Part shown: piece by piece, positions 1 through 64,000 of the stretch
How the letters are laid out: every line of letters starts with the position of its first letter
Position numbering within the stretch: position 1 is the first letter of the stretch
Source: Escherichia coli
Lineage (GTDB): Bacteria; Pseudomonadota; Gammaproteobacteria; Enterobacterales; Enterobacteriaceae
Length of the DNA: 64,000 nucleotides
NCBI RefSeq assembly: GCF_016026235.1
Contig: NZ_CP065613.1
Direction: 5' to 3' (one strand)
The notes under the pieces: model-generated
The model's input: the letters and a program-made list of their open reading frames with translations, nothing else
Database searches by the model: none
What the model was told of the DNA's origin: nothing
Position numbers and translations under genes: made by a program

Positions 1-1651
1 TCGCTGACTGATGTAGCATGACTGCGGCGTGAGCGATGATTTTCTCTTTTAATAATAGTGCCGCACTGCGCAGCGCAGGCGCGGCAACATAGCTCTGGCG
101 TGAGGCAAATGCGCCGGGATCGAACGGCGTAACGTCGGTATCTTGAGTTGAAATAACGCGAACGTCGCTGACGGGAACCCCCACGGTTTCTGCCACCATT
201 TGCGAGAAGACGGTGTCGGCACCCTGACCGATTTCCGTCGCGCCGCTTTGCACGTTGATGGTTCCATCCTGATTCATCAGAAGGCGCGCGCCTGCTATTT
301 CTACGCCGACAGGCCAGGTGTTAGAGGTGTAGCTAAAACAGGCGACGCCAACGCCGCGGCGCAAATTGCCTTGCTGGTTCTGGCATTCTGCACGGCGTTT
401 TTCCCATTCAAAGATTTTCCGGCCTTTTTCAAGACACTCCGGCAACCCTGCGCTGTAAATACGTTTGCCCGTGAGCGGATTAGCATCTCCTTCGCGGGCG
501 GCGTTGCGTAAACGAATTTCAGCAGGATCAATACCTAACGCTGTCGCGGCGTCATCAAGCATAGACTCAACGGCAAATACGACTTGTGGCGCGCCATAAC
601 CACGCATCGCACCAGCCGAGGGGTGGTTGGTATAGCAGGTCTTTGAACTGTAAGCGTAGGCACAACGAGGATAAAGGTAAGCGACTTTATTCCCCCCCGC
701 AGAAGCGATGGAGTGCCCGTGAGATGCATAAGCGCCGGTGTTAGACAGAACATCCAGACTATAACCTTTCAATGTTCCGTCGCGGTTCACGCCCATTTGC
801 CCGTCAATGGTAAAAGCGTGGCGGGTACGGGTTGCGAGGAAACACTCTTCACGGCTAAGGGAAACTTTCACCGGAATGCCGCCAAGCTTGCTGGTCAGGA
901 ATGCCGCCATTGGCTCTTCCAGTACATCCTGTTTATTACCAAAACCGCCACCGACAAATGGTTTGATGACTCGTACGCATGACCAGGGAATATCCAGCGC
1001 CTGACCAACCACGCGGCGAACAATGTGCGGGATCTGGGTGCTGGAAACGATGGTAATTCGCGAGTCATCCTCCATCCACGCCAGCGATGTTACGCTTTCC
1101 ATGTGACAATGTTGAATAACGGGGGTCTGATAGTGCCCCTGTACCTGGTAGTCGGCGGCATCGATTGTTTGTTGGACATTACCCGTCGACATCGTGCTTT
1201 GTTTCAGTAAATTGCCACCGTTATGGATTGGTGCAGCGTCTTCTGCCAGCGCCGCTTCTGGCGTGGTGATAACGGGTAATTCTTGCCACTCAATGCTGAC
1301 CAATTGCGCCGCTTTTTCTGCCGTGAGTTCATCGCGGGCCACGACGATGGCAACGGCGTCACCATGATGACGAACATGGCGAGTTAGCAGTGCGCGATCG
1401 GCGGTATCGCGCTTGTTTTCGTCAAGTGTCCAGGCATGCCCAGCTGTAGCGAATGGAATATCAGGCACATCTTCCCAGGTAAAAATCGCCAGTACGCCCG
1501 GCAAACTTCTGGCTTGTTCATCATTAATACTTACGGCATAACCATGTGCGATAGGGCTACGTACATATTTCGCATAACACATGCCCGCCATAACATAATC
1601 GTCAGTATATCGTGCCCGCCCGGTGACCTTAGCAATGGCATCGACGCGCAT
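1..1651 (-). CDS. xdhA: Xanthine dehydrogenase molybdenum-binding subunit XdhA, N-terminal part (gene runs off the window start)
   Basis: Reverse-complement of 1621-1690 translates MEAREATATGESCMRVDAIAKVTG; MRVDAIAKVTG matches the XdhA N-terminus as I recall it. Open frame continues to position 1. Divergent from ygeR as in K-12. An in-frame ATG at 1690 is an alternative start. Confidence 0.8.
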   Translation of the reverse strand, partial: MRVDAIAKVTGRARYTDDYVMAGMCYAKYVRSPIAHGYAVSINDEQARSLPGVLAIFTWEDVPDIPFATAGHAWTLDENKRDTADRALLTRHVRHHGDAVAIVVARDELTAEKAAQLVSIEWQELPVITTPEAALAEDAAPIHNGGNLLKQSTMSTGNVQQTIDAADYQVQGHYQTPVIQHCHMESVTSLAWMEDDSRITIVSSTQIPHIVRRVVGQALDIPWSCVRVIKPFVGGGFGNKQDVLEEPMAAFLTSKLGGIPVKVSLSREECFLATRTRHAFTIDGQMGVNRDGTLKGYSLDVLSNTGAYASHGHSIASAGGNKVAYLYPRCAYAYSSKTCYTNHPSAGAMRGYGAPQVVFAVESMLDDAATALGIDPAEIRLRNAAREGDANPLTGKRIYSAGLPECLEKGRKIFEWEKRRAECQNQQGNLRRGVGVACFSYTSNTWPVGVEIAGARLLMNQDGTINVQSGATEIGQGADTVFSQMVAETVGVPVSDVRVISTQDTDVTPFDPGAFASRQSYVAAPALRSAALLLKEKIIAHAAVMLHQSA

Positions 1652-2104
1652 GCATGATTCACCCGTAGCGGTTGCTTCCCGCGCTTCCATAGAAATCCCC
1701 TCGATTTGAACATTTGGTTCTTATGGCAAAGATTTAGTCTAAGCAGGCAAGATTTACGCCAGAAACGACGATAAGCGTTAGGGGAGGTAGGAAGTGTGAT
1801 GACGTTAAAAAAACACAGATATGATACGAAACAGGACTCTGAATAGGGGCAGTGATACGTATCAATATGAGTGGCGATAAAATCAATGTGATAAATTGGG
1901 ATTATTACGCATCAGGATGGGAAATAGGGTAAAAAGTCAGGAAGTTCGATACCTCTACAGCGAATATTTTGCTGATGATACTTCCCTTTGCCAAATGAAA
2001 TTAACCTCTTTCTCTATTACCACGTTTTTCCAGAAGCAAGAGATTGGGTATCAAGAGGCTGGCTGCTATGATAAGGCGTCTTGTTTTTTAAGCGAGGAAA
2101 GATT

Positions 2105-2860
2105 TTGAGTGCGGGACGCCTGAATAAAAAATCTCTGGGTATCGTGATGTTGTTATCGGTTGGACTGCTTTTGGCGGGCTGTTCGGGTAGCAAATCATCC
2201 GATACAGGAACGTATTCCGGCTCCGTTTACACCGTGAAACGGGGGGATACGCTATATCGTATTTCGCGCACCACGGGAACCAGCGTAAAAGAACTGGCGC
2301 GACTGAACGGCATTTCCCCCCCTTACACCATTGAAGTTGGTCAGAAACTAAAACTGGGTGGGGCGAAAAGTAGCAGTAGTACACGTAAATCAACCGCCAA
2401 ATCAACGACCAAAACCGCATCGGTTACACCGTCATCAGCGGTACCGAAATCTTCCTGGCCGCCAGTAGGGCAACGTTGTTGGTTATGGCCAACGACAGGG
2501 AAAGTTATCATGCCGTATTCGACAGCAGATGGCGGCAATAAAGGGATTGATATCTCAGCTCCACGGGGTACACCTATTTACGCCGCGGGTGCAGGAAAGG
2601 TGGTGTATGTGGGCAACCAGCTGCGTGGCTACGGTAATCTCATCATGATTAAACACAGTGAAGATTACATTACGGCTTACGCCCATAATGACACGATGCT
2701 GGTAAATAATGGGCAAAGCGTGAAGGCTGGGCAAAAAATCGCCACTATGGGGAGCACGGATGCGGCATCTGTTCGCCTGCATTTCCAGATTCGTTACCGT
2801 GCAACGGCAATTGATCCGCTACGTTACTTGCCGCCGCAGGGCAGCAAGCCAAAATGCTGA
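2105..2860 (+). CDS. ygeR: LysM/M23-peptidase lipoprotein YgeR
   Basis: ORF 2081-2860; signal peptide with lipobox LLAGCSG, LysM-like motif (YTVKRGDTLYRIS), C-terminal M23 peptidase-like region. A TTG at 2105 gives the 251-aa form; the ATG at 2081 is an alternative. Confidence 0.85.
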   Translation: MSAGRLNKKSLGIVMLLSVGLLLAGCSGSKSSDTGTYSGSVYTVKRGDTLYRISRTTGTSVKELARLNGISPPYTIEVGQKLKLGGAKSSSSTRKSTAKSTTKTASVTPSSAVPKSSWPPVGQRCWLWPTTGKVIMPYSTADGGNKGIDISAPRGTPIYAAGAGKVVYVGNQLRGYGNLIMIKHSEDYITAYAHNDTMLVNNGQSVKAGQKIATMGSTDAASVRLHFQIRYRATAIDPLRYLPPQGSKPKC

Positions 2861-2938
2861 TGGCGAATTAATCAGCAGTCAGCAGCGCGGCACTTGCTAA
2901 GGAGAGCGTAAGGTTTATAATGCCTTACGCATCTCGAA

Positions 2939-3012
2939 GCGGGCGTAGTTCAATGGTAGAACGAGAGCTTCCCAAGCTCTATACGAGGGTTCGATTCCCT
3001 TCGCCCGCTCCA
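2939..3012 (+). tRNA. glyU: tRNA-Gly (anticodon CCC)
   Basis: 74-nt sequence GCGGGCGTAGTTCAATGGTAGAACGAGAGCTTCCCAAGCTCTATACGAGGGTTCGATTCCCTTCGCCCGCTCCA; cloverleaf with anticodon loop CTTCCCAAG, T-loop GGTTCGATTCC, 3' CCA. Confidence 0.95.
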
Positions 3013-3245
3013 ATTTATCTTCACCTCATCAATCTGCCATTTTTGCTGTATCTGATTTTCTATATTATCTTAATTCAATCGCTTCAGACTTTTCGCAATC
3101 GCCGTAATATTTCCCCATTTTGTTGTAAATAAAAAGCGTTTACGCAATGCAATCCTTTTGTAACAACCCAGGTAAAACACCTTATTTTCAAGTTGTTAAA
3201 TAAGTGGTTATCTACGCTTTTAACAAACGATTGATGGAATATTTT

Positions 3246-3301
3246 ATGAAAGGGAAATCTGCATTAACTCTTCTGCTCGCTGGTATATTTTCGTGCGGCA
3301 C
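3246..3301 (+). pseudogene. 5' stub of a lipoprotein-like gene (MKGKSALTLLLAGIFSCGT) cut off by IS1
   Basis: ATG at 3246 followed by a signal-peptide/lipobox-like sequence; reading frame runs directly into the IS1 left inverted repeat at 3302. Confidence 0.35.
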
Positions 3302-3356
3302 GGTGATGCTGCCAACTTACTGATTTAGTGTATGATGGTGTTTTTGAGGTGCTCCA

Positions 3357-3632
3357 GTGGCTTCTGTTTCTATCAGCTGTCCCTCCTGTTCAGCTACTGA
3401 CGGGGTGGTGCGTAACGGCAAAAGCACCGCCGGACATCAGCGCTATCTCTGCTCTCACTGCCGTAAAACATGGCAACTGCAGTTCACTTACACCGCTTCT
3501 CAACCCGGTACGCACCAGAAAATCATTGATATGGCCATGAATGGCGTTGGATGCCGGGCAACTGCCCGCATTATGGGCGTTGGCCTCAACACGATTTTAC
3601 GTCACTTAAAAAACTCAGGCCGCAGTCGGTAA
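3357..3632 (+). CDS. insA: IS1 InsA (transposition repressor)
   Basis: 91-aa [40 protein letters not shown]... with zinc-finger-like CxxC...CxxC; standard IS1 organisation. Confidence 0.9.
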
Positions 3633-4054
3633 CCTCGCGCATACAGCCGGGCAGTGACGTCATCGTCTGCGCGGAAATGGACGAACAGTGGGGCTATGTC
3701 GGGGCTAAATCGCGCCAGCGCTGGCTGTTTTACGCGTATGACAGTCTCCGGAAGACGGTTGTTGCGCACGTATTCGGTGAACGCACTATGGCGACGCTGG
3801 GGCGTCTTATGAGCCTGCTGTCACCCTTTGACGTGGTGATATGGATGACGGATGGCTGGCCGCTGTATGAATCCCGCCTGAAGGGAAAGCTGCACGTAAT
3901 CAGCAAGCGATATACGCAGCGAATTGAGCGGCATAACCTGAATCTGAGGCAGCACCTGGCACGGCTGGGACGGAAGTCGCTGTCGTTCTCAAAATCGGTG
4001 GAGCTGCATGACAAAGTCATCGGGCATTATCTGAACATAAAACACTATCAATAA
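3551..4054 (+). CDS. insB: IS1 InsB (transposase made as InsAB' by -1 frameshift)
   Basis: 167-aa ORF overlapping the insA 3' end; slippery A-run TTAAAAAAC at about 3604-3612 inside the overlap. Confidence 0.9.
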
Positions 4055-4069
4055 GTTGGAGTCATTACC

Positions 4070-4249
4070 CGTCGGGTCAATGTCAATGGTGGCGCGATCG
4101 CACTCGGTCACCCGATAGGCGCTTCCGGTTGCCGAATCCTGGTTTCTCTGGTTCATGAAATGGTGAAACGTAATGCCCGCAAAGGGCTGGCAACGCTTTG
4201 TATCGGCGGGGGCCAGGGCGTGGCATTGACCATTGAACGTGACGAGTAG
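4070..4249 (+). pseudogene. yqeF: 3' remnant (59 codons) of acetyl-CoA acetyltransferase (thiolase) yqeF, truncated by IS1
   Basis: Frame starting immediately after the IS1 right end translates [59 protein letters not shown], a typical thiolase C-terminus; no start codon or N-terminal domain. Confidence 0.8.
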
Positions 4250-4406
4250 CTCTGCATTTCCTCCTTACCGATAAATATCTGCCGTCATTAATCTGTTGAA
4301 TAATGATGGCTGGCAAGTCGACATTCATTTTCTGGGCTCCCTCATTTTTCCATTCTCATGACATATTCGTGATCGACACTGCACTTTTTTTAATCCTTAA
4401 CTTAAA

Positions 4407-4492
4407 AATGAAACATTGTTTTATTTTTAATTGAAAACCCTAGCCCATGGGCATATCATCCCTTTATAGAGAAAACGAAACAGTGTTTCACT
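4407..4492 (+). promoter_or_regulatory. Two KdgR-type operator palindromes in the kduI promoter region
   Basis: AATGAAACATTGTTTTATT (4407-4425) and AACGAAACAGTGTTTCACT (4474-4492) both fit the KdgR box pattern AATRAAAYRNYGTTTYAWT; located 45-130 bp upstream of kduI. Confidence 0.45.
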
Positions 4493-4535
4493 ATCGTTTT
4501 CTATTTTCACGCTTCACTGATTATCGGAGGTTGAT

Positions 4536-5372
4536 GTGGACGTAAGACAGAGCATCCACAGTGCGCACGCAAAAACGCTGGATACCCAAGGGCTGCGCAA
4601 TGAATTTTTGGTTGAAAAGGTATTTGTCGCCGATGAGTACACCATGGTTTACAGCCACATTGACCGAATTATTGTTGGCGGCATTATGCCGATAACTAAA
4701 ACGGTTTCCGTTGGCGGGGAAGTTGGTAAACAACTCGGCGTAAGCTATTTCCTTGAACGTCGCGAGTTAGGTGTTATCAATATTGGCGGTGCCGGTACGA
4801 TTACTGTCGATGGCCAATGCTATGAAATCGGTCACCGCGACGCCCTGTATGTTGGTAAAGGTGCAAAAGAAGTTGTCTTTGCCAGTATTGATACCGCCAC
4901 TCCGGCAAAGTTTTATTACAATTGCGCACCCGCGCATACGACGTATCCCACCAAAAAAGTCACACCGGACGAAGTATCTCCAGTCACGTTAGGCGATAAC
5001 CTCACCAGTAACCGTCGCACAATTAACAAATATTTTGTCCCGGATGTGCTGGAAACCTGCCAATTGAGTATGGGGCTGACGGAGCTGGCTCCAGGTAACT
5101 TGTGGAACACCATGCCGTGTCACACTCACGAGCGCCGGATGGAAGTTTATTTCTATTTCAATATGGATGATGACGCCTGCGTTTTCCACATGATGGGGCA
5201 GCCGCAAGAAACGCGTCACATTGTGATGCATAACGAGCAGGCGGTGATCTCCCCGAGCTGGTCGATTCATTCCGGCGTCGGAACCAAAGCTTATACCTTT
5301 ATCTGGGGCATGGTCGGTGAAAACCAGGTCTTTGATGATATGGACCATGTGGCCGTTAAAGATTTGCGCTAG
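4536..5372 (+). CDS. kduI: 5-dehydro-4-deoxy-D-glucuronate isomerase
   Basis: 278-aa ORF ([24 protein letters not shown]...), GTG start preceded by GGAGG; synteny with kduD. Confidence 0.95.
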
Positions 5373-5401
5373 TTGTGGGCATAAACGAATAAGGTATTGT
5401 T

Positions 5402-6163
5402 ATGATTTTAAGTGCATTTTCTCTCGAAGGTAAAGTTGCGGTCGTCACTGGCTGTGATACTGGGCTGGGCCAGGGGATGGCGTTGGGGCTGGCGCAAGCG
5501 GGCTGTGACATTGTTGGCATTAACATCGTTGAACCTACTGAAACCATCAAGCAGGTCACGGCGCTGGGGCGTCGTTTTTTAAGCCTGACCGCCGATCTGC
5601 GAAAGATTGATGGTATTCCAGCACTGCTGGATCGCGCGGTAGCGGAGTTTGGTCATATTGATATCCTGGTGAATAACGCCGGATTGATTCGCCGCGAAGA
5701 TGCTCTCGAGTTCAGCGAAAAGGACTGGGACGATGTCATGAACCTGAATATCAAGAGCGTATTCTTCATGTCTCAGGCAGCGGCGAAACACTTTATCGCG
5801 CAAGGCAATGGCGGCAAGATTATCAATATCGCGTCAATGCTCTCCTTCCAGGGCGGGATCCGTGTGCCTTCTTATACCGCATCAAAAAGCGGCGTGATGG
5901 GTGTGACGCGATTGATGGCGAACGAATGGGCTAAACACAACATTAATGTTAATGCGATAGCTCCGGGTTACATGGCGACCAACAATACTCAACAACTACG
6001 GGCAGATGAACAACGTAGCGCGGAAATTCTCGACCGCATTCCAGCTGGTCGTTGGGGACTGCCGAGTGACCTGATGGGGCCGATAGTGTTCCTTGCCTCC
6101 AACGCTTCAGATTATGTGAATGGTTATACCATTGCCGTGGATGGCGGTTGGCTGGCGCGTTAA
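5402..6163 (+). CDS. kduD: 2-dehydro-3-deoxy-D-gluconate 5-dehydrogenase (SDR family)
   Basis: 253-aa ORF with SDR glycine motif VTGCDTGLG and catalytic YxxxK (YTASK). Confidence 0.95.
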   Translation: MILSAFSLEGKVAVVTGCDTGLGQGMALGLAQAGCDIVGINIVEPTETIKQVTALGRRFLSLTADLRKIDGIPALLDRAVAEFGHIDILVNNAGLIRREDALEFSEKDWDDVMNLNIKSVFFMSQAAAKHFIAQGNGGKIINIASMLSFQGGIRVPSYTASKSGVMGVTRLMANEWAKHNINVNAIAPGYMATNNTQQLRADEQRSAEILDRIPAGRWGLPSDLMGPIVFLASNASDYVNGYTIAVDGGWLAR

Positions 6164-6185
6164 TTCATTCTTCTTACTTTTATGA

Positions 6186-6210
6186 CCCTGCCGCATGGCA
6201 GGGTTTTTTA
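6186..6210 (+). terminator. Intrinsic terminator after kduD
   Basis: Hairpin CCCTGCCGCATGGCAGGG followed by a T-run. Confidence 0.6.
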
Positions 6211-6477
6211 TACCTGTAGATCATCATAATCCATATCATGGTTATGAAATAATCCATATTAATTATCAATCAATGAACTTTATGAATTTTATCTGCTGTA
6301 AAATTAGGTGGTTAATAATAATCTCAATAATTCAACTTATTTTGAAAATTGGAATATCCATCACATAACGACATGTCGCAGCAATTTAATCCATATTTAT
6401 GCTGTTTCCGACCTGACACCTGCGTGAGTTGTTCACGTATTTTTTCACTATGTCTTACTCTCTGCTGGCAGGAAAAA

Positions 6478-7896
6478 ATGGTTACTATCAATACGGAATC
6501 TGCTTTAACGCCACGTTCTTTGCGGGATACGCGGCGTATGAATATGTTTGTTTCGGTAGCTGCTGCGGTCGCAGGATTGTTATTTGGTCTTGATATCGGC
6601 GTAATCGCCGGAGCGTTGCCGTTCATTACCGATCACTTTGTGCTGACCAGTCGTTTGCAGGAATGGGTGGTTAGTAGCATGATGCTCGGCGCAGCAATTG
6701 GTGCGCTGTTTAATGGTTGGCTGTCGTTCCGCCTGGGGCGTAAATACAGCCTGATGGCGGGGGCCATCCTGTTTGTACTCGGTTCTATAGGGTCCGCTTT
6801 TGCGACCAGCGTAGAGATGTTAATCGCCGCTCGTGTGGTGCTGGGCATTGCTGTCGGGATCGCGTCTTACACCGCTCCTCTGTATCTTTCTGAAATGGCA
6901 AGTGAAAACGTTCGCGGTAAGATGATCAGTATGTACCAGTTGATGGTCACACTCGGCATCGTGCTGGCGTTTTTATCTGATACAGCGTTCAGTTATAGCG
7001 GTAACTGGCGCGCAATGTTGGGGGTTCTTGCTTTACCAGCAGTTCTGCTGATTATTCTGGTGGTCTTCCTGCCAAATAGCCCGCGCTGGCTGGCGGAAAA
7101 GGGGCGTCATATTGAGGCGGAAGAAGTATTGCGTATGCTGCGTGATACGTCGGAAAAAGCGCGAGAAGAACTCAACGAAATTCGTGAAAGCCTGAAGTTA
7201 AAACAGGGCGGTTGGGCACTGTTTAAGATCAACCGTAACGTCCGTCGTGCTGTGTTTCTCGGTATGTTGTTGCAGGCGATGCAGCAGTTTACCGGTATGA
7301 ACATCATCATGTACTACGCGCCGCGTATCTTCAAAATGGCGGGCTTTACGACCACAGAACAACAGATGATTGCGACTCTGGTCGTAGGGCTGACCTTTAT
7401 GTTCGCCACCTTTATTGCGGTGTTTACGGTAGATAAAGCAGGGCGTAAACCGGCTCTGAAAATTGGTTTCAGCGTGATGGCGTTAGGCACTCTGGTGCTG
7501 GGCTATTGCCTGATGCAGTTTGATAACGGTACGGCTTCCAGTGGCTTGTCCTGGCTCTCTGTTGGCATGACGATGATGTGTATTGCCGGTTATGCGATGA
7601 GCGCCGCGCCAGTGGTGTGGATCCTGTGCTCTGAAATTCAGCCGCTGAAATGCCGCGATTTCGGTATTACCTGTTCGACCACCACGAACTGGGTGTCGAA
7701 TATGATCATCGGCGCGACCTTCCTGACGCTGCTCGACAGCATTGGCGCTGCCGGTACGTTCTGGCTCTACACTGCGCTGAACATTGCGTTTGTGGGCATC
7801 ACTTTCTGGCTCATTCCGGAAACCAAAAATGTCACGCTGGAACATATCGAACGCAAACTGATGGCAGGCGAGAAGTTGAGAAATATCGGCATCTGA
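6478..7896 (+). CDS. araE: Arabinose:H+ symporter (MFS sugar porter)
   Basis: ORF 6349-7896; the ATG at 6478 gives the 472-aa protein [30 protein letters not shown]..., 12-TM sugar-porter signature. Confidence 0.95.
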
Positions 7897-7902
7897 TTTC
7901 AC

Positions 7903-7935
7903 GGGCCGGATGTGCTGTACATCCGGCCCTTTTTT
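7903..7935 (+). terminator. Intrinsic terminator after araE
   Basis: GC-rich hairpin GGGCCGGATGTGCTGTACATCCGGCCC followed by TTTTTT. Confidence 0.7.
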
Positions 7936-8024
7936 CGTTAATAGAGATTGGGCACTTGGCCGTTGAGGCGTTTGTCTCGTTCCTTATTCAGCCTTGTTGC
8001 GGTAACACACATCAGGAGAGAGGA

Positions 8025-8717
8025 ATGAAAACAATTGGTTTGCTGGGAGGAATGAGCTGGGAATCCACCATTCCTTACTATCGTTTGATAAATGAAGGCA
8101 TTAAACAGCGGCTTGGTGGGCTTCACTCTGCGCAAGTGCTGCTACATAGCGTCGATTTTCATGAAATAGAAGAGTGCCAGCGTCGCGGGGAATGGGATAA
8201 AACTGGGGACATTCTGGCTGAGGCGGCGCTTGGCTTACAGCGGGCGGGCGCAGAAGGTATTGTGTTATGTACCAATACGATGCATAAAGTGGCGGATGCC
8301 ATTGAGTCACGTTGCACTCTGCCTTTCTTACACATTGCGGATGCCACCGGACGTGCAATTACCGGGGCCGGAATGACTCGTGTGGCGCTGCTGGGTACGC
8401 GTTACACCATGGAACAGGATTTTTATCGCGGGCGGCTGACGGAACAATTTTCCATCAATTGTCTTATTCCTGAAGCGGATGAACGGGCGAAAATTAATCA
8501 GATTATTTTTGAAGAACTGTGTCTGGGGCAATTTACCGAAGCGTCACGCGCTTATTATGCGCAAGTGATTGCTCGCCTTGCAGAACAGGGCGCACAGGGC
8601 GTCATTTTTGGCTGCACAGAAATTGGTTTACTGGTGCCAGAAGAGCGCAGTGTTTTGCCTGTGTTTGATACTGCGGCGATCCATGCCGAGGATGCTGTCG
8701 CTTTTATGCTGTCGTAG
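8025..8717 (+). CDS. ygeA: Asp/Glu-racemase-family amino acid racemase YgeA
   Basis: ATG at 8025 with upstream AGGAGAGAGG gives the 230-aa protein [19 protein letters not shown]...; the longer ORF from 7650 overlaps araE and is rejected. Confidence 0.9.
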
Positions 8718-9639
8718 CTGACGACAAAATAGCGTCAAGAGAAGTGACCAGTTTCGGTAACCCCGCTTGTAAATGCCCACTAAACGCCTGAACCAGCGCT
8801 GATGACGGGCGGTGCAGGGGGCGGATCAGGCTGACGGTGAACGGAACCGCAATACTGAACCGCCGCACCACTAAACCGCTTGCCGCATAATCTAGTGCGG
8901 TGAGCGGGTTAACCACCGAAACACCTACCCCCGCCCGTACCATTGCGCAGACTGACGCGGCGCTGTGGGTTTCTACGATCATGCGTCGTTTAACCTGATG
9001 TTCAGTAAATAGCTGATCCAGCAACTGGCGATAGCTGTCAGTACGGGAAAGGCTGATGTAGTTCTCACCCTGAAAATCATCCGGCGTTAATACCTTTTTT
9101 ACCGCCAGCGGATGACCCGGAGGTAACACACACACTTCATCTAAAGAGAGTAATTCGGTACGTTCTGTTCCCGCAGGCGTATGGAGCGTTTCAGTGAGTC
9201 CTAAATCATGACGCTGGGCCGAGAGCCACTCTTCAAGTAGCGGTGATTCCTGGGGCACGATATTTAAGCTGACATCGGGATAACGTGCCAGAAAGGGTTG
9301 CAGGAGCTGCGGTAAAAAAGATTGCGAAAAGACCGGCAGGCAGGCAATAGACAGTTCTCCCTGGCGAAACTCGCGCAGACTTTCTGCGGCGCTGACAATG
9401 CGATCCAGTCCGTACCAGGATCGTTGCACTTCTTCAAACAGACGCAGTCCTTGCACGGTAGGATGTAATCGTCCACGTACGCGCTCAAACAATTTCAGCC
9501 CGATCACCTTCTCAAAGCGCGCAAGTTCGCGGCTGACGGTTGGCTGTGAGGTGTGTAGCAGGTGTGCCGCCTCAGTCAGGCTTCCGGCGGTCATTACCGC
9601 ATGAAAAATTTCAATATGACGTAAGTTAACGGCGGCCAT
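8704..9639 (-). CDS. lysR: LysR-type transcriptional activator of lysA
   Basis: 311-aa ORF with N-terminal HTH ([43 protein letters not shown]); divergent from lysA. Confidence 0.95.
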
Positions 9640-9760
9640 TAGCGCTCTCTCGCAATCCGGTAATCCATATCATTTTTGCATAGACTCGACATAAATCGAT
9701 ATTTTTTATTCTTTTTATGATGTGGCGTAATCATAAAAAAGCACTTATCTGGAGTTTGTT

Positions 9761-11023
9761 ATGCCACATTCACTGTTCAGCACCGATACCGATCTCACCG
9801 CCGAAAATCTGCTGCGTTTGCCCGCTGAATTTGGCTGCCCGGTGTGGGTCTACGATGCGCAAATTATTCGTCGGCAGATTGCAGCGCTGAAACAGTTTGA
9901 TGTGGTGCGCTTTGCACAGAAAGCCTGTTCCAATATTCATATTTTGCGATTAATGCGTGAGCAGGGCGTGAAAGTGGATTCCGTCTCGTTAGGCGAAATA
10001 GAGCGTGCGTTGGCGGCGGGTTACAATCCGCAAACGCACCCCGATGATATTGTTTTTACGGCAGATGTTATCGATCAGGCGACGCTTGAACGCGTCAGTG
10101 AATTGCAAATTCCGGTGAATGCGGGTTCTGTTGATATGCTCGACCAACTGGGCCAGGTTTCGCCAGGGCATCGGGTATGGCTGCGCGTTAACCCGGGGTT
10201 TGGTCACGGACATAGCCAAAAAACCAATACCGGTGGCGAAAACAGCAAGCACGGTATCTGGTACACCGATCTGCCCGCCGCACTGGACGTGATACAACGT
10301 CATCATCTGCAGCTGGTCGGCATTCACATGCACATTGGTTCTGGCGTTGATTATGCCCATCTGGAACAGGTGTGTGGTGCTATGGTGCGTCAGGTCATCG
10401 AATTCGGTCAGGATTTACAGGCTATTTCTGCGGGCGGTGGGCTTTCTGTTCCTTATCAACAGGGTGAAGAGGCGGTTGATACCGAACATTATTATGGTCT
10501 GTGGAATGCCGCGCGTGAGCAAATCGCCCGCCATTTGGGCCACCCTGTGAAACTGGAAATTGAACCGGGTCGCTTCCTGGTAGCGCAGTCTGGCGTATTA
10601 ATTACTCAGGTGCGGAGCGTCAAACAAATGGGGAGCCGCCACTTTGTGCTGGTTGATGCCGGGTTCAACGATCTGATGCGCCCGGCAATGTACGGTAGTT
10701 ACCACCATATCAGTGCCCTGGCAGCTGATGGTCGTTCTCTGGAACACGCGCCAACGGTGGAAACCGTCGTCGCCGGACCGTTATGTGAATCGGGCGATGT
10801 CTTTACCCAGCAGGAAGGGGGAAATGTTGAAACCCGCGCCTTGCCGGAAGTGAAGGCAGGTGATTATCTGGTACTGCATGATACAGGGGCATATGGCGCA
10901 TCAATGTCATCCAACTACAACAGCCGTCCGCTGTTACCAGAAGTTCTGTTTGATAATGGTCAGGCGCGGTTGATTCGCCGTCGCCAGACCATCGAAGAAT
11001 TACTGGCGCTGGAATTGCTTTAA
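9761..11023 (+). CDS. lysA: Diaminopimelate decarboxylase
   Basis: 420-aa ORF, PLP-dependent decarboxylase fold; divergent from lysR. Confidence 0.95.
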   Translation: MPHSLFSTDTDLTAENLLRLPAEFGCPVWVYDAQIIRRQIAALKQFDVVRFAQKACSNIHILRLMREQGVKVDSVSLGEIERALAAGYNPQTHPDDIVFTADVIDQATLERVSELQIPVNAGSVDMLDQLGQVSPGHRVWLRVNPGFGHGHSQKTNTGGENSKHGIWYTDLPAALDVIQRHHLQLVGIHMHIGSGVDYAHLEQVCGAMVRQVIEFGQDLQAISAGGGLSVPYQQGEEAVDTEHYYGLWNAAREQIARHLGHPVKLEIEPGRFLVAQSGVLITQVRSVKQMGSRHFVLVDAGFNDLMRPAMYGSYHHISALAADGRSLEHAPTVETVVAGPLCESGDVFTQQEGGNVETRALPEVKAGDYLVLHDTGAYGASMSSNYNSRPLLPEVLFDNGQARLIRRRQTIEELLALELL

Positions 11024-11029
11024 CTGCGG

Positions 11030-12061
11030 TTAGTCGCTGGTTGCATGATGACTTGCCTCCAGCGACGGAGTTGACACTGAATGACGACGTACCAGCGTCG
11101 GACTAAAGACATTAGTGATTTCCGGGAGAGGGCGATTATCCGCCAGCGCCAAAGCCAGTTCGGCAGCCTGGGTCGCCATCGTCACGATTGGGTAACGCAC
11201 GGTGGTCAGGCGCGGACGCACATAGCGTGACACCAGCACATCATCAAAGCCAATTAACGAAATCTCACCCGGTACATCAATACCATTATCATTGAGAACG
11301 CCCATCGCACCCGCCGCCATTGAATCGTTATAACAGGCTACCGCAGTGAAATTTCTTCCTCGTCCCAAAAGCTCGGTCATTGCCTGTTCGCCGCCGCTTT
11401 CGTCTGGTTCGCCAAATGTCACCAGCCGGTCATTGGCCGCAATACCACTTTCAGCAAGGGCATCGTAATACCCTTGCAGACGATCTTCGGCGTCAGAAAT
11501 AGAGTGGTTAGAGCACAGATAACCAATGCGGGTATGACCTTGCTGAATTAAATGACGCGTTGCCAGCCAGGCACCGTAACGATCGTCAAGAGCAATACAA
11601 CGGTTTTCAAAGCCAGGCAGGATACGGTTGATCAGCACCATACCGGGCATTTGTTTCATTAATGAGGCTAAATCGGCATCCGGGATCATTTTGGCATGGA
11701 CGACCAACGCAGCACAGCGATGGCGGATCAGTTGCTCAATAGCCTGACGCTCTTTTTGTTCGTTGTGGTAACCGTTGCCAATCAATAAGAAATTACCGGT
11801 GTGATAAGCCACCTGTTCGACCGCTTTCACCATTGCACCGAAAAACGGATCGGAAACATCACCAACGATCAGACCGACCGTTTCAGTGGTCTGCTGCGCC
11901 AGCGCACGGGCGTTGGCGTTCGGGTGATAGCTAAGAGACTCCATTGCACTATGCACAGCCAGCCGGGAAGCTTCGCTGGCTTTGGGTGAATTATTAATGA
12001 CGCGGGAAACGGTGGCGACTGAAACGCCTGCCAGTCGGGCTACATCCTTTATGGTCGCCAT
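11030..12061 (-). CDS. galR: Galactose operon repressor (LacI/GalR family)
   Basis: 343-aa ORF with N-terminal HTH MATIKDVARLAGVSVATVSRVINN. Confidence 0.95.
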   Translation of the reverse strand: MATIKDVARLAGVSVATVSRVINNSPKASEASRLAVHSAMESLSYHPNANARALAQQTTETVGLIVGDVSDPFFGAMVKAVEQVAYHTGNFLLIGNGYHNEQKERQAIEQLIRHRCAALVVHAKMIPDADLASLMKQMPGMVLINRILPGFENRCIALDDRYGAWLATRHLIQQGHTRIGYLCSNHSISDAEDRLQGYYDALAESGIAANDRLVTFGEPDESGGEQAMTELLGRGRNFTAVACYNDSMAAGAMGVLNDNGIDVPGEISLIGFDDVLVSRYVRPRLTTVRYPIVTMATQAAELALALADNRPLPEITNVFSPTLVRRHSVSTPSLEASHHATSD

Positions 12062-12274
12062 GAAAATACCTTAGTGGGTAAACGCTTACATTCTTTCAGT
12101 GTTACGGAAAACGCCCGTTGGTTCAAGGGGTGGCGTGTTTTCATCGTGGGAATGTGAGCCAAACGCAAATAAGTAAGACAAAAAAAGAGATTGCAAACCT
12201 TTGGTTACACTTTGCGAAACGCTGTTGCGATTGACCGCTGGTGGCGTTTGGCTTCAGGTTGCTAAAGTGGTGAT

Positions 12275-12357
12275 CCCAGAGGTATTGATAGGTGAAGTCA
12301 ACTTCGGGTTGAGCACATGAATTACACCAGCCTGCGCAGATGCGCAGGTTTTTTTTT
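12275..12357 (+). ncRNA. omrB: OmrB small RNA (RygB)
   Basis: Begins CCCAGAGGTATTGATAGGTGA and ends in the hairpin CCTGCGCAGATGCGCAGG plus a 9-T run; lies between galR and aas; matches the OmrB sequence as I recall it. Confidence 0.85.
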
Positions 12358-12471
12358 GCCGGTCATCAATCTGTAACAGTAACCGACAATTTACACACCT
12401 CGTTGCATTTCCCTTCATTCCTTTGCGTTTTCTCGCTGGCGAAGAGTCGTCGTGCAGACCACAATCAAGAT

Positions 12472-12559
12472 CCCAGAGGTATTGATTGGTGAGATTATTC
12501 GGTACGCTCTTCGTACCCTGTCTCTTGCACCAACCTGCGCGGATGCGCAGGTTTTTTTT
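12472..12559 (+). ncRNA. omrA: OmrA small RNA (RygA)
   Basis: Begins CCCAGAGGTATTGATTGGTGAGATT and ends in CCTGCGCGGATGCGCAGG plus an 8-T run; shares 5' and 3' ends with OmrB, about 200 bp downstream. Confidence 0.85.
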
Positions 12560-12625
12560 CGCACCTAATTTACTGTCGCTCGCGTTCTTTATCTCGTGTA
12601 ATCTCCCTCCATTCGCTTTTACTGA

Positions 12626-15992
<3,367 letters not shown>

Positions 15993-15997
15993 TATTT

Positions 15998-16019
15998 AAC
16001 GCCGGTTTGAACCGGCGTT
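15998..16019. terminator. Hairpin between convergent lplT and tas, possibly bidirectional
   Basis: Perfect inverted repeat AACGCCGGTTTGAACCGGCGTT between the two stop codons. Confidence 0.5.
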
Positions 16020-16023
16020 AATC

Positions 16024-17064
16024 TTATGGTGCAGGATAAGTATAAACCTGATGCACCGCTTCAATTTCAGCTAAAACTTCTTCGCTCAACTCCAGATGCA
16101 AACTTTCGACGTTAGTTTTCAGCTGCTCCATCGTGGTTGCGCCCAGCAGAGTGCTGGCAACAAACGGTTGACGGCGTACAAAAGCGAGCGCCAGCTGAGC
16201 AGGATCCAGCCCATGACGTCTGGCAATATCAACATACGCCGCGACGGCTTTTTGCGTTTGCTCACCGCTATAGCGGGTGAACCGACTAAAGAGCGTATTA
16301 CGTGCGCCAGCGGGTTTTGCACCGTTGAGATATTTCCCGGTCAGCGTGCCGAAACCCAGGCACGAATAGGCCAGCAGTTCGACCCCTTCATACTGGCTGA
16401 CTTCTGCCAGACCTACTTCAAAACTGCGGTTTAACAGACTGTAAGGGTTCTGAATGGTGACAATACGCGGCAGATCGTGTTTGTCCGCCAGATGCAGGTA
16501 GCGCATTACGCCAAATGCAGTTTCGTTCGACACGCCGATATAACGAATTTTTCCCGCTCGTTGGTACTCTGCCAGTGCGTCCAGCGTATCCAGCAGCGAA
16601 ACCGCAGGCGCAGAATCTGTCCAGCTATAACCGAGTTTGCCGAAGCAGTTGGTTGGGCGCTGCGGCCAGTGCACCTGATAAAGATCGAGGTAATCAGTCT
16701 GCAGACGCTTGAGGCTGTCATGCAACGCTTCGCGGATATTCTTCCGATCCAGCGCCTGATCCGGGCGGATGCCCTTGTCATTATTGCGCGACGGTCCGCT
16801 CACTTTGGAGGCGATAATTAACTTTTCGCGGCTGCCATGTTTCGCCAGCCAGTTGCCGACGTAGGTTTCGGTTAACCCTTGCGTTTCGGGGCGCGGAGGT
16901 ACTGGGTACATTTCGGCAACGTCGATAAGGTTAATGCCCTGAGCGACGGCATAGTCGAGTTGTGCGTGGGCGTCGGCTTCGCTGTTCTGTTCACCAAACG
17001 TCATCGTGCCAAGCCCCAGCGTGCTGACTTCCAGCGAACTGTGGGGTATACGGTGATATTGCAT
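16024..17064 (-). CDS. tas: NADP(H)-dependent aldo-keto reductase Tas
   Basis: The ATG at 17062-17064 gives the 346-aa protein MQYHRIPHSSLEVSTLGLGTMTFGEQ...; the 103-codon upstream extension in the ORF track is low-complexity and rejected. Confidence 0.9.
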   Translation of the reverse strand: MQYHRIPHSSLEVSTLGLGTMTFGEQNSEADAHAQLDYAVAQGINLIDVAEMYPVPPRPETQGLTETYVGNWLAKHGSREKLIIASKVSGPSRNNDKGIRPDQALDRKNIREALHDSLKRLQTDYLDLYQVHWPQRPTNCFGKLGYSWTDSAPAVSLLDTLDALAEYQRAGKIRYIGVSNETAFGVMRYLHLADKHDLPRIVTIQNPYSLLNRSFEVGLAEVSQYEGVELLAYSCLGFGTLTGKYLNGAKPAGARNTLFSRFTRYSGEQTQKAVAAYVDIARRHGLDPAQLALAFVRRQPFVASTLLGATTMEQLKTNVESLHLELSEEVLAEIEAVHQVYTYPAP

Positions 17065-17148
17065 AGCCGTTTCCTTTTTATAATCACGACATAAGGAATA
17101 TAAAAATGGCAGAGGGAAGGGAAAAGGGAAAGAGAAAAATCTTAAGGC

Positions 17149-17161
17149 CAGCCGGATGCTG
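17149..17161. repeat. IS4 target-site duplication, left copy (CAGCCGGATGCTG)
   Basis: 13-bp sequence identical to 18588-18600, immediately flanking the IS4 end. Confidence 0.85.
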
Positions 17162-18587
17162 TAATGCCAGTCAGTTAAGCAACTGACTGGCTCTTTTTCG
17201 GGGCTGTGGGGTATTTCCAGGGCCTCTCCTTTACCACTCTCGGGAAGGCCCTTCCCCTTCTCGTCGGTAATTTCACAAGTTGTCCCATACTTGCAAGATC
17301 GCGCATCAGCTCCGGTATACGTCCCGGTGAAGCGCCCTGCAATGTCATCAGCATTCTCATCACCATTCCGCATGATTCTGAGAAACTCAGTTGATTCGGC
17401 CAGTAACCTTTCAGATGTTCCGCCATTTTAATCATCTGATATCTCACCAGATTATAAGCCAGTAAGACACCCCACAGCTCTTGCTCCACAAGCTCCGGCT
17501 TTTTACTTCTCAGCGTCAGCCTGCTCAGTTGCATCGTCTGTTTTATCTCCCTGTATCCCAGTTCGATTTCCCAGCGATGACTGTACAGATCCGCCATTTC
17601 TCCTCCGGGGAAGCGCATGGCGTCCGTCATCGACGTCAGCAGATGGCAGACTTTTCCTTTGCGCGTCACGGTCAGCAGGCGGGCTGTCACTTCATTTCCC
17701 AGTCCCGGCCACTTTTTTCGTGCCTGCGGGCTGGTTTTCAGCTTCACCAGATGATCGCCTTTACCCAGTTTTCTGAGCTCTTCATATTGCGCTCCCTTTC
17801 TGAGAGGTATCATCCAGTGGCGGTGTTCTCCCGCCAGGCTCCAGGCATTTAACAGTCCCAGTGAGTAATAACCTTTATCCATTAACGTCAGAGTGTTATC
17901 GCCGGTTTGTTCTATAAGTTGCTCAGCAAGCTCATTTTCGCTGTTCTTCATCGTGCCGAAGGCTGCAGCCGTCAGCAGATGGCTGGTCAGTTCCATCTGG
18001 CAGACCATTTTGACCTGCGGGTAGAGCGCCGGGTTCCCGGCATGTGTCTGGCGGGGGAAGGCTGCATCGTTCTCTGGTGTATCCGGTGTGCGCCAGAACA
18101 CACCATCGATGGCCAGCAGGGTCAGGCCGCACCAGTGCGGATGCGGCGTGGCGTTATGCCAGAGCTGCGCTGTTTTCGTGAACACGCGGCGGACAGCCTC
18201 ACTTCCCAGGCGCTGGCGGGCCTGAATAACGGCACTGGGGGCAACGAAGGGGCGATTGCCCGGCAGCATGATGTCCAGGCGATTCACAATCTGGTGAAGA
18301 GGTTCTTTACGCTCAAGCGCCATGCCAACAATACACCAGACCATCATTTCGAGGGGAAGACGGCGCTTGCGTAGCGTTACAGTACCTGATTCGGCAAGGC
18401 AACGAGAGATGAGTTCGGGGTCGAGGTAATCCCCCAGAGAAGTCAGTGGGTTACGCAGAGAATCGTAACGGGATACCAGATCAAGAGCCTGTCCAATGTG
18501 CATAAAAAAATCCGGAAACAAGTGAGCGTTTCCGGATTCTTACACAGCCACTGGATCGGTCAACTGATCCTTAACTGATCGGCATTA
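17162..18587 (-). mobile_element. IS4 insertion sequence (1426 bp)
   Basis: Terminal inverted repeats TAATGCCAGTCAGTTAAG... (17162-) and ...CTTAACTGATCGGCATTA (-18587); 1426-bp length; one long transposase ORF; flanked by a 13-bp direct repeat. Confidence 0.9.
17175..18503 (-). CDS. insG: IS4 transposase (DDE family)
   Basis: ORF 17175-18521; likely start [18 protein letters not shown]... at 18503 (442 aa). Confidence 0.9.
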
Positions 18588-18600
18588 CAGCCGGATGCTG
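18588..18600. repeat. IS4 target-site duplication, right copy (CAGCCGGATGCTG)
   Basis: Identical to 17149-17161. Confidence 0.85.
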
Positions 18601-18610
18601 ACCTTATTTG

Positions 18611-18829
18611 TTAACGTTCAATAATTTGCGAAACATCATCACGGTTAATTTGCATCGCGTTACCTTGCTGATCGTGATAACTCACCAGCCCGGTATCATC
18701 ATCAATTTCAGGTTTTCCATCGGTCAAAATCATACGGCCATCTTTGGTCGCCATGACGTAATCACTGGAACACCCGGAAACAGCAAACGCCAGTCCGACT
18801 GCAGAAATTATTACTGCCCATTTTTTCAT
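18611..18829 (-). CDS. ygdR: Small DUF903-type lipoprotein YgdR
   Basis: 72-aa ORF with signal peptide and lipobox (AVSGCSS); paralogous to ygdI at 46954-47184. Confidence 0.9.
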
Positions 18830-18966
18830 CCGGTTATCCTCATTTGGCCCACCTATGATAATAGTCTGTTTATAAACTGACGTTATATATCTTGAAAGCA
18901 GGAAAATCTTAAACTGTGAGGGTAACAGGAGTGAGTACGCCCTCCCGCAGGAGAGCGTACGGAGTA

Positions 18967-19680
18967 TCAGAGCGGGTTCTTTTTGTTGCGAATCAGGTTG
19001 AGGCTTTCAACCGCAATAGAGAAGAACATCGCGAAGTAGATGTAACCTTTCGGTACGTGGATGTCGAAACTTTCCAGAATCAGGGTAAAGCCCACCAGAA
19101 TCAGGAAAGAGAGCGCCAGCATTTTTACCGAAGGATGGCGTTCGACAAAATCACCAATCGAGCGCGCGGCGAACATCATCACGCCTACGGCAATCACCAC
19201 GGCTGCCATCATAATAAACAGGTGATCTGACAGACCCACAGCGGTAATCACCGAGTCGAGGCTGAAGATAATATCCAGTAGCATAATCTGCACGATAGCG
19301 CCGAGGAATGATGAAACGCGTGTTTTCAGCCCTTCTTCTTCACCTTCAATGGATTCGTGGATTTCCTTGCTGGCTTTCCAGATAAGGAACAAGCCACCCA
19401 GAAGCAGAATCAAATCACGGGCAGAAATTTCCTGACTGAATATTGTAAAAAGCGGATTTGTCAGGCGCGTAACCCAGGCGATTGATGCCAGCAGCGCCAG
19501 ACGCATAACCATGGCTCCCGCCAACCCCAGACGGCGCGCATGAGCACGTTGTGCTGTGGGAAGCTTTGCCACCACCAGAGAAAGGAAAATAATATTGTCG
19601 ATCCCAAGAACGATCTCCAGCAGCGTCAGCGTACCGAGCGCAAGCCAGGCGTTAGGATCGGTTATCCATGCAAATAACAT
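18967..19680 (-). CDS. ygdQ: TerC/UPF0053-family inner membrane protein YgdQ
   Basis: 237-aa polytopic membrane ORF. Confidence 0.9.
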
Positions 19681-19748
19681 CTAAAAAGCCCTGCCAAAAA
19701 AATGAAGCGGTAATTATATGCCCGGAAAGCGGCAGGTCAAAGCGATGG

Positions 19749-20438
19749 CTACTGGATCAGAAAATGACGGGCCAGCAGCGCACTGGTGAAATTTTTCTTC
19801 AAATAAAAGCCGCGCGGCAGCGTCAGAATCCGTTCGCCCCGGGCACCAATGGCTTCGGTAAGCGCTTTCGCATTCGCTGCTTTCGGTCGTATCTGTAAAT
19901 ACTCCCCGTGACGAGCGGTAATCCGCTCAACCTGACCGAGAACAATCATATCCATTAATTCTTCCCAGTCTTCGCGTAGCTGCCGGTCTTCCTCTTCATT
20001 CGGGCTCCACAGCAACGGTGATCCTACGCGACGCTGCGCCAGCGGGATGCTGCGCTCGCCTTCAACCGGTATCCACAGTACGCGTTTGAGTTTGTGGCGC
20101 ACGTGGCTGGTTTCCCAGGTCACCCCGCTATTGCCCGTTAACGGGGCAACACAAACGAATGTTGTTTCCAGCGGACGACCAAGACTATCCACAGGGATAG
20201 TTTTAAGTTCCACGCCCAGAGCAGCAAAATCTTGCTCAGGTTTACTCCCTGCGCTGGCACCTAGCCAGATCTCCAGTAACACGCCAATCCAGCCCTTATC
20301 GCGTTTTAAATTCTCTGGCGTAACCAGCCCGGCAAGTGCCGCCAGTTCTCCCAATGTATAACCAGAAAGTTGCTGTGCTTGCGCTAACAACTGTTCTTCA
20401 GTTTCGGGAGGAGAGAGCAGTGGGCGAGGTTGGGACAT
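19749..20438 (-). CDS. mutH: Methyl-directed mismatch repair endonuclease MutH
   Basis: 229-aa [36 protein letters not shown]... Confidence 0.95.
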
Positions 20439-20616
20439 GTCATGATACCTTGGTTAAAAAACAAACAGCAATTATGTGCCGAATATTCGCAGTGTAACTT
20501 TTTCCACATGCGTTGTTCAATTCTCTGATTTATATTGCTTTTTAGGTTACCGGTAATCGAGTTGCGCAACACTGCAACGGGTTTTCCAAATCTGGTCACT
20601 GAAAATAAACAGGATC

Positions 20617-20763
20617 TTACACCATGTTATCCACAGAAAGCTGGGATAACTGTGAAAAACCTCCACTACTGTTTCCATTTACAGCCTTGACGTGCGACGA
20701 AACTCCAGTTTTTAGTGGTTCAGTGCTTAACTTAGTGGCACATTCTGTGGATAAATACGGCAT
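20617..20763 (-). CDS. Possible small ORF (48 aa) inside the mutH-rppH intergenic region, possibly ygdT
   Basis: Internal Met of ORF 20617-20811 gives MPYLSTECATKLSTEPLKTG...; no convincing Shine-Dalgarno and it overlaps the DnaA-box cluster, so coding status is doubtful. Confidence 0.25.
   Translation of the reverse strand: MPYLSTECATKLSTEPLKTGVSSHVKAVNGNSSGGFSQLSQLSVDNMV
20627..20754. promoter_or_regulatory. DnaA-box cluster consistent with the DARS2 core
   Basis: TTATCCACA (20627-20635), inverted CTGGGATAA = TTATCCCAG (20641-20649, 5-bp spacer) and inverted TGTGGATAA (20746-20754); a further CTATCCACA at 20943-20951. Sits in the 684-bp mutH-rppH divergent intergenic region, where DARS2 has been described. 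Confidence 0.55.
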
Positions 20764-21122
20764 TGGTTGATCTTTCGCCAACCCGTAAATGAGAGGTGTG
20801 ACCTGGGTCACGAATTACTCTTTTTCATTACTCAAATTACATGTAATGCATTGACTAATAATGAATATTTTAAAATGTCTATATCGGGATTATTCAGAAT
20901 GCTCCGGGTTTTCCCGTAGTAATTCCGTAGTTCTTCACAACTCTATCCACAGAAAAGGTGAATAAAAACGGCTATCCACCCCTTCCTCTGTTTATAACTC
21001 TGCACATAACTGTGAGTTATTCAATTGTTATTAGTGTGTAATGCCCTGCAGAGAGTGGTTTACCGTCTTCCTGGAGTATGAAACAATCATTCGTATATAA
21101 AGCTTTATATTGAGGTAGTCCG

Positions 21123-21653
21123 GTGATTGATGACGATGGCTACCGCCCAAACGTAGGTATCGTGATTTGTAATCGCCAGGGGCAGGTAATGTGGGCCCGG
21201 CGATTTGGTCAGCACTCCTGGCAATTTCCGCAAGGCGGAATTAACCCCGGAGAATCCGCAGAGCAGGCGATGTACCGTGAATTGTTTGAAGAAGTAGGAT
21301 TAAGCCGCAAAGACGTTCGAATCCTTGCTTCAACGCGTAACTGGTTGCGCTACAAATTACCGAAACGTTTGGTGCGTTGGGACACGAAGCCGGTTTGTAT
21401 CGGCCAAAAACAAAAATGGTTTCTCTTGCAGCTGGTGAGCGGCGATGCAGAAATCAATATGCAAACCAGCAGTACACCAGAGTTTGACGGCTGGCGATGG
21501 GTAAGTTACTGGTATCCGGTCAGACAGGTGGTGTCATTTAAACGTGATGTCTACCGTAGGGTAATGAAAGAGTTCGCGAGTGTGGTGATGTCACTGCAGG
21601 AAAATACGCCAAAACCACAAAACGCATCTGCTTATCGACGTAAAAGAGGTTAA
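21123..21653 (+). CDS. rppH: RNA pyrophosphohydrolase (Nudix)
   Basis: 176-aa ORF, GTG start, Nudix box [23 protein letters not shown]. Confidence 0.95.
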
Positions 21654-21665
21654 GTCACGCCAATT

Positions 21666-23912
21666 ATGCTCACTCGCCTGCGCGAAATAGTCGAAAAGGT
21701 AGCCAGCGCACCACGCCTGAATGAGGCGTTAAATATTCTGGTTACCGACATCTGTCTTGCGATGGATACCGAGGTCTGTTCGGTCTACCTGGCCGATCAT
21801 GATCGACGTTGTTACTACCTGATGGCGACCCGGGGGCTGAAAAAACCACGCGGTCGCACTGTAACGCTTGCGTTTGATGAAGGGATCGTCGGCCTGGTTG
21901 GCAGGCTGGCGGAACCGATAAACCTTGCAGATGCGCAAAAGCACCCCAGCTTCAAATACATCCCCTCCGTAAAAGAAGAGCGTTTCCGCGCGTTTTTAGG
22001 CGTACCAATTATTCAACGTCGCCAGTTGCTTGGTGTACTGGTGGTACAGCAACGAGAGTTGCGCCAGTATGACGAAAGTGAAGAATCCTTCCTGGTGACG
22101 CTTGCCACCCAGATGGCAGCGATTCTTTCTCAGTCGCAGTTGACTGCCTTGTTTGGGCAATATCGCCAGACGCGAATCCGCGCATTACCGGCAGCACCTG
22201 GTGTGGCGATTGCCGAAGGCTGGCAGGATGCCACGTTACCTTTAATGGAACAGGTGTATCAGGCATCAACGCTGGATCCGGCTCTGGAACGCGAACGACT
22301 GACCGGGGCGCTGGAAGAAGCGGCAAACGAGTTTCGCCGCTACAGCAAACGCTTTGCCGCCGGTGCACAAAAAGAAACGGCGGCTATTTTCGATCTTTAC
22401 TCGCACCTGCTTTCGGACACCCGGCTGCGTCGCGAATTGTTTGCCGAGGTTGATAAAGGCTCGGTGGCAGAGTGGGCGGTAAAAACGGTCATTGAAAAAT
22501 TTGCCGAACAGTTTGCCGCGCTAAGCGATAACTATCTCAAAGAGCGCGCTGGCGATTTACGTGCGCTGGGTCAGCGATTGCTGTTTCATCTTGATGACGC
22601 TAATCAAGGGCCGAACGCCTGGCCGGAACGTTTCATTCTGGTGGCAGATGAACTGTCAGCGACAACTCTTGCTGAGCTGCCCCAGGATCGCTTAGTGGGT
22701 GTTGTCGTGCGAGATGGCGCAGCCAACTCCCATGCTGCGATCATGGTACGTGCGCTGGGGATCCCTACCGTGATGGGCGCGGATATTCAGCCTTCGGTGC
22801 TGCATCGTAGGACGCTGATCGTTGATGGCTATCGCGGTGAATTGCTGGTCGATCCGGAGCCGGTACTGCTGCAAGAATATCAGCGGCTAATTAGTGAAGA
22901 GATTGAGCTTAGCCGTCTGGCGGAAGATGACGTCAATTTACCCGCGCAGTTAAAAAGCGGTGAGCGTATAAAAGTCATGCTCAATGCTGGTTTAAGCCCG
23001 GAACATGAAGAAAAACTGGGCAGCCGTATTGATGGCATCGGTCTTTATCGCACTGAAATCCCATTCATGCTGCAAAGTGGTTTCCCGTCGGAAGAAGAAC
23101 AGGTGGCGCAGTATCAGGGGATGCTGCAAATGTTCAATGATAACCCCGTCACCTTGCGTACGCTGGATGTCGGAGCAGATAAGCAGCTGCCTTACATGCC
23201 GATCAGCGAAGAGAATCCATGCCTGGGTTGGCGTGGGATTCGCATTACGCTCGATCAGCCGGAGATCTTCTTGATCCAGGTGCGGGCGATGCTGCGTGCT
23301 AATGCCGCTACGGGCAACCTGAATATTCTGTTGCCGATGGTCACCAGCCTCGATGAAGTTGATGAAGCACGCCGCCTGATTGAACGTGCCGGACGTGAAG
23401 TCGAGGAGATGATCGGTTACGAAATTCCCAAACCACGTATCGGCATCATGCTGGAAGTGCCGTCAATGGTATTTATGCTGCCGCATCTGGCAAAGCGGGT
23501 CGATTTCATCTCTGTTGGCACCAACGATCTGACTCAATACATTCTGGCCGTTGATCGCAACAATACCCGGGTGGCGAACATTTATGACAGTCTTCATCCT
23601 GCAATGTTACGAGCTCTGGCGATGATCGCCCGGGAAGCGGAAATACATGGTATCGATCTCCGTTTGTGCGGTGAAATGGCGGGCGATCCCATGTGCGTGG
23701 CAATCCTCATTGGGCTTGGGTATCGCCATCTGTCTATGAACGGACGTTCTGTAGCGCGGGTAAAATACCTGCTGCGGCGCATTGATTTTGCCGAAGCAGA
23801 AAATCTTGCGCAGCGTAGTCTGGAAGCGCAACTGGCGACCGAAGTTCGTCATCAGGTTGCAGCCTTTATGGAGCGTCGTGGCATGGGCGGGCTGATTCGC
23901 GGAGGGTTATAG
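21666..23912 (+). CDS. ptsP: Nitrogen-PTS enzyme I (GAF domain + PEP-utilising domains)
   Basis: 748-aa ORF: N-terminal GAF domain and C-terminal enzyme I PEP-utilising domain; follows rppH by 12 bp. Confidence 0.95.
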   Translation: MLTRLREIVEKVASAPRLNEALNILVTDICLAMDTEVCSVYLADHDRRCYYLMATRGLKKPRGRTVTLAFDEGIVGLVGRLAEPINLADAQKHPSFKYIPSVKEERFRAFLGVPIIQRRQLLGVLVVQQRELRQYDESEESFLVTLATQMAAILSQSQLTALFGQYRQTRIRALPAAPGVAIAEGWQDATLPLMEQVYQASTLDPALERERLTGALEEAANEFRRYSKRFAAGAQKETAAIFDLYSHLLSDTRLRRELFAEVDKGSVAEWAVKTVIEKFAEQFAALSDNYLKERAGDLRALGQRLLFHLDDANQGPNAWPERFILVADELSATTLAELPQDRLVGVVVRDGAANSHAAIMVRALGIPTVMGADIQPSVLHRRTLIVDGYRGELLVDPEPVLLQEYQRLISEEIELSRLAEDDVNLPAQLKSGERIKVMLNAGLSPEHEEKLGSRIDGIGLYRTEIPFMLQSGFPSEEEQVAQYQGMLQMFNDNPVTLRTLDVGADKQLPYMPISEENPCLGWRGIRITLDQPEIFLIQVRAMLRANAATGNLNILLPMVTSLDEVDEARRLIERAGREVEEMIGYEIPKPRIGIMLEVPSMVFMLPHLAKRVDFISVGTNDLTQYILAVDRNNTRVANIYDSLHPAMLRALAMIAREAEIHGIDLRLCGEMAGDPMCVAILIGLGYRHLSMNGRSVARVKYLLRRIDFAEAENLAQRSLEAQLATEVRHQVAAFMERRGMGGLIRGGL

Positions 23913-24062
23913 CGCGGATCATATACATATCTTTTAACGGTATCCGGCAACCAGCCAGGTCCCCTTGTGCTATTATTCGCACCTTTGGAGCGCCTGAAAC
24001 CTGCGGCGCGCATTTCAATCGCTGTTCTCTTTCAGCGAAATAACAAGAACTTGTGGTGACAG

Positions 24063-24938
24063 ATGACCAGTAGCTATCTGCATTTTCCGGAGTTTGATCC
24101 GGTCATTTTCTCAATAGGACCCGTGGCGCTTCACTGGTACGGCCTGATGTATCTGGTGGGTTTCATTTTTGCAATGTGGCTGGCAACACGTCGGGCGAAT
24201 CGTCCGGGCAGCGGCTGGACCAAAAATGAAGTTGAAAACTTACTCTATGCGGGCTTCCTCGGCGTCTTCCTCGGGGGACGTATTGGTTATGTTCTGTTCT
24301 ACAATTTCCCGCAGTTTATGGCCGATCCGCTGTATCTGTTCCGTGTCTGGGACGGCGGCATGTCCTTCCACGGCGGCCTGATTGGCGTTATCGTGGTGAT
24401 GATTATCTTTGCCCGCCGTACTAAACGTTCCTTCTTCCAGGTTTCTGATTTTATCGCACCACTCATTCCGTTTGGTCTTGGTGCCGGGCGTCTGGGCAAC
24501 TTTATTAACGGTGAATTGTGGGGCCGCGTTGACCCGAACTTCCCGTTTGCCATGCTGTTCCCAGGCTCCCGTACAGAAGATATTTTGCTGCTGCAAACCA
24601 ACCCGCAGTGGCAATCCATTTTCGACACTTACGGTGTGCTGCCGCGCCACCCATCACAGCTTTACGAGCTGCTGCTGGAAGGTGTGGTGCTGTTTATTAT
24701 CCTCAACCTGTATATTCGTAAACCGCGGCCAATGGGAGCTGTCTCAGGCTTGTTCCTGATTGGCTACGGCGCGTTTCGCATCATTGTTGAGTTTTTCCGC
24801 CAGCCCGACGCGCAGTTTACTGGTGCCTGGGTGCAGTACATCAGCATGGGGCAAATTCTTTCCATCCCGATGATTGTCGCGGGTGTGATCATGATGGTCT
24901 GGGCATATCGTCGCAGCCCACAGCAACACGTTTCCTGA
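24063..24938 (+). CDS. lgt: Prolipoprotein diacylglyceryl transferase
   Basis: 291-aa membrane [37 protein letters not shown]... Confidence 0.95.
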
Positions 24939-24944
24939 GGAACC

Positions 24945-25739
24945 ATGAAACAGTATTTAGAACTGATGCAAAAAGTGCTCGACGAAGGCACACAGAAAAA
25001 CGACCGTACCGGAACCGGAACGCTTTCCATTTTTGGTCATCAGATGCGTTTTAACCTGCAGGATGGATTCCCGCTGGTGACAACTAAACGTTGCCACCTG
25101 CGTTCCATCATCCATGAACTGCTGTGGTTTCTGCAGGGCGACACTAACATTGCTTATCTACACGAAAACAATGTCACCATCTGGGACGAATGGGCCGATG
25201 AAAACGGCGACCTCGGGCCAGTGTATGGTAAACAGTGGCGCGCCTGGCCAACGCCAGATGGTCGTCATATTGACCAGATCACTACGGTACTGAACCAGCT
25301 GAAAAACGACCCGGATTCGCGCCGCATTATTGTTTCAGCGTGGAACGTAGGCGAACTGGATAAAATGGCGCTGGCACCGTGCCATGCATTCTTCCAGTTC
25401 TATGTGGCAGACGGCAAACTCTCTTGTCAGCTTTATCAGCGCTCCTGTGACGTCTTCCTCGGCCTGCCGTTTAACATTGCCAGCTACGCGTTACTGGTGC
25501 ATATGATGGCGCAGCAGTGCGATCTGGAAGTGGGTGATTTTGTCTGGACCGGTGGCGACACGCACCTGTACAGCAACCATATGGATCAAACTCATCTGCA
25601 ATTAAGCCGCGAACCGCGTCCGCTGCCGAAGTTGATTATCAAACGTAAACCCGAATCCATCTTCGACTACCGTTTCGAAGACTTTGAGATTGAAGGATAC
25701 GATCCACATCCGGGCATTAAAGCGCCGGTGGCTATCTAA
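24945..25739 (+). CDS. thyA: Thymidylate synthase
   Basis: 264-aa [29 protein letters not shown]..., starting 6 bp after the lgt stop. Confidence 0.95.
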
Positions 25740-25760
25740 TTACGAAACATCCTGCCAGAG

Positions 25761-25788
25761 CCGACGCCAGTGTGCGTCGGTTTTTTTT
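25761..25788 (+). terminator. Intrinsic terminator after thyA
   Basis: Hairpin CCGACGCCAGTGTGCGTCGG followed by eight T. Confidence 0.65.
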
Positions 25789-25923
25789 ACCCTCCGTTAA
25801 ATTCTTCGAGACGCCTTCCCGAAATTTTGCAACCTCCTGCAACGGCGTAAATAGTCCGGAAGATGCGCCGAAGAAATAGAAACTGGCCCTCGTCTTTTTT
25901 TCTCCTCGCTCCATACTGCCGGC

Positions 25924-26394
25924 ATGAAAACACAACGTGGTTATACGCTGATTGAAACGCTGGTCGCGATGCTGATTTTGGTCATGCTAAGCGCAAGTGG
26001 ACTCTATGGCTGGCAATACTGGCAGCAGTCGCAACGGCTTTGGCAAACCGCCAGCCAGGCGCGGGACTATTTGCTCTATTTACGTGAAGATGCCAACTGG
26101 CATAACCGCGACCACAGTATCAGTGTTATCAGGGAGGGGACGTTATGGTGCCTTGTGAGTTCCGTTGCTGGGGCGAATACCTGTCATGGCAGTTCACCAT
26201 TGGTCTTTGTGCCACGCTGGCCCGAAGTCGAAATGAGCGACCTGACACCTTCGCTTGCTTTCTTTGGCCTACGCAATACCGCATGGGCCGGGCATATTCG
26301 CTTCAAAAACTCAACGGGCGAGTGGTGGCTGGTGGTTTCGCCGTGGGGAAGACTCCGGCTTTGTCAGCAAGGAGAAACAGAAGGATGCCTGTGA
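25924..26394 (+). CDS. ppdA: Prepilin-peptidase-dependent pseudopilin PpdA
   Basis: 156-aa ORF with a type-IV-pilin-like N-terminus ([17 protein letters not shown]). Confidence 0.9.
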
Positions 26395-26948
26395 AAGAGC
26401 AAGGTTTTTCTCTGCTGGAAGTGTTGATTGCTATGGCGATCAGTAGCGTATTGTTGCTGGGGGCTGCACGCTTTCTGCCTGCGTTACAGCGTGAAAGTTT
26501 AACGAGCACCCGTAAGCTGGCGCTGGAAGATGAAATCTGGCTGCGGGTATTTACCGTCGCGAAGCATCTCCAGAGGGCGGGTTATTGTCATGGCAGCTGT
26601 ACCGGCGAAGGGCTGGAAATTGTCGGACAGGGTGACTGTATCATTGTGCAGTGGGATGCGAACAGTAACGGTATCTGGGATCGCGAACCGGTAAAAGAGT
26701 CCGACCAGATTGGATTTCGTCTGAAGGAGCATGTGCTGGAAACGCTACGCGGTGCGACATCCTGTGAAGGTAAGGGCTGGGATAAAGTCACTAATCCGGA
26801 TGCCATCATTATCGACACTTTTCAGGTCGTACGTCAGGATGTCAGCGGCTTCTCGCCGGTGTTGACGGTTAATATGCGTGCTGCCAGTAAGTCTGAACCG
26901 CAAACCGTGGTGAATGCCAGCTATAGCGTGACAGGATTCAACCTGTGA
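26385..26948 (+). CDS. ppdB: Prepilin-peptidase-dependent pseudopilin PpdB
   Basis: 187-aa protein from the ATG at 26385 ([24 protein letters not shown]), prepilin-like N-terminus; overlaps the ppdA end. Confidence 0.85.
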
Positions 26949-27352
26949 ACCGCGAAAAGGGTGTTTCGTCACTGGCTCTGGTCCTGATGCTGCTGGTTTT
27001 GGGTAGCTTGCTATTACAAGGAATGAGCCAACAGGATCGCAGTTTTGCCTCTCGCGTGAGCATGGAAAGTCAGTCATTGCGCCGCCAGGCCATCGTTCAG
27101 TCGGCGCTGGCGTGGGGAAAAATGCACTCCTGGCAGACGCAGCCAGCAGTTCAGTGCTCGCAGTACGCTGGAACCGATGCCCGTGTTTGTTTGCGTTTAT
27201 TGGCAGATAATGAAGCCTTATTGATTGCCGGTTATGAAGGCGTTTCGTTGTGGCGAACAGGTGAAGTCATCGATGGAAACATTGGTTTTTCGCCACGCGG
27301 CTGGAGCGATTTTTGTCCGCTGAAAGAGGGGGCGTTATGTCAGCTTCCCTGA
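26945..27352 (+). CDS. ygdB: DUF2509-type protein YgdB (pseudopilin-cluster member)
   Basis: 135-aa ORF, GTG start overlapping the ppdB stop, hydrophobic N-terminus. Confidence 0.85.
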
Positions 27353-27660
27353 AGAATCAACAAGGCTTTAGCCTGCCGGAGGTAATGTTGGCGATGGTGC
27401 TGATGGTGATGATTGTCACTGCGTTATCGGGTTTCCAGCGAACATTAATGAACAGTCTTGCCAGCAGAAACCAGTACCAACAGCTCTGGCGGCATGGTTG
27501 GCAGCAAACGCAACTGCGCGCGATTTCGCCACCTGCCAACTGGCAGGTCAACCGAATGCAGACATCGCAGGCGGGATGTGTCAGCATCAGCGTTACGCTA
27601 GTTTCACCCGGGGGCAGAGAAGGCGAGATGACCCGCCTGCATTGCCCGAATCGTCAGTAG
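27337..27660 (+). CDS. ppdC: Prepilin-peptidase-dependent pseudopilin PpdC
   Basis: 107-aa protein from the ATG at 27337 ([27 protein letters not shown]), prepilin-like N-terminus. Confidence 0.8.
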
Positions 27661-27672
27661 TCAGGAGCCGCT

Positions 27673-30600
27673 ATGTTAAGGGTCTACCATTCCAATCGTC
27701 TGGACGTGCTGGAAGCGTTGATGGAGTTTATTGTCGAACGCGAACGGCTGGACGATCCTTTCGAACCAGAGATGATTCTGGTGCAAAGTACCGGTATGGC
27801 ACAGTGGCTGCAAATGACCCTGTCGCAAAAGTTTGGTATTGCGGCAAACATTGATTTTCCGCTGCCTGCGAGCTTTATCTGGGATATGTTCGTCCGGGTG
27901 TTACCGGAGATCCCCAAAGAGAGCGCCTTTAACAAACAGAGCATGAGCTGGAAACTGATGACTCTGCTGCCGCAATTGCTGGAGCGCGAAGACTTTACCC
28001 TGTTGCGGCATTATCTGACTGACGATAGCGACAAGCGAAAGCTGTTCCAGCTTTCCTCAAAAGCGGCGGACCTGTTTGACCAGTATCTGGTCTATCGTCC
28101 GGACTGGCTGGCACAGTGGGAAACAGGACATTTGGTTGAAGGGCTGGGAGAGGCACAGGCCTGGCAAGCGCCGTTGTGGAAGGCGCTGGTGGAATATACA
28201 CATGAACTCGGACAACCGCGTTGGCACCGCGCCAATCTCTATCAGCGCTTTATCGAAACGCTGGAGTCCGCGACGACCTGCCCGCCGGGGTTACCTTCGC
28301 GCGTCTTTATATGCGGTATTTCCGCGTTACCGCCTGTTTATCTCCAGGCGCTCCAGGCGCTGGGTAAACATATTGAAATCCATCTCCTGTTTACCAACCC
28401 CTGCCGTTATTACTGGGGCGATATTAAAGATCCTGCTTATCTGGCGAAACTGCTGACCCGTCAGCGTCGACACAGTTTTGAAGATCGCGAATTGCCGCTA
28501 TTTCGCGATAGCGAAAATGCCGGACAGCTCTTTAACAGCGATGGTGAACAGGATGTCGGCAACCCGCTGCTGGCTTCATGGGGTAAGCTTGGGCGCGACT
28601 ACATTTATCTCCTTTCTGATCTGGAGAGCAGCCAGGAGCTGGACGCTTTTGTCGATGTCACGCCAGATAACCTGCTGCATAACATTCAGTCTGACATTCT
28701 GGAACTGGAAAACCGCGCCGTTGCTGGTGTGAACATCGAAGAGTTTTCCCGTAGCGATAACAAACGCCCGCTTGATCCACTGGATAGCAGTATCACCTTC
28801 CACGTTTGCCATAGCCCGCAGCGTGAAGTTGAAGTTTTGCACGATCGCCTGCTGGCGATGCTGGAGGAAGACCCGACACTTGCTCCGCGCGACATCATCG
28901 TGATGGTGGCCGACATCGACAGCTACAGTCCGTTTATTCAGGCAGTGTTTGGTAGCGCACCTGCGGATCGTTACCTGCCTTACGCCATTTCCGACCGTCG
29001 TGCGCGGCAGTCACATCCGGTACTGGAAGCGTTTATCAGCCTGTTATCACTGCCTGACAGTCGCTTTGTGTCAGAGGATGTGCTGGCGCTGCTGGATGTG
29101 CCGGTGCTGGCGGCGCGGTTTGACATCACCGAAGAAGGGCTGCGTTATTTACGCCAGTGGGTCAACGAGTCCGGCATTCGTTGGGGCATAGATGACGACA
29201 ACGTTCGCGAGCTGGAACTCCCCGCCACCGGACAACACACCTGGCGATTTGGCCTGACGCGTATGTTGTTGGGCTACGCGATGGAGAGCGCGCAGGGCGA
29301 GTGGCAATCGGTTCTACCTTATGATGAATCGAGCGGCTTAATTGCAGAACTGGTGGGGCATCTGGCTTCACTGCTAATGCAGCTAAACATCTGGCGTCGC
29401 GGGCTGGCACAGGAGCGTCCGCTGGAAGAGTGGTTGCCGGTTTGTCGCGATATGCTCAACGCCTTCTTCCTGCCGGATGCGGAAACCGAAGCGGCGATGA
29501 CGCTGATCGAACAACAATGGCAGGCGATTATCGCCGAAGGTTTAGGTGCGCAGTATGGCGATGCGGTGCCGCTGTCACTATTGCGTGATGAACTGGCACA
29601 GCGCCTGGATCACGAACGTATCAGCCAGCGTTTTCTCGCCGGGCCTGTTAACATTTGTACTCTGATGCCAATGCGTTCAATTCCGTTCAAAGTGGTTTGC
29701 CTGCTGGGAATGAACGACGGCGTTTATCCACGTCAGCTTGCGCCATTGGGCTTTGACCTGATGAGCCAGAAACCGAAGCGTGGCGACCGTAGCCGTCGCG
29801 ATGACGACCGCTACCTGTTCCTGGAAGCGTTAATTTCCGCGCAGCAAAAACTCTATATCAGCTATATCGGGCGTTCCATTCAGGATAACAGTGAACGTTT
29901 CCCGTCGGTACTGGTGCAGGAACTGATCGACTACATCGGGCAAAGTCATTATCTACCGGGCGATGAAGCGCTCAACTGTGATGAAAGCGAGGCAAGGGTA
30001 AAAGCGCATCTTACTTGCCTCCATACCCGGATGCCGTTTGATCCACAAAACTACCAGCCAGGCGAACGACAAAGCTATGCTCGTGAATGGCTACCTGCGG
30101 CCAGCCAGGCTGGTAAAGCACATTCTGAATTTGTTCAGCCGCTGCCGTTTACCTTACCGGAAACCGTGCCGCTGGAAACGCTACAACGATTCTGGGCACA
30201 TCCGGTGCGGGCGTTCTTCCAGATGCGTTTGCAGGTGAACTTCCGTACTGAAGACAGCGAAATCCCCGACACCGAGCCATTTATTCTGGAAGGACTTAGC
30301 CGTTATCAAATCAATCAGCAGTTATTGAATGCACTGGTTGAGCAGGATGATGCCGAACGCTTGTTCCGTCGCTTCCGGGCGGCAGGGGATTTACCGTATG
30401 GCGCTTTTGGTGAAATTTTCTGGGAAACACAGTGCCAGGAGATGCAGCAGCTTGCCGACAGAGTCATTGCCTGTCGCCAGCCGGGGCAGAGTATGGAAAT
30501 TGATCTCGCCTGCAACGGTGTGCAGATAACTGGCTGGTTGCCGCAGGTGCAGCCGGATGGCTTGTTGCGCTGGCGTCCCTCTTTATTAAGTGTGGCGCAG

Positions 30601-31041
30601 GGAATGCAACTTTGGCTGGAACACCTTGTCTACTGTGCCAGCGGTGGTAATGGTGAAAGTCGCCTTTTTCTACGCAAAGACGGCGAGTGGCGTTTTCCGC
30701 CGCTTGCAGCCGAACAGGCTTTGCATTACCTCTCACAACTGATTGAGGGGTATCGTGAAGGGATGTCCGCGCCATTGCTGGTGTTACCTGAAAGTGGCGG
30801 CGCGTGGCTAAAAACCTGTTATGACGCGCAAAACGATGCCATGCTGGATGACGATTCCACGTTGCAAAAAGCCCGTACGAAATTCCTTCAGGCTTACGAA
30901 GGCAACATGATGGTGCGTGGCGAAGGTGATGATATCTGGTATCAAAGGCTCTGGCGGCAATTAACACCAGAGACAATGGAGGCAATCGTTGAACAGTCGC
31001 AACGTTTCCTGTTACCGCTGTTTCGCTTTAATCAGTCATGA
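27673..31041 (+). CDS. recC: Exodeoxyribonuclease V gamma subunit RecC
   Basis: 1122-aa ORF starting 13 bp after ppdC; synteny recC-ptrA-recB-recD. Confidence 0.95.
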   Translation: MLRVYHSNRLDVLEALMEFIVERERLDDPFEPEMILVQSTGMAQWLQMTLSQKFGIAANIDFPLPASFIWDMFVRVLPEIPKESAFNKQSMSWKLMTLLPQLLEREDFTLLRHYLTDDSDKRKLFQLSSKAADLFDQYLVYRPDWLAQWETGHLVEGLGEAQAWQAPLWKALVEYTHELGQPRWHRANLYQRFIETLESATTCPPGLPSRVFICGISALPPVYLQALQALGKHIEIHLLFTNPCRYYWGDIKDPAYLAKLLTRQRRHSFEDRELPLFRDSENAGQLFNSDGEQDVGNPLLASWGKLGRDYIYLLSDLESSQELDAFVDVTPDNLLHNIQSDILELENRAVAGVNIEEFSRSDNKRPLDPLDSSITFHVCHSPQREVEVLHDRLLAMLEEDPTLAPRDIIVMVADIDSYSPFIQAVFGSAPADRYLPYAISDRRARQSHPVLEAFISLLSLPDSRFVSEDVLALLDVPVLAARFDITEEGLRYLRQWVNESGIRWGIDDDNVRELELPATGQHTWRFGLTRMLLGYAMESAQGEWQSVLPYDESSGLIAELVGHLASLLMQLNIWRRGLAQERPLEEWLPVCRDMLNAFFLPDAETEAAMTLIEQQWQAIIAEGLGAQYGDAVPLSLLRDELAQRLDHERISQRFLAGPVNICTLMPMRSIPFKVVCLLGMNDGVYPRQLAPLGFDLMSQKPKRGDRSRRDDDRYLFLEALISAQQKLYISYIGRSIQDNSERFPSVLVQELIDYIGQSHYLPGDEALNCDESEARVKAHLTCLHTRMPFDPQNYQPGERQSYAREWLPAASQAGKAHSEFVQPLPFTLPETVPLETLQRFWAHPVRAFFQMRLQVNFRTEDSEIPDTEPFILEGLSRYQINQQLLNALVEQDDAERLFRRFRAAGDLPYGAFGEIFWETQCQEMQQLADRVIACRQPGQSMEIDLACNGVQITGWLPQVQPDGLLRWRPSLLSVAQGMQLWLEHLVYCASGGNGESRLFLRKDGEWRFPPLAAEQALHYLSQLIEGYREGMSAPLLVLPESGGAWLKTCYDAQNDAMLDDDSTLQKARTKFLQAYEGNMMVRGEGDDIWYQRLWRQLTPETMEAIVEQSQRFLLPLFRFNQS

Positions 31042-31216
31042 GCGCTGTATAAAAATTGCGCAATCTATCCGCTTACTTTATGATGCGCACCAGTCACGGA
31101 CTGATGGTTATATAAACATAGGCTGACTCGTGCAGCACAAGATTAAATTCTGGCAGATGATTTGCGTTAACCTGTTGAATCTGGCCAGAAAATAAAGTTG
31201 ATTATGAGGTCCGTGA

Positions 31217-34105
31217 ATGCCCCGCAGCACCTGGTTCAAAGCATTATTGTTGTTAGTTGCCCTTTGGGCACCCTTAAGTCAGGCAGAAACGGGATGGCAG
31301 CCGATTCAGGAAACCATCCGTAAAAGTGATAAAGATAACCGCCAGTATCAGGCTATACGTCTGGATAACGGTATGGTGGTCTTGCTGGTTTCTGATCCGC
31401 AGGCAGTTAAATCGCTATCGGCGCTGGTGGTGCCCGTTGGGTCGCTGGAAGATCCCGAGGCGTACCAGGGGCTGGCACATTACCTTGAACATATGAGTCT
31501 GATGGGGTCGAAAAAGTACCCGCAGGCTGACAGTCTGGCCGAATATCTCAAAATGCACGGCGGTAGTCACAATGCCAGCACTGCGCCGTATCGCACGGCT
31601 TTCTATCTGGAAGTTGAGAACGACGCCTTGCCCGGTGCGGTAGACCGCCTGGCCGATGCTATTGCAGAACCCTTGCTCGACAAGAAATACGCCGAACGTG
31701 AGCGTAATGCAGTGAACGCTGAATTAACCATGGCGCGTACGCGTGACGGGATGCGCATGGCACAGGTCAGCGCAGAAACCATTAACCCGGCACACCCCGG
31801 TTCAAAGTTTTCTGGTGGTAACCTCGAAACTTTAAGCGACAAACCTGGTAATCCGGTGCAGCAGGCGCTGAAAGATTTCCACGAGAAGTACTATTCCGCC
31901 AATTTGATGAAGGCGGTTATTTACAGTAATAAACCGCTGCCGGAGTTGGCAAAAATGGCGGCGGACACCTTTGGTCGCGTGCCGAACAAAGAGAGCAAAA
32001 AACCGGAAATCACCGTGCCGGTAGTCACCGACGCGCAAAAGGGCATTATCATTCATTACGTCCCAGCGCTGCCGCGTAAAGTTCTGCGCGTTGAGTTTCG
32101 CATCGATAACAACTCAGCGAAGTTCCGCAGTAAAACGGATGAATTGATTACCTATCTGATTGGTAATCGCAGCCCAGGTACACTTTCTGACTGGCTGCAA
32201 AAGCAGGGATTAGTTGAGGGCATTAGCGCCAACTCCGATCCTATCGTCAACGGCAACAGCGGTGTATTAGCGATCTCTGCGTCTTTAACCGATAAAGGTC
32301 TGGCGAATCGCGATCAGGTTGTGGCGGCCATTTTTAGCTACCTCAATCTGTTACGTGAAAAAGGGATCGATAAACAATACTTCGATGAACTGGCGAATGT
32401 GCTGGATATCGACTTCCGTTATCCGTCAATCACCCGTGATATGGATTACGTCGAATGGCTGGCAGATACCATGATTCGCGTTCCTGTTGAGCATACGCTG
32501 GATGCAGTCAATATTGCCGATCGGTACGATGCTAAAGCAGTAAAAGAACGTCTTGCGATGATGACGCCGCAGAATGCGCGTATTTGGTATATCAGCCCGA
32601 AAGAGCCGCACAACAAAACGGCTTACTTTGTCGATGCGCCGTATCAGGTCGATAAAATCAGCGAACAAACTTTCGCTGACTGGCAGCAAAAAGCTGCCAA
32701 TATTGCGCTCTCCTTACCGGAGCTTAACCCCTATATTCCTGACGATTTCTCGCTGATTAAGTCAGAGAAGAAATATGACCATCCAGAGCTGATTGTTGAT
32801 GAGTCGAATCTGCGCGTGGTGTATGCGCCAAGCCGTTATTTTTCCAGCGAACCCAAAGCTGATGTCAGCCTGATTTTGCGTAATCCGAAAGCCATGGACA
32901 GCGCCCGCAATCAGGTGATGTTTGCGCTCAATGATTATCTCGCAGGGCTGGCGCTTGATCAGTTAAGCAACCAGGCGTCGGTTGGTGGCATAAGTTTTTC
33001 CACCAACGCTAACAACGGCCTTATGGTTAATGCCAATGGTTACACCCAGCGCCTGCCGCAGCTGTTCCAGGCATTGCTCGAGGGGTACTTTAGCTATACC
33101 GCTACGGAAGATCAGCTTGAGCAGGCGAAGTCCTGGTATAACCAGATGATGGATTCCGCAGAAAAGGGCAAAGCGTTCGAGCAGGCGATTATGCCCGCGC
33201 AGATGCTCTCCCTGGTACCTTACTTCTCGCGAGATGAACGGCGCAAAATTTTGCCCTCCATTACGTTGAAAGAGGTGCTGGCCTATCGCGACGCCTTAAA
33301 ATCAGGGGCTCGACCAGAGTTTATGGTTATCGGCAACATGACCGAGGACCAGGCAACAACGCTGGCACGCGATGTGCAAAAACAGTTGGGCGCTGATGGT
33401 TCAGAGTGGTGTCGAAACAAAGATGTAGTGGTCGATAAAAAACAATCCGTCATCTTTGAAAAAGCCGGTAACAGCACCGACTCCGCACTGGCAGCGGTAT
33501 TTGTACCGACTGGCTACGATGAATACACCAGCTCAGCCTATAGCTCTCTGTTGGGGCAGATCGTACAGCCGTGGTTCTACAATCAGTTGCGTACCGAAGA
33601 ACAATTGGGCTATGCCGTATTTGCGTTTCCAATGAGCGTGGGGCGTCAGTGGGGCATGGGCTTCCTTTTGCAAAGCAATGATAAACAGCCTTCATTCTTG
33701 TGGGAGCGTTACAAGGCGTTTTTCCCAACCGCAGAGGCAAAATTGCGAGCGATGAAGCCAGATGAGTTTGCGCAAATCCAGCAGGCGGTAATTACCCAGA
33801 TGCTGCAGGCACCGCAAACGCTCGGCGAAGAAGCATCGAAGTTAAGTAAAGATTTCGATCGCGGCAATATGCGCTTCGATTCGCGTGATAAAATCGTGGC
33901 CCAGATAAAACTGCTGACGCCGCAAAAACTTGCTGATTTCTTCCATCAGGCGGTGGTCGAGCCGCAAGGCATGGCTATTCTGTCGCAGATTTCCGGCAGC
34001 CAGAACGGGAAAGCCGAATATGTGCATCCTGAAGGCTGGAAAGTGTGGGAGAACGTCAGCGCGTTGCAGCAAACAATGCCCCTGATGAGTGAAAAGAATG
34101 AGTGA
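31217..34105 (+). CDS. ptrA: Periplasmic protease III (pitrilysin, M16 family)
   Basis: 962-aa ORF with signal peptide and inverted zinc-binding motif HYLEH. Confidence 0.95.
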   Translation: MPRSTWFKALLLLVALWAPLSQAETGWQPIQETIRKSDKDNRQYQAIRLDNGMVVLLVSDPQAVKSLSALVVPVGSLEDPEAYQGLAHYLEHMSLMGSKKYPQADSLAEYLKMHGGSHNASTAPYRTAFYLEVENDALPGAVDRLADAIAEPLLDKKYAERERNAVNAELTMARTRDGMRMAQVSAETINPAHPGSKFSGGNLETLSDKPGNPVQQALKDFHEKYYSANLMKAVIYSNKPLPELAKMAADTFGRVPNKESKKPEITVPVVTDAQKGIIIHYVPALPRKVLRVEFRIDNNSAKFRSKTDELITYLIGNRSPGTLSDWLQKQGLVEGISANSDPIVNGNSGVLAISASLTDKGLANRDQVVAAIFSYLNLLREKGIDKQYFDELANVLDIDFRYPSITRDMDYVEWLADTMIRVPVEHTLDAVNIADRYDAKAVKERLAMMTPQNARIWYISPKEPHNKTAYFVDAPYQVDKISEQTFADWQQKAANIALSLPELNPYIPDDFSLIKSEKKYDHPELIVDESNLRVVYAPSRYFSSEPKADVSLILRNPKAMDSARNQVMFALNDYLAGLALDQLSNQASVGGISFSTNANNGLMVNANGYTQRLPQLFQALLEGYFSYTATEDQLEQAKSWYNQMMDSAEKGKAFEQAIMPAQMLSLVPYFSRDERRKILPSITLKEVLAYRDALKSGARPEFMVIGNMTEDQATTLARDVQKQLGADGSEWCRNKDVVVDKKQSVIFEKAGNSTDSALAAVFVPTGYDEYTSSAYSSLLGQIVQPWFYNQLRTEEQLGYAVFAFPMSVGRQWGMGFLLQSNDKQPSFLWERYKAFFPTAEAKLRAMKPDEFAQIQQAVITQMLQAPQTLGEEASKLSKDFDRGNMRFDSRDKIVAQIKLLTPQKLADFFHQAVVEPQGMAILSQISGSQNGKAEYVHPEGWKVWENVSALQQTMPLMSEKNE

Positions 34106-37100
34106 TGTCGCCGAGACACTAGATCCTTTGCGCTTGCCCTTACAGGGCGAGCGCCTGATTGAAGCCTCTGCCGGCACAGGCAAAACCTTTACGATTGCGG
34201 CGCTCTATTTGCGCCTGTTACTTGGACTAGGCGGTTCCGCCGCCTTTCCCCGCCCGCTGACCGTTGAAGAACTGCTGGTGGTCACCTTTACCGAGGCTGC
34301 CACGGCAGAATTGCGCGGTCGTATCCGTAGCAATATCCACGAGTTGCGCATCGCCTGTCTGCGTGAAACCACCGACAATCCACTGTACGAACGCCTGCTG
34401 GAAGAGATCGACGATAAAGCGCAAGCCGCGCAGTGGTTGTTGTTAGCCGAACGGCAGATGGATGAAGCGGCAGTCTTTACTATTCACGGCTTTTGCCAGC
34501 GCATGCTCAACCTGAATGCCTTTGAATCCGGCATGCTGTTTGAGCAGCAGCTGATTGAAGATGAGTCTCTGCTACGTTACCAGGCCTGCGCCGATTTCTG
34601 GCGTCGCCACTGCTACCCGCTGCCGCGTGAAATAGCCCAGGTCGTCTTTGAAACCTGGAAAGGGCCGCAGGCGTTGCTGCGCGATATTAATCGTTATCTG
34701 CAAGGCGAAGCGCCGGTTATCAAAGCACCGCCGCCCGATGATGAAACGCTGGCTTCCCGCCACGCGCAAATTGTGGCGCGTATTGCTACGGTAAAACAGC
34801 AGTGGCGCGACGCAGTGGGTGAACTGGATGCGCTGATCGAATCTTCTGGTATTGACCGACGCAAGTTTAACCGTAGCAATCAGGCTAAATGGATCGACAA
34901 GATCAGCGCCTGGGCAGAAGAAGAGACCAACAGTTATCAGTTGCCGGAGTCGCTGGAAAAATTCTCCCAGCGTTTCTTAGAAGATCGCACGAAGGCCGGG
35001 GGGGAAACCCCGCGACATCCACTGTTTGAGGCGATCGATCAACTGCTTGCAGAACCATTGTCGATCCGCGATCTGGTGATCACCCGCGCATTGGCTGAGA
35101 TCCGCGAAACAGTAGCGCGTGAAAAACGCCGCCGTGGCGAATTGGGTTTTGATGACATGTTAAGTCGGCTCGATTCCGCGCTGTGTAGCGAAAGCGGTGA
35201 GGTGTTGGCAGCGGCGATCCGTACGCGATTCCCGGTGGCAATGATCGATGAATTTCAGGATACCGACCCCCAGCAGTACCGAATTTTTCGCCGTATCTGG
35301 CACCATCAGCCGGAAACCGCATTGTTGCTAATTGGCGACCCGAAGCAGGCCATATATGCATTCCGGGGTGCGGATATCTTCACTTATATGAAGGCGCGTA
35401 GCGAAGTTCACGCCCACTACACTTTAGACACCAACTGGCGTTCCGCACCAGGAATGGTGAACAGCGTGAACAAGCTTTTCAGCCAGACTGATGACGCGTT
35501 CATGTTTCGCGAAATACCGTTTATTCCAGTGAAATCAGCCGGGAAAAATCAGGCGTTACGTTTTGTATTTAAAGGTGAAACGCAGCCTGCGATGAAAATG
35601 TGGCTGATGGAAGGCGAAAGCTGCGGCGTTGGCGATTATCAAAGTACCATGGCGCAGGTATGTGCTGCGCAAATCCGCGACTGGCTACAAGCCGGACAGC
35701 GAGGCGAAGCGTTGCTGATGAACGGCGACGACGCGCGTCCGGTGCGTGCTTCGGACATCAGCGTGCTGGTGCGCAGCCGCCAGGAGGCCGCCCAGGTGCG
35801 CGATGCCTTAACGTTGCTGGAAATCCCTTCCGTTTACCTTTCGAACCGCGACAGTGTTTTTGAAACTCTGGAAGCGCAGGAAATGCTTTGGTTGTTGCAG
35901 GCGGTGATGACGCCCGAACGTGAGAACACCCTGCGTAGTGTGCTGGCAACGTCAATGATGGGGCTGAACGCGCTGGATATCGAAACGCTGAATAATGACG
36001 AACATGCGTGGGACGCGGTGGTCGAAGAGTTCGATGGTTATCGGCAAATTTGGCGCAAACGTGGCGTTATGCCGATGCTGCGGGCGCTGATGTCGGCGCG
36101 TAACATTGCAGAAAACTTGCTGGCAACGGCAGGCGGTGAGCGGCGTCTTACCGATATCTTGCATATCAGCGAACTGCTACAAGAAGCCGGAACGCAGCTG
36201 GAAAGTGAACATGCCCTGGTACGCTGGTTATCGCAACATATCCTCGAGCCAGACAGTAATGCCTCCAGCCAACAAATGCGCCTCGAAAGTGATAAACATC
36301 TGGTGCAGATTGTCACGATCCATAAATCGAAAGGGCTGGAATATCCGCTTGTCTGGTTGCCATTTATTACCAATTTCCGCGTCCAGGATCAGGCGTTTTA
36401 TCACGATCGCCACTCGTTTGAGGCTGTTCTGGATCTTAACGCTGCGCCAGAAAGTGTCGATCTCGCGGAGGCCGAACGTCTGGCGGAAGATCTGCGTTTG
36501 CTTTACGTGGCGCTGACGCGTTCGGTTTGGCATTGCAGTCTCGGCGTTGCACCGCTGGTGCGCCGTCGTGGCGATAAAAAAGGTGACACCGACGTCCACC
36601 AAAGTGCGCTCGGGCGTTTGCTGCAAAAAGGGGAACCGCAAGATGCGGCAGGGCTTCGCACCTGTATTGAAGCGTTATGCGATGATGATATTGCCTGGCA
36701 AACGGCACAAACTGGTGATAACCAGCCCTGGCAGGTTAATGATGTTTTAACTGCAGAACTGAATGCGAGGACGCTACAACGATTGCCCGGCGATAACTGG
36801 CGTGTCACCAGCTACTCCGGTTTGCAGCAGCGTGGTCACGGTATCGCTCAGGATCTGATGCCACGGCTGGATGTTGATGCCGCAGGCGTGGTCAGCGTCG
36901 TTGAAGAACCGACGTTAACACCGCATCAATTCCCGCGCGGTGCGTCACCGGGGACATTCTTGCACAGTTTGTTTGAAGACCTCGATTTTACCCAGCCGGT
37001 TGACCCGAACTGGGTGCGGGAAAAACTGGAACTCGGCGGCTTTGAATCGCAGTGGGAACCGGTATTGACCGAGTGGATCACGTCTGTCCTCCAGGCACCT

Positions 37101-37640
37101 CTCAATGAAACCGGCGTAAGCCTGAGTCAACTTTCCGCCCGCAATAAACAGGTGGAGATGGAGTTTTATCTGCCGATTAGTGAACCGCTTATCGCCAGTC
37201 AGCTTGATACGTTAATCCGCCAGTTTGACCCGCTATCCGCTGGCTGCCCGCCGCTGGAGTTCATGCAGGTACGCGGCATGTTAAAAGGCTTTATCGACCT
37301 TGTGTTCCGCCACGAAGGGCGTTATTACCTGCTCGACTATAAATCCAACTGGTTGGGTGAAGACAGTTCGGCTTACACCCAACAGGCTATGGCAGCGGCG
37401 ATGCAGGCACACCGCTATGATCTGCAATATCAGCTTTATACCCTGGCGCTGCACCGTTATCTGCGCCATCGCATTGCTGATTACGACTATGAGCGCCACT
37501 TTGGCGGCGTTATTTATCTATTCCTGCGTGGTGTTGATAAAGAACATCCGCAACAAGGGATTTACACAACCCGCCCCAACGCCGAGTTGATTGACCTGAT
37601 GGATGAGATGTTTGCCGGTATGATCCTGGAGGAGGCGTAA
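34098..37640 (+). CDS. recB: Exodeoxyribonuclease V beta subunit RecB (helicase-nuclease)
   Basis: 1180-aa protein from the ATG at 34098 ([13 protein letters not shown]...), Walker A GTGKT; overlaps the ptrA stop by 8 bp. Confidence 0.95.
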
Positions 37641-39466
37641 TGAAATTGCAAAAGCAATTACTGGAAGCTGTGGAGCACAAACAGCTACGCCCGCTGGATG
37701 TGCAATTTGCCCTGACCGTGGCGGGAGATGAACATCCTGCCGTCACCATCGCGGCGGCACTGTTAAGTCATGATGCCGGAGAGGGACACGTTTGTTTGCC
37801 GCTTTCACGACTGGAAAATAACGAGGCGTCGCATCCGCTGTTGGCGACCTGTGTCAGTGAAATCGGTGAGCTACAAAATTGGGAAGAATGCTTGTTGGCT
37901 TCTCAAGCGGTCAGCAGGGGAGATGAACCCACGCCGATGATCCTCTGTGGCGATCGTCTTTATTTGAATCGCATGTGGTGTAACGAGCGGACGGTAGCGC
38001 GCTTCTTCAATGAGGTGAATCATGCCATCGAGGTTGATGAAGCTCTATTGGCGCAAACCCTGGACAAACTTTTTCCAGTAAGCGATGAAATTAACTGGCA
38101 AAAAGTTGCAGCGGCAGTGGCGCTGACGCGGCGGATCTCGGTGATTTCCGGCGGCCCTGGCACCGGTAAAACGACCACCGTAGCGAAGTTGCTGGCAGCG
38201 TTAATTCAAATGGCCGACGGCGAACGCTGCCGTATCCGTCTGGCTGCACCAACGGGTAAAGCTGCCGCGCGCTTAACCGAATCTCTCGGCAAGGCTTTGC
38301 GACAGTTACCGCTGACCGATGAACAAAAGAAACGCATTCCGGAAGATGCCAGCACTTTGCACCGATTGCTGGGCGCGCAGCCGGGTAGCCAGCGTTTACG
38401 TCATCATGCCGGTAACCCGCTGCATCTTGATGTGCTGGTGGTAGATGAAGCGTCAATGATCGATCTGCCTATGATGTCGAGACTGATCGACGCCTTGCCA
38501 GATCATGCGCGAGTGATCTTTCTCGGCGATCGTGATCAACTGGCCTCGGTTGAGGCTGGGGCTGTGCTGGGCGATATCTGCGCTTATGCCAACGCGGGCT
38601 TTACCGCCGAGCGTGCCAGGCAGCTAAGCCGCCTGACGGGGACTCACGTTCCGGCAGGAACTGGCACAGAAGCGGCATCTTTGCGCGACAGTCTCTGCCT
38701 GCTGCAAAAAAGCTATCGTTTCGGCAGCGATTCTGGCATTGGTCAGTTAGCTGCGGCGATCAACCGTGGTGATAAAACGGCAGTGAAAACCGTTTTTCAG
38801 CAGGATTTTACTGATATCGAAAAACGACTTTTACAGAGCGGCGAAGATTATATTGCGATGCTTGAGGAAGCTCTTGCGGGTTACGGACGTTATCTGGATC
38901 TGCTGCAAGCGCGTGCCGAGCCGGATTTAATCATTCAGGCGTTCAATGAGTACCAGCTTTTGTGCGCCCTGCGGGAAGGGCCGTTTGGCGTGGCTGGACT
39001 GAATGAGCGAATTGAGCAGTTTATGCAACAGAAGCGCAAAATTCATCGTCATCCGCACTCTCGTTGGTACGAAGGTCGACCAGTGATGATTGCCCGTAAT
39101 GACAGCGCGCTTGGGTTGTTTAATGGCGATATCGGTATTGCGCTGGATCGCGGGCAGGGGACGCGCGTCTGGTTTGCGATGCCGGACGGCAATATTAAGT
39201 CTGTGCAACCGAGTCGCTTGCCAGAGCACGAAACTACGTGGGCGATGACGGTACATAAATCGCAGGGATCGGAGTTCGACCATGCGGCGTTGATTTTACC
39301 GAGCCAACGCACGCCGGTAGTAACGCGAGAGCTGGTATACACCGCGGTGACCCGCGCGCGTCGCCGTCTGTCGCTGTATGCCGATGAGCGTATATTAAGT
39401 GCGGCAATCGCCACTCGTACTGAGCGGCGCAGTGGTCTGGCGGCGTTGTTTAGTTCGCGGGAATAA
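37640..39466 (+). CDS. recD: Exodeoxyribonuclease V alpha subunit RecD
   Basis: 608-aa ORF with Walker [10 protein letters not shown]; start overlaps the recB stop. Confidence 0.95.
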
Positions 39467-39474
39467 ACGTAATT

Positions 39475-39515
39475 GCCGGATGCGACGCACGAGTGTTACG
39501 CCTGCCGCATCCGGC
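39475..39515. repeat. REP-like palindromic element between convergent recD and argA
   Basis: GCCGGATGCGACGCAC...GCCGCATCCGGC inverted repeat. Confidence 0.55.
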
Positions 39516-39527
39516 GATTTTCATCGC

Positions 39528-40859
39528 TTACCCTAAATCCGCCATCAACACTTTGGATTTACGCTGGTAGTTGTACAACTGCTTTTTGCTCTCGGGCAGT
39601 AAATCAATATCCACCGGGGTAAATCCACGTTCCTGGAACCAGTGAATACTGCGCGTGGTCAGCACAAACAATTTGCTTAAGCCGCTCTGCTTCGCCTGAG
39701 CGGCAATGCGTTCCAGCAGAACCTCGCCCCGTGATGAACTGCGGTAATCCGGGTGAACAGCCACACAGGCCATTTCCCCAATCTTCTCTTCCGGGAACGG
39801 ATAGAGCGCGGCGCAGGCAATAGTCGTGTTATCGCGCTGAATAATAGTGAATTTATCGATTTCCATCTCCAGCTGCTCGCGAGAACGGCGTACCAGAATA
39901 CCTTGCTGCTCCAGTGGGCGAATCAACTCCAGAATACCGCCAATATCGTTGATTGTTGCGCGACGAATCTGCTCGGCGCTTTCCATCACAATCTGCGTAC
40001 CGATACCGTCGCGTGAGAACAACTCTTGCAACAGCGCGCCATCTTCCTGATAACTGATTAAATGACAGCGACGCACGCCGCTGCGGCAGGCTTTCACTGC
40101 GCCACGCAAAAAGCGCACCGTACCGGAGTTGTAATCGCCTTTCTCTTCCTGGGCTTCTACCCGCGATTGCGCTTCGTTAGGGAAAAGTTCGGAGACAATA
40201 TCACCGTCGTCATTAGTGACGCCCTGGGAAGAGCAAAAACCAATCATCTTTTCAGCTTTCAGTTTGATGGCCAGTTGAGTAGCAATCTCTTCCGAGGTCA
40301 GATTAAAGCTCTCGCCAGTGACTGAAACAGCGACCGGCCCCATTAGCACTATTGCACTGCTGTCCAGTTGACGATGGATCGCGTCTTCATCAATCCGCCG
40401 GATACGCCCGCTATGGCAGTAATCCACGCCGTCATCGACGCCCAGCGGCTGGGCAATAATAAAATTGCCACTGACGACGTTGATATGCGCGCCCTGTAGC
40501 GGCGTGTTATTGAGACTCATCGACAGGCGAGCAGTAATATCCAGTTGCAATGTTCCCGCAGCCTGCTTCACCAGTTCCAGTGTTTTGGCGTCGGTCACAC
40601 GTATATTCTTGTGATACAGCGGTTCGTGGTGATGCGCAGCCAGATTTGCGTCGATCTGCGGACGTGCGCCATAGACCACCACCAGACGGATGCCGAGGCT
40701 GTGCAACAACCCGATATCATTAACGATACTGGAGAAATTCTCATGCTCAATGGCTTCACCGCCGAGCATGATGACAAACGTTTTTCCCCGGTGGGTATTG
40801 ATATAGGGAACCGAATGGCGGAATCCCTCGACCAGCTCGGTTTTACGTTCCTTTACCAC
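39528..40859 (-). CDS. argA: Amino-acid N-acetyltransferase (N-acetylglutamate synthase)
   Basis: 443-aa protein from the GTG at 40859 ([34 protein letters not shown]...); the longer ATG-initiated ORF to 40925 is rejected. Confidence 0.9.
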
Positions 40860-41090
40860 GGCACACCTCTTTGCATGATTATTCGAAATTATTGTATTTT
40901 TATTCTGTTTTTTCGCAGGGTGCAAGTGTAAATTTTATGCGAGAGCGACTTTTTTATCAGTAATGCCGTGAATATAAAAAGAATGTTTACCGTTTATTAG
41001 ATGACAGATTATGCGTCTTTCGCTAAAGTTTCCGATCAAATTAGTCGTTTACTTGTTACACAGCTTAGATTTCTTTTGCTCGGGAGAGGC

Positions 41091-42344
41091 ATGTCAGGAT
41101 CCAACACTGCAATCAGCCGTCGTCGTTTACTGCAAGGCGCGGGTGCCATGTGGCTATTGAGCGTAAGTCAGGTCAGTCTGGCTGCGGTCAGCCAGGTCGT
41201 GGCGGTGCGCGTCTGGCCTGCGTCCAGCTACACCCGCGTGACGGTAGAATCAAATCGTCAGCTGAAATATAAGCAGTTCGCGTTGAGTAACCCGGAACGC
41301 GTGGTGGTGGATATCGAAGATGTAAACCTGAACTCGGTACTCAAGGGGATGGCGGCACAAATTCGTGCAGACGACCCGTTCATCAAGTCGGCGCGCGTCG
41401 GGCAATTTGACCCGCAAACCGTACGGATGGTTTTTGAATTAAAGCAAAACGTAAAACCGCAGCTGTTTGCCCTTGCGCCGGTCGCCGGGTTTAAAGAGCG
41501 TCTGGTGATGGACCTCTATCCGGCCAATGCACAGGATATGCAGGACCCGCTGCTGGCGCTGCTGGAGGATTACAACAAAGGCGACCTCGAAAAGCAGGTG
41601 CCACCAGCGCAAAGTGGTCCACAACCAGGTAAAGCAGGGCGCGATCGTCCGATTGTCATTATGCTTGACCCTGGCCACGGTGGCGAAGACTCCGGTGCGG
41701 TGGGGAAATACAAAACGCGCGAAAAAGACGTGGTATTGCAAATAGCTCGCCGTCTGCGCTCTCTGATCGAGAAAGAGGGCAATATGAAGGTGTACATGAC
41801 GCGCAATGAAGACATCTTCATTCCGTTGCAAGTGCGCGTTGCAAAAGCCCAGAAACAGCGTGCTGACCTGTTTGTCTCTATCCATGCCGACGCCTTTACC
41901 AGTCGTCAGCCGAGCGGTTCCTCTGTGTTTGCGCTCTCAACCAAAGGTGCAACCAGTACTGCGGCAAAATATCTGGCACAAACCCAGAACGCCTCGGACT
42001 TGATTGGTGGCGTGAGCAAAAGCGGTGACCGCTATGTCGACCACACCATGTTCGATATGGTGCAGTCGCTGACCATTGCCGACAGCCTGAAGTTTGGTAA
42101 AGCGGTACTGAATAAGCTCGGTAAAATCAACAAGCTGCATAAAAATCAAGTTGAACAGGCCGGGTTTGCCGTACTAAAGGCACCAGATATTCCCTCCATT
42201 CTGGTCGAAACGGCGTTTATCAGTAACGTTGAGGAAGAGCGTAAACTGAAAACGGCGACCTTCCAGCAGGAAGTTGCAGAGTCTATTCTTGCAGGGATTA
42301 AAGCGTATTTTGCCGATGGAGCGACGCTGGCGAGAAGGGGATGA
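41091..42344 (+). CDS. amiC: N-acetylmuramoyl-L-alanine amidase AmiC (Tat signal peptide)
   Basis: 417-aa protein from the ATG at 41091; twin-arginine motif [10 protein letters not shown]; amidase_3 domain. Confidence 0.9.
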
Positions 42345-42417
42345 TAAAAAGGCGCTGAATGGCGCTTTTTTATAGGAGACCAGAAACAAAAAAACACCTG
42401 CTAGGGTGTTCAATAAT

Positions 42418-42494
<77 letters not shown>

Positions 42495-42528
42495 TCACCG
42501 TACTGCTTTTACTTCATCAAATTTTGAT

Positions 42529-42605
<77 letters not shown>

Positions 42606-42648
42606 TCACCGTACTGCTTTACTTCATCAAATTTTAATTGGTTGCGGG

Positions 42649-42725
<77 letters not shown>

Positions 42726-42923
42726 CGCACTATACTCCGCTCGCGTTTTCATGCAACCTTTTTTTTACCCCGATCACGGATCTGGCATGATTTTGAACAA
42801 AAACAAATCACTAAAGCCTATTTTTTGTGCAAAATTTGCGTCAGGGAGAGGCTGCTCATTTCATTAAACGCGGTGGTTTGTTATCTTCGTTGCGCCTTAT
42901 TTTTTAACCTGAAGAAGAGAACA

Positions 42924-44021
42924 ATGAAAGGACGTTGGGTAAAGTACCTTCTTATGGGCACGGTTGTGGCAATGCTTGCCGCCTGCTCTTCCAAACCAAC
43001 CGATCGCGGACAGCAATATAAAGACGGGAAATTTACCCAGCCTTTCTCTCTGGTGAACCAGCCAGATGCCGTTGGCGCGCCGATTAACGCCGGTGATTTT
43101 GCCGAGCAAATTAACCATATCCGTAATTCATCACCGCGTCTGTATGGCAACCAGAGTAATGTTTATAACGCGGTGCAAGAGTGGCTGCGCGCAGGCGGTG
43201 ATACCCGCAATATGCGCCAGTTCGGCATTGATGCCTGGCAGATGGAAGGTGCCGACAATTATGGTAACGTGCAGTTTACAGGCTATTACACGCCGGTAAT
43301 TCAGGCGCGCCATACCCGCCAGGGCGAGTTCCAGTATCCGATTTACCGTATGCCGCCAAAACGTGGTCGTCTGCCGTCTCGTGCGGAGATCTACGCGGGG
43401 GCATTGAGCGATAAATACATCCTCGCTTACAGCAACTCTCTGATGGATAATTTCATTATGGATGTGCAGGGTAGTGGGTATATCGACTTTGGTGATGGCA
43501 GTCCGCTTAACTTTTTCAGCTATGCAGGGAAAAACGGTCATGCCTATCGCAGCATTGGTAAGGTGCTGATCGACCGTGGCGAAGTGAAAAAAGAAGATAT
43601 GTCGATGCAGGCGATTCGTCACTGGGGCGAAACACACAGTGAAGCCGAGGTTCGCGAGCTGCTGGAACAGAACCCGTCTTTCGTTTTCTTTAAACCGCAA
43701 TCTTTTGCACCGGTGAAAGGGGCAAGTGCGGTGCCGCTGGTTGGCCGTGCTTCTGTTGCCTCTGATCGTTCAATTATTCCGCCAGGTACAACCTTGCTGG
43801 CAGAAGTGCCGCTGCTGGATAATAACGGCAAATTTAACGGTCAGTATGAACTGCGTCTGATGGTGGCACTGGATGTCGGTGGCGCAATCAAAGGCCAACA
43901 CTTCGATATCTATCAAGGGATCGGGCCGGAAGCCGGACACCGCGCAGGTTGGTACAACCACTATGGACGTGTCTGGGTGCTGAAAACGGCTCCGGGCGCA
44001 GGTAACGTCTTTAGCGGCTGA
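42924..44021 (+). CDS. mltA: Membrane-bound lytic murein transglycosylase A (lipoprotein)
   Basis: 365-aa protein from the ATG at 42924 (MKGRWVKYLLMGTVVAMLAACSSK, lipobox); the ORF-track extension back to 42642 reads through the tRNA genes and is rejected. Confidence 0.95.
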   Translation: MKGRWVKYLLMGTVVAMLAACSSKPTDRGQQYKDGKFTQPFSLVNQPDAVGAPINAGDFAEQINHIRNSSPRLYGNQSNVYNAVQEWLRAGGDTRNMRQFGIDAWQMEGADNYGNVQFTGYYTPVIQARHTRQGEFQYPIYRMPPKRGRLPSRAEIYAGALSDKYILAYSNSLMDNFIMDVQGSGYIDFGDGSPLNFFSYAGKNGHAYRSIGKVLIDRGEVKKEDMSMQAIRHWGETHSEAEVRELLEQNPSFVFFKPQSFAPVKGASAVPLVGRASVASDRSIIPPGTTLLAEVPLLDNNGKFNGQYELRLMVALDVGGAIKGQHFDIYQGIGPEAGHRAGWYNHYGRVWVLKTAPGAGNVFSG

Positions 44022-44108
44022 TGTGATATTCTGTATGCCGTTTTTACGGATATGACAGGGTGAGGGATAACCTCACATCCTGATTATTGACTAAGTGCGC
44101 GTTGTTCA

Positions 44109-44207
44109 TGCCGGATGCGGCGTGAACGCCTTATCCAGCCTACAAATCATGCAAATCCAAAATATTGCAGGAGTTATGTAGGCCTGATAAGCGTAGCGCA
44201 TCAGGCA
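44109..44207. repeat. BIME-like pair of inverted REP elements
   Basis: GCCGGATGCGGCGTGAACGCCTTATCCAGCCTACA and TGTAGGCCTGATAAGCGTAGCGCATCAGGCA in opposite orientation; the segment is flanked by an 18-bp direct repeat (44057-44074 and 44219-44236). Confidence 0.6.
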
Positions 44208-44259
44208 TTTATGCGTTTAGGGTGAGGGATAACCTCGCCCTTTTTAATTCTGAGGTGCT

Positions 44260-45066
44260 ATGTCTGTGGTAATTAGTGATGCATGGCGTCAGCGTTTTGG
44301 TGGCACAGCGCGTCTGTATGGTGAAAAAGCGTTGCAACTGTTTGCTGACGCGCATATTTGTGTGGTCGGTATTGGCGGTGTCGGTTCCTGGGCGGCGGAA
44401 GCGCTGGCGCGCACGGGGATTGGCGCAATCACGCTTATCGATATGGATGATGTGTGCGTCACCAATACCAATCGGCAAATTCATGCCCTGCGCGATAACG
44501 TTGGGCTGGCAAAAGCGGAAGTTATGGCGGAGCGTATTCGCCAGATTAACCCGGAGTGCCGTGTAACGGTGGTGGATGATTTCGTGACGCCGGATAACGT
44601 AGCGCAGTATATGAGCGTGGGTTATTCGTACGTGATTGATGCCATTGATAGTGTACGGCCCAAAGCGGCGCTGATTGCTTATTGTCGGCGCAATAAAATC
44701 CCACTGGTCACAACCGGTGGCGCGGGTGGGCAAATTGACCCGACGCAGATTCAGGTTACCGATCTGGCGAAAACGATTCAGGACCCGCTGGCGGCGAAGT
44801 TGCGTGAGCGCCTGAAAAGCGATTTTGGCGTAGTGAAAAACAGTAAAGGTAAGCTCGGCGTGGATTGCGTGTTCTCTACCGAAGCATTGGTGTATCCGCA
44901 GTCAGATGGTACGGTTTGTGCGATGAAAGCCACGGCGGAAGGGCCAAAGCGGATGGATTGTGCATCTGGATTTGGCGCGGCAACGATGGTGACCGCCACC
45001 TTTGGTTTTGTTGCGGTTTCTCATGCGCTGAAGAAGATGATGGCGAAAGCGGCGCGTCAGGGGTAA
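44260..45066 (+). CDS. tcdA: tRNA threonylcarbamoyladenosine dehydratase (E1-like, ThiF/MoeB fold)
   Basis: 268-aa ORF with nucleotide-binding motif VVGIGGVGSWAAEALAR. Confidence 0.9.
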   Translation: MSVVISDAWRQRFGGTARLYGEKALQLFADAHICVVGIGGVGSWAAEALARTGIGAITLIDMDDVCVTNTNRQIHALRDNVGLAKAEVMAERIRQINPECRVTVVDDFVTPDNVAQYMSVGYSYVIDAIDSVRPKAALIAYCRRNKIPLVTTGGAGGQIDPTQIQVTDLAKTIQDPLAAKLRERLKSDFGVVKNSKGKLGVDCVFSTEALVYPQSDGTVCAMKATAEGPKRMDCASGFGAATMVTATFGFVAVSHALKKMMAKAARQG

Positions 45067-45075
45067 ACAATCAGG

Positions 45076-45104
45076 TCGGATGCGACGCAAACGTCTTATC
45101 CGAC
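45076..45104. repeat. REP-like element after tcdA
   Basis: GTCGGATGCGACGCAAACGTCTTATCCGAC palindromic unit. Confidence 0.5.
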
Positions 45105-45116
45105 CCGGTTCTGTGC

Positions 45117-45560
45117 TTAAACCTGCTTCGTCGCAGCGATAATCGCCTCGCTTAACGCATTTAACCCCTGGCTGCGTGAGGCGCTAAGTTGCGCACGCAA
45201 TCCCAGCTCATCAAACAATGCCAGCGGCGACTGTGCCTGCAATTCGGCGGCGGTTTTCCCCTCAACGGCAGTCAACAGCACCGCCAGCAGGCCGCGCACT
45301 ATACGTCCTTCGCTGTCGCCAAAGAAGTGCATTTTACCGTTTTCAGCCACGGTATATCCCAGCCAGACGCGGTTTTCGCATCCGGCAATCTCTTTAGCCT
45401 GCGCTTTTAACTCGTCTGGCAAAGCCGGAAGCTGTTTCCCCAGCATGATCAACTGGCGATATTTATCTTCCCATTGCGTCAACGGTGCGAAGGTATTGCG
45501 TAACGTTTCTGCGGTTACGGTTGTGCCGAACGGATGTCCGGCGAATTGCGGGTTTGTCAT
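45117..45560 (-). CDS. csdE: Sulfur acceptor protein CsdE (SufE-like)
   Basis: 147-aa ORF immediately downstream of csdA on the same strand. Confidence 0.9.
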
Positions 45561-46765
45561 TAATCCACCAATAATTCCAGCGCGCGGTCAACGGCATTCA
45601 CCAGCGCATCCACATCACTCTTTGTATTATATGGCGCAAAAGAGGCGCGCAGTGTGCCGGTTACGCCTAATTCTGCCAGTAGCGGCTGAGCGCAATGTTG
45701 CCCGGCCCGCAAGGCAATACCGTACTCCGCCAGCAGCGTCACCATATCGCTGTGATGAACGCCAGCAAAATCAAAGGCCAGCTGGCTGGAATCCTGACAG
45801 CGGAATGAACGGAAGCCTGGACGTTTCGCCAGCGCATCTTCCGCCAGTGTTGCTAAACTACGGCTCCAGCTTTCGGCCTGGTTGATATCGTAATCTGCCA
45901 GCCATTCCAGCGCCGCGCTTAATCCTATGACACCAGCCACATTTGGCGTTCCTGCTTCCAGTTTCCACGGCGCAGATTGAGTCGTGAATCCGTCAAAACT
46001 CACTTCGTGAATCATTTTGCCGCCACCCAGCCAGGGCGACATCGCTTCCAGCAGTTCTGATTTGCCATACAGCACGCCGATACCCGTCGGGCCATACAGT
46101 TTGTGACCAGAGAAAGCATAGAAATCGATATCCAGTTGCTGAACATCCGCGGGGAAATGCACCGCCCCCTGAGCACCATCAACCATCACCACCATCCCGG
46201 CTGAATGAGCAAAGGTAATCGCTCGCGCCAGATCCGGGCAACCGCCAGTAACGTTCGACATCTGACCCAACGCCAGAATCCGACTACGGGGAGTAATCAG
46301 TTCTGGCAACAAATCGACATCCGGCAGTCGCTGCGCATTAAGCGGCAATTTCACCACTTTGGCTCCAGTTTGTTGGGCAACCATCAGCCAGGGGACGAGG
46401 TTAGCGTGGTGTTCTGCCACGCTGACAATAATCTCATCGCCCGGTTGCAGACGCGGACGCGCATAGCATTGTGCCACCATGTTGATGGATTCAGTGGTGC
46501 CGCGCGTCCAGACGATAGTTTTATCATCCGGTGCATTCAGTAATTGCGCCACTTTCTCTCGTGCAGCTTCATAACGCGCGGTCAGGCGTTGGGCTTCGGC
46601 AAACTGGCTGCGATGGACGTTTCCGGCGCTCAGGCTGTAAAACTGTCGAGTGGCTTCAACCACGGCTTCAGGTTTAAGCGCGGTCGCGGCGCTATCGAGA
46701 TAGACGCCCGCATCCTGTAGTGCGGGAAACTGGGCGCGAAACTGCGCGGGATTAAAAACGTTCAT
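45560..46765 (-). CDS. csdA: Cysteine desulfurase CsdA (class-V aminotransferase)
   Basis: 401-aa protein from the ATG at 46765 ([32 protein letters not shown]...); PLP-lysine context [10 protein letters not shown]. Confidence 0.9.
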
Positions 46766-46953
46766 GGTACTCCTCGGCTTGATGCACCGATCGTGACGCA
46801 AAATTCACTTTGATACAAGGAGAGTGCTAACCATCAGAATTATCTGGATATCCTGGCGAAGCCGCGTAAGTAACATATGCTGAATAGTGTTAGGCGTTAA
46901 TTTTAGCCTGTTAATCAATACTATTAAGATTTATTAATCGCTTTAAGGAGAAG

Positions 46954-47184
46954 ATGATGAAAAAGACTGCCGCAATTATTTCTGCCTGTATGCTGACTTT
47001 TGCCCTGAGCGCCTGTTCCGGTTCGAACTATGTGATGCACACCAATGACGGACGTACCATCGTCTCTGACGGCAAACCACAGACTGATAACGATACCGGT
47101 ATGATTTCGTATAAAGACGCTAATGGCAACAAACAGCAGATCAACCGTACTGACGTGAAAGAGATGGTCGAACTGGATCAGTAA
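46954..47184 (+). CDS. ygdI: Small DUF903-type lipoprotein YgdI
   Basis: 75/76-aa [26 protein letters not shown]; paralogue of ygdR. Confidence 0.85.
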
Positions 47185-47200
47185 TTCGCGATCGCAAGGT

Positions 47201-47406
47201 AAAAAAAAGCACCGCAATTAGGCGGTGCTACATTAATCACTATGGACAGACAGGGTAAATGTACAGGAAGTGAAAAAAGGTAGCTTTGCTACCATGGTCT
47301 GAATCGCAGACCAATTGCAAACACAACAACACAACATCACAACCGTAAGCCAAAAGTTCACCAGAACACGCATTCCGATAAAACTTTTCGTTCCGGCTCA
47401 GGAAGT
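47201..47406 (-). ncRNA. gcvB: GcvB small RNA
   Basis: Minus-strand sequence begins ACTTCCTGAGCCGGAACGAAAAG..., contains the G/U-rich stretch GTTGTGATGTTGTGTTGTTGTGTTTG and ends in the hairpin AGCACCGCCTAATTGCGGTGCT plus a T-run; divergent from gcvA. Confidence 0.85.
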
Positions 47407-47534
47407 GCCGCCACTATAGGTATTTGCTGGTAGAAGCTCAACGGACAATTTATAATGGCTCAGATTAAAAAAACTAATAGGTTACACAGTGTAATCTAAT
47501 TGTTAAATTCATTTAACATCAAAGTTTAAAAGCC

Positions 47535-48452
47535 ATGTCTAAACGATTACCACCGCTAAATGCCTTACGAGTTTTTGATGCCGCAGCACGCCATTTAAGT
47601 TTCACTCGCGCAGCAGAAGAGCTTTTTGTGACCCAGGCCGCAGTAAGTCATCAAATCAAGTCTCTTGAGGATTTTTTTGGGCTAAAACTGTTCCGCCGCC
47701 GTAATCGTTCACTCCTGCTGACCGAGGAAGGGCAAAGCTATTTCCTCGATATCAAAGAGATATTTTCGCAATTAACCGAAGCGACGCGTAAACTCCAGGC
47801 CCGTAGCGCCAAGGGGGCGTTGACGGTCAGTTTACTCCCCAGTTTCGCCATTCATTGGTTGGTTCCGCGACTTTCCAGCTTTAATTCAGCTTATCCGGGA
47901 ATTGACGTTCGAATCCAGGCGGTTGATCGTCAGGAAGATAAGCTGGCGGATGATGTTGATGTGGCGATATTTTATGGTCGGGGCAACTGGCCGGGGCTAC
48001 GGGTGGAAAAACTGTACGCCGAATATTTATTGCCGGTGTGTTCGCCGCTACTGCTGACAGGCGAAAAACCCTTGAAGACCCCGGAAGATCTGGCTAAACA
48101 TACGTTATTACATGATGCGTCACGCCGTGACTGGCAGACATATACCCGACAGTTGGGGTTAAATCATATCAACGTTCAGCAAGGGCCAATTTTTAGTCAT
48201 AGCGCCATGGTGCTGCAAGCGGCTATTCACGGGCAGGGAGTGGCGCTGGCAAATAACGTGATGGCGCAATCTGAAATCGAGGCCGGACGTCTTGTTTGCC
48301 CGTTTAATGATGTTCTGGTCAGTAAAAACGCTTTTTATCTGGTTTGTCATGACAGCCAGGCAGAACTGGGTAAAATAGCCGCCTTTCGCCAATGGATCCT
48401 GGCGAAAGCCGCTGCTGAACAAGAAAAATTCCGCTTTCGTTATGAACAATAA
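47535..48452 (+). CDS. gcvA: Glycine cleavage system transcriptional activator (LysR family)
   Basis: 305-aa ORF with N-terminal HTH (LNALRVFDAAARHLSFTRAAEELFVTQAAVSHQIK). Confidence 0.95.
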   Translation: MSKRLPPLNALRVFDAAARHLSFTRAAEELFVTQAAVSHQIKSLEDFFGLKLFRRRNRSLLLTEEGQSYFLDIKEIFSQLTEATRKLQARSAKGALTVSLLPSFAIHWLVPRLSSFNSAYPGIDVRIQAVDRQEDKLADDVDVAIFYGRGNWPGLRVEKLYAEYLLPVCSPLLLTGEKPLKTPEDLAKHTLLHDASRRDWQTYTRQLGLNHINVQQGPIFSHSAMVLQAAIHGQGVALANNVMAQSEIEAGRLVCPFNDVLVSKNAFYLVCHDSQAELGKIAAFRQWILAKAAAEQEKFRFRYEQ

Positions 48453-48470
48453 TTTACGTAGGGTACGACC

Positions 48471-48866
48471 ATGACCAGCCGTTTTATGCTGATTTTCGCC
48501 GCCATTAGCGGCTTCATTTTTGTGGCTCTGGGCGCTTTTGGCGCGCATGTGTTAAGTAAAACCATGGGGGCCGTTGAGATGGGCTGGATCCAGACCGGCC
48601 TCGAATACCAGGCGTTTCATACGCTGGCGATCTTAGGTCTGGCGGTGGCAATGCAGCGTCGCATCAGTATCTGGTTTTACTGGAGTAGCGTTTTCCTCGC
48701 GTTAGGCACGGTGTTGTTCAGCGGCAGCCTTTATTGCCTGGCGCTGTCCCATCTGCGTTTGTGGGCGTTTGTCACTCCGGTTGGCGGCGTGAGCTTCCTC
48801 GCGGGCTGGGCGTTAATGTTAGTTGGTGCTATCCGTTTAAAGCGCAAGGGCGTAAGTCATGAATAA
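48471..48866 (+). CDS. ygdD: DUF423 inner membrane protein YgdD
   Basis: 131-aa hydrophobic ORF; overlaps the rlmM start by 8 bp. Confidence 0.85.
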
Positions 48867-49959
48867 GGTTGTATTGCTGTGCCGTCCGGGCTTTGAAAAA
48901 GAGTGCGCCGCAGAAATTACCGATAAAGCCGGCCAGCGGGAAATTTTCGGTTTTGCCCGCGTGAAAGAGAATGCGGGTTATGTCATTTATGAATGTTATC
49001 AACCTGATGATGGCGATAAGTTAATCCGTGAGCTGCCGTTCAGTTCATTAATTTTTGCCCGCCAGTGGTTTGTGGTGGGGGAACTCCTGCAGCATTTGCC
49101 GCCAGAAGATCGTATTACCCCCATTGTCGGCATGTTACAGGGCGTAGTAGAGAAGGGCGGTGAACTGCGTGTTGAAGTTGCCGATACCAACGAAAGCAAA
49201 GAGTTACTGAAATTCTGCCGTAAATTTACTGTTCCGCTACGCGCTGCCTTGCGCGATGCCGGGGTGCTGGCGAACTATGAAACGCCGAAGCGTCCGGTTG
49301 TGCATGTATTCTTTATTGCACCAGGCTGCTGCTATACCGGTTACTCATACAGCAACAATAATTCGCCGTTCTATATGGGCATTCCGCGCCTGAAATTTCC
49401 GGCAGATGCGCCGAGTCGTTCCACGCTCAAACTGGAAGAGGCATTTCATGTGTTTATTCCTGCGGATGAGTGGGATGAACGCCTGGCGAACGGGATGTGG
49501 GCGGTGGATTTAGGCGCTTGCCCTGGCGGCTGGACCTACCAACTGGTGAAGCGCAACATGTGGGTTTATTCCGTCGACAACGGCCCGATGGCGCAAAGTC
49601 TGATGGATACCGGACAGGTGACGTGGCTGCGGGAAGACGGTTTCAAATTCCGTCCGACGCGCAGCAATATCTCCTGGATGGTATGCGATATGGTTGAAAA
49701 ACCGGCGAAAGTTGCGGCATTGATGGCGCAGTGGCTGGTTAATGGCTGGTGCCGTGAAACCATTTTCAACCTCAAACTGCCGATGAAAAAACGCTACGAA
49801 GAAGTGTCACACAATCTGGCGTATATTCAGGCACAGCTTGATGAACATGGCATAAATGCTCAGATTCAGGCGCGGCAGTTGTATCACGATCGCGAAGAAG
49901 TGACGGTGCACGTCCGCCGCATCTGGGCTGCGGTGGGTGGTCGTCGCGACGAGCGATAA
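48859..49959 (+). CDS. rlmM: 23S rRNA (cytidine2498-2'-O)-methyltransferase
   Basis: 366-aa ORF with a Rossmann-like SAM-binding segment ([11 protein letters not shown]). Confidence 0.9.
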
Positions 49960-49966
49960 CAGGCAA

Positions 49967-49989
49967 GGCCGGGGCGTCGTCTCCGGCCT
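49967..49989. terminator. Hairpin between convergent rlmM and fucR
   Basis: Inverted repeat GGCCGGGGCGTCGTCTCCGGCC. Confidence 0.45.
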
Positions 49990-50002
49990 GCTACCCTTTC
50001 CG

Positions 50003-50734
50003 TCAGGCTGTTACCAAAGAAGTTGCAACCTGGCGCTCATCAGAAATAATGTGCGTTACCTCATCCAGATGCCCGATGCGGGCTTCCCCTGAACGATTAA
50101 ATTTACTTTTATCAATCAATAACAACGATTGCGCGGCACGTTTTAATAGCATCGATTTGTAATCAGCGTTGATCGCATTGGAGTCCCACAGTGCGCCGCT
50201 GCTATCGATCCCTTCACAAGAAAAAATAAACAGATCGATTTCCAGCGATTTAAGTTGGGAAATCAGCGAGGGATTGACGTAACAGCCATATTTGCGCTCA
50301 AGTGTGCCGCCGGAACTGATCAGTTGAATGCGTTCGCGTTTACCGAGTTCATGGCAAATCGGATGGCTATTGGTGAAGACCTGAATGTTGATGTCAGGCA
50401 ACTGGCGTGCCAGATACCAGCAAGTTGAACTGGCGTCTAAGGCTATCACCATCCCTTCTTCAATCCACGCGAGCGCCTCGCGCGCGATATCTGCTTTATG
50501 CGCATAATGGCTTTTCAGCCTGATGTGAAAGGGAGCGCCACTGTCTTGATTTTGACGGTGGATATATTTAGCGCGTCCATGATTGCGCAGAATTTTACCC
50601 TGCGTCTGTAATTCATTGAGATCGCGACGAATGGTTTCTTTACTGACCTTTAGCTGTTCAGAGAGAGCTTCCGTGGTCAGGCTGGTATGGTTCAGCAGCA
50701 GGTCGACTATCGCTTGCTGGCGTGCCGCTTTCAT
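50003..50734 (-). CDS. fucR: L-fucose operon activator (DeoR family)
   Basis: 243-aa protein from the ATG at 50734 (MKAARQQAIVDLLLNHTSLTTEALSEQLKVSKETIRRDL), HTH plus DeoR C-terminal domain. Confidence 0.9.
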   Translation of the reverse strand: MKAARQQAIVDLLLNHTSLTTEALSEQLKVSKETIRRDLNELQTQGKILRNHGRAKYIHRQNQDSGAPFHIRLKSHYAHKADIAREALAWIEEGMVIALDASSTCWYLARQLPDINIQVFTNSHPICHELGKRERIQLISSGGTLERKYGCYVNPSLISQLKSLEIDLFIFSCEGIDSSGALWDSNAINADYKSMLLKRAAQSLLLIDKSKFNRSGEARIGHLDEVTHIISDERQVATSLVTA

Positions 50735-50791
50735 ATTTTTCACCCCATCATTCGATAACCGCCCGCGTCATGCGGGCGTACCGGTATGAGA

Positions 50792-51214
50792 TTACGGTGT
50801 TACCCCTTTTTTTAAAAGAATATTCCCGTACTTCGCTCGTTCGCCTGTGATAACGATCGCAAAGGCTTTTTGCGCCCGTTCATAAAACGCAAAACGATTG
50901 ATGCGGATGATGTCAGGACACGGGGCTTGTAGTGAAAGCGCATTACGGTAACGTCGTTCTACTTCAGGATCGAGAGTGTCACCTTCTACCGCCGCCATCA
51001 TCACCAGCGGCGGTGCATAACTGTCCAGTTCAAATAACGGGATAATCGCCTGGAGCAAGTCGCTCACCAACAGGCCATCAGCGCGGATCACCTGCGGTCC
51101 CATCGAATGGGCGGGAAAGTGAGCATCGGAAAAAATAATTTCATCTCCATGTCCCATCTCTGCCAGCACTTTCAATAGTTCGGGAGAAATTAACGGCGAA
51201 ATTGTTTTCAGCAT
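50792..51214 (-). CDS. fucU: L-fucose mutarotase
   Basis: 140-aa ORF (RbsD/FucU family), immediately downstream of fucK. Confidence 0.9.
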
Positions 51215-51215
51215 T

Positions 51216-52664
51216 TCACACTTCCTCTATAAATTCAGGTTCAGTTTGCGGGTAGAAATAACGGTACTGATAATGAATCTGTGCGCGGGCTTCTTCCGGG
51301 CTGTTAAATTCCCCTACGCCATACCAACCGAACAGCGCAGCTCCTGCGACGGTCGTTTCGGCGTCGTCGAGAACTTTTACCGGAATATCAAGCATATTGG
51401 CTTTAATCTGATTCCACAATGTGTTGCGACTTCCTCCACCGACTAACAATAATTCAGAGGCCTTAAAGTGCCCGATTTTTTCCAGCATCTGTAGATTGCG
51501 CTGTAATTGCGCAGTTAACCCTTCCAGCGCCGCGCGATAGAAATGCCCCCGCGTGGTATTAAGCGTCACTCCTTGCCAGCCAGCGTTCTGACACGACAAT
51601 AAATCACACTGCATTTTTACGCCATCCGCGCCAGGCGCGATCAGACGAGCTTCTTCAATCAACATTTGCCAGGGTGTTTCAGCCGTCCAGAACAGTTTTC
51701 TCACCCATTCCAGCACGCCGGATGCCAGCCATTGCATACCTGGGTTATACAACCCTGCCTGGCTATCCAGTTCGCAGGTGGAACCGGCGTACTGACTTAA
51801 CAGCGAAGTATCAACCTGGGCGCTACGGACCATTAAAATTTCCCATGTACCGGAAGAGAGCACGGGTTCATTTTGGTCGGCACCAGCGCCAAAAAGGGCG
51901 AACTGGGTATCGTGACCTGCGGAAATCACCGGTATGCCAACGGGTAAGCCGAGCATTGCTGCGGCGCTGTTCTGTAGCGTACCAATCTGTTCACCCGCTT
52001 CCACCAGACGAGGGAAGAGTCGGCGTGGAATACCGGTGGCTTGTAAAATTTGCGGACTGAAATCGCGTTGCTGGATATCCAGCATCTGGCTGGTTCCGGC
52101 CATCGTGATATCAGTAGTGAATTCGCCGGTTAAACGGTGGTTAATCAGCGACGAAATAAAGAGCCAGGCGTGCGCGCGTTCCAGCAGTTGTGGATGATTT
52201 TCTTTCAACCACACCAACTTATATAACGTATTGAAACTAAAGGCTCCGACGCCAGAAATAGCCTGCAACCGCTGTGCGGAGATCAACTGTTCAATATTGT
52301 CCATAACCGCTGCTGTTCGCGGACATTTCCAGCTAATGATCGGATAGAGCAGATTGCCTTGCTTATCTACCAGAGCGCCATCCACACCAAAGGTGGTGAC
52401 GGCGATACCGCGGATGTGGCATTCAGTCAGTTCACTATTGATTTGCCGACAGCAATCAGCAAAGCGTTGCAAAATGGCGTCTAAAGACCACTGGTGCCAG
52501 GTGTTGTTTTCCATCGCGATATCGCTGGCATTAGGCGTTGAGGCGCGGGCAACAATTTTTCCCTGCCGATTAACCGCGATGGCCCTGACATTGGTCGCGC
52601 CACAGTCGAGTACCAGGATAACTTCTTGTTTCATAATCGCTCCTGCAATATAGCCGGATAACAT
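51216..52664 (-). CDS. fucK: L-fuculokinase
   Basis: FGGY-family kinase ORF. The longest form is 482 aa; an internal ATG at 52634 has a strong AGGAG Shine-Dalgarno (472-aa form, [17 protein letters not shown]...) and may be the true start. Confidence 0.9.
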
Positions 52665-52742
52665 TGCTTATCCGGCTAACCACTCTTGCTTGTTCAGGCC
52701 CGGTAGCCGGAGCGACCGGGCATCACATCAGGGAGTAATGTA

Positions 52743-54518
52743 TTAACGCTTGTACAACGGACCGTAGTTCTGGCAAGCGCGGTAATCCTGGCCTTCAATA
52801 TCCATGCCGTGCGCAGCCCAGGCAGAAGGACGATACACTTTGGTCTCTTCAACGTTGTGCATACATACCGGGATACGCAGCATGGAGGCGAGAGTGATAA
52901 AGTCAGCGCCAACGTGGCCGATGGTCAGAACCCCATGGTTAGCGCCCCAGTTCGCCATTACCGAGTACACATCCGTAAACGGCCCTTTACCGGTGAGGCG
53001 CGGTGCAAACCAGGTGGTTGGCCAGGTTGAGTTGGTGCGTTTGTTGAGGATGTCATGCACATCCTTCGGCAATTCCACGCTCCAGCCTTCCGCGATTTGC
53101 AGTACCGGTCCCAGGCCTTTGATGATGTTGACACGAGTCATGGTGAACGGGACGCCGCCTTCGGTAAGGAAGCGGGAAGAGTAACCGCCGCCACGGAAGT
53201 ATTCGTGGATCGCCGGGCACCATTCGGTAGCGGCGAGGCAAGCGTCAGCCTCTTGCTGAGAGATTTCCCAGTGCGGCTTCATCGTCGGGTTACCTTCGCT
53301 GTCGCGTTGTTTACAGGAACCGTCCAGCGCAGCAGAACCTGAGTTGATCAAATGGATGATGCCGTGTTCTGCCAGTCCATCGAGTTTATGCCCCGTTACA
53401 CGCTCAATTGCTTCTGGTGACCAGTAGGTACGCACATCGGCAAATACCTGAGCGGTGCCGGTGAGCTGGTGACCCATTAGCATTGCCACGCCGTTAAGAC
53501 TGTCGTTTTCGGTCGCCACGACAAAGGGTTCGCGCACGCCATTCCAGTCAAATGAACTGTTGAGGATCGCTTCGGCGGTGTCACCATTGGGATATTGATC
53601 GGTCCAGTGACGTTGCCCCTGGAAGCCCGCAGCGATGGCGTTGTAGCCAAGTGATTCTTCCACGCGACCAATATCGGCCAGTTTGCTGTTGCCTTGCATC
53701 ATGTCGCGGATACACATCGCCATCAGTAAACTTTCGCGCAGAACTGCGCGACTTTGCTCGGCATTACGTTGATACTGTTTGTTATTTTCATCTTCGCCAT
53801 AGCGGAAGTTTTTATCAGCCCAGGCCAGTGCCATTTCCAGTTCGGCTTCGTCGTAAATCTTCTGATCGATACGGCGACGCAGTTCGGTCATATCCACCGC
53901 CTGGACTTTCATTCCCAGCCAGGATTCAAAGAAGTTGTGATCAACAATAGAACCGGCGATACCCATCGAAACGCCGCCCAGCGACAGATAGCTTTTACCT
54001 TTCATGCTGGCGACGGCCAAACCGGCGCGGGCAAAGCGCAGCAGTTTTTCTTCAACATCGGCAGGAATCGATGTGTCATCGGCATCCTGAACGTCATGAC
54101 CGTAAATGGAGAATGCTGGGATGCCTTTCTGGCTGTGAGCTGCCAGAGCCGCTGCCAGGTAAACAGCGCCGGGACGTTCAGTGCCGTTAAAGCCCCAAAT
54201 GGCTTTCGGGCGGGTTGGATCCATGTCGATGGTTTCACTGCCATAGCACCAGCAAGGCGTTACCGTAATGGTGAGGCCTACATTCTGACTGCTGAATTTT
54301 TCTTCGCAAGCAGCGGCTTCAGCCATACCCGCGATACAGGTATCGGAAATGACACACTCGACGGCAGCTCCGCAGGCATGGCGCAGTTTCTCGGTCAGCA
54401 GTGCGGCCGTAGCTTTCGCCATATTCATTGTTTGTTCTTCAAGCGACTCACGAACACCCATGCGACGACCGTCAATAACCGGGCGGATACCAATTTTCGG
54501 TAAGCTGATTTTTTTCAT
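52743..54518 (-). CDS. fucI: L-fucose isomerase
   Basis: 591-aa [33 protein letters not shown]... Confidence 0.95.
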
Positions 54519-54550
54519 TACAGATTCCTCACTTTATTCGGAAAATATGT

Positions 54551-55867
54551 TCAGTTAGTTGCCGTTTGAGAACGGAAACGGGCAAAGATAAAGATGACCG
54601 CGAAGCAGAGTGCGGGGATCAGTTCAGCAGTGGGGATGTTGCCCGCCGCGTCACTGACAAAACCCATGACCGGAGTGACAATACCGCCGCCAATGATGGT
54701 CATAACGATGAAGGACGAACCGTATTTGGTGTCCTGGCCGAGATTCTTAATGCCCAGCGAGAAGATTGTTGGGTACTGAATCGACATAAAGGCGCTGCAT
54801 AAAGTCAGGGCTATTAAGCCCACATGACCGCCAGCGAAGGCTGAGATCAGGCACAGTGCCATAGCGATTAATGCGTAGGCGGCCAGGACTTTGTGTGGTG
54901 CGAAGCGACTGATGAGCCAGGTACCGGTGAAACGACCAATAAAGAAGCACACCATGGTTCCGGTTAAATAGTTAGCGGCAAAGCCTGCAGTCATACCTGG
55001 AATTTCTTCTACAGCGTAGCGAATCAAATAGCTCCAGCAGGCCGTTTGTGCGCCAACGTAGCAGAATTGCGCTAATACTGCCCAGCGCCAGTGGCGAATA
55101 CGCGCCAGGCGAGAAAGCGATGCGGAGAACGATCCTTGTTTGGCGTCACTGTGATTATCACTCTGCAATGCCGGGAATTTCGTCAGCATGATCAGCAGGG
55201 CGACCAGTAACACGATAGCCACGATGATCATATAAGGTGTCTGTACCGATAATACCAGGCTGTGTTTATACGCACTCAATTGCTCTGGAGACATTTTATC
55301 GAGAACGTCTTGCGATTGATGTGGCACGTTAGACAAAATAAGACTTTGCCCAAAGACAACCGCGATAATTGCGCCAAACGAGTTAAATGTTTGCGCAAGA
55401 TTTAAGCGGAAGTGACCACTGCTTTCCGGCCCTAATACCGTAACAAAAGGGTTTGCGGCAGTTTCCAGACAACCTAATCCGGCTGCAATAATAAATAGGC
55501 CAACTAAAAATAAGGTGTAGTTCATTATTTCTGCAGCGGGCCAGAATAATGCAGCGCCCAAGGCATATAAAAATAATCCGGTAATAATCCCTGCTTTATA
55601 ACTGAGTTTTTTCATCAATATCCCAGCAGGGATTGGGATAATGAAATAACCAAAGTAAAAGGCCGATTGGATCAGGCCAGCCTGGAAATTTGTCAGCGTA
55701 AAAGCCTGCTGGAATTGAGGTAATAAAATGTCGTTAAGGTTATTGGCTACCGCCCAAAGAAAAAACAGTGAGCACAGCAGCGCGAATGGAATAATGTAAC
55801 TTCTGCTTTGCCCTGCATCTTTATCTACCGCACGGTAACTCTGCGTTTGTATTGATGTGTTTCCCAT
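54551..55867 (-). CDS. fucP: L-fucose:H+ symporter (MFS)
   Basis: 438-aa 12-TM ORF; first gene of the fucPIKUR operon. Confidence 0.95.
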   Translation of the reverse strand: MGNTSIQTQSYRAVDKDAGQSRSYIIPFALLCSLFFLWAVANNLNDILLPQFQQAFTLTNFQAGLIQSAFYFGYFIIPIPAGILMKKLSYKAGIITGLFLYALGAALFWPAAEIMNYTLFLVGLFIIAAGLGCLETAANPFVTVLGPESSGHFRLNLAQTFNSFGAIIAVVFGQSLILSNVPHQSQDVLDKMSPEQLSAYKHSLVLSVQTPYMIIVAIVLLVALLIMLTKFPALQSDNHSDAKQGSFSASLSRLARIRHWRWAVLAQFCYVGAQTACWSYLIRYAVEEIPGMTAGFAANYLTGTMVCFFIGRFTGTWLISRFAPHKVLAAYALIAMALCLISAFAGGHVGLIALTLCSAFMSIQYPTIFSLGIKNLGQDTKYGSSFIVMTIIGGGIVTPVMGFVSDAAGNIPTAELIPALCFAVIFIFARFRSQTATN

Positions 55868-56045
55868 AGCATCCTCTTAGGTTCAGAAGCTTAAGCACGT
55901 AATCGGTTATGTTTTCAAAAGTGCAAAACCAGCGAGTTCGGGCTTCATATCAGTGAATATTTGCCTGTCTGAAATGAACTCATGGATTCATTTTCAAATA
56001 AAAAACGCTCTGTAATATGACGGCGGTCACACTTATTAGCTGGAA

Positions 56046-56061
56046 GGTGACTTTATGTGAC
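56046..56061. promoter_or_regulatory. Candidate CRP site in the fucP/fucA divergent control region
   Basis: TGTGACTACCATCACT matches the TGTGA-N6-TCACA pattern with one mismatch. Confidence 0.4.
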
Positions 56062-56413
56062 TACCATCACTTTAATAATCGAAATTTCATGCCCGTTTCA
56101 GAAAATAAATCATAAAAAACACAAACCAGATGACCGTATTAATTGTTTATGCCGAAAACGGGCATTCCTGGCTTGAGTGAATAGAAAAATGACCGTTTTG
56201 ATAAATATTTTTAAGAGCGGTCATTTTTAATGGGGTTATAAAAAGAGAACTTGCAGTTATTTACTGTGATTAGTTGAACCAGGTCACAAAATATAAGCTT
56301 GTGAATTTCTTTCTGGTTAATCAGGAAGAAGATGGTGGGTAATTAAACGGCTAATTCAATAGTGTGAAAGGAACAACATTATTGCCCTGTTTTGAATCAG
56401 AGAGAGGTAGCTA

Positions 56414-57061
56414 ATGGAACGAAATAAACTTGCTCGTCAGATTATTGACACTTGCCTGGAAATGACCCGCCTGGGACTGAACCAGGGGACAGCGGGGAAC
56501 GTCAGTGTACGTTATCAGGATGGGATGCTGATTACGCCTACAGGCATTCCATATGAAAAACTGACGGAGTCGCATATTGTCTTTATTGATGGCAACGGTA
56601 AACATGAGGAAGGAAAGCTCCCCTCAAGCGAATGGCGTTTCCATATGGCGGCCTATCAAAGCAGACCGGATGCCAACGCGGTTGTTCACAATCATGCCGT
56701 TCATTGCACGGCAGTTTCCATTCTTAACCGATCGATCCCCGCTATTCACTACATGATTGCGGCGGCTGGCGGTAATTCTATTCCTTGCGCGCCTTATGCG
56801 ACCTTTGGAACACGTGAACTTTCTGAACATGTTGCGCAGGCTCTCAAAAATCGTAAGGCAACTTTGTTACAACATCATGGGCTTATCGCTTGTGAGGTGA
56901 ATCTGGAAAAAGCGTTATGGCTGGCGCATGAAGTTGAAGTGCTGGCGCAACTTTACCTGACGACCCTGGCGATTACGGACCCGGTGCCAGTGCTGAGCGA
57001 TGAAGAGATTGCCGTAGTGCTGGAGAAATTCAAAACCTATGGGTTACGAATTGAAGAGTAA
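56414..57061 (+). CDS. fucA: L-fuculose-phosphate aldolase (class II)
   Basis: 215-aa ORF MERNKLARQIIDTCLEMTRLGLNQGTAGNVSVRY... Confidence 0.95.
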   Translation: MERNKLARQIIDTCLEMTRLGLNQGTAGNVSVRYQDGMLITPTGIPYEKLTESHIVFIDGNGKHEEGKLPSSEWRFHMAAYQSRPDANAVVHNHAVHCTAVSILNRSIPAIHYMIAAAGGNSIPCAPYATFGTRELSEHVAQALKNRKATLLQHHGLIACEVNLEKALWLAHEVEVLAQLYLTTLAITDPVPVLSDEEIAVVLEKFKTYGLRIEE

Positions 57062-57085
57062 TTTCGTAAAGCAACAAGGAGAAGG

Positions 57086-58237
57086 ATGATGGCTAACAGA
57101 ATGATTCTGAACGAAACGGCATGGTTTGGTCGGGGTGCTGTTGGGGCTTTAACCGATGAGGTGAAACGCCGTGGTTATCAGAAGGCGCTGATCGTCACCG
57201 ATAAAACGCTGGTGCAATGCGGCGTGGTGGCGAAAGTGACCGATAAGATGGATGCTGCAGGGCTGGCATGGGCGATTTACGACGGCGTAGTGCCCAACCC
57301 AACAATTACTGTCGTCAAAGAAGGGCTCGGTGTATTCCAGAATAGCGGCGCGGATTACCTGATCGCTATTGGTGGTGGTTCTCCACAGGATACTTGTAAA
57401 GCGATTGGCATTATCAGCAACAACCCGGAGTTTGCCGATGTGCGTAGCCTGGAAGGACTTTCCCCGACCAATAAACCCAGTGTACCGATTCTGGCAATCC
57501 CCACCACAGCAGGCACTGCGGCAGAAGTGACCATTAACTACGTGATCACTGACGAAGAAAAACGGCGCAAGTTTGTTTGCGTTGATCCGCATGATATCCC
57601 GCAGGTGGCGTTTATTGACGCTGACATGATGGATGGTATGCCTCCAGCGCTGAAAGCTGCGACGGGTGTCGATGCGCTCACTCATGCTATTGAGGGGTAT
57701 ATTACCCGTGGCGCGTGGGCGCTAACCGATGCACTGCACATTAAAGCGATTGAAATCATTGCTGGGGCGCTGCGAGGATCGGTTGCTGGTGATAAGGATG
57801 CCGGAGAAGAAATGGCGCTCGGGCAGTATGTTGCGGGTATGGGCTTCTCGAATGTTGGGTTAGGGTTGGTGCATGGTATGGCGCATCCACTGGGCGCGTT
57901 TTATAACACTCCACACGGTGTTGCAAACGCCATCCTGCTACCGCATGTCATGCGCTATAACGCTGACTTTACCGGTGAGAAGTACCGCGATATCGCGCGC
58001 GTTATGGGCGTGAAAGTGGAAGGTATGAGCCTGGAAGAGGCGCGTAATGCCGCTGTTGAAGCGGTGTTTGCTCTCAACCGTGATGTCGGTATTCCGCCAC
58101 ATTTGCGTGATGTTGGGGTACGCAAGGAAGACATTCCGGCACTGGCGCAGGCGGCACTGAATGATGTTTGTACCGGTGGCAACCCGCGTGAAGCAACGCT
58201 TGAGGATATTGTAGAGCTTTACCATACCGCCTGGTAA
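57086..58237 (+). CDS. fucO: L-1,2-propanediol oxidoreductase (iron-containing alcohol dehydrogenase)
   Basis: 383-aa ORF (possible start one codon later at 57089), Fe-ADH family. Confidence 0.95.
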   Translation: MMANRMILNETAWFGRGAVGALTDEVKRRGYQKALIVTDKTLVQCGVVAKVTDKMDAAGLAWAIYDGVVPNPTITVVKEGLGVFQNSGADYLIAIGGGSPQDTCKAIGIISNNPEFADVRSLEGLSPTNKPSVPILAIPTTAGTAAEVTINYVITDEEKRRKFVCVDPHDIPQVAFIDADMMDGMPPALKAATGVDALTHAIEGYITRGAWALTDALHIKAIEIIAGALRGSVAGDKDAGEEMALGQYVAGMGFSNVGLGLVHGMAHPLGAFYNTPHGVANAILLPHVMRYNADFTGEKYRDIARVMGVKVEGMSLEEARNAAVEAVFALNRDVGIPPHLRDVGVRKEDIPALAQAALNDVCTGGNPREATLEDIVELYHTAW

Positions 58238-58254
58238 ATGCGCTGATGTGATAA

Positions 58255-58284
58255 TGCCGGATACGACGTTTGCGGCGTATCCGG
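58255..58284. repeat. REP-like element between convergent fucO and xni
   Basis: GCCGGATACGACGTTTGCGGCGTATCCGGC palindromic unit. Confidence 0.5.
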
Positions 58285-58291
58285 CTCGCCG

Positions 58292-59158
<867 letters not shown>

Positions 59159-60526
59159 TTAATCGCAGGCAACGATCTTCATTGCCAGGCCGCCGCGAGA
59201 GGTTTCGCGGTACTTGGCGTTCATATCTTTACCTGTTTCGTACATGGTTTCGATAACTTTATCGAGGCAGACGCGCGGCTCGCTGGTACGGCGTAGCGCC
59301 ATACGTGCGGCGTTCACCGCTTTTACTGCCGCAATGGCGTTACGCTCGATGCATGGCACCTGGACCTGTCCGGCGACCGGGTCACACGTCAGACCGAGGT
59401 TGTGCTCCATGGCGATTTCCGCCGCGATGCACACCTGCGCCGGGCTTGCACCTAACAGTTCTGCCAGACCAGCCGCCGCCATTGAGCACGCCACACCAAC
59501 TTCACCCTGGCAGCCGACTTCAGCACCAGAAATTGACGCGTTCATCTTATAAAGAGAACCAATGGCACTGGCTACCAGCAGGTAACGAGCCAGTGAGTTA
59601 GCGTTCACTTCGCGGATAAACTTGTCGTAGTACGCCAGCACTGCCGGGATAATCCCGCACGCACCGTTAGTCGGCGCAGTCACCACGCGTCCGCCAGCAG
59701 CGTTCTCTTCGTTCACTGCCAGTGCAAACATGTTGATCCAGTCAACAACCGCCATCGGGTCAGTGGTGGTTTTATCCTGGCTGACCAGCATCCGGCGTAG
59801 TGCCGCAGCACGGCGTGGAACGCGCAGTTTGCCAGGCAACACGCCTTCGGTGGAAATACCGCGCTCAATACCGCCACGCATGACTTCCCATACGTTCGCC
59901 AGGTGCTGTTCCAGCTCTTCTTTGCTGTGCAGCGCCAGCTCATTTTTCATCATCAGGCCAGAGAGTGACAGCCCGGTTTCCTGACAATGTTTTTGCAGAT
60001 CGGCTGCTGAACTGTACGGATAAGGAACTTCAACCGGTGCGCTATTCTGCTGGCCAAAATGCTCTTCATCAACGATAAAGCCACCGCCAATAGAGTAGTA
60101 AGTCTGGCTGTAAACGACTTTATCGCCCGCCAGCGCGGTAATGCGCATACCGTTTTCATGCAGAGAAAGGTTGTCTGCATGGAAGTTCATGCACTGATCA
60201 ACCGGGAACTCCACTTCATGCTGACCGTTTGCCAGCATCAGGCGACCATGAGTATTCACATCCTGAATAAAACCAGGGATGGAATCGATATCCACGGTAT
60301 CCGGCAGGTTACCCGCCAGGCCCATAATAATGGCGATATCAGTGTGGTGGCCTTTACCGGTCAGAGAGAGCGAGCCGTACACGTCAACCACCACGCGGGT
60401 CACGTCTTTAAGCAGATTACGGGCAATCAGATCGTCGGTAAATTGTTTACCCGCTTTCATTGGTCCAACGGTATGAGAACTGGAAGGGCCAATGCCGATT
60501 TTGAAAATATCGAATACGCTAATCAT
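59159..60526 (-). CDS. sdaB: L-serine dehydratase 2 (Fe-S)
   Basis: 455-aa [32 protein letters not shown]...; downstream of sdaC. Confidence 0.95.
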
Positions 60527-60583
60527 AGGAAATACATCGCGTTAAAACGGAGGAAGCGCCGCCCGAAAGCGGCGCGAAAGGAC

Positions 60584-61873
60584 TTAGCTGAACAGAGAGT
60601 AGAAGATTGCGGAGATTGCAATCAGACCCATCACGACAACGAATACGTTGCTGATGTGACCGCTGTACTTACGCATTGCCGGTACTTTCTGAATTGCGTA
60701 CATCGGCATCAGGAACAGGATCATCGCGATGATTGGGCCGCCCAGGGTTTCAATCATACCCAGGATGCTCGGGTTCAGGGTGGCAACAATCCAGGTCGTT
60801 ACCAGCATGAACAGCGCAGTGATACGGTTCAGCTTGTTGATTTCGATAGACTTACCTTTACCACGCAGAGATTTAATCACCATACCGTTGAAGCCTTCAC
60901 GTGCGCCCAGGTAGTGGCCGAGGAAGGATTTGGTGATAGCGATAATCGCGATAATCGGAGCCATCCACGCGATAACCGGTGCGTTAAAGTGGTTAGCCAG
61001 GTAAGACAGAATCGAGATGTTCTGCTCTTTAGCCGCAGCCAGGTCTGCCGGAGTCAGGCTCAGTACACAGCTGAAGACGAAGAACATTACGGTCAGCACC
61101 ATCATGATGTGTGCGAATGCCAGGATCTTCGAGCATTTCTGTTCTGCCATATCGCCGTACTCTTCACGCTTCGCAACGGCGAAAGAAGAGATGATCGGAG
61201 AGTGGTTGAACGAGAACACCATTACCGGAATTGCCAGCCACAGGGTCATCCACAGACCGTTTCCGGTTGCAGATGCAGTGTCCAGAGACAGCGTTTCCAG
61301 TGCTGCGCCGTTCCACTGCGGGATCAGGTACAGAGCCAGCAGCATCAATACGCCAACAAACGGGAACACCAGAATACTCATCGCTTTAACGATCATCTGC
61401 TCACCGAAGCGAACGATGGTCATCATACCCACGATCAGGATCAGCGACAGAATCGCACGCGGCGGTGGCGTCATACCCAGCTGGTGAGACATGAAGCTTT
61501 CAACTGTATTGGTGATTGCCACGCTATAAACCAGCAGGATCGGGTAGATAGCGAAGAAGTAGAGCAGGGTAATCAGTTTACCTGCGCCAATACCAAAGTG
61601 TTCTTCTACAACCTCGGTGATGTCTTCGCCCGGGTTTTTACCAGACAGTACGAAGCGAGTCAGGCCGCGGTGAGCAAAAAACGTCATCGGGAACGCAAGG
61701 ATAGCCATGATGATCAGCGGGATCATACCGCCAACACCGGCGTTGATTGGCAGGAACAGCACGCCCGCGCCGATTGCCGTGCCGTAAAGGCCCAGCATCC
61801 ACATGGTGTCTGTCTTGCGCCAGGCACTACGAGAGTCTTTCGACGCAATCGTGCTGGTTTGAGTCGTTTCCAT
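60584..61873 (-). CDS. sdaC: Serine:H+ symporter (HAAAP family)
   Basis: 429-aa polytopic membrane ORF. Confidence 0.95.
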
Positions 61874-62429
61874 CTATTTCTCCTGGAGGAATGCAAATAA
61901 TTCAGCTTTTAGCCAGTTCAGCCCGGGAAGGTGCCTGACCGTAAAAATGAAATCTGTCTATCGGCGATGGCTTAATCATTTACCGCCGTAATAATTTGAG
62001 GGCGGAAAGATACACACAAGTTATGTATCTATCAGTGATCTTGATCCCAAATACAATAATCTACTTGGAAGATAGATTATCCCAACGCTTTACTCTGTAA
62101 ATTAAAAGTAAAAGAGAATTTAAGGGCAATATTTGCCCATTAAACGACATCTGACTTCTTCCGGGGCGCGCAATATATGTAGGTTGAACTGAAAAAATCA
62201 ATACTTTTAGTTAATCATGGCGATAATTTCTTTTTCATAGCGATAAAATACGGTTTATGAAAATAGGGAAACGTTTGCATTGCAACATAAATTGTATGAC
62301 ATATTAACTGTGATGATATTTGTCGCGTGAGGGTGGTAAGAAACATTCATATAACAAATGAAATGAGTTGATGAGTAAGTGACCAAAAACGAGAAAACCC
62401 GGCAACAAACGTCACCGGGGGAGGGGAGA

Positions 62430-63794
62430 TTACGTGCAGATTTCGTAGCAAGGGATGTAGGCTGAGCCTGGCAACTTCATACGATGCTGGGCAACAAAAC
62501 CCTGTAGCAGGTCGTCCATACGACGCATAATCTCTTTATCGCCGTTGATTTTGTAAGGACCAAACTCTTCAATGGCGCGAATACCGACTTCTTTTACGTT
62601 ACCCGCCACAATACCGGAGAACGCACGGCGCAGGTCGGCAGCCAGCACTTCAACAGGTTGATCCGGGTAAAGCTTCAGATTAGCCATATTCTCGTGAGAC
62701 GGCTCAAACGGCATTTGCAAATCTGGCGCAATGCGCATTGACCAGTTAAAGCTGTAGGCATCGCCTGTATCACGGCGATTTTCTTTCACCAGCGGCATCG
62801 ATTTTTTCATCTGACGAGCGACTTCAGCGGCGTCATCAATGATGATGCGGTAATGGCGGCGCGCGTTTTCACCCAGCGTATGCACGACAAACTCGTCCAG
62901 TACGCGGAAGTAGTCGGCGCTCTCTTTCGGGCCGGTGAGGATCAATGGTAAAACCTGATCTTTGTTGGCCGGGTTCATTAAAATTCCCAGCAAATAGAGC
63001 AACTCTTCTGCCGTACCCACACCGCCAGGGAAGATAATGATACCGTGAGCGATACGGACAAACGCTTCCAGACGTTTTTCGATATCTGGCATGATGATCA
63101 ATTCGTTGACCAGCGGGTTAGGCGGTTCAGCGGCGATAATCGACGGCTCTGTCATACCAATAAAACGACTGTCTTTGTAACGCTGCTGCGCGTGTCCGAC
63201 CGCAGCACCTTTCATCGGCGCTTCCATCGCTCCCGGACCACAGCCGGTGCAGATATTCAGCTCACGCAGGCCCAGCTGGTTTCCGACGCGACGGGCATAC
63301 AAATACTCGTTTTCGTTAATTGAGTGACCGCCCCAGCAGACCACCATATTTGGCGCTTCACCCACATGCAGCGCGCGAGCGTTACGCAAGATGGAAAAGA
63401 CCAGGTTAGTGATGTGGACGGAGTTGTCGAGATTCAGGTTGGGAAAACGAACGGTGTTATGGATTTGCCCGTAAACGAAGAGAATGTCACGCAGGACCGC
63501 GAACAAGTTGGCCTGCAAAGCGCGAATAATTCGCCCATCGACAAAAGCCTCTTCCGGGGGATTAATCAGTTCCAGCTTTACGCCGCGTTCACGGCGCAAG
63601 ACGTTAATATCGAAATTTTCAAAACGAGACAGCAATTCTTTGCTGTTATCGGTCAAACTACCGGAGTTCAGTACGGCAAGTGAACAGTTGCGAAACAGTT
63701 GATAGAGGTCGCTGCTGGCGGTGCGTTTAAGCATATCCACTTCCAGCTGCGACAACATATCCATGGAGCCAAGCGGGCTAATATGTGTAATCAA
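62430..63794 (-). CDS. ppnN: Nucleotide 5'-monophosphate nucleosidase PpnN (LOG-family, YgdH)
   Basis: 454-aa ORF with LOG-family motif ([12 protein letters not shown]). Confidence 0.9.
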
Positions 63795-63905
63795 GAAAAA
63801 CTCCTTATGGGACGAATATCGTCATTCCCTTTGATTACAATAGCCCTGCCTGATGACCTTTCACAACCTTCTGCGTGAATCCAGCACGCAAAATTGAGAA
63901 AAAAT

Positions 63906-64000
63906 TTATTGCCGAACCAGTCTTGTGGTCGATGGGACAAAATCGCTATTACTGCGCCACGGGTTAATGTCCAGACCGCCACGACGGGTATAACGTGCGT
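63906..64000 (-). CDS. queF: NADPH-dependent 7-cyano-7-deazaguanine reductase QueF, C-terminal end (gene enters from the window end)
   Basis: Minus-strand frame ends ...[30 protein letters not shown] with the stop at 63906-63908, matching the QueF C-terminus as I recall it; synteny with ppnN. Confidence 0.6.

Follow-up and report, generated by a model that had tools for sequence, protein, structure and literature searches.

DARS2 in the mutH-rppH intergenic region of an Escherichia coli chromosome and a conserved core-like module at its DnaA box VI

We analysed a 64-kb stretch of the E. coli chromosome (the window) and identify positions 20534-20988, with near certainty, as DARS2, one of the two chromosomal DnaA-reactivating sequences of E. 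coli. The DnaA-box cluster between mutH and rppH is a well-studied known element, the annotation of the locus was correct and no discovery is claimed. The first-pass annotation had called the locus DARS2-like; it is DARS2 itself, as all 29 published sequences that we tested map here. The gene neighbourhood and extent are as follows.

19749-20438, minus strand: mutH, flanking gene (open reading frames and RefSeq annotation of an identical sequence and of MG1655).
21123-21653, plus strand: rppH (nudH/ygdP), flanking gene (same sources).
20534-20988, no strand: full-length DARS2, exactly 455 bp, set by the published outer primers.

The region between the two divergent genes measures 684 bp (20439-21122), as had been noted from the sequence, and agrees in location with DARS2, which is placed upstream of mutH in the literature (PMC11317965). 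These are primers, oligonucleotides and fragments, of which 27 were taken from supplementary Table S1 of Kasho et al. 2014 (PMC4245941) and two, both arms, from Frimodt-Moller et al. 2015 (PMC4585315); each maps to the locus with 0-1 substitutions. The alignment with published DARS2 that had been proposed as a check gave 455 bp between the outer primers, and the published sequences map at 20534-20988, not elsewhere. The limits used are those of later papers by the group of Fujimitsu et al. 2009. DARS2 corresponds to 2969112-2969566 of MG1655 (NC_000913.3), the MG1655 coordinate being 2990100 minus the window coordinate, a conversion derived from the ygdT and rppH positions. DnaA binding in footprinting or ChIP had been named as a further test, and ChIP-seq in K-12 detected three DnaA peaks at the locus, 78x by the core, 199x by box V and 213x by box VI, each about 25-45 bp away from its element (PMC11317965); converted from NC_000913.3, they fall at approximately 20976, 20794 and 20599 of the window.

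The locus has the same flanking genes, 455-bp extent and named sites as K-12 DARS2 (Fujimitsu 2009, Kasho 2014, Miyoshi 2021). Five SNPs (20549, 20833, 20857, 20889, 21109) separate the intergenic region from that of MG1655, none of them inside a named site, with 20889 being the base that adjoins box IV. Identity with K-12 extends to core boxes I-III and boxes IV-VI, to the two IBS consensus 13-mers and to the FBS2-3 21-mer, as well as to the oligonucleotide sequences of FBS1, FBS4-5 and FBS6; low-affinity boxes named V-a, V-b and V-c are also part of the published anatomy. As no named essential element differs, we infer that the copy in the window strain works as in K-12. The region was found in 5424 of 5426 complete E. 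coli genomes.

The catalytic core lies at the rppH-proximal end of DARS2, together with box IV.

20931-20965, minus strand: DARS2 core, TTATTCACC-TTTTC-TGTGGATAG-AGT-TGTGAAGAA, the segment deleted in the published deltaCore mutants.
20957-20965, minus strand: core DnaA box I, TTATTCACC, one mismatch, head-to-head with box II over a 5-bp spacer; 7 of 9 columns invariant in six genera.
20943-20951, plus strand: core DnaA box II, CTATCCACA, one mismatch; 8 of 9 columns invariant in six genera.
20931-20939, plus strand: core DnaA box III, TTCTTCACA, one mismatch, head-to-tail with box II over a 3-bp spacer; 7 of 9 columns invariant.
20890-20898, plus strand: DnaA box IV, TTATTCAGA, one mismatch, abutted by the substitution primers Ksh-30 and Ksh-31.

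The core pattern (box I, 5 bp, inverted box II, 3 bp, box III) is matched exactly, each box having one mismatch, and the inside-out primers MutH-14 and MutH-15 bound it by abutting 20966 and 20930, respectively. The 5-bp I-II spacing is stated in PMC6868365, and the orientations of the core boxes are given in PMC6868365 and PMC11724364; box II is part of the double box gTTCTTCACAactCTATCCACAg beneath a DnaA ChIP-seq peak (PMC11317965). Box IV is not needed on a plasmid and lacks conservation outside E. coli (mean identity to other genera 0.47). The first-pass annotation had the right locus and missed this core. Its span, 20600-20960, stops short of the core end at 20965; the fourth, single-mismatch box that it listed is CTATCCACA at 20943-51, whose role as box II of the true core it did not recognise; and the single-mismatch boxes at 20890-98, 20931-39 and 20957-65 are absent from its list. 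The three boxes that it took for the DARS2 arrangement are box VI, a weak site unnamed in the literature and box V, while the defining head-to-head core is at 20931-20965. The consensus boxes that it listed correspond to regulatory boxes VI and V and lie outside the catalytic core.

The enrichment of DnaA boxes is local. Seven boxes with at most one mismatch to TTATNCACA were detected in the 455-bp DARS2, versus 0.34 expected from the remaining window (Poisson P = 7e-8), and two exact boxes versus 0.01 expected (P = 1e-4). A chance pile-up of DnaA-box-like 9-mers in AT-rich intergenic DNA would be in line with the number of single-mismatch boxes in the whole window, which are not commoner than in shuffles (54 observed, 49 expected). 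Against it stand the local enrichment (the same P = 7e-8), the pair of exact TTATCCACA boxes, which occur only twice in the whole 64 kb, at 20627-35 (plus) and 20746-54 (minus) with 110 bp between them, and the invariance of the boxes in six genera while the spacers between them diverge. Chance accumulation is refuted by these three observations and we give it practically no credence.

The cross-genus comparison covered Escherichia and Enterobacter, Serratia, Yersinia, Pantoea and Photorhabdus, the five non-Escherichia loci having been recovered via the exact core pattern. The five other genera preserve the core, boxes V and VI and part of FBS2-3 almost unchanged, and the intervening spacer sequences diverge.

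The mechanism established for K-12 in the literature (Kasho 2014, PMC4245941; Sugiyama 2019, PMC6868365; Miyoshi 2021, PMC8682772; the 2025 NAR paper, PMC11724364) can be placed on these coordinates. ADP-DnaA would be bound by the three core boxes (20931-20965), the protomers on the opposed boxes I and II would make head-to-head contact via AAA+ domain III (Gln208), and the box III protomer would stabilise them head-to-tail (Leu290), so that ADP would be released, leaving apo-DnaA for rebinding of ATP. The core boxes are weak, and two helpers, IHF and Fis, are therefore needed for activity: IHF would bend the DNA at IBS1-2 (20844-72) and Fis would bind FBS2-3 (20755-75). When ATP-DnaA is high, its oligomers would extend from box V (20746-54) over FBS2-5, displace Fis and switch DARS2 off. 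The K-12 sequence was shown to support IHF- and Fis-dependent ADP release from DnaA and to stimulate initiation (PMC4245941, PMC11724364), in agreement with the regeneration of ATP-DnaA that had been ascribed to the locus, and both activities probably carry over to the window strain.

DARS1, in the bioD-uvrB intergenic region of E. coli, has the same 5-bp/3-bp geometry in its K-12 core (TTATCCACT-ATTCC-TGTGGATAA-CCA-TGTGTATTA). It differs from DARS2 in having an exact box II and higher-affinity boxes, whereas all three core boxes of DARS2 carry one mismatch; DARS1 spans about 100 bp upstream of uvrB and needs neither IHF nor Fis, while DARS2 depends on IBS1-2 and FBS2-3 (PMC11724364).

The search for IHF and Fis patterns that the first-pass annotation had suggested detected two IHF consensus sites 3 bp apart and Fis matches at FBS1 and FBS2-3.

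20844-20856, plus strand: IHF site IBS1, TAATGCATTGACT, one mismatch to TAANNNNTTGATW, in the IBS1-2 region swapped by primers Ksh-16 and Ksh-19.
20860-20872, minus strand: IHF site IBS2, TAAAATATTCATT, one mismatch to TAANNNNTTGATW, 3 bp from IBS1.
20798-20828, no strand: Fis site FBS1 (EMSA oligonucleotide), non-essential; FIS-1U maps with 0 substitutions.
20755-20775, no strand: the crucial 21-mer with FBS2-3, essential for Fis activation of DARS2, abutted by the Delta21 primers MutH-24 and MutH-25.
20556-20586, no strand: Fis site FBS6 (oligonucleotide), non-essential; FIS-4U maps with 0 substitutions; not conserved across genera (mean identity 0.28).

IBS1 and IBS2 are the only matches to TAANNNNTTGATW with at most one mismatch in DARS2 and lie between the core and the Fis sites; their 3-bp separation was reported by Kasho et al. 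2014 (PMC4245941). A PciI site (ACATGT) adjoins IBS1, in agreement with the 2025 NAR paper (PMC11724364), and the spacer base 20857, within the IHF footprint, is A in the window and G in K-12. The deltaRight end (MutH-11) is at 20756, the F23 oligonucleotide maps at 20750-87 with 0 substitutions, and the 21-mer and F23 are both identical to K-12. The Fis consensus is matched with one mismatch at 20758-72, inside the 21-mer, and exactly, as a palindrome, at 20806-20820, inside FBS1. The exact consensus is not enriched in DARS2 (two strand-hits of that one palindrome, 0.67 expected). The essential FBS2-3 would be missed by consensus scanning alone.

The mutH-proximal half of DARS2 contains the two exact boxes, the weak sites near box VI and a conserved block.

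20746-20754, minus strand: DnaA box V, exact TTATCCACA, abutted by Ksh-32 and Ksh-33 and contained in the F45 oligonucleotide; 9 of 9 columns invariant in six genera.
20627-20635, plus strand: DnaA box VI, exact TTATCCACA, abutted by Ksh-34 and Ksh-35; 9 of 9 columns invariant in six genera.
20641-20649, minus strand: weak inverted box, TTATCCCAG, three mismatches, 5 bp from box VI, without a name in the literature; 7 of 9 columns invariant.
20615-20623, plus strand: weak box, TCTTACACC, 3 bp upstream of box VI in the same orientation, conserved, forming a core-like triplet with 20627-49.
20672-20693, no strand: conserved 22-bp block, TTTCCATTTACAGCCTTGACGT, inside DARS2; 16 of 22 columns invariant in six genera.

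The consensus box and the inverted consensus box about 110 bp further on, which had been noted from the letters, are confirmed as exact TTATCCACA at boxes VI and V. An oppositely oriented box 5 bp from the former had been described as near-consensus: spacing and orientation hold, but TTATCCCAG has three mismatches. The ChIP-seq paper saw the weak box at 20615-20623, in a 2-bp register, within a "double DnaA box" (PMC11317965).

The ATP-DnaA oligomers that evict Fis nucleate at box V (negative feedback; PMC8682772), and no published function for box VI was found in our literature search. Overinitiation from a plasmid does not need the half of DARS2 with boxes V and VI (Kasho et al. 2014, PMC4245941), which might suggest that this half is a datA-like sink or titration site for DnaA and not reactivation machinery. 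In vivo, DnaA occupancy at the locus is highest at the exact boxes V and VI (the 199x and 213x peaks, the latter about 30 bp from box VI), comparable with datA and oriC (PMC11317965). However, the role of box V in Fis eviction and negative feedback on DARS2 has already been demonstrated (PMC8682772), there is no evidence of ATP hydrolysis or significant titration at this half, and two or three high-affinity sites are few relative to the chromosome-wide total of DnaA boxes. We consider such a sink unlikely and keep the reading of boxes V and VI as regulatory parts of DARS2.

The triplet around box VI (20615-20649, minus strand: TTATCCCAG-CTTTC-TGTGGATAA-CAT-GGTGTAAGA) repeats the geometry of the true core, in the same orientation, at a distance of 316 bp, and lies beneath the highest (213x) of the three DnaA ChIP-seq peaks. 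It fits the core pattern with three mismatches, for which none of 100 shuffles gave a match, and its boxes are as conserved as those of the true core across the six Enterobacterales genera, while its spacers, including that between box VI and TTATCCCAG, vary in sequence and not in length. The module fails the limit of one mismatch to TTATNCACA, with three at the box I-like site and three at the box III-like site (two with the TTWTNCACA consensus). An independent DARS at this module is rejected because the published deltaCore constructs retain it and show no activity in vivo, nor in assays of DnaA binding and nucleotide exchange (Kasho et al. 2014, PMC4245941). The neighbouring TTTTTCACA at 20651-59 was also considered as a functional box beside box VI and rejected because it is not conserved (mean identity 0.36).

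Further conserved pieces were detected. No assignment for the 22-bp block at 20672-93 was found in the literature, and two box-like elements lie between the core and rppH.

20989-21000, no strand: conserved box-like element TGTTTATAACT, just outside the published DARS2 limit.
21010-21020, no strand: conserved box-like element CTGTGAGTTAT, outside the published DARS2 limits.

As a tentative hypothesis, which we hold to be possible but the less probable outcome, the box VI triplet may be a second, degenerate copy of the DARS core that, with the 22-bp block and these two elements, would form an undescribed working part of DARS2. The module and the unassigned conserved pieces might recruit DnaA as an anchor, provide a second site of head-to-head assembly or take part in the timing of IHF release.

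The elements TGTTTATAACT and CTGTGAGTTAT, being beyond the published limits, could also be cited for a transcriptional function, in which the boxes would mainly be DnaA operators for the divergent mutH and/or rppH-ptsP promoters and not a nucleotide-exchange element. The intergenic region does hold divergent promoters, and DnaA is a transcription factor at other ChIP-seq targets, e.g., nrdA, dnaA and polA (PMC11317965). However, Kasho et al. 2014 (PMC4245941) demonstrated that the plasmid-borne fragment alone raises initiation, that ADP is freed from DnaA in a purified system dependent on the core, IHF and Fis, and that IHF cycling at DARS2 is insensitive to rifampicin. Our promoter and terminator scan found nothing above shuffle expectation, the sole sigma-70-like match (20498-20471, minus strand) being mutH-proximal and outside DARS2, with a count not exceeding that of the shuffles. 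We regard operators as the main function as rather improbable, and transcriptional control could be an additional role of the boxes, not an alternative to DARS2. The Rfam scan of 20300-21300 (E-value up to 1) returned no match and thus gave no sign of a structured RNA.

A small gene is annotated on top of boxes VI and V.

20624-20770, plus strand: annotated open reading frame ygdT (48 aa; RefSeq and K-12 annotation), spanning box VI through box V and FBS2-3; MG1655 2969330-2969476, minus strand.

The first-pass annotation had suggested that an open reading frame at 20617-20811 is possibly ygdT; that frame exists (minus strand, 64 aa, GTG start), but ygdT is the plus-strand frame. Its view that the overlapping frame is probably not coding is supported, as neither frame is open in most of the five other genera. 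If ygdT were a real small protein gene, conservation at 20624-20770 would reflect the protein and the boxes would merely overlap it. Throughout Escherichia and Shigella the frame is unbroken and carries the annotation "protein YgdT" (402 cluster members), and AGGA stands 8 nt upstream of its ATG; the cluster, however, is confined to these two genera. Enterobacter, Serratia, Yersinia and Pantoea, four of the five other genera, lack the ATG, which is replaced; in-frame stops interrupt the frame once in Enterobacter, three times in Serratia and four times in Photorhabdus, and a 1-nt indel shifts it in Yersinia. Substitutions at codon positions 1/2/3 number 10/14/8 versus Enterobacter, hence no third-position excess, and 21/20/16 versus Serratia. 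The conserved "peptide" patches LSTE.WDN, FTALT and SVDK are exactly box VI with its inverted partner, the 22-bp block and box V. Our literature search found no report of ygdT expression, some matches being a misspelt ydgT and one a gene list of a deletion strain. We judge a genuine gene very unlikely; ygdT is most likely an annotation artefact over conserved protein-binding DNA.

DARS2 shares features with the other chromosomal DnaA-binding loci of E. coli. Like DARS2, datA is a chromosomal DnaA-box cluster that includes an IHF site, acts on the nucleotide state of DnaA and stands out as a strong ChIP-seq peak (PMC11724364, PMC11317965). Unlike DARS2, datA promotes hydrolysis of DnaA-bound ATP via head-to-tail ATP-DnaA oligomers, with the opposite effect on initiation, lacks a head-to-head box pair and does not require Fis. 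The DnaA-oligomerisation region of oriC also combines exact and low-affinity boxes with IHF and Fis binding, and loads ATP-DnaA cooperatively from a high-affinity box, as at box V (PMC8682772). DARS2 differs from oriC in its head-to-head boxes, in the absence of a duplex-unwinding element, 13-mers and a GATC cluster (only two GATC sites in the 684-bp intergenic region), and in that it does not initiate replication.

Taken together, the assignment has practical consequences. For those who engineer the mutH-rppH region, the functional core is at 20931-65, near rppH; ygdT, an annotation that thousands of genomes carry over regulatory DNA, is probably no gene; and box VI with its flanking sites, deeply conserved and with no assigned function, is a cheap target for groups that work on DARS2. 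Before each round of E. coli chromosome replication ATP-DnaA is regenerated mainly by DARS2, and loss of this element leads to later initiation and lower fitness, mice included (PMC4585315).

We mapped the published DARS2 reagents onto the window and detected DARS2, the DnaA-reactivating sequence of E. coli, between mutH and rppH. All 29 published sequences tested (27 from Kasho et al. 2014, PMC4245941, whose Supplementary Table S1 gives the primers and oligonucleotides of every DARS2 construct, and two arms from Frimodt-Moller 2015, PMC4585315) mapped to the window with 0-1 substitutions.

Features of the mutH-rppH locus (DARS2 elements from mapped published reagents; FBS, Fis site)
19749-20438, - strand: mutH, flanking ORF
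20439-21122: mutH-rppH spacer, 684 bp
20534-20988: full-length DARS2, exactly 455 bp (primers MutH-2/MutH-4)
20556-86: FBS6 oligonucleotide
20627-35: DnaA box VI
20730-69: FBS4-5 oligonucleotide
20746-54: DnaA box V
20755-20775: crucial 21-mer with FBS2-3
20756-20988: minimal DARS2 (deltaRight)
20798-20828: FBS1 oligonucleotide
20890-98: DnaA box IV
20931-20965: deltaCore segment
21123-21653, + strand: rppH, flanking ORF, with ptsP next

The window is E. coli chromosome, with mutH and rppH, then ptsP, flanking the DnaA-box cluster. The 684-bp spacer is 100% identical to one RefSeq E. coli chromosome and was found (at least 95% identity) in 5424 of the 5426 complete E. coli genomes, with the same genes annotated there. 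The MG1655 coordinate equals 2990100 minus the window coordinate, so DARS2 corresponds to NC_000913.3 2969112-2969566. The differences from MG1655 (20549, 20833, 20857, 20889, 21109) all lie outside the named sites; the one at 20857 falls in the 3-bp spacer between the IHF-binding sites IBS1 and IBS2. With the IHF consensus TAANNNNTTGATW (at most one mismatch) only two sites were detected within DARS2, 20844-56 (+) and 20860-72 (-), 3 bp apart, in agreement with the 3-bp separation of IBS1-2 (Kasho 2014, PMC4245941). The first-pass annotation, which had called this locus DARS2-like, was right, since the published reagents map there. It is a correct rediscovery of DARS2 and therefore already known and of low interest.

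Two further features of the neighborhood were detected. An IS4 transposase gene (17175-18521, - strand ORF, 448 aa) lies between tas and ygdR, about 2 kb from DARS2; IS4 occupies the tas-ygdR junction in 5/5426 complete E. coli genomes (identity 99.3-99.6%, none 100%), so the window may derive from Shigella or an uncommon E. coli lineage. The sole sigma-70-like promoter match of the intergenic region (20498-20471, -; GTTACA, 16 nt, CATAAT) is outside DARS2, with the mutH start about 30 bp downstream of it, and the count is no higher than in shuffles.

On the - strand the core reads TTATTCACC (box I)-TTTTC-TGTGGATAG (box II)-AGT-TGTGAAGAA (box III), with one mismatch in each box, and has the same geometry as K-12 DARS1, TTATCCACT-ATTCC-TGTGGATAA-CCA-TGTGTATTA. 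The 5-bp head-to-head spacing is considered mechanistically important by the Katayama group (PMC11724364, PMC6868365). The DnaA-box cluster itself is real: the 455-bp DARS2 holds 7 boxes with at most one mismatch versus 0.34 expected at the rest-of-window rate (Poisson P = 7e-8), and 2 exact boxes versus 0.01. The 64 kb contain just two exact copies of TTATCCACA, 20627-35 (+) and 20746-54 (-). In the cluster, single-mismatch boxes lie at 20890-98, 20931-39, 20943-51 and 20957-65. The interval first proposed, 20600-20960, is within the right locus, but its end cuts box I, and the arrangement taken as defining was built on the wrong boxes: its consensus boxes are VI and V, not the core, and given the core anatomy its "fourth single-mismatch box" is core box II. 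The inverted box beside the first box was correctly placed 5 bp away, but with three mismatches (TTATCCCAG, 20641-49, -) it is not near-consensus. Boxes VI and V belong to the DARS2 "right half", dispensable for plasmid-driven overinitiation (Kasho 2014, PMC4245941); box V was later found to nucleate ATP-DnaA oligomers, which evict Fis (PMC8682772).

The mechanism described in the K-12 literature is one that we infer for the window copy. ADP-DnaA would bind boxes I-III, and the box I and II protomers would contact head-to-head via Gln208, stabilized by box III via Leu290; ADP would be released and ATP would then rebind DnaA (PMC6868365). Because the core boxes are low-affinity, activity would depend on IHF bound to IBS1-2 and on Fis bound to FBS2-3, with negative supercoiling favoring it (PMC4245941, PMC11724364). 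Abundant ATP-DnaA with DiaA would extend from box V over FBS2-5 and displace Fis, providing negative feedback (PMC8682772). ChIP-seq detected three DnaA peaks at DARS2, 2969124, 2969306 and 2969501, with coverage 78x, 199x and 213x (PMC11317965 Table 1). The table is labelled NC_000913.2, and its coordinates match the locus and its quoted box sequences only if they are NC_000913.3. On that reading the peaks convert to about 20976, 20794 and 20599, and the core, box V and box VI, respectively, would be 25-45 bp away.

The ORF at 20617-20811 (-, 64 aa, GTG start) exists, but it is not ygdT, the possible identity first suggested for it; ygdT is the + strand ORF 20624-20770 (48 aa, identical to YGDT_ECOLI). 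The ygdT frame has lost its ATG in Enterobacter, Serratia, Yersinia and Pantoea. Enterobacter has one in-frame stop, Serratia three and Photorhabdus four, and the Yersinia frame has a 1-nt indel. Substitutions are even across codon positions (for example 10, 14, 8 versus Enterobacter), and the conserved stretches of the "peptide" fall on box VI with its partner, on a 22-bp block and on box V. The - strand ORF has stops in 4/5 other genera. The YgdT protein cluster is limited to Escherichia and Shigella, with names only attached, and no evidence of ygdT expression was found in the literature. These observations support the earlier view that the ORF overlapping the DnaA boxes is probably not coding.

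A scan with the core pattern TTATNCACN-5-TGTGGATAN-3-TGTG (19 specified bases, one genome per species) detected at least 120 loci (L005-L124) versus an estimated roughly 2 expected by chance in 298 Gb. Among the matches listed, 5 occupy the interval between homologues of mutH and/or rppH (Enterobacter, Serratia, Yersinia, Pantoea, Photorhabdus) and 10 lie 330-800 bp upstream of uvrB, the DARS1 position (Enterobacter, Yersinia, Photorhabdus, Vibrio, Shewanella, Parashewanella, Zobellella); in an eleventh, Aliidiomarina, uvrB is 3.3 kb off. In loci containing both ends, the mutH-rppH intergenic region has a conserved length of 683-697 bp. The six-genus alignment showed conservation in blocks.

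Conservation in six genera (core values are partly built in, because the five non-E. coli loci were recovered by exact core match, which biases the core only and leaves all other conservation unaffected)
Box VI: 9/9 invariant columns
Box V: 9/9 invariant columns
Box III: 7/9 invariant columns
Box II: 8/9 invariant columns
Box I: 7/9 invariant columns
Core 5-bp spacer: 5/5 invariant columns
Box IV: mean identity 0.47
FBS1: mean identity 0.44
FBS6: mean identity 0.28
Long spacers 20694-20744, 20899-20930, 20966-20988: mean identity 0.43-0.45

The matches listed also reach beyond Enterobacterales within Beta-/Gammaproteobacteria (Xanthomonadales, Burkholderiales, Nitrosomonadales, Thiomicrorhabdus) and include a few Firmicutes. 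Many Pseudomonas species carry a near-identical core-like triplet, TTATCCACA-caaat-TGTGGATAA-cct-TGTGAACAG (loci L007, L009, L012, L019, L025, L026, L043, L054, L066, L075, L098 and others), without uvrB, mutH or rppH as neighbor; at L026 (6309-6343) it lies upstream of a 152-aa ORF, near an FKBP-type isomerase gene. No description of a Pseudomonas DARS was found in the literature. One Legionella nagasakiensis genome (L057-L063) holds, among the matches listed, 8 copies of the core-like triplet whose flanks resemble one another (TTATCCACA-aaatc-TGTGGATAA-nnn-TGTGA[AG]CAG-accattaaaa), a pattern that suggests a dispersed repeat carrying DnaA boxes.

Other conserved pieces were also detected. The 22-bp block TTTCCATTTACAGCCTTGACGT (20672-20693), between boxes VI and V, has 16/22 columns invariant in six genera and a TTGAC motif; no published assignment was found for it, and the six-genus alignment has no conserved matching -10 element. 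Just beyond the published 455-bp limit, between the core and rppH, TGTTTATAACT (20989-21000) and CTGTGAGTTAT (21010-21020) are near-invariant across genera, and no assignment was found for either; the former includes TTATAAACA, a single-mismatch DnaA box (- strand), and the latter is in E. coli half of the palindrome ATAACTGTGAGTTAT. Two conserved blocks that precede the rppH start by 30-65 bp, TGGTTTACCG (21056-21066) and GAAACAATCA (21080-21095), may belong to the promoter or 5'UTR of rppH. The intergenic region has just two GATC sites, each kept in 5/6 genera and each within a conserved block: 20613 in AGGATCTTACACC, adjoining box VI, and 20769 in TTGATCTTTC, in FBS2-3.

With at most three mismatches, the core pattern matches the window only at the true core and at 20620-20649 (-), and 0/100 shuffles gave any match. 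The latter match, TTATCCCAG-5-TGTGGATAA (box VI)-3-GGTGTAAGA on the - strand, has the geometry and orientation of the core, 316 bp from it. Given a consensus box, the probability that the flanks fit the other 11 specified positions with at most three mismatches is about 0.001. The weak boxes flanking box VI are conserved (inverted box, 7/9 invariant columns), and the 3-bp and 5-bp spacers are constant in length and variable in sequence in six genera; the true core has the same conservation pattern. No function has been assigned to box VI in the DARS2 literature found. The module as an independent DARS was rejected, because deltaCore constructs retain it yet are inactive (Kasho 2014, PMC4245941). 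Judged from sequence, we tentatively propose, with considerable doubt, that the box VI module may be a second, degenerate core-like module inside DARS2 and a candidate working part of it.

Follow-up and report, generated by a model that had tools for sequence, protein, structure and literature searches.

Organisation of the thyA-recC interval

We have analyzed the segment between thyA and recC in a 64-kb stretch of Escherichia coli DNA (64,000 nucleotides, the window). Four short ORFs, all on the plus strand, lie between thyA, the upstream neighbour, which ends at 25739, and recC. The first, ppdA (25924-26394), has an ATG start and encodes a protein of 156 aa, an H-type (FimU/GspH-like) minor prepilin according to Pfam, NCBIfam, RefSeq and the table in PMC7248040. 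It is followed by ppdB (26385-26948; ATG start, 187 aa), a J-type (PilW/GspJ-like) minor prepilin, by ygdB (26945-27352; GTG start, 135 aa), whose DUF2509 product lacks Glu5 and probably occupies the K-type position (PilX/GspK-like), and by ppdC (27337-27660; ATG start, 107 aa), an I-type (PilV/GspI-like) minor prepilin. The downstream neighbour on the same strand, and possible read-through partner, is recC (27673-31041), an ORF of 1122 aa that RefSeq identifies as the gamma subunit of RecBCD.

The ORF list and direct reading of the sequence give overlaps of 10 nt between ppdA and ppdB, 4 nt between ppdB and ygdB, and 16 nt between ygdB and ppdC. The gene names, pilin nature, packing and coordinates in the preliminary description of this DNA agree with the ORF list, the raw sequence, RefSeq and the HMM scores, and the overlaps of 4-16 bp given there are the three just listed. 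Its distance of 13 bp from ppdC to recC is an offset count of what reads directly as a 12-nt spacer (TC AGGAG CCGCT) between the ppdC stop and the recC ATG. The sole element seen in this gap, here and in junctions from multiple genera, is the recC Shine-Dalgarno sequence AGGAG (27663-27667, plus strand), which begins 2 nt past the ppdC stop and ends 5 nt before the ATG.

The %GC of the ppd genes (0.52-0.55, against 0.515 for the window) marks their base composition as native. The region is 100% identical in E. coli FDAARGOS_943, for which RefSeq gives ppdA, ppdB, ygdB, ppdC and recC the same boundaries, and all but one of 5426 complete E. coli genomes (5425) carry the cluster at an identity of at least 95%, which places it in the core. 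Each protein matches its NCBIfam equivalog over the full length: PpdA PRK10506 (249.5 bits, cutoff 158), PpdB PRK10557 (327.6, cutoff 120), YgdB PRK11521 (252.5, cutoff 159) and PpdC PRK10332 (217.3, cutoff 86). PADLOC defence-system models gave no match to the four proteins at E <= 0.01. On the upstream side, an intrinsic terminator for thyA (25757-25788, plus strand) consists of an 11-bp stem, a 6-nt loop and a T-run; its RNA folds at -16.6 kcal/mol (z = -2.9), and stem and T-run are kept in a multi-genus alignment. This terminator isolates the ppd operon from thyA transcription.

Prepilin signals, pilin class and conservation

To count as a prepilin, a protein had to score above the HMM cutoff and to carry a short, basic leader with Gly as its last residue (-1), a hydrophobic amino acid at +1, Glu at +5 and some 20 residues of hydrophobic helix. 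By direct reading the cleavage motifs are MKTQRG/YTLIE in PpdA, MPVKEQG/FSLLE in PpdB and QQG/FSLPE in PpdC. These three proteins score 30.0, 35.4 and 28.6 bits, respectively, against Pfam PF07963 N_methyl (cutoff 21.2) and 24.3, 29.5 and 24.5 bits against TIGR02532 (cutoff 16.3). The N-terminus of YgdB, MNREKG/VSSLA, has the Gly(-1) and the hydrophobic helix; its residue at +5 is Ala, it matches neither N_methyl nor TIGR02532, and by the class III signal-peptide criterion it does not qualify. The preliminary description had credited all four ORFs with prepilin-like N-termini, which stands for the three canonical G-1/E+5 proteins that pass N_methyl and needs qualifying for the fourth. The search that it proposed for a prepilin peptidase site in each protein likewise finds G-1 in all four and E+5 in PpdA, PpdB and PpdC but not in YgdB.

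The family to which YgdB belongs is small: among 1.84 billion representatives it forms 111 clusters when grouped at 50% identity. In 58 aligned members G-1, four cysteines and the motif W..GW.DFCP are kept; none of the 58 has Glu at +5. The missing Glu5 is a known exception common to the K-type subunits GspK and PilX, and because of this exception YgdB would, by analogy, work like a pilin despite failing the motif model. K-type subunits were taken as those with a pilin fold and no Glu5 that sit with the I and J subunits, GspK adding a large alpha-domain insertion; YgdB appears to be a compact pilin without that insertion domain. Its conservation pattern (G-1, no Glu at +5) agrees with the published equivalence of YgdB, PilX and GspK (PMC7248040).

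J-type minor pilins were taken to have an N-terminal helix packed against a conserved sheet, a further sheet, and a structure resembling those already solved for this type; the fold of PpdB matches GspJ/XcpW/EpsJ and is that of a J-type minor pilin. A sequence search of the PDB gave a single marginal match, PpdB to TTHA1219 (E = 0.04). In Pfam, PpdC matches PF12528 T2SSppdC with 107 bits and YgdB matches DUF2509. The HMM comparison with the GspH/I/J/K and minor-pilin families, also proposed earlier, bore out the pilin side through the three N_methyl matches, while every Gsp score fell under its cutoff: the best were 18.4 bits for GspH (TIGR01708, cutoff 80), 21.1 for GspJ (TIGR01711, cutoff 64.85), 16.3 for GspI (TIGR01707, cutoff 44.35) and 14.3 for GspK (NF037980, cutoff 130). 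Since these matches are limited to the N-terminus and are far below cutoff, the ppd proteins fall outside the Gsp families by curated models.

A locus scan based on a 15-sequence subset of the YgdB alignment, with one genome per species, reached Enterobacteriaceae only and yielded 80 loci from about 20 genera. The order thyA-ppdA-ppdB-ygdB-ppdC-recC is found in all of them. The ppdA/ppdB junction is -10 in 54 loci and -7 in 18; the ppdB/ygdB overlap is -4 in 77/81, the ygdB/ppdC overlap -16 in 80/81, and the ppdC/recC gap 12 nt in 66/81. The junction TAG-TC-[AG]GGAG-N5-ATG between ppdC and recC is also kept across genera. With order, overlaps and gap shared by 80 species in about 20 genera, the arrangement lies far beyond chance.

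Between genera the pilins share 45-75% protein identity, compared with 91-100% for ThyA and 74-97% for RecC, and they evolve 5-10 times faster than these two neighbours. The dN/dS values of the ppd genes (0.07-0.34; 0.01-0.02 for thyA and 0.03-0.08 for recC) indicate purifying selection. All four frames are intact, and lengths, overlaps, cleavage motifs and cysteines are kept in the 80 species and the 5425 E. coli genomes. Linkage to recC was also looked up for eight more distant DUF2509 homologues. In five of them recC lies directly downstream, with gaps of 12-204 nt; another (L088) has 3.8 kb of ORF-less DNA between the pilin cluster and recC, and a short contig (L085) is uninformative on the linkage. 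In two AT-rich genomes of 2.4-2.6 Mb (L002 and L087) the four-gene cluster is located away from recC. As the distant homologues mostly adjoin recC and these two are unlinked, the linkage is old and widespread and not obligatory.

Transcription signals at recC and ppdA

No terminator signal above background was found between ppdA and recC, where terminator-like matches stayed at chance level, in a promoter and terminator scan that missed the clear thyA terminator confirmed by folding. Because there is no terminator and the gap is only 12 nt, transcription of the ppd genes very probably reads through into recC. The five genes ppdAB-ygdB-ppdC-recC are treated in one report as a polycistronic operon with similar mRNA half-lives for all cistrons (PMC3936743). 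Another says that recC has a promoter of its own and that an ordinarily growing cell contains about 5 molecules of RecC (PMC6536506). According to Sinha and Redfield (2012; PMC3330819), the Sxy/CRP-S regulon is off in all laboratory conditions tested without artificial sxy expression. RecC is thus made in normal growth, when the ppd genes are not expressed, so that its synthesis cannot require the ppd promoter. The co-transcription with recC that had been proposed for this locus is therefore plausible, given the missing terminator, the short gap and the listed operon, but only partly right, as it would not be the whole of recC expression.

A candidate for a separate recC promoter lies inside ppdC. 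Codons 75-84 (27559-27588, plus strand) hold an invariant element made up of CAGACA (27559-27564), 12 variable nt, and TGTGTCAGCATC (27577-27588); at a conservation of 0.98, its two halves are the most conserved DNA of the operon. Codon usage was compared over 76 species at the 117 columns with synonymous alternatives and an amino-acid conservation of 95% or more. Only six of these columns use a single codon in 76/76 species, and they are ppdC codons 75, 76 and 81-84; over the 117 columns the commonest codon has a median share of 0.55. The exact motif occurs in 77/84 loci and a one-base variant in three more, and in 70 loci the distance from it to the recC ATG is 114 nt. Four distant loci among the 84 (L003, L086, L089 and L084) lack the motif. 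The first three of these have longer ppdC-recC gaps, two of which hold the promoter-like TTGCAA-N16-TA[CA]AGT; L084 keeps the 12-nt gap.

The element can be read as a -35 box (4/6), a 17-bp spacer and a TGTG-extended -10 box CAGCAT, which would place the transcription start near 27594-27596. Most likely, then, the constitutive recC promoter of Enterobacteriaceae is written into ppdC codons 75-84, and it may already have been mapped in earlier literature. The invariant synonymous C residues at 27582, 27585 and 27588 are mismatches to the sigma-70 consensus; because of these three positions, the element may instead, or as well, be bound by a specific factor or function as an RNA element. Three other readings are less likely than a sense promoter: an antisense promoter, whose -10 would fall in the unconserved codons 73-74, an overlapping ORF in an alternative frame, which would call for constraint over a longer stretch, and a hairpin, which would have only 4 bp. 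If recC control does lie hidden in these codons, it constrains the recoding or deletion of ppdC and could matter for work on RecBCD dosage.

Upstream of ppdA, the promoter/regulatory region (25789-25923, plus strand) contains several blocks conserved across genera in a 68-sequence alignment. The promoter scan found no plus-strand promoter, and there is no consensus sigma-70 promoter upstream of ppdA. Genes of the CRP-S regulon were taken as those induced by Sxy and CRP whose promoter has a CRP site of 22 bp, its core being of the TGCGA type (C6/G17). With up to 2 mismatches, TGCGA-N6-TCGCA was not found in the thyA-ppdA intergenic segment (window-wide counts were below shuffle expectation), and in the ppdA promoter no match in a weighted CRP scan rose above background. 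A weak CRP-S candidate is TTCGA-N6-TTCCC (25805-25820, plus strand), which has the cross-genus form T[TG]CG[AG]-N6-TTCC; by direct reading the E. coli block matches CRP-S at 7/10 core positions, which alone is not statistically significant, and some genera (L050, L079) have an exact TGCGA left half there. As no canonical CRP-S site is present at ppdA, the Sxy/CRP input is taken from the published reports cited here.

Nearer the gene, a conserved CTCG[TC][CA] block (25889-25894, plus strand) in the same alignment is at the -35 position, and the -10-like hexamer CATACT (25912-25917, plus strand) is followed by a GC-rich 6-nt spacer and then the ppdA ATG. An xAxAxT hexamer precedes the invariant ATG by 6 nt in 70/78 sequences and by 7 nt in 8/78. 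A Shine-Dalgarno-like match before ppdA is absent in 73/80 species; ppdB, ppdC and recC have one. The layout of hexamer and ATG is the same in the distant loci L084, L087 and L089. The position of the hexamer 6 nt before the ATG, together with the lack of a Shine-Dalgarno sequence, suggests that the ppdA mRNA is leaderless and starts at the A of the ATG (25924). Such a message could be of interest for work on E. coli competence.

The best-conserved intergenic block is TGCAAC-N4-TGCAA (25828-25842), with a 10-bp period and a column conservation of about 0.9 or higher across genera. In the window it is part of the direct repeat TGCAAC-CTCC-TGCAAC (25828-25843, plus strand; GTTGCAgg-ag-GTTGCAaa on the minus strand), the only exact match to that sequence in the 64 kb. 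The published CytR half-site is TGCAA/GTTGCATT, and direct octamer repeats with short spacers are included among its arrangements (PMC3454398). The repeat at ppdA resembles these half-sites, a likeness of sequence that may lead to the missing signal by which the pilus genes are naturally induced. A CytR-type GTTGCA-N4-GTTGCA would, if true, tie a cryptic DNA-uptake pilus to the nucleoside-scavenging regulon, which fits the idea of DNA as food. Three points speak against a CytR site: we found no mention of CytR together with ppdA in the literature searched, the comparative CytR study (PMC3454398) does not mention the ppd genes, and no convincing pair of flanking CRP sites was found around the repeat. 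By eye, the repeat was rejected as a CRP site (wrong symmetry), as a sigma-54 promoter (no GG, and spacing off by one) and as a -35 element. A sigma-28-like TAAATAGT-N11-GCCGAAGA at 25848-25874 fits in E. coli; its -10 part is not conserved across genera and it was set aside.

Function of the cluster and its closest relatives

We consider it highly probable that the region is the core operon ppdA-ppdB-ygdB-ppdC, encoding the four core minor pilins (H, J, K and I) of the cryptic PpdD type IVa pilus, switched by Sxy and CRP, in old synteny with recC, which would be served both by read-through and by its own promoter. Each protein would be synthesised in prepilin form, carrying a short, basic leader whose last residue is Gly. 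Judging from the motifs, prepilin peptidase would cleave the leader and N-methylate the new N-terminus. The cited experiments point to an inner-membrane tip or priming complex, formed by the four proteins, that would start polymerisation of the filament. The genes are translationally coupled through their 10-, 4- and 16-nt overlaps, and would normally be off and switched on by Sxy(TfoX) with CRP as part of a competence-type regulon.

Much of this reading comes from earlier work. One table equates PpdA with FimU and GspH, PpdC with PilV and GspI, PpdB with PilW and GspJ, and YgdB with PilX and GspK (PMC7248040). Deletion of these genes in EHEC reportedly causes strong defects in pilus assembly (Luna Rico 2019, via PMC7248040), PpdAB-YgdB-PpdC are reported to prime PulG assembly in a pulHIJK mutant (Cisneros 2012, via PMC5131608), and a synthetic E. 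coli pilus chassis is described as using ppdA-ppdB-ygdB-ppdC as its minor-pilin module (10.1101/856302). The adjacency to recC was noted in 2006, when the genes were treated as orthologues of H. influenzae pulG-HI0941 (PMC1635313), and a 2025 paper gives the recC synteny of comNOPQ and ppdAB-ygdB-ppdC and cites induction by Sxy, with ppdA the most induced (PMC12616744). In view of these reports of deletion, priming, chassis, synteny and Sxy induction, the description of the cluster's function as poorly characterised no longer holds: the role of its products as core minor pilins in priming assembly, their induction by Sxy and the recC adjacency are all published (PMC7248040, PMC5131608, PMC12616744, PMC1635313). 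The genes, their pilin nature, priming role, Sxy control and recC position are in the literature already, and nothing about them is new here. The cluster is correctly filed with the competence-type machinery, as a part of it that evolves fast and is nevertheless maintained, not as a RecBCD accessory or an uncharacterised curiosity.

The four proteins might instead be type II secretion pseudopilins, paralogues of GspH, GspI, GspJ and GspK that serve secretion and not a pilus. The weak N-terminal HMM matches of PpdA to GspH, PpdB to GspJ and YgdB to GspK lean that way, as do the name of PF12528 ("Type II secretion prepilin peptidase dependent protein C"), the GspJ/XcpW/EpsJ-like fold of PpdB and the reported ability of the ppd proteins to prime a T2SS pseudopilus heterologously (PMC5131608). 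We regard a secretion role as very improbable. Compared with the GspH-GspI-GspJ-GspK set, the ppd proteins score below the curated cutoffs, belong to a pilus/competence regulon and are encoded away from the gsp operon. That the cluster is a silent, decaying relic, kept only by its position between thyA and recC, is scarcely credible. No laboratory condition is reported to induce the regulon (PMC3330819), and the rapid evolution of the pilins relative to ThyA and RecC would suit decay; yet their dN/dS is well below 1, frames, lengths, overlaps, cleavage motifs and cysteines have stayed intact, the blocks of the ppdA promoter are conserved, and function is reported from reconstituted systems (PMC7248040, PMC5131608).

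A further alternative concerns recC, which could be an obligate fifth gene of the operon, with RecC requiring the ppd promoter and translational coupling to ppdC. It would account for the terminator-free 12-nt gap, the conserved stop-SD-start junction and the operon ppdAB-ygdB-ppdC-recC listed with similar mRNA half-lives (PMC3936743). We think it distinctly unlikely: RecC is reported to be present and functional in ordinary cultures (PMC6536506), in which the Sxy regulon is off (PMC3330819), an invariant promoter-like element stands in ppdC 114 nt upstream of recC, the longer gaps of some relatives carry TTGCAA-N16-TAnAGT, and the pilin cluster and recC are unlinked in two genomes. The preferred reading remains that of a minor-pilin operon reading through into a recC with its own promoter.

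One extension of the minor-pilin reading would combine recC control in ppdC codons 75-84, a leaderless ppdA mRNA, the CytR-type repeat and Sxy-induced read-through that raises RecC. We hold it doubtful that all four apply together. If they did, the tight packing of the locus would amount to an overlapping regulatory code, possibly an undescribed one, with a recC control element invariant at every synonymous site in about 20 genera and an activator-dependent ppdA promoter. The Sxy-induced read-through, if true, would shift the balance of RecC to RecB and RecD in favour of RecC while the cell takes up DNA.

The closest known system is ppdA-ppdB-ygdB-ppdC (b2826-b2823) of E. coli K-12 and EHEC, which belongs to the PpdD (HCP) type IVa pilus and has the same genes, order, boundaries and neighbours. 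About 1% of the sequence differs between the window and K-12-like records; the window carries another strain's allele, and the difference is nothing of substance. The fimU-pilVWX genes of P. aeruginosa and pilHIJK of Neisseria are similar in that they cluster the H, I, J and K types, one of them without Glu5, and are reported to be needed for the start of the pilus (PMC7248040). The order is H-J-K-I in E. coli, whereas the table in that paper lists the Pseudomonas and Neisseria proteins as H-I-J-K. Unlike those sets, the ppd cluster has no adjacent pilY1/pilE partners, and its YgdB falls far short of the usual size of K-type subunits. In H. influenzae, comNOPQ (HI0938-HI0941) comprises four prepilin-peptidase-dependent genes of similar size immediately upstream of recC in the same orientation (PMC1635313). 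Both comNOPQ and the ppd genes are reported to be induced by Sxy, the first gene most strongly (PMC1635313, PMC12616744), although the E. coli ppdA promoter lacks the canonical CRP-S site of the CRP-S/Sxy-regulated comNOPQ. By position, the ppd genes correspond to comNOPQ of H. influenzae.

Candidate recC promoters

An element inside ppdC (27559-27588; CAGACA-N12-TGTGTCAGCATC) is invariant at all of its synonymous sites across 76 species of Enterobacteriaceae. Among 117 codon columns that are conserved and degenerate in the four minor-pilin genes ppdA, ppdB, ygdB and ppdC, only six are invariant, and all six lie in this element. This stretch probably acts as the promoter of recC, but three invariant C's in it are mismatches to the sigma-70 consensus. 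A different promoter-like motif, GATTTGCAA-N16-TA[CA]AGTGTT, is common to the longer ppdC-recC gaps of two loci carrying distant YgdB homologues (L003, 6731-6807; L086, 5716-5834). This motif would be a canonical recC promoter in lineages with an uncompressed gap. The gap is stretched to 3.8 kb (GC 0.42) on a metagenomic Enterobacterales-like scaffold (L088, 5719-9528), where the intervening DNA, perhaps a decayed insertion, contains no ORF of at least 90 aa and gave no match in Rfam.

Variation and genomic setting of the ppd cluster

The ppd cluster is noticeably variable within E. coli, since the allele at 25924-27672 is matched at 99% identity or more in only 57 of 5425 E. coli genomes, the others falling between 95 and 99%. 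Five database proteins of 211-237 aa (P0007, P0018, P0036, P0038 and P0112) combine DUF2509, N_methyl and PF12528. Such proteins are YgdB-PpdC fusions, presumably originating from frameshifts or from gene-calling across the 16-nt overlap. Four-gene minor-pilin clusters that do not adjoin recC are present in GCA_045014155.1 (L002, 4984-6748) and GCA_011745665.1 (L087, 3942-5757), both AT-rich genomes of 2.4-2.6 Mb. The upstream neighbours of these clusters are epmA-like and rmuC genes, and those downstream are rhlB-trxA-rho or mdh. A good CRP-S-like site, TTTTGCGTATTGGCTAGCAAAA, lies about 90 nt upstream of the first gene of the L002 cluster.

RNA genes in the window

Rfam matches at gathering score identified two copies of the OmrA/OmrB sRNA (12275-12356 and 12472-12559, + strand), ES036 (CssrF) (44143-44185, + strand) and GcvB (47201-47406, - strand), all of which are ordinary E. 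coli features. The window also carries a tRNA-Gly(CCC) gene (2939-3012, + strand) and three tRNA-Met(CAT) genes in tandem (42418-42715, - strand).

The ppdA start and upstream region

A -10-like hexamer (CATACT or CACACT) is positioned 6-7 nt upstream of the invariant ppdA ATG (hexamer and start, 25912-25926), no Shine-Dalgarno sequence precedes the gene in 73 of 80 species, and the same hexamer-ATG layout is found again in distant Enterobacterales; together these features suggest a leaderless ppdA mRNA. The ppdA promoter also contains a direct repeat, TGCAAC-N4-TGCAAC (25828-25843), that is kept across about 20 genera. No connection between CytR and ppdA was found in the literature searched; in sequence, the repeat resembles CytR half-sites.

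Follow-up and report, generated by a model that had tools for sequence, protein, structure and literature searches.

A BIME-1 element between mltA and tcdA of Escherichia coli is bracketed by two copies of a predicted terminator hairpin

Described relatives of the element

BIME-1 (the RIP or RIB type) is a repetitive element of about 140 bp that is present or absent among isolates (PMC3333891; PMC1187871). It joins one Y and one Z1 REP in inverse orientation over a long linker with an IHF-type site, and it lies as a single copy, outside genes, at gene 3′ ends. As this size, linker, location and presence or absence are all known, and as a copy between mltA and tcdA was found in E. coli K-12, the object treated here is itself already known; the K-12 RefSeq record lists no REP or RIP features in the mltA–tcdA region. 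Accessible descriptions of BIME-1 make no mention of conserved outer arms as putative imperfect terminal inverted repeats, and no duplication of a terminator hairpin at BIME-1 ends was found in the accessible literature, with Bachellier 1997, Gilson 1991 and Boccard & Prentki 1993 standing outside that scope. The hairpin-duplication footprint may therefore be undescribed, and the chances that it is already in print are about even.

The REPINs of REPIN–RAYT systems are likewise REP doublets with GTAG tags that are non-autonomous and can be folded as a long hairpin. RAYT is thought to move REPINs, and published work calls the way in which they spread unresolved (PMC8266576; PMC3116915; 10.64898/2026.03.23.713779). 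Excision of REPINs in Pseudomonas is asymmetric, resembles that of IS608 and involves no target duplication (PMC3116915), and the single-strand (“peel and paste”) transposition of the IS200/IS605 type, to which RAYT is related, also leaves no target duplication (PMC2817692). The insert between mltA and tcdA differs from both in being bracketed by a duplication, which measures 17–25 bp across this and six other sites.

Two further groups invite comparison. MITEs such as ERIC and Correia share with BIME-1 a short, non-coding sequence, flanking direct repeats and the capacity to fold into a long stem-loop, and their terminal inverted repeats have a putative counterpart in BIME-1; the review that covers them describes REP sequences as lacking MITE signatures (PMC3184786). 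The duplications of MITEs are short, fixed in length and set by the transposase, whereas the length of the BIME-1 duplication follows the target palindrome. In other bacteria, REP dimers have been found inserted within palindromes (Di Nocera et al. 2013, PMC3733652). These are also REP doublets associated with a palindromic target, but there each side of the insert carries only half of the palindrome, whereas at BIME-1 the whole palindrome stands on both sides.

The mltA–tcdA spacer and its alleles

The window, by which we mean the whole 64-kb stretch of E. coli DNA that was analysed, carries mltA on the plus strand at 42924–44021, as placed by the list of open reading frames and by the RefSeq annotation under identical or near-identical matches. 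Its stop codon TGA lies at 44019–44021, and its start was inferred from the annotated gene length of 1098 nt and then confirmed as an ATG. Downstream on the same strand is tcdA, whose ribosome-binding site GAGG (44252–44255) and coding sequence, starting with the ATG at 44260, together span 44252–45066. Across this locus the DNA is 100% identical to that of E. coli strain FDAARGOS_943. The first-pass annotation of this DNA had reported an 18-bp direct repeat in the spacer between the two genes, and this repeat was confirmed. The 18-mer AGGGTGAGGGATAACCTC occurs on the plus strand at 44057–44074 and 44219–44236, with a start-to-start spacing of 162 nt, and nowhere else in the window when up to three mismatches are allowed; 0.03 matches are expected by chance, and none of 100 shuffles gave two or more.

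The homology extends beyond these 18 nt, as each copy is a full stem-loop of 23 nt. The left copy, AGGGTGAGGGATAACCTCACATC (44057–44079, plus strand), contains the 18-mer exactly at 44057–44074 and folds as CAGG-GTGAGG-GATAA-CCTCAC-AT-CCTG. It has no T-run, and its 3′ arm is decayed, the final 5 nt having decayed in the window strain and being better preserved in Escherichia sp. E1V33. The right copy, AGGGTGAGGGATAACCTCGCCCT with its T-run (44219–44245, plus strand), was delimited by a terminator scan and folds; its stem-loop at 44219–44241 reads AGGGTGAGG-GATAA-CCTCGCCCT and forms nine pairs, six of them G-C, followed by TTTTTAATTCT, with a folding energy of −16.7 kcal/mol. A GC-rich stem-loop directly 5′ of a T-run, as expected of an intrinsic terminator, is thus present at 44219–44241, with the T-run at 44242–44245. 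The right copy ends 13 nt 5′ of the tcdA ATG, just before the GAGG ribosome-binding site. Only this copy is adjoined by a T-run, and each end of the BIME-1 is flush with one full stem-loop. By prediction from the sequence, the AGGGTGAGGGATAACCTC repeat is the stem-loop of the mltA intrinsic terminator, with the right copy as the working, terminator-like one. On the preferred reading, both 18-mers are the still-identical core of a target duplication of about 23 bp.

Two other features were observed near the locus. A small hairpin, CCGTTTTTACGG, lies at 44036–44049 between the mltA stop codon and the left copy and is conserved in Escherichia and variable in other genera. Upstream of mltA, at 42406–42870, spurious open reading frames encode a peptide repeated three times (RGPDLNRRPSGYEPDELP.CSTPR) and match the position of the tandem initiator tRNA-Met genes metZ, metW and metV that the K-12 annotation places next to mltA. 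A scan of 43500–44800 for a promoter in the insert returned no sigma-70-like site.

Between the two hairpins lies an insert of 139 bp, composed of a left arm of 30 nt, an inverted Y REP, a linker of 34 nt, a Z1 REP and a right arm of 12 nt, which is shorter than the approximately 150 bp of full copies because the right arm is truncated. The two REP-like palindromes of opposite orientation that had been noted between the repeats were recovered as specific REP types in a scan with consensus strings supplied by the analyst. The Y-type REP (44110–44143) is a GTAG-REP on the minus strand, and so an iREP on the plus strand, with one mismatch to the Y consensus and with its CTAC, at 44140–44143, toward the linker. 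The other, GTAGGCCTGATAAGCGTAGCGCATCAGGC (44178–44206, plus strand), begins with GTAG at 44178–44181 and has no mismatch to a consensus of 29 nt; this length identifies it as Z1, as published REP lengths are 35 nt for y, 29 nt for z1 and 37 nt for z2 (PMC8266576).

The remaining parts were identified by alignment with other copies of the element. The left arm, CTGATTATTGACTAAGTGCGCGTTGTTCAT (44080–44109, plus strand; family consensus CAGATTGTTGACAAAGTGCGCGTTGTTCAT), is itself repeated in genomes. The long linker (L; 44144–44177, plus strand) is homologous to that of other copies, which have TGCAAATTCAATATATTGCAG at a putative IHF site; in the window copy the predicted IHF-like site is degraded, the best match, ATCCAAAATATTG, having two mismatches to WATCAANNNNTTR. 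The right arm, ATTTATGCGTTT (44207–44218, plus strand), lacks the terminal 13 nt or so, GCCATCAGTCTCA, that are present in the other copies with which it was compared (loci L085–L088, L095 and L111). The ends of the consensus BIME-1, AGATTGTTGACAAAG and, as the reverse complement of the right end, AGACTGATGGCAAAC, match at 11 of 15 positions in a comparison made by eye; the right end of this putative terminal inverted repeat is truncated in the window copy.

By the published definition (PMC3333891; PMC1187871), the insert is a BIME-1 of the RIP/RIB type. It contains one Y and one Z1 REP in inverse orientation, the GTAG sequences at the feet of the REPs face each other head-to-head over the linker (CTAC at 44140–44143 and GTAG at 44178–44181), the pair is a single extragenic unit and the sole REP pair in the 64-kb window at the threshold used, and E. 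coli isolates either carry or lack the entire module. It differs from the described BIME-1 in its truncated right arm and degraded IHF-type site. Viral contigs scanned for the element pattern gave no match.

In order to follow up the suggestion that the repeats mark the insertion or duplication of a repetitive module, the presence of the 162-bp unit was compared across genomes. A filled locus, scored by coverage of 80% or more of a 501-bp query, is present in 2,751 of the 5,426 complete E. coli genomes; this is a count of BLAST coverage classes rather than of genomes inspected one by one. In a spread sample of 39 chromosomal matches, only two length classes were seen, one of 501 bp and one of 338–339 bp, and the sampled short alleles were 162–163 bp shorter and carried one hairpin. 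Alignment of three short alleles showed this single hairpin without a BIME (...GACAGGGTGAGGG(A/G)TAACCTC(A/G)CCCTTTTTAATTCTGAGG...), and the empty alleles fall into two types by the base immediately upstream of the hairpin, GGATATGAC versus GGATACGAC. The suggestion thus stands insofar as a module was inserted; within E. coli, as set out below, repeated loss accounts for the polymorphism better than recent gain does. We consider it likely, and with good confidence, that the repeat is a target duplication made with the insertion of BIME-1 and later used for its precise loss.

Other BIME-1 sites and a possible route of insertion

Within E. coli genomes the left arm of BIME-1 is repeated, at a median of 5 positions and a maximum of 13, and the right arm is found at approximately 20–30 per genome. 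Sites for comparison comprised four other loci fetched from E. coli genomes, ten distinct full-length sites obtained by profile scanning of 120 metagenome contigs collected with an arm-plus-REP pattern, and four further sites from a right-arm search. The 32 nt to the left of each element were compared with the 32 nt to its right, against a null of 182 mismatched flank pairs with a mean score of 9.8, a 95th percentile of 14 and a maximum of 22. Seven of 14 BIME-1 sites had a flanking direct repeat (scores of 15–38, each with empirical p<0.05), and the same test gave no significant flanking repeat at the other seven, which are assumed to be decayed duplications; traces of such decay are seen at the barA–gudD copy. 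The first-pass annotation had regarded direct repeats around a REP pair as unusual, which does not hold for the BIME-1 subfamily. A flanking direct duplication of the kind that marks MITEs is found at seven of 14 sites, this locus included, with a variable length, unlike in classical MITEs.

The position of the repeats relative to the element is constant. At all seven repeat-bearing sites the right-hand copy begins at the first base after the element, and at five (yqjF–yqjG, rlmC–artJ, mscK–rsmS, tkt and site #7) the left-hand copy likewise reaches up to the element with no base in between; at mltA–tcdA and mngB the scored alignments stop 5–7 nt short because the 3′ arm of the left copy is decayed. 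The repeated unit itself is a different GC-rich local hairpin at each locus. At yqjF–yqjG, filled in 78 of 5,426 genomes, the left copy is AACGAGGAG-GAACA-CTCCTCGTTT, the right copy is AACGAGGAG-AAACG-CTCCTCGTTT and the hairpin of the empty allele is AAAAAACGAGGAGGAAGCTCCTCGTTTTT. At tkt (1,214/5,426 filled), the copies are AGGGCCGC-AAAT-GCGGCCCTT and AGGGCCGC-GAAA-GCGGCCCTT, left and right, with AAGGGCCGCGAAAGCGGCCCTTTTTTT in the empty allele, and at rlmC–artJ (3,191/5,426) they are AGCCGC-ATGT-GCGGCTT and AGCCGC-GGTT-GCGGCTT, with AAAAAAGCCGCAGGTGCGGCTTTCT. The empty allele of mscK–rsmS, a locus filled in 3,880 of 5,426 genomes, has one hairpin on a diverged haplotype. In total, the empty alleles at these four loci have one hairpin each in terminator form, a stem-loop with a T-run.

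Closely related pairs of filled and empty alleles allowed the boundaries of the duplication to be read at three sites (yqjF–yqjG, tkt and rlmC–artJ). The duplication spans from 1–3 A before the GC stem to 2–3 T after it, and so takes in the whole palindrome. At these three cleanest sites the two copies differ from each other at 0 of 52 stem positions and at 7 of 13 loop positions. Comparison of loci L085, L088/L111 and L095 with the empty alleles L209, L210 and L213 showed that the loop of the empty allele may match that of neither copy, and in one case it differs from them in length (GAAG versus GAACA and AAACG). This excess of loop differences may reflect selection on the stems together with age; it could also come from a mutation process specific to loops or from error-prone copying of the hairpin during insertion. 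Hairpin-capped ends of the “P-nucleotide” type were considered as a source of the loop differences and rejected, as the loops are not self-complementary.

The element at barA–gudD (L219, strain MNCRE44, approximately 150–400) is nearly fixed, being present in 5,205 of 5,426 genomes. Its hairpin copies share only the outer 6–7 nt of each arm (AACCGG...C[T/C]GGTTT), the inner 12 nt being unrelated and equal in length. As a single data point, this near-fixation fits with intact repeats as the driver of loss. The T-run lies on the Z1 side at most sites, with rlmC–artJ and yqjF–yqjG symmetric or opposite, in what is a small sample.

Two of these loci showed additional variation. At mscK–rsmS, L165 and 16 other metagenome loci (reverse orientation; cluster #22) have a right-arm flank, ...TTTTCATATCGACCATATTC, unlike the usual hairpin flank, which points to another rearrangement, or to a second structure, in part of the strains. 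The filled alleles of rlmC–artJ form two classes, one with 96–100% identity over 501 bp and one with approximately 86% identity spanning 477 bp, and the species therefore has two diverged forms of the element region.

A route of insertion can be proposed that would produce this geometry. Insertion would begin with one staggered cut per strand, at the two feet of a palindromic terminator in hairpin or cruciform form, and fill-in by repair synthesis would then copy the whole palindrome, so that the duplication would be set by structure and be variable in length (17–25 bp). One cut per foot is suggested because the duplication is symmetric about the stem in the three closely related pairs. That the cuts fall at both feet of the terminator palindrome is possible, though we would stop short of calling it probable. 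In its simple form the fill-in model does not predict loops that differ far more than stems. RAYT is a candidate enzyme, if a somewhat unlikely one; the target junctions are mostly T|T, a mismatch with the C|T cleavage preference reported for TnpA-REP of E. coli. A similar outcome is known from the integration of CRISPR spacers and casposons, in which two strand transfers at opposite borders of a partly palindromic target are followed by gap filling that duplicates the target unit. The likeness, a whole target unit duplicated after two events at opposite borders, is an analogy of working principle and no claim of membership, as no Cas1-type integrase is implicated for BIME-1 and its target is a terminator rather than a repeat array.

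A duplication could also arise by copy choice, if a replication fork that had stalled at the terminator hairpin took a BIME-1 elsewhere as its template and then returned, re-copying the hairpin. Hairpins do stall polymerases, the sequence between two switch points would be expected to be duplicated, and the excess of loop differences could stem from error-prone synthesis through the hairpin. However, the ends of the element are constant at unrelated sites (CAGATTG... and ...CAGTCTCA) and have no homology to the various target hairpins, whereas template switching needs microhomology, and we regard this route as improbable. Insertion with duplication of the target remains the preferred reading, and from it a broader one can be offered tentatively, with more doubt than conviction: that BIME-1 is a genuine miniature transposable element, bounded by imperfect terminal repeats that are conserved, and would integrate specifically at intrinsic-terminator palindromes through one cut per foot of the hairpin or cruciform, duplicate the whole stem-loop over a length defined by structure, and be reversible by precise deletion.

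Age of the insertion and its probable loss within E. coli

In order to place the insertion in time, relatives were taken from a TcdA scan of a genome collection, which returned 80 loci. A lone hairpin with its T-run and Shine-Dalgarno sequence, and with no BIME, was found in Citrobacter amalonaticus, C. sedlakii, Citrobacter sp. NCU1, Phytobacter massiliensis and several Enterobacter. The stem-loop, T-run and Shine-Dalgarno sequence of C. sedlakii are the same as those of the empty E. coli allele, and the right hairpin copy of the window is identical to the lone hairpin of both. The ancestral spacer thus held one GC-rich stem-loop followed by TTTTT, immediately 5′ of the tcdA ribosome-binding site, and since the single hairpin stands without a BIME in other genera, the duplication arrived with the insert.

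Other arrangements were observed at the orthologous position. In Kosakonia sp. S29 (L020), approximately 200 nt upstream of tcdA (locus approximately 1300–1500), the mltA terminator is also duplicated, with the left copy GGGTGAGGACTATCTCACTCT and the right copy GGGGTGAGGGATAAACCTCACCC plus a T-run, around an insert that has other REP-like palindromes and arms of the same type (left, CAGATTTTTGACAAAG; right end, TTGTCAGCAATATC). Either the same terminator was hit independently or the event is very old. Phytobacter diazotrophicus (L014) has only the right half of the Kosakonia-type arrangement. In Salmonella enterica subsp. arizonae (L015, approximately 1400–1460), the mltA stop codon is followed by one Salmonella-type REP-like palindrome, GCCCCGATAACGAGAGCCTTATCGGGCCTG, and then by the terminator hairpin, which stands alone and is not duplicated.

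Within Escherichia, in a comparison for age that left out E. fergusonii, the module was found with its right arm cut short in the same way in E. albertii, in Escherichia sp. E1V33 and in a divergent genome labelled E. coli. The E. albertii copy (L007, approximately 1300–1330) has a 13-nt deletion in the left arm of the BIME, at the left junction. At 5 of 18 positions its left hairpin no longer matches the right copy, and yet the left hairpin forms a perfect stem, preserved by two paired changes (AGGG..CCCT to AGAG..CTCT and GAGG..CCTC to GAGA..TCTC). This copy is old. As E. albertii and the two divergent Escherichia have the module, the insertion is old, and we infer that it happened once and before the split of E. 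coli and E. albertii. The paired changes would have kept the left hairpin as a structure by selection, and both copies appear to have been retained as structures in this way.

This bears on whether the empty alleles of E. coli could be the ancestral state, never occupied, with BIME-1 a recent entrant into some lineages only. The empty allele does equal the single-hairpin state of C. sedlakii, and the rarity of the filled state at yqjF–yqjG implies that gains do occur in the family. Against recent entry, the module with its shared truncation is found in E. albertii, E1V33 and the divergent lineage, and the heavily diverged E. albertii copy, with its deletion and compensatory changes, is not a recent import. 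The flanks of the empty alleles speak against it as well. When 290 bp on each side (580 bp) were compared, the empty allele L002 differed from the filled L186 at 2 sites and the empty L001, of ST131, differed from the filled L101 at 6 sites, whereas the empty alleles differed among themselves at 14–26 sites; each of these two empty alleles thus has a filled allele as its nearest flank haplotype. In addition, the empty hairpin of ST131 is a chimera, in which the loop (GGTAA) is that of the left copy and the 3′ arm (CACCCT) that of the right copy in an L101-type filled allele. A filled ancestral state is suggested for E. coli, and recent entry is very unlikely.

Within E. coli, the empty alleles most likely arose secondarily, by precise deletion between the repeats. 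The ST131 chimera is the product that would be expected from a crossover or slippage inside the repeat, and the two types of empty allele, told apart by their upstream base, argue for two or more losses. The empty state could instead have passed from one flank haplotype to another by recombination, without repeated deletion. Transposon excision is an established case of deletion between direct repeats on either side of a long palindrome. In precise excision of the Tn10 or Tn5 type, slippage between the target duplications leaves one repeat and restores the site; there as here, direct repeats flank a long inverted-repeat structure, and the repeats at mltA–tcdA differ in being longer (18–23 bp) and hairpins themselves. 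Placed around a long imperfect palindrome, they would permit precise deletion by slippage, which would have regenerated the single-hairpin allele at least twice and led to the approximately 50:50 polymorphism in E. coli.

An order of events that began with a tandem duplication of the terminator, with a BIME subsequently entering between the copies, would also give two hairpins, and it draws on the clustering of both terminators and REPs at gene 3′ ends and on the missing T-run of the left copy, which makes a partial tandem duplication conceivable. Such a history is highly unlikely, as the spread sample of 39 chromosomal matches showed no allele with two hairpins and no BIME, the empty alleles that were found all have a single hairpin, and the same flush geometry recurs at seven independent sites with unrelated hairpins. 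Finally, it can be dismissed with near certainty that the 18-mers match by chance, or that they belong to the BIME consensus as a conserved flank moved with the element (the latter being what the first-pass annotation had named as the result that would overturn its reading): the shuffles argue against the former, and the 18-mer is a local terminator hairpin that occurs singly and without any BIME in other genera, is absent from all further loci across the 1.40 Mb of enterobacterial DNA that was fetched, and is replaced at other BIME-1 copies by different, locus-specific hairpins.

The element is an ordinary one, and the value of the locus lies in a clean, recurrent, hairpin-sized duplication that makes an old open question testable. 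The spread of REP and BIME sequences has been described as unresolved (PMC8266576, 2021; 10.64898/2026.03.23.713779, 2026 preprint), and clean filled and empty sites with such a duplication point to a definite target, the terminator palindromes, and to a cut geometry, at both feet of the stem, that can be tested directly. If true, this would be the first in vivo footprint of REP/BIME dissemination, and it would name a target and a cut geometry for TnpA-REP or another nuclease. As a substrate for deletion, the duplication would also explain why BIME-1 is so often present in one strain and absent from another. For annotation, a pair of identical hairpins approximately 160 bp apart at a gene 3′ end may serve as a flag for a BIME-1 insertion, and the terminator seen in a given strain may be a restored one.

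What the first reader, a model, noticed from the sequence alone, without database searches (positions are those of the whole stretch)
47185..47534. GcvB sRNA divergent from gcvA, with its terminator immediately after convergent ygdI
The minus-strand segment carries the G/U-rich region and terminator typical of GcvB. Its 3' end lies only about 17 bp from the ygdI stop codon, so the hairpin may terminate both convergent transcripts.
Basis: partly seen in the sequence, partly recalled or inferred. Interest (0 to 1): 0.35.

Follow-up and report, generated by a model that had tools for sequence, protein, structure and literature searches.

The report
GcvB sRNA gene, terminator shared with ygdI
This is the well-known E. 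coli regulatory small RNA gene gcvB, sitting between gcvA and ygdI exactly as in the reference genome; its terminator hairpin also marks the end of the oncoming ygdI messenger RNA, which published 3'-end maps already show, so the finding is correct but ordinary.

Summary
Rfam's GcvB model (RF00022) matches window 47201..47406 (minus strand) end to end at 199 bits (E 1e-46). The 206 nt are identical to E. coli K-12 gcvB (b4443). gcvA (47535-48452, +) is divergent. ygdI (46957-47184, +) is convergent, with a 16-nt spacer between its stop codon and the last U of GcvB.

The speculative part, that the hairpin serves both transcripts, holds as far as 3'-end formation goes. Published Term-seq (Adams 2021) puts the ygdI mRNA 3' end at window 47232/47233 in three growth conditions. 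A TRS re-analysis (2023) gives a peak at 47228-47237. Both lie just past the hairpin (47208-47229). The two RNAs therefore overlap 3'-to-3' by about 25-37 nt.

The hairpin is not a symmetric bidirectional intrinsic terminator. It has U8 on the gcvB side (discriminant +32 to +38) but UACAUUAAU on the ygdI side (-31 to -46). Whether ygdI transcription truly stops there, or stops downstream and is trimmed back, is unresolved.

In 61 of 73 Enterobacterales species with convergent ygdI, the gap is only 8-38 nt and ygdI has no terminator of its own.

Novelty: already known. Interest: low.

The parts
47201..47406 (-). gcvB gene (GcvB sRNA, 206 nt; TSS at 47406, annotated 3' end at 47201)
   Evidence: Rfam RF00022 at 199 bits, full length. 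100% identical to K-12 b4443, annotated as an ncRNA.
47346..47400 (-). GcvB 5' stem-loop SL1 (GcvB nt ~7-61)
   Evidence: Rfam consensus structure and the MFE fold.
47315..47344 (-). R1, the G/U-rich single-stranded seed region (GcvB nt 63-92) that pairs with CA-rich sites in target mRNAs
   Evidence: Position. Unpaired in the Rfam consensus. Function as described in PMC3879156.
47296..47312 (-). GcvB stem-loop SL2 (nt 95-111)
47273..47293 (-). Internal hairpin GGUAGCAAAGCUACC plus U6 (SL3, the 'first terminator'; nt 114-134)
   Evidence: Terminator-like site. Discriminant +8 in the gcvB direction and -57 in the antisense direction.
47257..47272 (-). R2 conserved region CACUUCCUGUACAUUU (nt 135-150)
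   Evidence: Upper-case (conserved) positions in the Rfam consensus. Position.
47201..47229 (-). GcvB Rho-independent terminator: stem-loop 47229..47208 plus the U8 tail down to 47201
   Evidence: discriminant +32 to +38. The core CACCGC...GCGGUG plus a U-run (7-9 U) is conserved in 116 of 120 Enterobacterales loci while the loop varies.
46957..47184 (+). ygdI CDS (75-aa DUF903 lipoprotein), convergent with gcvB
   Evidence: ORF. Pfam DUF903 at 83.9 bits. K-12 annotation b2809.
47185..47233 (+). ygdI 3' UTR. It comprises a 16-nt spacer, A8, and the antisense copy of the GcvB terminator hairpin. The mapped mRNA 3' end is at 47232/47233 and the TRS peak runs 47228-47237.
   Evidence: Term-seq in three conditions (PMC7815308 supp 1). 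TRS (PMC10687069). The hairpin folds at -14.4 kcal/mol on this strand. The tail ACAUUAAU has no U-tract, and no + strand terminator was found.
47285..47395 (+). C-rich, G-poor tract (antisense of GcvB R1 and SL1) that any ygdI read-through RNA would contain; a rut-like composition
   Evidence: 60-nt windows have a C/G ratio of 2.1-4.0, the 99.5th percentile of the 64-kb window. This is a compositional inference only.
47413..47441 (-). gcvB sigma-70 promoter: -35 TTGAGC (47441..47436), 17-nt spacer, -10 TATAGT (47418..47413), with the TSS 7 nt downstream at 47406
   Evidence: Promoter scan. Both hexamers are conserved or nearly invariant in 12 genera. Promoter mutations lower GcvB levels (PMC3879156 Fig S1 legend).
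47452..47478 (+). Presumed gcvA -10 (TATAAT, 47452-47457) and the invariant A-run plus CTAAT (47474-47478). This is the region where the gcvA promoter overlaps the upstream activating region of gcvB.
   Evidence: Invariant columns in the 12-genus alignment. The overlap of the two promoters is stated in PMC3879156. Assigning CTAAT to GcvA binding rests on my recollection of Wilson et al. 1995 and was not tested.
47535..48452 (+). gcvA CDS (LysR-type regulator), divergent from gcvB
   Evidence: ORF. Pfam HTH_1 and LysR_substrate. K-12 annotation b2808.

Best explanation
The segment is the gcvB gene of E. coli. From a sigma-70 promoter that overlaps the divergent gcvA promoter, RNA polymerase transcribes a 206-nt Hfq-dependent sRNA. 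GcvA activates this transcription when glycine is abundant. The sRNA's unstructured G/U-rich R1 region pairs with CA-rich sequences at the ribosome-binding sites of many amino-acid and peptide transporter and biosynthesis mRNAs and represses them. Transcription ends at a canonical intrinsic terminator (GC-rich hairpin 47229..47208 plus U8).

ygdI converges on gcvB with only a 16-nt spacer, so the same DNA palindrome is transcribed in antisense as the last element of the ygdI 3' UTR. The mature ygdI mRNA ends 3-8 nt beyond it. The hairpin therefore defines the 3' ends of both RNAs, which overlap 3'-to-3' by about 25-37 nt.

Shown: the identity, anatomy and conservation of gcvB, and the 3'-end positions on both strands (public Term-seq and TRS). 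Inferred: the mechanism on the ygdI side. My preferred reading, at about 50%, is as follows. The hairpin is a true terminator only for gcvB. On the ygdI strand it acts mainly as a pause site and a barrier to 3'-exonucleases. Polymerases that pass it are stopped shortly downstream, plausibly by Rho loading on the CA-rich antisense of R1, and the RNA is trimmed back to the stem.
For: Identity: Rfam GcvB at 199 bits, full length. 100% identity to annotated K-12 gcvB, with the same neighbours. Present in 5,423 of 5,426 complete E. coli genomes. Flanking proteins are DUF903 and LysR. The promoter hexamers with the TSS at the right distance are conserved across 12 genera.

Known biology of GcvB (GcvA and glycine activation, R1 pairing with CA-rich targets, promoter overlap with gcvA): PMC3879156.

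Shared hairpin: the ygdI primary 3' end is at window 47232/47233 in LB OD 0.4, LB OD 2.0 and M63, with read counts of 36,630, 1,164,820 and 441,780. The GcvB 3' end is at 47208 (PMC7815308 supp 1). An independent TRS analysis gives peaks at 47228-47237 (ygdI) and 47192-47206 (gcvB) (PMC10687069).

Asymmetry: the terminator scan finds the site on the minus strand only. The discriminant is +32 to +38 on the gcvB side and -31 to -46 on the ygdI side. TRS lists a maximum U-tract of 8 versus 2.

Trimming and Rho lean: 3' ends immediately after a stable stem-loop that lacks a U-rich tail, with a rut region just downstream, is the signature of Rho-dependent transcripts described by Dar & Sorek 2018 (PMC6061677 abstract). 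The + strand 47285-47395 has a C/G ratio of 2.1-4.0, the 99.5th percentile of the window.

Comparative: in 61 of 73 species with convergent ygdI the gap is 8-38 nt. In those species the best hairpin on the ygdI strand within 160 nt of the stop codon is always the GcvB terminator, always with a negative discriminant. Of the 12 species with 62-172-nt gaps, three (two Hafnia and Entomohabitans) carry a separate hairpin with a U-tail in the spacer by the scoring. The spacers printed suggest imperfect hairpins in Rahnella that the scan did not score.
Against: Nothing argues against the GcvB identification.

Against the Rho-plus-trimming step: Adams et al.'s list of Rho termination regions (supp 2) has no entry on the ygdI strand near this locus. 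That test is weak here, because its 800-nt downstream window contains gcvA, which is transcribed in the same direction. The TRS signal for the ygdI terminus was 1.0 in one dataset, meaning essentially no steady-state read-through, which is also what efficient termination at the hairpin would give. The TRS dominant position (47236/47237) lies 7-8 nt after the stem, the canonical distance for hairpin-driven release, although TRS notes that its dominant positions tend to lie a few nt downstream of the read maximum. The discriminant formula was recalled from memory (d'Aubenton-Carafa 1990) and used with modern energy parameters.
Confidence: 0.93

Rival explanations
1. The hairpin is a genuine bidirectional terminator. 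RNA polymerase coming from ygdI is released at the hairpin itself, 3-8 nt after the stem, without Rho. This happens despite the missing U-tract, either as a weak or factor-assisted (NusA/NusG) intrinsic terminator, or by the 'overlapping bidirectional terminator' mechanism of Ju et al. 2019 and Wang et al. 2022. In that mechanism the hairpin pauses polymerases and head-on plus trailing collisions dislodge them.
For: 3' ends of both convergent RNAs flank one hairpin with a 25-37-nt overlap. [quoted passage not shown] No Rho region is called on the ygdI strand. The TRS signal was 1.0 in one dataset, and the dominant position is 7-8 nt past the stem. The A8 tract upstream and the stable stem are conserved in all 61 short-gap species, none of which has another terminator for ygdI.
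Against: There is no U-tract: the tail is UACAUUAAU and the discriminant is -31 to -46. The ygdI 3' end sits at the same nucleotide and is 12-32 times more abundant in LB OD 2.0 and M63. In those conditions no full-length GcvB 3' end made the curated list and only internal GcvB ends appear. That is hard to reconcile with a need for dense convergent gcvB transcription. The conservation of the hairpin and its ygdI-side flank is fully explained by constraint on GcvB itself. I could not retrieve the SEnd-seq list to see whether this pair was called.
Confidence: 0.4
2. The proximity is incidental and has no functional consequence. The hairpin evolved solely as the GcvB terminator and Hfq-binding module. 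ygdI simply abuts it, and the ygdI 3' end there is a passive by-product of any stable structure blocking exonucleases. No coupling exists between ygdI and gcvB expression.
For: The sequence on the ygdI side of the hairpin (AGUGAUUAAUGUAG in GcvB sense) is part of conserved GcvB. 43 of 116 species keep the same GcvB terminator with no ygdI downstream (Photorhabdus, Xenorhabdus, Proteus, Providencia, Morganella, Edwardsiella). Separate deletions of ygdI and of gcvA did not reproduce the gcvB acid-resistance phenotype (PMC2676305). A cat cassette in ygdI, 71 bp downstream of gcvB, was used routinely in a Salmonella gcvB mutagenesis without reported effect (PMC3879156).
Against: This is compatible with everything observed, and it is a statement about selection rather than mechanism. 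The tight 8-38-nt spacing retained in 61 species, with no alternative ygdI terminator, means ygdI does depend on this element or on downstream Rho for its 3' end.
Confidence: 0.6

Closest known systems
GcvB sRNA (Rfam RF00022; E. coli K-12 gcvB, b4443)
   Same: The sequence is identical over all 206 nt. The neighbours are the same (gcvA divergent, ygdI convergent), as are the promoter, R1, R2 and both hairpin-plus-U elements.
   Different: Nothing within the gene. The surrounding strain differs from K-12 at 13 of 1,561 positions. Three of these fall in the gcvA leader (47487, 47493, 47530) and none in gcvB or ygdI.
Overlapping bidirectional terminators between convergent E. coli genes (SEnd-seq class of Ju et al. 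2019; ynaJ-uspE model in Wang et al. 2022 bioRxiv)
   Same: A convergent pair, one hairpin in a short region covered by both transcripts, and uniform 3' ends on each flank. The ygdI side does not look like an intrinsic terminator.
   Different: One partner here is a canonical intrinsic terminator of an sRNA with U8. The ygdI end persists when gcvB output is low. Membership in the published list could not be checked, and neither Rho-independence nor collision-dependence was tested.
Rho-dependent mRNAs whose 3' ends are set by a protective stem-loop (Dar & Sorek 2018, PMC6061677)
   Same: A stable stem-loop (-13 to -14 kcal/mol), a 3' end a few nt after it, no U-rich tail, and a C-rich/G-poor tract downstream.
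   Different: No bicyclomycin-sensitive region was called on this strand in Adams et al. supp 2. The protective hairpin is borrowed from the gene on the other strand.
Canonical symmetric bidirectional intrinsic terminators (A-tract, hairpin, T-tract)
   Same: A GC-rich hairpin between convergent genes. An A8 tract precedes it on the ygdI strand.
   Different: No T-tract follows it on the ygdI strand. Hafnia and Entomohabitans do carry such a hairpin with a U-tail in their longer ygdI-gcvB spacers (and apparently Rahnella, read by eye from the spacers), which shows what the canonical solution looks like at this locus.

Membership tests
GcvB sRNA (Rfam RF00022) | Covariance-model match above the curated gathering score over the full model | tested here: met
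   199 bits against a gathering score of 42, model positions 1-204 of 204, E 1.1e-46.
GcvB sRNA (Rfam RF00022) | Conserved unstructured G/U-rich R1 seed | tested here: met
   GGUUGUGAUGUUGUGUUGUUGUGUUUGCAA at GcvB nt 63-92, unpaired in the consensus. The R1 core retrieved 120 Enterobacterales loci.
GcvB sRNA (Rfam RF00022) | Divergent synteny with gcvA and overlapping promoters | tested here: met
   The gcvA ATG lies 129 nt from the gcvB TSS. The promoter block is conserved in 12 genera. The overlap is stated in PMC3879156.
GcvB sRNA (Rfam RF00022) | Rho-independent terminator with a U-tail (Hfq-binding 3' module) | tested here: met
   8-bp stem plus U8. Conserved in 116 of 120 loci.
GcvB sRNA (Rfam RF00022) | GcvA- and glycine-dependent expression, Hfq dependence, and repression of dppA, oppA and other targets | not testable with these tools
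   Taken from the literature for the identical K-12 gene (PMC3879156).
Symmetric bidirectional intrinsic terminator | U-tract following the hairpin on both strands | tested here: not met
   The ygdI-side tail is ACAUUAAU, no + strand terminator was found, and the discriminant is -31 to -46.
Symmetric bidirectional intrinsic terminator | 3' ends of both convergent transcripts map at the hairpin flanks | tested here: met
   Public Term-seq and TRS tables place ygdI at 47232/47233 (peak 47228-47237) and gcvB at 47208 (Term-seq; TRS peak 47192-47206, dominant 47200-47202).
Overlapping bidirectional terminator (Ju et al. 2019 class) | Convergent pair with overlapping 3' ends centred on a hairpin | tested here: met
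   The overlap is 25-37 nt, depending on which mapped ends are used.
Overlapping bidirectional terminator (Ju et al. 2019 class) | Rho-independence | tested here: inconclusive
   No Rho region is listed on the ygdI strand, but the 800-nt window design includes co-directional gcvA.
Overlapping bidirectional terminator (Ju et al. 2019 class) | Dependence on convergent transcription (collisions) | not testable with these tools
   There is only indirect evidence against it. The ygdI end is unchanged and stronger where GcvB full-length ends are not listed.
Rho-dependent transcript with a protective 3' stem-loop (Dar & Sorek 2018) | Stable stem-loop immediately upstream of the 3' end, not followed by a U-rich sequence | tested here: met
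   The definition is from the PMC6061677 abstract.
Rho-dependent transcript with a protective 3' stem-loop (Dar & Sorek 2018) | rut-like C-rich/G-poor region downstream | tested here: met
   C/G ratio of 2.1-4.0 over 47285-47395, the 99.5th percentile. This is composition only.
Rho-dependent transcript with a protective 3' stem-loop (Dar & Sorek 2018) | Read-through on Rho inhibition | tested here: inconclusive
   Not listed in Adams supp 2. The Dar & Sorek tables are not held.

The most novel reading that the evidence does not exclude
The GcvB terminator palindrome is a selected dual-use element across Enterobacteriaceae. It releases ygdI-direction polymerase without a U-tract and without Rho. 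The resulting 25-37-nt 3'-3' overlap couples the two genes, by transcriptional interference or by antisense pairing of the ygdI 3' UTR with the Hfq-binding 3' module of GcvB. High ygdI expression in stationary phase or minimal medium would then help shut GcvB down, and the hairpin would also insulate gcvA from ygdI read-through.
Probability: 0.1. Interest if true: 0.45.

Novelty: already known. Interest (0 to 1): 0.1.

Why it matters
It matters little beyond correct annotation. GcvB is one of the best-studied enterobacterial sRNAs, and this copy is identical to the K-12 reference. Two points are mildly useful.

First, ygdI has no terminator of its own in E. coli and 60 other sampled species. 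Its mRNA ends on the antisense copy of the GcvB terminator.

Second, that hairpin lacks a U-tract on the ygdI side. This makes the locus a compact natural test case for how U-less hairpins between convergent genes create 3' ends: direct release, collision, or Rho plus trimming.

ygdI, antisense gcvB and gcvA are co-directional, so failure to stop ygdI transcription would both produce antisense GcvB RNA and read into gcvA. The element may therefore insulate the glycine-cleavage regulator from a stationary-phase lipoprotein gene. None of this is established.

Tried and rejected
1. I looked for a terminator-like site on the + (ygdI) strand between 46800 and 47700 and found none.
2. I looked for other Rfam families in 46700-47700 with permissive filters. 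Only sub-threshold echoes of the GcvB terminator region appeared (Hrs13 at 28 bits, VqmR at 20 bits, both far below their gathering scores), and I rejected them.
3. I tried to read Ju et al. 2019 (SEnd-seq) by DOI and by a guessed PMC id, and Sharma et al. 2007 by PMC id. None is held, so I could not check whether ygdI/gcvB is on the published list of bidirectional terminators. The GcvB region names R1, R2 and SL1-4 partly rest on my own knowledge.
4. The Dar & Sorek 2018 and Melamed 2016 supplements are not held. The TERMITe supplements have no ygdI or gcvB entry.
5. Full-text searches for papers discussing ygdI together with gcvB found seven. I read the ygdI passages in two of them, and neither concerns the terminator.
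6. I considered the Rho termination region at K-12 2943134 (+), antisense to ygdI, as evidence of GcvB read-through. I set it aside as ambiguous, because its 800-nt windows include gcvB upstream and csdA downstream.
7. I considered whether the two SNPs that make a perfect palindrome in the gcvA leader are special. The allele is a common polymorphism, present in 845 of 5,274 genomes.
8. The last lines of the script crashed on a locus with no hairpin. The summary counts and all 61 short-gap rows had printed before the error.

Full report
WHAT IS THERE. A gathering-threshold Rfam scan of the whole window gives one hit in the flagged interval. It is GcvB (RF00022) at 47201..47406 on the minus strand, at 199 bits (gathering score 42), E 1.1e-46, covering model positions 1-204 of 204. 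A permissive local scan adds nothing credible. The 206 nt are identical to the annotated gcvB ncRNA of E. coli K-12 MG1655 (b4443, 2942696-2942901). The neighbours are the same as in K-12. gcvA (47535-48452, +; Pfam HTH_1 and LysR_substrate) is divergent. ygdI (46957-47184, +; DUF903) is convergent. Window and K-12 coordinates interconvert as K-12 = 2990102 - window. The window comes from a non-K-12 E. coli, with 13 differences in 1,561 nt around the locus and none in gcvB or ygdI. The region is present in 5,423 of 5,426 complete E. coli genomes.

ANATOMY. The gcvB promoter is TTGAGC-17 nt-TATAGT (47441..47413, minus strand), with the TSS 7 nt downstream at 47406. An alignment of this intergenic region from 12 genera, from Escherichia to Proteus, Photorhabdus and Edwardsiella, is almost invariant from 47407 to 47478. 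The conserved block includes both gcvB hexamers, a perfect TATAAT on the + strand (47452-47457, presumably the gcvA -10) and an A-run followed by CTAAT (47474-47478). This fits the published statement that the gcvB promoter partly overlaps the gcvA promoter and that GcvA activates gcvB in the presence of glycine (PMC3879156).

Within the RNA the elements are as follows:
- SL1, about nt 7-61.
- The G/U-rich single-stranded R1, nt 63-92, window 47344..47315.
- SL2, nt 95-111.
- An internal hairpin plus U6, nt 114-134.
- R2, nt 135-150.
- The terminal hairpin AGCACCGC-CUAAUU-GCGGUGCU, window 47229..47208, with U8 ending at 47201.

The spacer from the ygdI stop codon (47182-47184) to the last U is 16 nt, not 17. 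The stated interval 47185-47534 is the entire intergenic region rather than the sRNA gene.

THE ONE OPEN CLAIM: DOES THE HAIRPIN SERVE BOTH TRANSCRIPTS? On sequence alone the element is asymmetric. The consensus scan finds a terminator on the minus strand only. The hairpin folds equally well on both strands (-14.4 and -13.8 kcal/mol). On the ygdI strand, however, it is followed by ACAUUAAUCAC rather than a U-tract. A d'Aubenton-Carafa-type discriminant (formula recalled from memory) gives +32 to +38 in the gcvB direction and -31 to -46 in the ygdI direction. It is therefore not a symmetric bidirectional intrinsic terminator.

Adams et al. 2021 (eLife, PMC7815308, Supplementary file 1) list a 3' end classified as 'primary' for ygdI and 'antisense' to gcvB. 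It lies at K-12 2942870 (-) in LB OD 0.4 (mean count 36,630), 2942869 in LB OD 2.0 (1,164,820) and 2942870 in M63 glucose (441,780). These are window 47232/47233/47232, 3-4 nt past the stem. The same table has a GcvB 3' end at 2942894 (+) = window 47208 in LB OD 0.4 (134,815).

An independent study from another laboratory (TRS, Nat Commun 2023, PMC10687069) reports the following:
- A 'Primary' ygdI terminus with peak boundaries 2942865/6-2942873/4 (window 47228-47237), a signal of 1.0 in one re-analysed dataset and 0.58 in the authors' own, and a maximum U-tract of 2.
- A 'Primary' gcvB terminus at 2942896-2942910 (dominant position 2942900/2942902, signal 0.99, U-tract 8).

Both RNAs therefore end on opposite flanks of one hairpin and overlap 3'-to-3' by roughly 25-37 nt.

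MECHANISM ON THE ygdI SIDE (INFERRED). Three readings remain.

(a) Downstream termination plus trimming. Dar & Sorek 2018 showed that Rho-dependent E. coli transcripts have precise steady-state 3' ends immediately after stable stem-loops that lack U-rich tails, with rut sites just downstream (PMC6061677 abstract). The ygdI end matches that signature. The RNA a read-through polymerase would make is the antisense of GcvB R1 and SL1, a C-rich, G-poor tract. Its C/G ratio is 2.1-4.0 over 47285-47395, and one 60-nt window falls in the 99.5th percentile of the 64-kb window.

(b) Direct release at the hairpin without Rho, either as a weak or factor-assisted terminator or by the collision mechanism proposed for 'overlapping bidirectional terminators' (Ju et al. 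2019, as summarised in bioRxiv 10.1101/2022.10.23.513370). In favour: no Rho termination region is listed on this strand in Adams supp 2, and the TRS signal of 1.0 implies little steady-state read-through. Against the collision version: the ygdI end sits at the same nucleotide and is 12-32 times more abundant in LB OD 2.0 and M63. In those conditions the curated list has no full-length GcvB 3' end and shows only internal GcvB ends. The absence of a Rho call is weak evidence, because the 800-nt downstream window used for the Rho score contains gcvA, which is transcribed in the same direction as ygdI.

(c) Pure coincidence with no functional coupling.

I lean to (a) at about 50% and (b) at about 40%. 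Reading (c) concerns selection and is compatible with either.

COMPARATIVE EVIDENCE. A scan of one genome per species with the R1 core returned 120 loci, all but one (a Ruminococcaceae MAG contig, L069, which lacked the terminator) labelled as Enterobacterales or unclassified Proteobacteria MAGs. In 116 of them the GcvB terminator is recognisable, with an invariant CACCGC...GCGGUG core, variable loops of 3-8 nt and a run of 7-9 U.

A ygdI homologue is convergent downstream in 73 loci. The gap between the U-run and the stop codon is 8-38 nt in 61 of these. They include Escherichia, Salmonella, Citrobacter, Enterobacter, Kosakonia, Cedecea, Buttiauxella, Erwinia and some Serratia. The gap is 62-172 nt in the other 12 (Hafnia, Yersinia, Rahnella, Entomohabitans). 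Forty-three loci have no ygdI within about 550 nt (Photorhabdus, Xenorhabdus, Proteus, Providencia, Morganella, Edwardsiella and some Klebsiella, Raoultella and Kluyvera).

In all 61 short-gap species, the best-scoring hairpin on the ygdI strand within 160 nt of the stop codon is the GcvB terminator itself, always with a negative discriminant. Among the long-gap species, three (two Hafnia and Entomohabitans) carry their own hairpin with a U-tail in the spacer, with discriminants of -0.9 to +6.9. The Rahnella spacers printed also appear to contain imperfect hairpins, but the scan did not score them. Dependence of ygdI on this borrowed hairpin, or on something downstream of it, is therefore old and widespread. 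The conservation of the hairpin and of its ygdI-side flank is nonetheless fully explained by constraint on GcvB.

COMPARISON WITH KNOWN SYSTEMS AND VERDICT. This is gcvB itself. Every testable defining feature of the family is met: the covariance-model score, R1, synteny with gcvA, and a Rho-independent terminator with a U-tail. The functional features come from the literature on the identical K-12 gene.

The shared-hairpin arrangement resembles two described classes: overlapping bidirectional terminators, and Rho-dependent transcripts with protective stem-loops. It fails the defining feature of a symmetric bidirectional intrinsic terminator, which needs a U-tract on both sides.

I found no paper that discusses the ygdI/gcvB terminator sharing explicitly. 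The two papers whose ygdI passages I read (of seven that mention both genes) use ygdI only as a flanking marker or control. The 3' ends are nevertheless already in public tables. Novelty is 'already known' and interest is about 0.1. The most novel reading not excluded is a selected dual-use element that couples ygdI and GcvB expression and insulates gcvA. I give it about 10% probability, and it would be of moderate interest if true.

Noticed in passing
window 47208 versus 47200-47202 (-): In the Adams et al. Term-seq data (LB OD 0.4), the dominant GcvB 3' end is the first U of the U8 tail (K-12 2942894). That is 7 nt short of the annotated end and of the TRS dominant position (2942900/2942902). 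It could be tail trimming, heterogeneity or a peak-calling difference. A GcvB with one 3' U would lack the Hfq-binding tail.
   Followed up: partly
window 47334 and 47339 (-), inside R1: Internal GcvB 3' ends at K-12 2942768 (LB OD 2.0, count 132,094) and 2942763 (M63), and a TRS 'Internal' peak at 2942754-2942793, fall inside the R1 seed. In the two conditions where GcvB is expected to be low they are the only GcvB ends listed. This suggests cleavage or decay intermediates ending in R1.
   Followed up: no
window ~46968 (-), antisense to the 5' end of ygdI: Adams et al. supp 2 lists a Rho termination region at K-12 2943134 (+), with a Rho score of 10.3 and p = 2e-71. It lies on the gcvB strand 233 nt beyond the GcvB 3' end. 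It may reflect GcvB terminator read-through stopped by Rho inside antisense ygdI. The 800-nt windows also include gcvB upstream and csdA downstream, so it is ambiguous.
   Followed up: partly
window 47285-47395 (+): The antisense of GcvB R1 and SL1 is a strongly C-rich, G-poor stretch (C/G ratio up to 4.0; 99.5th percentile of the window), so it has a rut-like composition. ygdI, antisense gcvB and gcvA are co-directional, so unterminated ygdI transcription would run into gcvA.
   Followed up: partly
window 47482-47494 (+), gcvA leader: Two SNPs relative to K-12 (47487 C for T, 47493 A for G) turn an imperfect repeat into a perfect palindrome, TTACAC-A-GTGTAA, with T-N11-A spacing like a LysR box. 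The exact 90-nt allele (47440-47529) occurs in 845 of 5,274 E. coli genomes, so it is a common polymorphism. This part of the leader is not conserved outside close relatives.
   Followed up: partly
window 47407-47478: The divergent gcvB/gcvA promoter block is almost invariant from Escherichia to Proteus, Photorhabdus and Edwardsiella. This includes an A-run followed by CTAAT at 47474-47478. The gcvA leader downstream of it is free to vary.
   Followed up: partly
window 12275-12356 and 12472-12559 (+): Tandem OmrA/OmrB sRNA genes (Rfam RF00079, 86 and 97 bits).
   Followed up: no
window 2939-3012 (+); 42418-42715 (-): tRNA-Gly(CCC) and three tandem tRNA-Met(CAT) genes.
   Followed up: no
window 44143-44185 (+): Rfam hit to ES036 (CssrF) sRNA, 46.5 bits against a gathering score of 37.6.
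   Followed up: no
L046, L075 (Hafnia), L095 (Entomohabitans), L038/L045/L060/L068 (Rahnella): Where the ygdI-gcvB spacer is 62-156 nt, it often contains a separate hairpin. In Hafnia and Entomohabitans this hairpin has a U-tail and scores as ygdI's own terminator. The Rahnella spacers appear by eye to hold imperfect A-tract/hairpin/T-tract elements that the perfect-stem scan did not score. This contrasts with the shared-hairpin arrangement in E. coli.
   Followed up: partly

Follow-up and report, generated by a model that had tools for sequence, protein, structure and literature searches.

The fucK gene of Escherichia coli, encoding L-fuculokinase, has two ATG codons in the same frame and ten codons apart, at 52664 and 52634, and the first of these lies inside a palindrome between fucI and fucK. 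Which of the two codons starts the protein, and what the palindrome is, are the questions raised by this locus in the 64,000-nucleotide stretch of DNA analysed here (the window). The reading that explains the locus best, with a probability of roughly 80% as a whole, comprises translation from 52634, an accidental ATG at 52664, a spacer left over from a REP pair (BIME) and a proposed role of its hairpins in stabilising mRNA or tuning expression. The shorter, 472-aa product is already the reference in RefSeq and UniProt and the discrepancy has been in print since 2007, so that the start-site question is mainly one of annotation hygiene, to which the anatomy of a REP relic and a structure conserved amid changing sequence in the fucI-fucK spacer are small additions.

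Layout of the fucI-fucK spacer

The features of the locus, in coordinates of the window, are listed in the direction of transcription.

52743..54518, minus strand: coding sequence of fucI (L-fucose isomerase), ending in TAA at 52745-52743; from the list of open reading frames and the fucI annotation in matching E. coli genomes
52635..52742, minus strand: fucI-fucK intercistronic spacer of 108 nt, highly structured; the same 108 nt occur in NC_000913.3
52698..52721, minus strand: hairpin H1, GCCCGGTCGC-TCCG-GCTACCGGGC, a probable decayed inverted REP (iREP) with its CTAC tail changed to CTGA; from the inverted-repeat finder
52679..52697, minus strand: linker of 19 nt between the hairpins, CTGAACAAGCAAGAGTGGT; from the sequence, matched in alignment A1 by the variable linker of the BIME
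52651..52678, minus strand: hairpin H2, TAGCCGGATAA-GCAATG-TTATCCGGCTA, the palindrome of the earlier note and a probable decayed REP that shows GTTA for GTAG and has lost its stem mismatch; perfect 11-bp arms
52662..52664, minus strand: upstream in-frame ATG in the H2 loop, start of the 482-aa reading frame, judged non-functional from translation, anti-Shine-Dalgarno duplex, folding and comparison with relatives
52640..52644, minus strand: fucK Shine-Dalgarno (SD) sequence AGGAG, 5 nt from the ATG; from the sequence, the anti-SD duplex and conservation
51216..52634, minus strand: coding sequence of fucK (L-fuculokinase), 472 aa, start ATG 52634-52632, stop included; start shared by NP_417283.2, WP_000808392.1 and UniProt FUCK_ECOLI

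The longest fucK reading frame spans 51216-52664 on the minus strand (482 aa; open reading frame list and translation) and begins inside the palindrome, exactly where the earlier note had placed it. The repeat finder gives the palindrome, H2, two 11-bp arms that are 100% complementary (52668-52678 and 52651-52661; 28 nt in total); its presence was thus correctly reported, and only its extent (52652-52677) was one base pair too short on each side. The 6-nt loop GCAATG (52667-52662) contains the upstream ATG (52664-52662), and an in-frame TAA (52670-52668) lies two codons 5' of this ATG, within the 5' arm of H2. H1 is a 24-nt inverted repeat with one mismatch, which starts 21 nt past the fucI stop codon in E. 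coli. Compared over 52600-52760 of the window, the spacer is identical to that of K-12.

The window contains five perfect hairpins whose arms measure 11 bp and whose loops measure 3-8 nt, versus 0.08 expected from first-order Markov simulations. The 96-nt spacer without its SD region has a minimum free energy of -41.4 kcal/mol, versus -25.3 kcal/mol for dinucleotide shuffles (z = -5.4), and the separate hairpins fold at -18.2 kcal/mol (H1, 34-nt segment GUGAUG...CCUGAA) and -16.7 kcal/mol (H2). As coordinates, hairpin excess and spacer fold all hold, the observation that opened this analysis is sound.

Choice between the two start codons

Initiation led by an SD sequence involves an accessible, conserved motif at 5-9 nt from the start codon, which is present at the 52634 ATG and not at the 52664 ATG. 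An AGGAG (52644-52640) lies 5 nt before the downstream codon, the good spacing to which the earlier note had pointed, and the anti-SD duplex here has a predicted energy of -6.6 kcal/mol. The best duplex before the upstream codon, for which the same note had seen no obvious SD, involves GGA only and reaches -3.3 kcal/mol. Folding places the SD window of the 52664 ATG within the H2 stem with an unpaired probability of 0.00, and the unfolding cost for a ribosome amounts to 20.4 kcal/mol at 52664 versus 5.9 kcal/mol at 52634. The 52634 ATG is shown here to possess the sole credible ribosome-binding site, the upstream site being sequestered.

In the predicted fold the 52664 AUG itself lies exposed in the loop of H2 (unpaired probability 0.99). 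This exposure would suit an alternative in which translation begins at both codons, or truly at the upstream one, and a 482-aa FucK is made, for instance by re-initiation after fucI at the AUG presented in the loop. The alternative is also in keeping with the retention of the codon, which is found in all sampled E. coli and kept in essentially all genomes of the species: of 5424 E. coli genomes, 4910 have an identical 40-nt segment covering H2 (52645-52684) and 514 one with a single differing base, and the ATG persists in 8/8 sampled single-mismatch variants, each of which carries G52667A, at the first base of the loop. Against it stand the unusable SD and the approximately 20 kcal/mol needed to open a fully paired site, and the 482-aa product is accordingly improbable on energetic grounds, to which the comparison with relatives adds further objections.

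One genome per species was scanned for fucK, which yielded 42 full-length Enterobacteriaceae loci (L004-L045) in addition to the window. The N-terminus starting at the downstream ATG reads MK[QNK][ED]V in the 42 retrieved loci and the window, one of them having MNNDV instead. This ATG is preceded in all loci by GGAG, or a close or GGGG variant, at constant spacing, and GGAG is invariant in alignment A1 (16 sequences); the spacer upstream of the SD is otherwise highly variable between genera (42 loci). Only E. coli, two close Escherichia lineages and three Citrobacter genomes, the last by independent gain, have an ATG at codon -10, which most genera lack. E. albertii has ATA at this codon, and the whole H2 hairpin is missing in E. 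whittamii. Changes within the 30 nt of the ten codons in Escherichia are limited to G52662A, which abolishes the ATG in E. albertii, and T52635C, seen in two sampled O157-type genomes.

The ten extra codons seem at first sight to be conserved across loci, with the pattern xxSGxxxGAI. This similarity arises because the 3' arm of the REP (ATCCGGC) and the SD (GGAGCGATT) are conserved as nucleotides; judged from the alignments, it is a nucleotide-level and not a protein-level similarity. Conservation of these codons across the family had been proposed in advance as a check that could overturn the short form, and the lack of any protein-level signal leaves that form intact. REP arms followed by an SD can therefore mimic protein-level conservation, and REP hairpins near start codons constitute a general trap in that they supply spurious in-frame ATGs.

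Family models agree with the shorter form. The product matches NCBIfam TIGR02628 (L-fuculokinase equivalog) over its full length with 845.8 bits against a cut-off of 470.9, where profile positions 1-465 correspond to residues 14-473 of the 482-aa form and the first position is residue 4 of the 472-aa form, and Pfam FGGY_N begins at residue 15 of the 482-aa form. The ten-residue extension thus lies outside both models, which again speaks against a functional upstream start. The PDB holds distant homologues only and no structure of E. coli FucK; the solved FGGY kinase homologues begin a few residues from MKQ.

Curated databases have since switched to 472 aa: in NC_000913.3 (NP_417283.2) and in the PGAP annotation (WP_000808392.1), fucK begins 108 nt after fucI and encodes 472 aa, and UniProt FUCK_ECOLI is the same 472-aa sequence. 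The 482-aa FucK persists in a few older GenBank records, which may be counted in favour of the upstream start. Among the 60 genome matches listed for the 40-nt H2 region, none has an annotated feature overlapping it.

The same ten-codon discrepancy was reported with the start-site predictor Hon-yaku (Makita et al. 2007), whose worst "false positive" was fucK, predicted ten codons shorter than the EcoGene site; its authors argued that their own shorter site was correct and the long form erroneous (PMC1805508). The EcoGene set, described as N-terminally verified by sequencing, carried the 482-aa fucK start in 2007, which is a further argument for the use of the upstream codon (PMC1805508). That work and the present one share both the ambiguity and the conclusion that the downstream site is right; the hairpin, its REP origin and the nucleotide-level nature of the upstream conservation are not mentioned in the former. 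The sign convention of the Hon-yaku offsets is presumably as read here, having been checked against the lon (-43, M44), secA (-34, M35) and guaB (+23) protein sequences.

A search of the literature did not trace a primary FucK N-terminal sequence behind the long "verified" start of EcoGene, and fucK start-site or FucK N-terminus data were not found in the TRAINSPOTTER and INRI-seq supplements or in the text on Ribo-RET. With the 5' UTR of INRI-seq constructs limited to 30 nt, the upstream fucK ATG would fall at their extreme 5' end. Low-level use of the 52664 AUG, for example by 70S re-initiation after fucI, would give a minor 482-aa isoform and would explain the long EcoGene start; this too is hardly likely. 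If the codon were used after all, decaying REPs could yield new in-frame N-terminal extensions.

Taken with the conserved start and SD, the rarity of the upstream ATG, the unfolding cost, the family models and the reference annotations, the preference for 472 aa already expressed in the earlier note is well founded. Translation of fucK from the ATG at 52634, giving 472 aa, can be assigned with high confidence, and the ATG at 52664 is almost certainly unused. In the proposed mechanism, ribosomes would be recruited through the AGGAG at 52644-52640.

Relationship of the hairpins to REPs

In alignment A1, H1 and H2 match column for column the REP pair (BIME) found at the same place in Citrobacter, Klebsiella, Salmonella and Raoultella planticola. 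The orthologous BIME reads ...GCCCGGTGGCGCAAGCTTACCGGGCCTAC - linker - GTAGGCCGGATAAGCGCAGCGCCATCCGGC..., where GCCCGGTGGCGCAAGCTTACCGGGCCTAC, from Citrobacter, Klebsiella and Raoultella, is the aligned counterpart of H1, and H2 is orthologous to GTAGGCCGGATAAGCGCAGCGCCATCCGGC. The E. coli H2 retains the lower stem GCCGGAT/ATCCGGC; where the orthologues have an apical GCG stem, it has the loop GCAATG, and AA:TT pairs stand in place of their internal AA/C mismatch. The tetranucleotides are altered as well, with GTTA for GTAG before H2 and CTGA for CTAC after H1; GTAG opens 21 of the 24 orthologous REPs in alignment A2. When the window is searched with a covariance model (R1) built from these 24 REPs, H2 comes fourth, on the expected strand, at 14.6 bits (E = 0.14), the alignment covering the lower stem alone.

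In one strain, E. coli BH100, IS1397 (IS3 family) sits in the loop of H2, flanked by a GTTA target duplication. REPs are the specific insertion target reported for IS1397 (PMC1525189), and H2 is therefore recognised by an element with this preference. Positional alignment with canonical REPs of other genera, the covariance rank and the IS1397 insertion bear out the earlier suggestion that the palindrome is an intergenic fucI-fucK element.

E. coli REPs are described as imperfect palindromes of 30-40 nt with GTAG 5' of the hairpin foot, both GTAG and the stem mismatch being required for binding and cleavage by TnpA-REP (PMC3333891). H2 (28 nt, perfect) and H1 (24 nt, one mismatch) differ from this description in length and, for H2, in imperfection, and the tetranucleotides at H2 and H1 are GTTA and CTGA. 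The stem of H2, complementary throughout, has no mismatch, and the 40-nt region around it is not a high-copy sequence: the median number of BLAST locations per genome is one across 5424 E. coli genomes, and the window contains a single match at up to 3 mismatches. In being extragenic and in descending from a REP of this locus, H2 does resemble one, and the arrangement of H1 (iREP orientation), 19-nt linker and H2 (REP orientation) is that of the orthologous canonical pairs.

Compared with the REP/BIME elements of E. coli (y, z1, z2; Bachellier et al.; Ton-Hoang et al. 2012, PMC3333891), the fuc pair shares the GC-rich, extragenic, head-to-head hairpins and the short linker. The lower stem GCCGGAT...ATCCGGC of H2 is identical to that of z-type REPs, and the targeting by IS1397 is a further feature shared with REPs. 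Unlike canonical REPs, however, H2 has a 6-nt loop in place of the apical stem besides its mutated tetranucleotide, lost mismatch and shorter length; it is single-copy at the level of BLAST, and its covariance score is sub-threshold (14.6 bits, versus 26-29 bits for the bona fide BIME of the window at 44108-44208).

H2 is thus excluded from strict REP membership by the loss of GTAG and of the stem mismatch and by its perfect 28 nt, whereas the orthology and the IS1397 insertion lead us to call it a REP that has decayed and become immobilised, part of a relic BIME. The label "REP-like" in the earlier note is fair by descent and orthology and does not extend to the strict definition. From these sequence comparisons, a REP origin of the fucI-fucK hairpins is very probable. 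A literature search for a described REP between fucI and fucK returned nothing relevant, and an Rfam scan of 52400-52950 (E up to 10) gave two chance matches only, to a fungal snoRNA and a human lncRNA.

The possibility that the palindrome is a meaningless chance inverted repeat is negligible. Its short length is the one property in keeping with chance, which is refuted by the REP orthology, by the expectation of about 0.08 such hairpins per window and by conservation in more than 5400 E. coli genomes, where the 40-nt segment has full-length matches in 5423 of 5426; its targeting by IS1397 speaks against chance as well.

The preferred reading of the 108-nt spacer is that of a BIME remnant, in which H1 would be the inverted REP and H2 the REP. 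In the E. coli/albertii lineage both copies would have lost GTAG/CTAC, and H2, deprived of its apical stem and mismatch, would have become a perfect 11-bp hairpin. The ATG at 52664 would then be an evolutionary accident, produced by a loop mutation in a decaying REP hairpin and in frame by chance.

Maintenance and possible role of the stem-loops

Across Escherichia, three distinct substitutions are found in H2 (52667, 52665 and 52662), all of which affect the 6-nt loop, the 22 stem positions being free of change, an outcome with a chance of approximately 0.006-0.01 by our own arithmetic; the E. coli sample for stem and loop substitutions consisted of 13 natural isolates. In H1, the two stem substitutions of the genus, A52704G (O157:H7) and C52698T (a divergent lineage), both lead to a G.U wobble. 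Recent common ancestry or low diversity, rather than selection, could account for the invariant stem of H2.

Strong folding is common to the fucI-fucK spacers of the family, 41 of 43 having z < -2 (median -4.3). E. whittamii and C. sedlakii have a single hairpin in the spacer, and in several genera that lack the REP pair the fucK SD comes directly after a GC hairpin and its T-run. The latter arrangement was found by a consensus scan in the spacers of Raoultella terrigena and Symbiopectobacterium. A hairpin is accordingly kept between fucI and fucK across Enterobacteriaceae, and its identity changes: a REP pair in some, one REP or a terminator-like stem in others. Some hairpin at this position appears to be selected across the family.

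The T-runs raise the question of whether the palindrome serves as an intrinsic (Rho-independent) terminator, or as an attenuator, between fucPI and fucKUR. The hairpin and T-run of the equivalent spacers in Raoultella terrigena and Symbiopectobacterium, and those seen by eye in Enterobacter sp. 10-1 and Raoultella BIGb0138, would agree with such a function. Intrinsic termination requires a GC hairpin together with a T/U run, but neither E. coli hairpin is followed by one (no run of at least four T occurs in the E. coli spacer), and a scan of 52300-53100 shows no promoter- or terminator-like site, fucK, fucU and fucR following downstream without a promoter-like site. On account of this empty scan, the terminator reading, most improbable for E. 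coli, was dropped together with that of an internal promoter.

A further alternative leaves the start-site assignment as it is and regards the hairpins as a functionless relic, that is, a selfish REP pair that once entered the fucI-fucK spacer and is now decaying. It accords with the loss from H1 and H2 of the GTAG/CTAC and mismatch needed by the REP-associated transposase (PMC3333891), with the persistence of E. whittamii and C. sedlakii on one hairpin and with the highly variable content of the spacer between genera. Low folding energy is in any case expected of REPs, which are structured by nature, so that their presence alone is no proof of function. Yet H2 has been remodelled to a perfect 11-bp stem rather than melted, with its three substitutions confined to the loop, the changes in the H1 stem are G.U-compatible, and a strong hairpin persists at this site in genera without a REP, which points to a position-specific need for structure. 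The relic alternative, the main rival of a functional reading, is on balance rather unlikely.

The near-universal hairpin is the ground for proposing that it contributes to mRNA stability or to the tuning of expression, and by analogy with other intercistronic REPs the odds of this functional reading are about even. The two stem-loops (-18 and -17 kcal/mol) would be transcribed within the fucPIKUR mRNA and act like those REPs. By blocking 3'-to-5' exonucleases, they could protect the upstream fucP-fucI segment and so set the ratio of FucI to FucK, and they may also keep ribosomes off the spurious ATG at 52664.

The paradigm of such an mRNA stabiliser is reportedly the intercistronic REP of malE-malF, studied by Newbury et al. 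in 1987. REPs are described as structures inhibiting 3'-to-5' exonucleolytic decay (PMC10100675). REP stabilisers of the malE-malF type and REP-containing mRNAs have in common with the fuc hairpins a stable intercistronic stem-loop in a sugar-catabolism operon without a T-run. Like the malE-malF type, the fuc hairpins lie 3' of a gene whose product is expected to be needed in the larger amount, a likeness that is one of analogy.

A second REP-dependent effect, ribosome stalling caused by a REP within 15 nt of a stop codon, was reportedly described by Liang, Rudd and Deutscher in 2015. Both that system and fuc have a REP-type hairpin shortly after a stop codon, but H1 of E. coli, at 21 nt, is outside the range. 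The distance from the fucI stop codon to the REP is 4-9 nt in Klebsiella and Raoultella, where the stalling mechanism might apply. With a hairpin that is kept and an identity that changes, the spacer offers a reasonable test bed for intercistronic structures that set enzyme ratios in sugar operons.

Two minor observations may be recorded. Enterobacter sp. 10-1 and Raoultella BIGb0138 show, on inspection by eye, the same arrangement of hairpin and T-run as the spacers recovered by the scan. In three Citrobacter genomes, an ATG in the REP loop at codon -10 arose independently.

Start-codon ambiguities in other genera

In Citrobacter sp. NCU1, Awk 4 and R56 (retrieved fucK loci L032, L033 and L034, respectively), the orthologous REP (GCGCAATGCC) has an ATG in its loop at locus positions 2471–2473; this ATG lies in frame with fucK at codon −10 and sets the same annotation trap as that of E. 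coli fucK. This REP-loop ATG is of independent origin from the one in E. coli. A second start ambiguity, distinct from the codon −10 ATG, is present in Klebsiella and Salmonella (L009, L013, L015 and L025), where an in-frame ATG at 2489–2491, four codons 5' of the conserved fucK start, overlaps the Shine-Dalgarno sequence (tttATGGAGtt).

Insertions and replacements in the fucI-fucK spacer

Two E. coli strains carry an insertion sequence in this spacer:

L049:3080–4570 in E. coli strain BH100 (NZ_CP025251.1), corresponding to 52659–52662 in the window: IS1397 (IS3 family), in the loop of H2, the fucK-proximal spacer hairpin
L050:3255–4690 in E. coli isolate 68 (NZ_OX030728.1), corresponding to 52641 in the window: IS110-family element of 1458 bp

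The target duplication of IS1397 in BH100 is GTTA, and fucI and fucK are about 1.4 kb apart owing to this element. The IS110-family element of isolate 68 splits the fucK Shine-Dalgarno sequence (AGGA|AG; remaining sequence ...CATATAAGCGATTATG), and fucK translation is probably impaired in this isolate.

In genera whose spacers are short (51–57 nt) or Kluyvera-type (84–86 nt), the REP pair is replaced by a single GC-rich hairpin, as found in L023, L024, L040 and L043 (at about 2450–2490) and also in L018, L019, L026, L029, L031 and L038. The hairpins of L023, L024, L040 and L043 are followed by a T-run right before the fucK Shine-Dalgarno sequence and thus form a terminator-like structure within the operon, which is borne out by a terminator scan in L024 and L043. 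The spacers of Citrobacter amalonaticus S646 (L011; 183 nt) and Citrobacter sp. MGH106 (L044; 118 nt) have a different insert in place of the REP pair, in which 'gggtatgac' motifs recur and tgcaggacaaaaa...tttttgtcctgca forms a long, perfect palindrome.

The first REP begins 4–9 nt past the fucI stop codon in Klebsiella and Raoultella spacers (L009, L014, L025, L028 and L030), while 21 nt separate this stop codon from the first hairpin in E. coli. Liang and colleagues reportedly found in 2015 that a REP close behind a stop codon stalls terminating ribosomes within a limited distance range, and the Klebsiella and Raoultella spacing lies inside that range.

The fucK match in L046, a 382-nt contig of the actinobacterial Agrococcus sp. 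HG114 assembly with 99% identity to E. coli fucK at coverage <1, is almost certainly contamination.

Other REPs and perfect hairpins in the window

The window contains a canonical BIME and, besides H2, four perfect hairpins with 11-bp arms:

44108–44208: BIME of two inversely oriented REPs (GTAGGCTGGATAAGGCGTTCACGCCGCATCCGGCA, minus strand; GTAGGCCTGATAAGCGTAGCGCATCAGGCA, plus strand)
7903–7929: REP-like perfect hairpin (GGGCCGGATGTGCTGTACATCCGGCCC; E = 0.13 with the REP model)
15996–16021: perfect hairpin between convergent ORFs
17166–17191: perfect hairpin
18509–18538: perfect hairpin

The REPs of the BIME score 26–29 bits with the REP model, and the element is flanked by an ORF ending at 44021 and another starting at 44260. 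The hairpin at 7903–7929 lies directly past an ORF ending at 7896, while that at 15996–16021 resembles a bidirectional terminator in its placement.
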